From positions 1 through 11,491 of the forward strand of contig JBDRLB010000021.1 of the NCBI GenBank assembly GCA_043813365.1: a DNA stretch of 11,491 nt. Reading direction: 5' to 3'. Below, piece by piece: positions 1-11,491 of the stretch (its first letter is position 1; each line of letters begins with the position of its first letter). Origin of the DNA: Candidatus Micrarchaeota archaeon (GTDB taxonomy: Archaea; Micrarchaeota; Micrarchaeia; Norongarragalinales; SBBD01). The position numbers were made by a program, and so were the translations under genes. Below the pieces are notes generated by a model. That model saw nothing but the letters and a program-made list of their open reading frames with translations, did no database searches and was not told the DNA's origin.

Positions 1-410
1 GCCTCGGGGTTGGTGTCATCGAAACGGAGGATGCATTTGCCGGAATATTGCCTTGCAAGCTCATAGGAAAGGAATGCGGCCTTCGCATGCCCCAGATGGA
101 GGTAACCGTTGGGCTCCGGAAGGAAGCGCGTCACGACTTTCCCCTCTTCCGCTCCCTCGATCCGGAATTTCCTCTCCGTTTCCTCCTTCTTTTCCACGAA
201 AGTGAATTGCTTCAGCTCTTCTTCCATCTGCGCTTTGCTGAGTTTGTTCACTTCCATGACAGCTGCTTTTATCGATTCCATCGTAGCCTTCATGTTCTTC
301 CTGGAATCAGGGAATTCGGCTATCACCTTCCCCACTATCGCATTTGCATCCGCCTTGCCGTAATCGTGCGCGTTCTTCAGGCAGTGCTTGCGTATTACCT
401 CTTCCAGCAT
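1..410 (-). CDS. gltX: Glutamate--tRNA ligase (archaeal-type GluRS), N-terminal part; runs off the left edge of the window
   Basis: Hand translation of the minus strand from ATG at 410: [34 protein letters not shown]...[48 protein letters not shown]. It has the class I HIGH motif (HLGH), the LRFDDTNP motif of GluRS/GlnRS and the archaeal N-terminal helical extension. No stop in the window, so it is absent from the ORF track. Confidence 0.93.
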
Positions 411-452
411 AAGGATCCCAAAATAAGTTTCCGGTAGGTGTTTGGCGGGGAA

Positions 453-475
453 GCTTAAAAAATCCACGCAAAAAA
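453..475 (-). terminator. Oligo-T tracts downstream of the pilus platform genes: possible archaeal terminator and/or TATA-like element for gltX
   Basis: Minus strand reads TTTTTT (475-470) then TTTTTTAAGC (462-453), 35-60 nt after the stop at 511 and about 43 nt before the gltX ATG. Role is inferred only. Confidence 0.35.
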
Positions 476-510
476 TGGAAGGAATGGCCCGGCTAAATCA
501 GCCGATGATA

Positions 511-1554
511 TCAGCCCACAATCCCCTTGAATGATTGCAGCAGGATCTCGTGCGCGACGAAGAAGATGGCGTTGCCAATGCCAACGAAAATCGGCATGAA
601 CTTGATCCCTCTCGCAGCCTTTCCGTGGCGGATGAGCCCGATGAGGATGGAGGAGAAGAATGCCGTTATGGATATGGCGGAAACGGAGAATAATTTGATG
701 TCCTCGCCGGTGATCGTTTCGGCTGTTTTCTGCCTGAATGCAAGGCTTCCAAGCGGCCCGCCCGAGGAGGCTGCATTCGAGCCCTTCATCATTTTCGGGT
801 CCAGCCCCGCCGTCTGCTGGTCGGCGATTTTTGTGCTTGTTTCGGAATAATAAAGCGAGAGCGCAAACAGCAAGGGCGCGACGAAGACCGAAGCGAAAAT
901 AATGAAAATGACGTAGGTGAGGGTGGCATTGGAAATCTCCTTCCTCAACGCCTTGGTGCTCTTCACGGTTGCGGCGACCTCATCAAGCAGGTTTGCAACC
1001 TCCCCGCCTAAACGGATGCCATCAACAAGAAGCTTGACGGACCTTTCAAGCAATTTCGAATCGACCCTCTGGGTCATTTCAAGAAGCGCATCGTTGATGG
1101 GTTTGCCGGCATAAGTGCTGACGCTGACTTTCTTGATTTCTATTCCCAGGACGCCGTATTCGGGCTTTGAGACGGTCCAGATCGCATTCTCAACCGTAAG
1201 CCCCGCCCGGATGTTTGCGGCAATGATCTTGAGCACTTCCGGGAGGATTTCCTCCACCTTGCGCGCGCGGCTTTCCGCAGTGAAATAAAGGGAGAAGTAG
1301 AAAGTGGCGCTTGCCATTATGAGGAACGCCAATGCCGCCCCTATTGAAAGGATGGGCGAGAATGGGAAGAACTGGTGCACCACCACTCCCACGACAATGC
1401 TGGAGATGAGCGCAAAAAGCACCATGAAGCCCGCGTATTTCCGGGGATCGAGGTTGCTGAAGCCCGCCTGCACGATGAGCCGGCCTATCGTATCCAGCAG
1501 GAAGCCGGGCATCATCTGCGAAAGCATGAACAGCAATTTCGAACCTTTTGCCAT
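511..1554 (-). CDS. Type II secretion system F family (TadC-like) pilus membrane platform protein
   Basis: 347 aa. Two N-terminal TM helices, a cytoplasmic T2SSF segment (RARKVEEILPEVLKIIAANIRAGLTVENAI...YGVLGIEIKKV...LLERSVKLLVDGIRLGGEVANLLDEVA) and three C-terminal TM helices. In an operon with a pilus ATPase. Confidence 0.9.
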   Translation of the reverse strand: MAKGSKLLFMLSQMMPGFLLDTIGRLIVQAGFSNLDPRKYAGFMVLFALISSIVVGVVVHQFFPFSPILSIGAALAFLIMASATFYFSLYFTAESRARKVEEILPEVLKIIAANIRAGLTVENAIWTVSKPEYGVLGIEIKKVSVSTYAGKPINDALLEMTQRVDSKLLERSVKLLVDGIRLGGEVANLLDEVAATVKSTKALRKEISNATLTYVIFIIFASVFVAPLLFALSLYYSETSTKIADQQTAGLDPKMMKGSNAASSGGPLGSLAFRQKTAETITGEDIKLFSVSAISITAFFSSILIGLIRHGKAARGIKFMPIFVGIGNAIFFVAHEILLQSFKGIVG

Positions 1555-1563
1555 TAAATCATC

Positions 1564-2445
1564 TCAAATATCCTCTATTGCGGGCCTTCTGCTCCTCACG
1601 AAATCCGTGAAGAACAGCTGGAACCCGGTTATGAAAACCAAAACAACTGCGAAAATTATCTTCGGCACATCAACGCCGAGGAATGAAATTATGACGAGCA
1701 TCATGGTGATTCCAAGGGAAGGGGTCACAATGGCCGCGAGCATGTAGATCATCGTCCATGGGGAAAGCTCCTGGCCGTACCTGCGGATGTCATCAATCTT
1801 CTCTGCAACGAGATCGGTGATGATTTCCTCAAGCGCCTTGCCCACATCGGTGCCGACCTTGAGCGCATTGTCTATCTGCCATAAAATCCGCCTGAATTGG
1901 AGGGAGGAGGTGAAGCGGCTCTTTTCCTCAAGAACGTCCTGCATCGGGATTCCCGCATTGATCCTGCGGACCATCTTGCGGAATTCGAGGGAAACCTCGC
2001 CGTAGCCATCGCAAACGCCGGTCATCGCCTCGTAGAGCGGGACCCCGGACTTCACCTGGATGAGCATCTGCCTCATGGCAGGCACGAGCTCGTTCTCCAG
2101 CTTGCGTGCGCGCTTCTTCGCAATGATCTTCGGGTAGGTCATTATGGTAAAGAAGGAAACAAGGCCGATCAAAATGGGCGCAACTACGATGAAAATCGCA
2201 GTGTTTTCATTTGTCATGCGCGCGACTATGAAGCCAAGGACGAGGATGAAAAGCGCATTGAAGAATGAGGCCACTACGCCCATGGTCGCGTATGTGCGGG
2301 GGTTGATGGTGCTTTCCGTCTGCAGCAGCTCCTGGTGGAGGGAAGGGAAAAAGGTGGACACGACGTTGCCCGTACGCTCGAAAACCTTGACCTTTGCAAG
2401 CTTCTCCACCAGCGGAGGCGGCAGAAGCGAAAACGGCACCTTCAT
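1564..2445 (-). CDS. Type II secretion system F family (TadB/TadC-like) pilus membrane platform protein
   Basis: T2SSF segment KRARKLENELVPAMRQMLIQVKSGVPLYEAM...YGEVSLEFRKMVRRINAGIP...FRRILWQIDNALKVGTDVGKAL, flanked by TM pairs. Start is ATG 2445 or TTG 2451, abutting the ATPase stop at 2452. Confidence 0.9.
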   Translation of the reverse strand: MKVPFSLLPPPLVEKLAKVKVFERTGNVVSTFFPSLHQELLQTESTINPRTYATMGVVASFFNALFILVLGFIVARMTNENTAIFIVVAPILIGLVSFFTIMTYPKIIAKKRARKLENELVPAMRQMLIQVKSGVPLYEAMTGVCDGYGEVSLEFRKMVRRINAGIPMQDVLEEKSRFTSSLQFRRILWQIDNALKVGTDVGKALEEIITDLVAEKIDDIRRYGQELSPWTMIYMLAAIVTPSLGITMMLVIISFLGVDVPKIIFAVVLVFITGFQLFFTDFVRSRRPAIEDI

Positions 2446-2451
2446 CTTCAA

Positions 2452-4110
2452 TCACTTGAGCTTCTTCCCGAAAATTGCCTTCAGTTTCTTCCTCACGTCC
2501 TCGCGGGGCCCTTCATTGAGCGCCTTGCGCACTTCCGCAACCTTCTCCTGCTTCTTCTCGGAGGGCGCCCTGACTTCCTTCTTTTCCACGATATCCGAGT
2601 GGGACGATTCCATGTTAAGAAGGTCGTCGGGGGAAGAATTCGAGTTTACGGCACGCATCACGCGCTCCTTGTCGAGGTAATACCATGCGATCATGCGGCC
2701 GACGTTGTTGACGGAGCTTATTCCCTTCTTGCACATGTATGCGAGGACCTTCGCGCGCGCGTCGAGCTCGGCGTTGATTTCCTTTGCCTTCATGCCCGTA
2801 TAGAGGCCGAGGGTGGTGTAAAGCCGGATGGATTCGCCGACCTTCTCCACCTGGTCGATCGAGGGATTCCACCGGTAAATTACGTTGATGTTCGTCTTGT
2901 TTTCCTCTTCGATGAATTCCGCAATTTCGAAAGTCCTGCGGATTCCGCTGCGCCTTTGCCTATATTGGATGACGACGAGATTCAGCGCCGACAGGGTTAG
3001 CTCCGGAATGCTGACCGGCGGATTAACAAGCCTGCTCTTGAGCTGGAAAACGTCTTCCGCATGGAAGGTGCTGTAAACTGCGTGCCCAGTATGCATGGCC
3101 TCGAACATCGTTTCGGCCTCACGCTGCCGCCTGACCTCCCCCACAATTATGCGGTCGGGCCGCATCCTCAGGGAGTTTACCATCAGGTCGAGCATCGTGA
3201 TTTCGCCCTTCCCTTCCGAGTTCGGCTGCCTAGTCACCATCGGCGTCCAATGCACGAAGGAAGGCAGCACCAGCTCGCGCGTGTCCTCTATTGAAACGAT
3301 ACGCTGGTTGGTGGGGGTGAAAAGCATGATTGAATTGAGGAAGGAGGTTTTGCCGCTTCCGGTGCCCCCTCCTACAAGGATGTTCATTTCATACTGCACG
3401 CAAAGCCAAAGGAGGGCCGCAACTTCGGGGGTGAGCGTATTGTTTGAGGGATCGATGAGGTGCACGATGGTCCAGGGATCCGCACGGAATTTCCTGATGA
3501 CAATGCTGTTCCCCTTCGAGGCGATGGGCGAGAGGACGGAGTTCACACGGCTTCCCGAGAGCAGGTTGGCGTCAAGCAGCGGCGTGAGCGTCGTTATCTG
3601 CCTCCCGATTTTCCTAGCGATGATCTCGGAATAATTCTGGATCTGCGATTCCGTCGGGATGATAAGGTTCGATTTCAGCCAGCCGAACTTGCGGTGGTAG
3701 ACCCAAAGCGGCTCCTTGGAGGAATTTACGATGATTTCCTCAAGCATCGCATCCGCAAGCAGGAGCTCCAGGTCGCCGAGGCCGAGCATCTCCTGTATCA
3801 GCTTCCCCAGCAGGAATTCCTCCTCATCCGGGCTGGAGTCCGGGAATTCCTTCTTGATGAACTCCCGCGCCTTTTCGGTGAATTTTTTCCTAACGACTAC
3901 GTCATCCCCCTGCGTGACAAGGTCGGAAATCTTCAGGTCGACTTTCTCGATGATTTTTTCCTTCAGCTTGTTGAGCACTGCGCGGGTTGCCTCGTTAAGC
4001 TGCAGGTATTCGAGCTCGTAGGTATTGATGTATTCGTTCTCCCGCTGGACGATCTTCACGTCGGCAACCACTTTCTCGTTCTCGACCTTATATGTTCCTA
4101 GAATTTTCAT
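2452..4110 (-). CDS. Type II/IV secretion system (CpaF/TadA/VirB11 family) pilus assembly ATPase
   Basis: Walker A GGTGSGKT (3346-3369), Asp box SIEDTRE, LRMRPDRIIVGEVR (Walker B region), His box MHTGHAVYSTFHA. ATG 4110 preferred over TTG 4119 because an SD-like GGGGTTGA lies just upstream. Confidence 0.96.
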   Translation of the reverse strand: MKILGTYKVENEKVVADVKIVQRENEYINTYELEYLQLNEATRAVLNKLKEKIIEKVDLKISDLVTQGDDVVVRKKFTEKAREFIKKEFPDSSPDEEEFLLGKLIQEMLGLGDLELLLADAMLEEIIVNSSKEPLWVYHRKFGWLKSNLIIPTESQIQNYSEIIARKIGRQITTLTPLLDANLLSGSRVNSVLSPIASKGNSIVIRKFRADPWTIVHLIDPSNNTLTPEVAALLWLCVQYEMNILVGGGTGSGKTSFLNSIMLFTPTNQRIVSIEDTRELVLPSFVHWTPMVTRQPNSEGKGEITMLDLMVNSLRMRPDRIIVGEVRRQREAETMFEAMHTGHAVYSTFHAEDVFQLKSRLVNPPVSIPELTLSALNLVVIQYRQRRSGIRRTFEIAEFIEEENKTNINVIYRWNPSIDQVEKVGESIRLYTTLGLYTGMKAKEINAELDARAKVLAYMCKKGISSVNNVGRMIAWYYLDKERVMRAVNSNSSPDDLLNMESSHSDIVEKKEVRAPSEKKQEKVAEVRKALNEGPREDVRKKLKAIFGKKLK

Positions 4111-4122
4111 AGAGATCAACCC

Positions 4123-4779
4123 CTATTGCATGCCCGCCTTCCCAGGCACCTCAATTGCATCCTTTTTCTCGGGCTTCCTGCGCCGGAACGCATTCTTGAT
4201 TCTTGAAAATACTTTTGCGAACGGAAGCTTGAACCCGCCCTTCCTGCCCTGCTGCGCTTCCAGATGTGAGATGAAAGAATCCACCTCCGTCCGCACTTCC
4301 AGCGCCGCTTTTTCGAGCGCATCGATTTTTTCCTCGAAAACCCTGATTGACGAATCAAGGTCGGCCGCTTTCGCCCTCATGCTTTCAATGTTCTCCTGCG
4401 AAAGGTCGCCCTTCTCGATCTCCCGGAAATGCGCCTTTGCGTTCTCGACCTTCCTGCGGACATCCTTCTCCGAAAAAATGAACATGTTCTCCGCCTCAAG
4501 CAGCTCCCGCTTCACGCCCTCGAGCCTCTCCGCTGCGGTAAGCTTCCTTTCCGCCTTGCCCTTCCCGTCGTCATCCTTGCGCACCATTTTGGGGAACAGG
4601 CGGATGCCGGAAAACTCGTACCTCACGTCAATAAGGCCGCTTTCCGCAAGGATTTCCGATAGCTCCTCCACCTGCTTCACGGGCATCCCAAGCGACTTCG
4701 CGGCATCGTCCACCGTGCAGCTCTTCCTGAGCTTGACGTATTCAACTAGCCTATCAATAGAGGTGTCTAGCTTCGCCAT
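4123..4779 (-). CDS. Uncharacterised protein: N-terminal winged helix-turn-helix, central coiled coil, basic amphipathic segment near the C-terminus; first gene of the pilus assembly operon
   Basis: 218 aa. IDRLVEYVKLRKSCTVDDAAKSLGMPVKQVEELSEILAESGLIDVRY fits a wHTH pattern. E/K-rich heptads from about aa 80 to 175. Stop is 12 nt before the ATPase ATG. Confidence 0.8.
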   Translation of the reverse strand: MAKLDTSIDRLVEYVKLRKSCTVDDAAKSLGMPVKQVEELSEILAESGLIDVRYEFSGIRLFPKMVRKDDDGKGKAERKLTAAERLEGVKRELLEAENMFIFSEKDVRRKVENAKAHFREIEKGDLSQENIESMRAKAADLDSSIRVFEEKIDALEKAALEVRTEVDSFISHLEAQQGRKGGFKLPFAKVFSRIKNAFRRRKPEKKDAIEVPGKAGMQ

Positions 4780-4808
4780 CCAAGTTACCGCATCTATTAT
4801 TTTGGGGG

Positions 4809-4824
4809 TATATTAAAAAGTTCC
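4809..4824 (-). promoter_or_regulatory. Putative archaeal BRE/TATA promoter of the assembly operon
   Basis: Minus strand GGAAC-TTTTTAATATA, ending about 30 nt upstream of ATG 4779. Confidence 0.55.
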
Positions 4825-4907
4825 TATTGCGGTTTTTCCTTAATCGGGATGGTAATTTATATTTCGCGGCGTTGTTTTGCCGCAATATCAGGTTTTTTCC
4901 ATCTGCA

Positions 4908-4924
4908 AGAATACCATTAAATAT
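4908..4924 (+). promoter_or_regulatory. Putative archaeal BRE/TATA promoter of the KaiC-like gene
   Basis: AGAATACCA-TTAAATAT, with the TATA-like box at 4917-4924 about 28 nt before ATG 4952. Spacing fits a near-leaderless transcript. Confidence 0.5.
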
Positions 4925-4951
4925 GGCACGGCAGTACTAAATCCGGTTAAG

Positions 4952-5512
4952 ATGGACAATGTGAGCGAGACGCTTAGGGAGAACCTCAAGGGCCTGCCGG
5001 AAAACTACGTCGTGATGGTCGTGAGCGACTCCAACACCTACCTTGAAACGAACCTCGCAATATTGAAGGGCCTGATTGCGGAGGGGAATACGATCATTTT
5101 CGTCACGATGATTCGGCCCGCAGCGGTTCTCGCACAGCTGTTCGACCTGAACTCCATCGACAAATCCAAAGTTTACATCGTGGATTGCGTCTCCACGCTG
5201 ACGCAGCAATATATCAAGCACACGGAGCACGAGGTTTACGTGCAGCCGAACAACCTCTCCGCAATAGCAATGGCCGTCAACGAGATGGCACTCTCGCTCG
5301 AGGGGAAGAAAATCGTGATTTTCGATTCGCCCTCCACGTTGATGGTTTACAACAGCCTCAACGAGATAATGAAATTCGCGCTGTTCATCACGAGCAAAAT
5401 ACGGCTCGAGAACTTGAAAGGCATTTTGCTCTCCGTGCAGGAGGACATGAGTTCGGAAATCCTCAACGGCCTCAGGCATGTGAGCGATAAAGTGATCAAC
5501 CTGAACAAATAG
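4952..5512 (+). CDS. Inactivated KaiC/RecA-superfamily ATPase-like domain protein (DUF835-like)
   Basis: 186 aa from ATG 4952. RecA-fold strand order: VVMVVS, IIFVTMIRP, VYIVDCVS, Walker B-like KIVIFDSPSTLMVYN, GILLSV, LRHVSDKVINL. The P-loop position reads VSDSNTY, with no GxxxxGK[ST]. Confidence 0.8.
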   Translation: MDNVSETLRENLKGLPENYVVMVVSDSNTYLETNLAILKGLIAEGNTIIFVTMIRPAAVLAQLFDLNSIDKSKVYIVDCVSTLTQQYIKHTEHEVYVQPNNLSAIAMAVNEMALSLEGKKIVIFDSPSTLMVYNSLNEIMKFALFITSKIRLENLKGILLSVQEDMSSEILNGLRHVSDKVINLNK

Positions 5513-5521
5513 GTGTTATGC

Positions 5522-5917
5522 ATGGCATCGGTATTTCTCATCATATTGGAAGCGGCTTTTTTCGTCATAAGCATATTCGCGACCGCAATCGCGATCTTCC
5601 TTTTAAGGAGGGCGCGCGATGCGCTAAGCGATGATCTCCTCAAGCGCGCGATAACGTGGATGATATATTCCAGCTTCACGCTTGCGATGATCAGCCTGCT
5701 TGTCGGCTTCAACTTCCTGGTCGCCATCAACTCGGATTTTGCAGGCATGCTTGAACAATACCAGTATGTTACGCTGACGAACATCGCAATCTGGGTATCC
5801 ATAGCGTGCAACATCATGATCGCGCTGCTCGTGAGCCAGGTGGGGAAGGCTTTTGGCTTCAAGGACTCGGGAAGCCGCGAACTTTTCTTCGAGAAATACC
5901 TGAAAATGAAAAAATAA
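5522..5917 (+). CDS. Small hypothetical membrane protein with three predicted TM helices
   Basis: Three hydrophobic stretches (SVFLIILEAAFFVISIFATAIAIFLL; AITWMIYSSFTLAMISLLVGFNFLVAI; VTLTNIAIWVSIACNIMIALLV) and a basic tail. SD-like AGGTG at 5511-5515 favours ATG 5522 over GTG 5513. Confidence 0.8.
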   Translation: MASVFLIILEAAFFVISIFATAIAIFLLRRARDALSDDLLKRAITWMIYSSFTLAMISLLVGFNFLVAINSDFAGMLEQYQYVTLTNIAIWVSIACNIMIALLVSQVGKAFGFKDSGSRELFFEKYLKMKK

Positions 5918-5959
5918 TATGTTTTTCAGGGTCAAAAATTGGTTTGATACTGCACTCCC

Positions 5960-5975
5960 CAATAAGCTATATAAA
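5960..5975 (+). promoter_or_regulatory. Archaeal BRE/TATA promoter of the pilin operon
   Basis: CAATAAGC-TATATAAA, TATA box at 5968-5975, 28 nt before ATG 6004. Confidence 0.65.
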
Positions 5976-6003
5976 CACCCCGAGATTAATTTCATCGGTC
6001 AGA

Positions 6004-6417
6004 ATGCTCTCCGCAAGAAAGGCACAGGCAGCGATGGAGTACATGATAATGCTCGGCTTTGCGCTCGCGATCATACTCCCGCTATGGCTGTATGTGAATG
6101 CATCACTGAGCAATACCAACCAGGATCTGGATGCGACTTATGCAAGGAGTGCCGTGAACAAGGTCAGGGATGCAGCGGATTCCGTTTTCGTCCAGGGCCC
6201 GCCGGCGCAGATGTACCTCGAGGTCGAAATGCCACATTCGGTGCTGTCGACGTCGGTTTCGGGAAAGGAAGTCATGATAGTATTGGATGCGCCGGGAGGC
6301 AACAGCGAAGTGTATGCAGTCACGCTGGCAAACGTGTCTGGGGCGCTGCCCGCTCGGCAGGGAAGGGTAAGGATATTGGTGAAGGCCGAAACAAATTTCG
6401 TTAACATCACGGAGTAA
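6004..6417 (+). CDS. Class III signal peptide-containing pilin-like protein (pilin 1)
   Basis: 137 aa from ATG 6004: MLSARKA|QAAMEYMIMLGFALAIILPLWLYV, i.e. basic residues, predicted cleavage after Ala, Q+1, E+5, hydrophobic helix, then a helix and beta-rich head. Confidence 0.88.
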   Translation: MLSARKAQAAMEYMIMLGFALAIILPLWLYVNASLSNTNQDLDATYARSAVNKVRDAADSVFVQGPPAQMYLEVEMPHSVLSTSVSGKEVMIVLDAPGGNSEVYAVTLANVSGALPARQGRVRILVKAETNFVNITE

Positions 6418-6423
6418 CAGGCG

Positions 6424-6837
6424 ATGAATTTGGCGATGAAGCATATGCGTGGCCAATCGGGGATAGAACTGGCCACATATTTCGGCTTCCTGATCATCAT
6501 TTTCATGATTTTCAGCGTTGAGGCCGCGTATAGGATGGGGGTAGCGCAGAGGAGCCGCGACAGCCTCGAGGCGGAGAGGGTCGGCGGCACTGCGGCAACG
6601 CACATCAATATAGCGCATTCTGTTGGGAACGGCTATTCGGCCGTCTTTTACCTCCCCGAATCGCTCAGCAACTCATATTACAACATATCGGTCTACACGT
6701 CGATTTTGCGCCTTGAAATCTGGTATTCTTCGGGGTTTGCTAAGAGCTTTCCGCTTCTGACGGGAAATGTCACGGGTGTGCCCGTGCCGGGGAAGAACCT
6801 CATAAAAAACGTAGATGGTGAGATAATAATTGAATAA
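6424..6837 (+). CDS. Class III signal peptide-containing pilin-like protein (pilin 2)
   Basis: MNLAMKHMRG|QSGIELATYFGFLIIIFMIFSV: Q+1, E+5, hydrophobic helix. Layout parallels pilin 1 (AHSVGNGYSAVFYLP vs SVFVQGPPAQMYLEVEMP; LTGNVTG vs LANVSG). True start could be a later Met. Confidence 0.88.
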   Translation: MNLAMKHMRGQSGIELATYFGFLIIIFMIFSVEAAYRMGVAQRSRDSLEAERVGGTAATHINIAHSVGNGYSAVFYLPESLSNSYYNISVYTSILRLEIWYSSGFAKSFPLLTGNVTGVPVPGKNLIKNVDGEIIIE

Positions 6838-7345
6838 GGGGCTGTTTTCAGGGGATTTCGTCGTTGGTTTGGCGATTTTCCTGGTAATATTGCTGATCGT
6901 TAGCCCGATGTGGTCGAGCGTTACGACGCAGGTGGAGAATTCGGAAGCGGAACGGCGGCTCCAGATCGCGGGGATAGAAGTTTCCGAAACCCTCCTGCGG
7001 ACAAAAGGGTTCCCGGAGGATTGGAACTCCACGAGCGTGATCAGCATCGGGCTTGCCGGTGAAACGCGCGTGCTCAACGCCACCAAGGCGAAATATTTCT
7101 TCCAGTTCATGGAGAGCAATTATACGGATGCAAAATTCATGCTGGGAGCCGGCGCATATGACATGCGGGTGGAGATCGCCAACAATACGGGTTTGCCCGT
7201 GATCTTCGAGGGAGTGGAATTCACACGCGATCCGGTGCCGGCAAATTCGTATGACGTCACGAACACGGAAAGACTGGCAGTGCTGGAATTCAACGAATCA
7301 TATGCTGAATTTGTCAGCCTGCAGGTAAGCGTTTGGAGGAGTTGA
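6830..7345 (+). CDS. Class III signal peptide-containing pilin-like protein (pilin 3)
   Basis: TTG start overlapping the previous stop, SD-like GGTGA at 6817-6821. MNKG|LFSGDFVVGLAIFLVILLIV, then SETLLRTKGFPEDWN...IGLA, ending in VSLQVSVWRS. Confidence 0.85.
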   Translation: MNKGLFSGDFVVGLAIFLVILLIVSPMWSSVTTQVENSEAERRLQIAGIEVSETLLRTKGFPEDWNSTSVISIGLAGETRVLNATKAKYFFQFMESNYTDAKFMLGAGAYDMRVEIANNTGLPVIFEGVEFTRDPVPANSYDVTNTERLAVLEFNESYAEFVSLQVSVWRS

Positions 7346-7346
7346 G

Positions 7347-10300
7347 ATGATGATGGCCGAAAATCGCGGAAAGAGGGGAATTGCGTTCACGCTGGACGCC
7401 GTGATGGCGCTGCTGATAGTGATCGCACTGGTGCCGGTATTCCTGCTGCTTACTGCAAGAAGCCCCACGCAAACCGCAAGCACCGAGCACCTGCATCTGC
7501 TTGCGGAGGATGCGGTTGATTCGCTCTCGAAAATGCAGATACGGCAGGTGCGTTCTGATCCCGTAGTTGCGGATTTTTTCAATCGGACTCCACCGGCGCT
7601 TACTGACGAAGACCTCGATTCGAGCGTCCTGGACATACTGGGGGGGTTATGGGCTTCGCAGGATCCCACCAGTCTTGCAGATGCGGCGAACCTCACAAAA
7701 AGCCTGCTCGGCGGGCTCATACCATCAGGGCTGAAATGGCAATTCTCTATTGTGGACATATCCGGGCAGGTCGATGTAATTTATAATACAACGGAACTCT
7801 CAAATTCGTCAGACCTCATAACAGCAAGCAGGAAGGCGGCATCCGGCTTTGCGCGCAACCAAAGCTCAACTGGCTATGTTGCTAAGGCATTCCTTGAGAA
7901 CATCATCGGGAAGGAGGACAACAGCTATTTCTTCTTCGGGGGCTTCGTGGGGGAGGGCAACCTTACTGCGACCATATCCGATATCCCCGTCAATTCCACC
8001 ATCTCAAAAATTTACCTCGAGGTGAACGGCGAAAGCAATTTCTCGATGTACCTCAACGGCCAGCATTGCAGGGACATGGTCGTCAGCGGGGGGAATTTCA
8101 CAGTTGACAATTGGACGATAATGTCGAACGAGACGTGCATTTCGTATTTCTCTGCGGGAGAAATGAACAACTTCACATTCATATTCTCGCACCAGAACAT
8201 CACGAAGCATTATTTCGGCGGCGGTTACCTGAGGGTGACGTTCACAACCGACGAGCTCATACCTGCCTCGAAAGGGTACTTGAGGTATTACTTCCCGGGA
8301 ATAGACGGGCTGGTGAACCTGTATGATTCATTCTATGTGCCGGGCAACATCACATCGATGAATGCAAAAATTTCCGTGTATTCCTACCATAATTATTCAA
8401 CCCTGATGTGGATTGGGAATACCACGATTGTCAACCATACGGGCAGCAACCTTACGGAGGAAATATTGATTAACAATGCCAATTTCACCGCGTTGTTTGC
8501 AGCGAACAACATAACATATTTCGACCTGAGCGAGACAACGAACCCCCTGAGGATGCTGATCGGCGCCAACATCACCGGAGGGAAAATAAACGGGACTGTT
8601 GATGTAGTGCTGATAACAGATGTTTCAGGAAGCATGGCGTGGAGGATGGACTCGGATTCCACAACGGGTGTTACGGACGTTTCCAACTGTGACGATCCCA
8701 ACCTTTATCTGCCAACAAATAGGAGGATAAACGTGGCGAGGTGCCTCGACAAGCTTTTCGTGAATGCGATACTGGGAGGGAATGCGTCCGCATGCGGCGA
8801 GGGGACGCCATTGGTGGGGAACCGGGTTGCGCTCGTGAATTTCAGCACGAGCCTTACGCATAATACGAGCCTGCAGAACGGCGGCACCGCTAACCTCACG
8901 TACCTAATAAACATGATCAACGGATATGTCAGTACATCAAGCACCTGTCTTGCTTGCGCGATCAACCGTGCGTATGAAATATTGCTCACCCAAAGCTCGC
9001 CCGAAAGGCAGAAGTACATCATTGTGATGACCGACGGTCAGGCGAATTACCATGCGACTGGTGTGAACGACAACCTGAATGGCATCGCTTCAAGCAATGA
9101 CGGCGGATATAGCAGCATCCTGGTGCAGGATAGGGGTTATGTGGGAAGGAGGACGAACCAATTCTGGGAATATGGAGGCGACATTTCCGGGAACAACCTC
9201 AATGCGATTTCAATGCTCAACTCCACGTTCGGATTCACGGTCTCAAGCAACGGCGAAATATATTTTTGGGACGGTGCCTCATGGAGCCTGATGAACGCAA
9301 CTGGTTTGGGTGCGATTTATGCAGTTGATGTATTGAACGGCACATTCGCGCTGGCCGGAGGGACCAGCGGAAGGATTCACAGGTTCGACGGCACAAACTG
9401 GGGGCTGATGCAGGACACTGGTTCGCAGAATTGGTATGCCATAACGATTTCAAACGGAAGCTGGGCGATGGCAGGCACAGCCGGCGGGGTAATTTACAGG
9501 TATGCTGGCTCCACATGGGCGAGTTATTCAACCCTTTCGGGAGGGGATGACATTTTCTCCATGGATTCGTACAATTCAACATATGCGATTGCAGGCACGG
9601 ATTCGGAGAATGTCCACCGCTGGACCGGAAGCGCAACCTGGACGGAGATAGCGGATCTTGGAAGCAGTGACATCCGGGGGATTTCATTCGTCAATTCCTC
9701 ACTTGCGTATGGCGCGAGCTCTTCAGGCGAAATAAGCCAATGGACTTTCACAACCGGATCGAACGTTTACACGCAACCGGGAGGGAGGCAGCTGAACGGA
9801 ATAGTGATCCTGAACAGCACAGAGGGTTATGCCGTGGGCGATTACGGGAGGGTCCTGGTTTGGGACGGGAATGCCTGGAATCTTACTGCAAAGCTTTCAC
9901 GCGGGTTTGAAGGCAACCTCACTACTGGCTTGGACGGGAATGACGACGATCTCAATTGCGGAACATTTATGAGCCAGTCATATGCATCCATGAATGCCAA
10001 TTATTCAACAGCAAGGATAACGTGGAACCTGGTGAACTACACCGTTGATTCAGTAGGATTCGGACCAATCGGGACGTGCATGCAGGCAAACGAAACCTTG
10101 GATGCAGTTGCAACAACCGGAAACGGCACCTTCTATGCAAGCAGCAACTCCTCCGAATTGCAGTCGATCTACTGCCAGATTGCAAGGAACATCAATACGA
10201 AGGCGACTGCAACGCAGGAAGTCACGTTCAGCGGCAACCTCACGCGCGCAACACTCTACCCCGATTCCTACATCGAGATATATTATTGGCCGGCAACCCC

Positions 10301-11060
10301 CGATCCATCATACAAGGAAATTTCCGTAACAACGGAGACGGACACGTTCCCGAACTGCTCCGGCACATTCTTAATTGCCTATGCAAATGATTCGCGCATA
10401 ATTGATTCAAAGCTGACATCATATTCTAGTAATTACTGGACCAATGCGGGCTTCGTGAATTCAAGCGCAACAAACGGCTATAGCCTCATATTCAACCTCA
10501 CCAATTACAACCTCCCCTATGGCATGCTCGGCGATCCGTTCCATCTTTACTTGCCAATAAACCTACTGAAGGCACATGAGACTAATAATGTCATCGACCA
10601 ATTGGGGTTGAATGAGACCTACAATTCTCCGAACTGCTCAAAATACAACCGCGTGATTTACACCGCCAGGCTGCGCGCTTCAACAAGCTATTCCTCCATA
10701 TTTCCATATGCGGTCGGCAAGAATGTGACAGTGTATTACGATTCGAATGGAGATGGCATTGCCGATGGATTCTCCTACATAGCATTTGGTTCAAGTTTGC
10801 CTGGATTCGATCCGACTCCAGTTACGGTCGGAAGCCTGAGTCTTTGCAGCAATCCGTATGGCGATGCGATTGATTGCGCAATATTGACGCTCCTTTCACA
10901 ACTCAATTACTTACAGGACGGGGGCACTGGACTAGCCGGCGAATCAACAAATCCGATAGACATAATCATAGGAGGCGACGTCGGCGCAACAACTGAAACG
11001 TTGAGTTTGGTGCCCATACCTTGGGGGCCATCGGAGATGACGGTATCGGTTTGGGTATAA
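7347..11060 (+). CDS. Giant pilin-like adhesin: class III signal peptide, vWA domain with MIDAS motif, inserted beta-propeller repeats, heavily sequon-rich
   Basis: 1237 aa. RGKRG|IAFTLDAVMALLIVIALVPVFLLL. vWA motifs DVVLITDVSGSM (D at 8619), STSSTCLACAI, YIIVMTDG (D at 9033), TVDSVGFG...LDAVATTGNGTFY...ELQSIYCQIA (10041-10184). SD GGAGGAG just before the start. Confidence 0.92.
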   Translation: MMMAENRGKRGIAFTLDAVMALLIVIALVPVFLLLTARSPTQTASTEHLHLLAEDAVDSLSKMQIRQVRSDPVVADFFNRTPPALTDEDLDSSVLDILGGLWASQDPTSLADAANLTKSLLGGLIPSGLKWQFSIVDISGQVDVIYNTTELSNSSDLITASRKAASGFARNQSSTGYVAKAFLENIIGKEDNSYFFFGGFVGEGNLTATISDIPVNSTISKIYLEVNGESNFSMYLNGQHCRDMVVSGGNFTVDNWTIMSNETCISYFSAGEMNNFTFIFSHQNITKHYFGGGYLRVTFTTDELIPASKGYLRYYFPGIDGLVNLYDSFYVPGNITSMNAKISVYSYHNYSTLMWIGNTTIVNHTGSNLTEEILINNANFTALFAANNITYFDLSETTNPLRMLIGANITGGKINGTVDVVLITDVSGSMAWRMDSDSTTGVTDVSNCDDPNLYLPTNRRINVARCLDKLFVNAILGGNASACGEGTPLVGNRVALVNFSTSLTHNTSLQNGGTANLTYLINMINGYVSTSSTCLACAINRAYEILLTQSSPERQKYIIVMTDGQANYHATGVNDNLNGIASSNDGGYSSILVQDRGYVGRRTNQFWEYGGDISGNNLNAISMLNSTFGFTVSSNGEIYFWDGASWSLMNATGLGAIYAVDVLNGTFALAGGTSGRIHRFDGTNWGLMQDTGSQNWYAITISNGSWAMAGTAGGVIYRYAGSTWASYSTLSGGDDIFSMDSYNSTYAIAGTDSENVHRWTGSATWTEIADLGSSDIRGISFVNSSLAYGASSSGEISQWTFTTGSNVYTQPGGRQLNGIVILNSTEGYAVGDYGRVLVWDGNAWNLTAKLSRGFEGNLTTGLDGNDDDLNCGTFMSQSYASMNANYSTARITWNLVNYTVDSVGFGPIGTCMQANETLDAVATTGNGTFYASSNSSELQSIYCQIARNINTKATATQEVTFSGNLTRATLYPDSYIEIYYWPATPDPSYKEISVTTETDTFPNCSGTFLIAYANDSRIIDSKLTSYSSNYWTNAGFVNSSATNGYSLIFNLTNYNLPYGMLGDPFHLYLPINLLKAHETNNVIDQLGLNETYNSPNCSKYNRVIYTARLRASTSYSSIFPYAVGKNVTVYYDSNGDGIADGFSYIAFGSSLPGFDPTPVTVGSLSLCSNPYGDAIDCAILTLLSQLNYLQDGGTGLAGESTNPIDIIIGGDVGATTETLSLVPIPWGPSEMTVSVWV
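9066..9887 (+). repeat. Seven ~39-41 aa protein-level repeats (predicted beta-propeller blades) inside the adhesin
   Basis: Blade ends GYVGRRTNQFW, GEIYFWDGASW, GRIHRFDGTNW, GVIYRYAGSTW, ENVHRWTGSATW, GEISQWTFTTG, GRVLVWDGNAW. A conserved Asn recurs at 9096, 9219, 9336, 9453, 9573, 9693, 9813 (spacing 117-123 nt). Confidence 0.85.
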
Positions 11061-11095
11061 AAAAGCGGAACAAACGGGCAAGGAAAAATAATGTG

Positions 11096-11239
11096 ATGAA
11101 AAAAGTTGAGAATATGAAAACAGGCAAGAGAAGAGGCATCGTATATTCCCTGATAACCATGCTCCTGGTTCTGCCTCTGCTCATCTACCTCAGTGTCCTT
11201 CCGTGCAGTGGCAGTCAGATCCAGCCGTCTCTCCTGTAA
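11096..11239 (+). pseudogene. Truncated class III signal peptide pilin-like gene (pilin 5)
   Basis: MKKVENMKTGKRRG|IVYSLITMLLVLPLLIYLSVL is a complete prepilin-type N-terminus (start 11096 or 11114), but only PCSGSQIQPSLL follows before a stop. Neither alternative + frame gives a pilin-like continuation; both stop by 11289. Confidence 0.6.
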
Positions 11240-11353
11240 CTCCAGGTAGTTCCGGCATTCTTCGCAAATCCAAAGGCGAGGACGGCTAGAGAATGTCTGG
11301 CCGTCCCAGGACTCCCAACAGGGCAGGCACGCTGCTGGAATCGGCGGGATCAT
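11200..11353 (-). CDS. Possible small zinc-binding (CxxC...CxxC) protein, 3' end lost at the junction
   Basis: MIPPIPAACLPCWESWDGQTFSSRPRLWICEECRNYLELQERRLDLTATAR. Beyond about 11200 the frame simply continues antisense to the pilin genes until 10907. Confidence 0.35.
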
Positions 11354-11371
11354 TGTCCTGGCGATCTGCGA

Positions 11372-11491
11372 TCATGGTGCACTGACCGCCCGTATCCGGT
11401 TCTCGAGTTTCTGAATGTGCGCTCGCAAGAGAATCTCTCGGGCCTTCCAGCAATTCGCGGATTCGGCAAGGTACTGCTTGATCTGCTGGGC
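11372..11491 (-). CDS. C-terminal fragment of an unidentified protein entering from the right edge
   Basis: Open from the window end: AQQIKQYLAESANCWKAREILLRAHIQKLENRIRAVSAP, stop TGA at 11374-11372. Reads like an amphipathic helix. No family recognised. Confidence 0.4.
   Translation of the reverse strand, partial: AQQIKQYLAESANCWKAREILLRAHIQKLENRIRAVSAP

Follow-up and report, generated by a model that had tools for sequence, protein, structure and literature searches.

Several surface proteins that combine a von Willebrand factor A (vWA) domain with inserted modules have been described. PilY1 is presented as a non-pilin protein with a constant C-terminal carrier propeller, and the same source presents PilB of Streptococcus sanguinis as a vWA pilin with a full MIDAS and inserted arms beside it, modelled at the pilus tip (10.1101/2021.01.27.428410). 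In the adhesins RrgA, GBS104 and Mfa5, the vWA domain is reported to be set between two segments of a beta-sandwich, with an inserted arm of 98–123 residues (ARM2) that follows the fourth strand and lies beside the MIDAS; ARM2 of Mfa5 seems to mimic part of alphaV (PMC7835359). CpaL of Caulobacter crescentus, a TadG-type protein of Tad pili, is described as having a vWA domain split by a beta-rich insert (PMC12607857).

We compared these systems with a large modular pilin-like protein (P0001; 1237 aa, 48 N-x-S/T sequons) encoded at 7347–11060 on the plus strand of the window, an 11,491-nt stretch of DNA that is the entire contig C21 of a 1.34 Mb genome. Its nearest named relatives, labelled Ca. 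Micrarchaeota, are 60–62% identical, which points to a DPANN origin. The N-terminus (7347–7460, +) carries a basic leader ending in KRG and a hydrophobic pilin-type helix of class III-like appearance. The helix matched that of the neighbouring DUF7287 pilin in a profile comparison with a probability of 94.5% over 53 columns, all of them in the helix. The acidic residue lies at +6, not +5, leaving no +5 Glu, and Pfam Class_IIIsignal does not match at this N-terminus. A chimeric ORF was rejected as an artefact because the same build recurs in 56 other members of the family. Identical short pieces of the contig were found in four sequencing runs from three studies (one possibly the source), with no variants; none of these pieces bridged the vWA–propeller junction, and no RNA run was present among the listed runs holding the DNA.

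The initial annotation read the gene as a vWA domain split by an insert, and all motifs of this reading lie in the single ORF at the positions it had assigned: DVSGS (8619–8633), Thr533 (8943–8945) and VMTDG (9024–9038) before the insert, and TVDSVGFG (10041–10064), LDAVATTGNGTFY (10098–10136) and ELQSIYCQIA (10155–10184) after it. The first half (beta1–beta4; 8595–9050, +) matches Pfam VWA (E 1.7e-8) and, aligned with 4rck, an uninterrupted vWA domain, provides the MIDAS residues D425, S427, S429, T533 and D563. The second half (helix, beta5, helix, beta6 and last helix; 9981–10202, +), delimited by AlphaFold, the 4rck alignment and covariation, opens with a helix at residue 879 (nt 9981) and ends near residue 952 (nt 10202). 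The remaining vWA elements are therefore present as proposed, but they begin earlier than TVDSVGFG, where they had been placed. Similarly, the insert does follow directly downstream of the MIDAS Asp, but the first propeller strand comes 14 residues after Asp563 rather than about 10. Residues 19–135 of 4rck fall on profile positions 398–529 and residues 146–215 on positions 825–880, so that a gap of 10 residues in 4rck corresponds to a separation of 296 positions between the two profile stretches. In short relatives, the Pfam VWA match runs continuously to position 172 of 174. Among the top 100 N-to-C covarying pairs, 37 join the two vWA halves, compared with 6.2 expected and 5 in shuffled data; this coupling comes mainly from propeller-free rows (40 vs 6.0 expected), with 12 vs 5.9 in the 57 propeller rows. 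The two-part alignment, the continuous match and the covariation together confirm that the residues past 10040 complete the vWA fold.

The AlphaFold blades (residues 577–847) lie between the two vWA halves, which bears out the proposed nesting, and the slot is the loop after the last metal-binding Asp, the ARM2 position, placing the insert on the MIDAS face as the annotation had expected. An acidic, Cys-bearing return linker (9888–9980, +) is, together with residues 564–576, what remains of the ARM2-like loop, rich in Cys, that short relatives have here. About 100 residues of Mfa5 fall at the same profile gap, and the propeller slot is the known ARM2 insertion loop. The protein thus resembles RrgA, GBS104 and Mfa5, as described, in having an insert between beta4 and the next helix beside the MIDAS; it differs in that those adhesins belong to sortase or type V pili and ARM2 is a small subdomain, whereas here the insert is a propeller in a type IV operon. 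CpaL shares the vWA split by a beta-rich insert, but its insert is described as two beta-barrels (204–383) between DxTxS and Thr, away from the MIDAS, and not after the last Asp as here (PMC12607857). No Pfam or NCBIfam model for a Tad-type N-terminal domain matched, CpaL itself being compared from its description. The family profile matches the PilB structure (PDB 7b7p, E 2.9e-6), and one feature of PilB-type pilins, an extra non-pilin module with a complete MIDAS, is present in our protein. Both have a vWA with a full MIDAS flanked by inserted arms, as far as PilB has been described, and the N-terminus of our protein resembles that of a pilin; in PilB, however, the vWA is appended to the pilin and the arms are small, whereas our protein has its vWA nested within a scaffold and, as the arm, an exchanged propeller of 270 residues.

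The scaffold has an N-side (7461–8594, +) made up of a helical/alpha-beta head and beta-sandwich halves, assigned from AlphaFold secondary structure and without a Pfam family, and a C-side (10203–11057, +) whose first strand covaries with the strand region before the vWA in a ladder of pairs (K341–Y975, S343–D973 and Y345–Y971). In two complete members that have no vWA (P0141 and P0226), the two scaffold sides are joined directly. This arrangement and the ladder show that the vWA is itself an insert in the scaffold. Pairing in the middle scaffold was modestly enriched (17 covarying pairs vs 8.9 expected and 10 shuffled). Completion of the pilin head by the last strand at the C-terminus was not supported, as adding it gave a profile match no better than the control and 8 covarying pairs were found where 7.9 were expected.

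The propeller (9075–9887, +) is YCF48-like and runs from strand A of blade 1 to strand D of blade 7, as delimited by AlphaFold, Foldseek and VIA-align. With an 82-row alignment, AlphaFold modelled residues 40–1237 with a mean pLDDT of 89.7 and a pTM of 0.55, the latter meaning that the model does not fix domain orientation. The model contains 28 strands in seven four-stranded blades, residues 577–847. VIA-align against seven-bladed propellers gave Z scores of 31–33 with an rmsd of about 2.2 over 260–281 aligned residues (model 535–804), and the top Foldseek matches were YCF48 (E 2e-12); fold searches with the 1198-aa model returned only propellers. Closure, which the annotation had left to structure prediction and Foldseek, is supported by these results, and the seven blades are predicted to close into a ring. 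The single-sequence prediction, without alignment, gave a pLDDT of 32 for residues 414–958. Scores over all blade pairs averaged 37.7 against a shuffled maximum of 17.2, but blade 1 scored 7–23 against the other six, indistinguishable from shuffles (mean 13.6). Because blade 1 is degenerate, the sequence itself shows six clear repeats, and the evidence for a seventh comes from the model. The annotated count of seven repeats of about 40 residues at 9066–9887 therefore holds for the modelled blades, but the first strand starts at 9075 and one repeat is degenerate. Neither the isolated propeller nor the isolated second vWA half has a Pfam match. PF14870 (PSII_BNR) matched on relatives, which together with the top Foldseek matches links the propeller to the YCF48 type; it is unlike YCF48 in lacking a Pfam match of its own, in its identity of 15–18% and in having no photosystem context.

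The protein is encoded within a run of pilin genes on the plus strand. Upstream lie two small class III pilins, one at 6004–6417 (annotated from 5806, but likely to start at 6004; sub-threshold match to Pfam Class_IIIsignal, E 0.01; in 58 of 79 loci) and one at 6424–6837 (sequence RG/QSGIE; homologues in 59 of 79), then a DUF7287 pilin-like protein at 6830–7345 (Pfam E 4e-6; in 62 of 79, directly upstream of the big pilin in most). A fifth pilin-like gene follows at 11095–11491 (+), of which only the start is present, the frame being lost near the contig end. There, tblastn gave no match, and the remainder of the relatives' sequence matches C9 13328–12744, so that this end of the contig is likely to be of poor quality. 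These 79 loci are the best of 270 relatives and come from 33 of the 64 parts of the collection. On the opposite strand (511–4779, −), a pilus motor operon identified by Pfam comprises an HTH/coiled-coil gene, a T2SSE ATPase and two T2SSF platform genes; the ATPase was found in 42 loci and the platform genes in 40 and 37, many loci being short. The unnamed HTH and coiled-coil gene (4123–4779) was present in 42 of 79 loci, mostly adjoining the ATPase. Between the motor and pilin operons (4877–5917) are a DUF835/DUF7090-like gene (10 of 79 loci) and a small membrane protein (2 of 79). The genome also encodes AglB/STT3, three A24 peptidases and 18 class III signal-peptide motif matches, among them further large proteins of 1100, 821 and 630 aa at C13 7554–10853 and C44 10840–15387. 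Type IV filament machinery is thus encoded alongside the gene, in the operon and in the genome, and the gene content of archaeal T4F system 1 (Epd-like), namely an ATPase, two platform genes and several pilins as that system is defined in PMC13705601, is present. In some relatives the upstream DUF7287 pilin, too, is enlarged by inserts (L005, L007, L013 and L014, about 380–420 aa; L071, 4028–7174); such pilins reach about 1050 aa, and the two that were scanned had no Pfam match.

A search of 1.84 billion representatives with the N-side scaffold gave 506 clusters at E 0.001 and 459 at 1e-10. No Pfam or NCBIfam model matches the scaffold, the ESM Atlas matches were unnamed archaeal clusters only, and a targeted search for short forms returned five fragments. 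The protein belongs to a large unnamed DPANN family. From 186 sequences, 17 near-duplicates or fragments were removed to leave 169, of which the 157 that covered 70% or more of the core columns were kept. Inserts were scored at site A (after the MIDAS Asp), site B (between the Thr helix and beta4) and site C (before Thr). Sixty-seven members are insert-free, 56 have a propeller at site A, 30 an insert at site B, one an insert at both A and B, and three at site C; a propeller is present in 57 of the 157 and absent in 100. The distance from Asp to GFG is 322–373 residues with the propeller (519 and 771 in two members) and 34–149 without. All five MIDAS residues are retained in 57 of 57 propeller members and in 59 of 67 insert-free ones.

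Other contents of site A include a doubled propeller (L072) and a propeller with GH115_C inside (P0021), while P0142, P0156 and P0130 have segments there that carry no Pfam names, two of which we read as jelly-roll-like and one as a repeat of another kind. In short forms this site is a loop rich in Cys, and Cys residues occur on both sides of the propeller in 52 of 57 members, our protein lacking the first one. Among the domains found at sites B and C are GH115_C, CARDB, Laminin_G_3, GH2 sugar-binding, Reelin and DUF2341; PMC4858521 refers to vWA proteins in a regulatory role and to DUF2341 proteins in adhesion. The slot after TDG is therefore empty or filled by different modules in relatives, as the annotation had asked, and the many members without a propeller indicate that it is dispensable for the core job of the family. 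Within the genus, the propeller form was found in five of six genomes, one of which also has a propeller-free, MIDAS-dead paralogue; the sixth showed only that paralogue. Eight such degenerate-MIDAS, propeller-free members form one clade, and they stand in tandem before the propeller form in L001 (5289–8075), L109 (G003) and L097 (G005). Five loci (L052, L017, L019, L072 and L079) have two or three tandem big pilins with differing inserts, and the vWA of P0174, which has a large insert before the Thr loop, matches VWA_4 and Integrin_beta. Seven loci labelled as bacteria or Methanosarcinales (L009, L037, L036, L042, L054, L059 and L065) fall inside DPANN clades and are possibly mislabelled or misbinned. 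P0100 and P0104, in which the pilin motif is of the bacterial N-methyl kind, carry the same propeller type, with up to 18 motif-picked blades, mostly without the A–B-loop sequon discussed below.

These data do not support the analogy with PilY1 as the annotation words it. Both have a vWA and a propeller at a type IV pilus and vary in a modular way, but PilY1/PilC, as described, is not a pilin and has its constant propeller at the C-terminus, whereas here the propeller is an internal, variable passenger behind a pilin-type N-terminus; closer parallels are PilB, CpaL and the tip adhesins that carry ARM2. Membership of PilY1/PilC was rejected on the KRG leader, the DUF7287-like helix and the propeller, which occupies residues 577–847 of 1237 and is absent in 100 of 157 members. 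A literature search on archaeal propeller-in-vWA pilins, in which subscription papers were thinly covered, found no paper, and neither vWA nor propeller occurs in the main text of PMC13705601. The design principle and the insertion loop are known; for the propeller passenger and its cross-lineage exchange, we found no paper.

The annotation also took the propeller for a variable cassette, and its absence, replacement and exchange in relatives agree with this. On the flank tree (FastTree, 157 rows), which is unrooted and does not distinguish gain from loss, propeller presence changes eight times, five of them forced by starred branches, and site B changes 16 times. With three oversized propellers set aside, the pairwise identities of the N- and C-scaffold in the other 54 of 57 correlate at 0.89 and those of propeller and scaffold at 0.43. 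The comparison of propeller and flank phylogenies that had been suggested revealed conflict in three of four AU tests, each at p<1e-10. A 12-row clade rich in Pace- and Woesearchaeota, with 100% support on the scaffold tree, was rejected on the propeller tree (p-AU 1e-13), and two propeller-tree groups were rejected on scaffold columns (AU p 3e-73 and 4e-11); for the L005+L018 clade on the propeller tree the test was not significant (p 0.156). In sliding windows, the closest partner of the mosaics P0028, P0037 and P0035 changes at the vWA halves or within them, from which we infer recombination in these conserved flanks. The tree conflict suggests that the cassette was exchanged, and the propeller has probably moved between lineages. 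Propeller trees can be distorted by the alignment of repeats and by homogenisation, which reaches 60% from blade to blade. Our gene groups with its five nearest relatives in a single clade whichever tree is used, indicating no recent swap here; their identity is 47–59% in the propeller and 62–70% in the scaffold. Mean identity over the family is 0.35 for the propeller and 0.37–0.38 for the scaffold, the propeller being just 10–15 points lower among close pairs. As the two means are close, we rejected a hypervariable propeller.

The distribution of sequons on the propeller is one-sided. The A–B loop carries a sequon in 186 of 228 motif-picked blades (about 82%). The share among 2975 scaffold windows is 36%, and 9 of 87 blades carry one across nine other propeller proteins; a tenth such protein, archaeal, has it in 4 of 4. 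B–C and D–A columns hold 0–8 sequons each. In our protein, the A–B-loop sequon is present in blades 2–7, and two further sequons (N650 and N845) lie at strand D ends. Since the propeller starts with strand A and ends with strand D, both vWA links leave from the D–A side, which is by convention the top of a propeller and its usual ligand face. The one-sidedness suggests that the vWA-joined face is kept free of glycans; judging from the sequon pattern, this face may either bind a ligand or pack on the vWA.

Taken together, we favour with reasonable confidence a modular minor type IV pilin that caps the tip, binds a ligand of a host or surface through its MIDAS and the top face of its propeller, and has heads exchanged by recombination; we infer the tip location, the ligand and the propeller–MIDAS geometry. 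Prepilin peptidase would cleave after KRG, and the N-terminal helix would be built into the filament together with the minor pilins encoded next to it. Ligand binding at the Mg/Mn site would be through an acidic side chain, and the propeller, as an oversized ARM2, would widen or gate MIDAS binding through its sequon-free top face while N-glycans would shield its other face. Homologous recombination in the conserved vWA halves would be the likely route by which the propeller, alone or with the vWA, moves between scaffolds, giving new binding heads with pilus assembly unchanged. In the integrin headpiece, the top face of a seven-bladed propeller likewise adjoins a vWA MIDAS; this is resemblance only, as integrins have two chains, FG-GAP blades and an alpha I domain attached by its base, whereas here the link is a loop on the MIDAS face. 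That the protein is a single-chain counterpart of this headpiece, with the glycan-free propeller top and the vWA metal site forming one binding cleft on DPANN pili, and with this head traded by recombination between DPANN phyla as a host-range cassette, the propeller module being shared with pilins of ultrasmall bacteria, seems doubtful to us.

The protein could instead be a priming or mechanosensing subunit like CpaL or PilY1, which mainly initiates pilus assembly and signals surface contact via its vWA, its propeller serving as a lid, spacer or glycan shield that does not choose ligands. Passengers vary from member to member on a conserved scaffold and in a conserved operon, one propeller face is rich in sequons, deletion of cpaL is reported to lower piliation and alter surface sensing (PMC12607857), and ARM2 of Mfa5 would block collagen-type binding at the MIDAS (PMC7835359). 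We nevertheless consider such a role unlikely, as complete members without a vWA exist and repeated gain, exchange and lectin-like replacement (GH115_C, Laminin_G_3, GH2 sugar-binding and DUF2341) fit selection for binding better than a spacer. The two roles are not exclusive. More improbable is a membrane-anchored surface adhesin, processed like a pilin, bindosome-like and never in a filament. Archaeal binding proteins with class III signal peptides are described (PMC13705601), and the missing +5 Glu, the missing Pfam class III match and the large size would suit such an adhesin, but the gene has a fixed place in a pilin gene run beside the motor operon and its helix is homologous to that of the DUF7287 pilin. 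Large K-type tip pilins also lack Glu5. Pili are common virus receptors, and cross-lineage exchange and heavy glycan marking would be compatible with an exposed head that viruses use as a receptor or proteases attack, and that is swapped for escape rather than for a change of host; the nearest relatives are, however, without hypervariability and the MIDAS is invariant, and we regard this decoy function as very improbable.

How DPANN archaea recognise their hosts is stated to be unknown (PMC11329633), and in Saccharibacteria a type IV pilus is reported to contribute to host binding (PMC12206443). On the tip-capping pilin reading, each pilus operon would offer one conserved gene whose heads (empty loop, propeller or lectin-like) are separable and expressible, along with pairs that nature has swapped and a metal site that does not vary, which would make host recognition testable with recombinant domains and with no need to grow the symbiont. 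The vWA would act as a recombination hub for whole-domain exchange, and the ARM2 design would extend to archaea.
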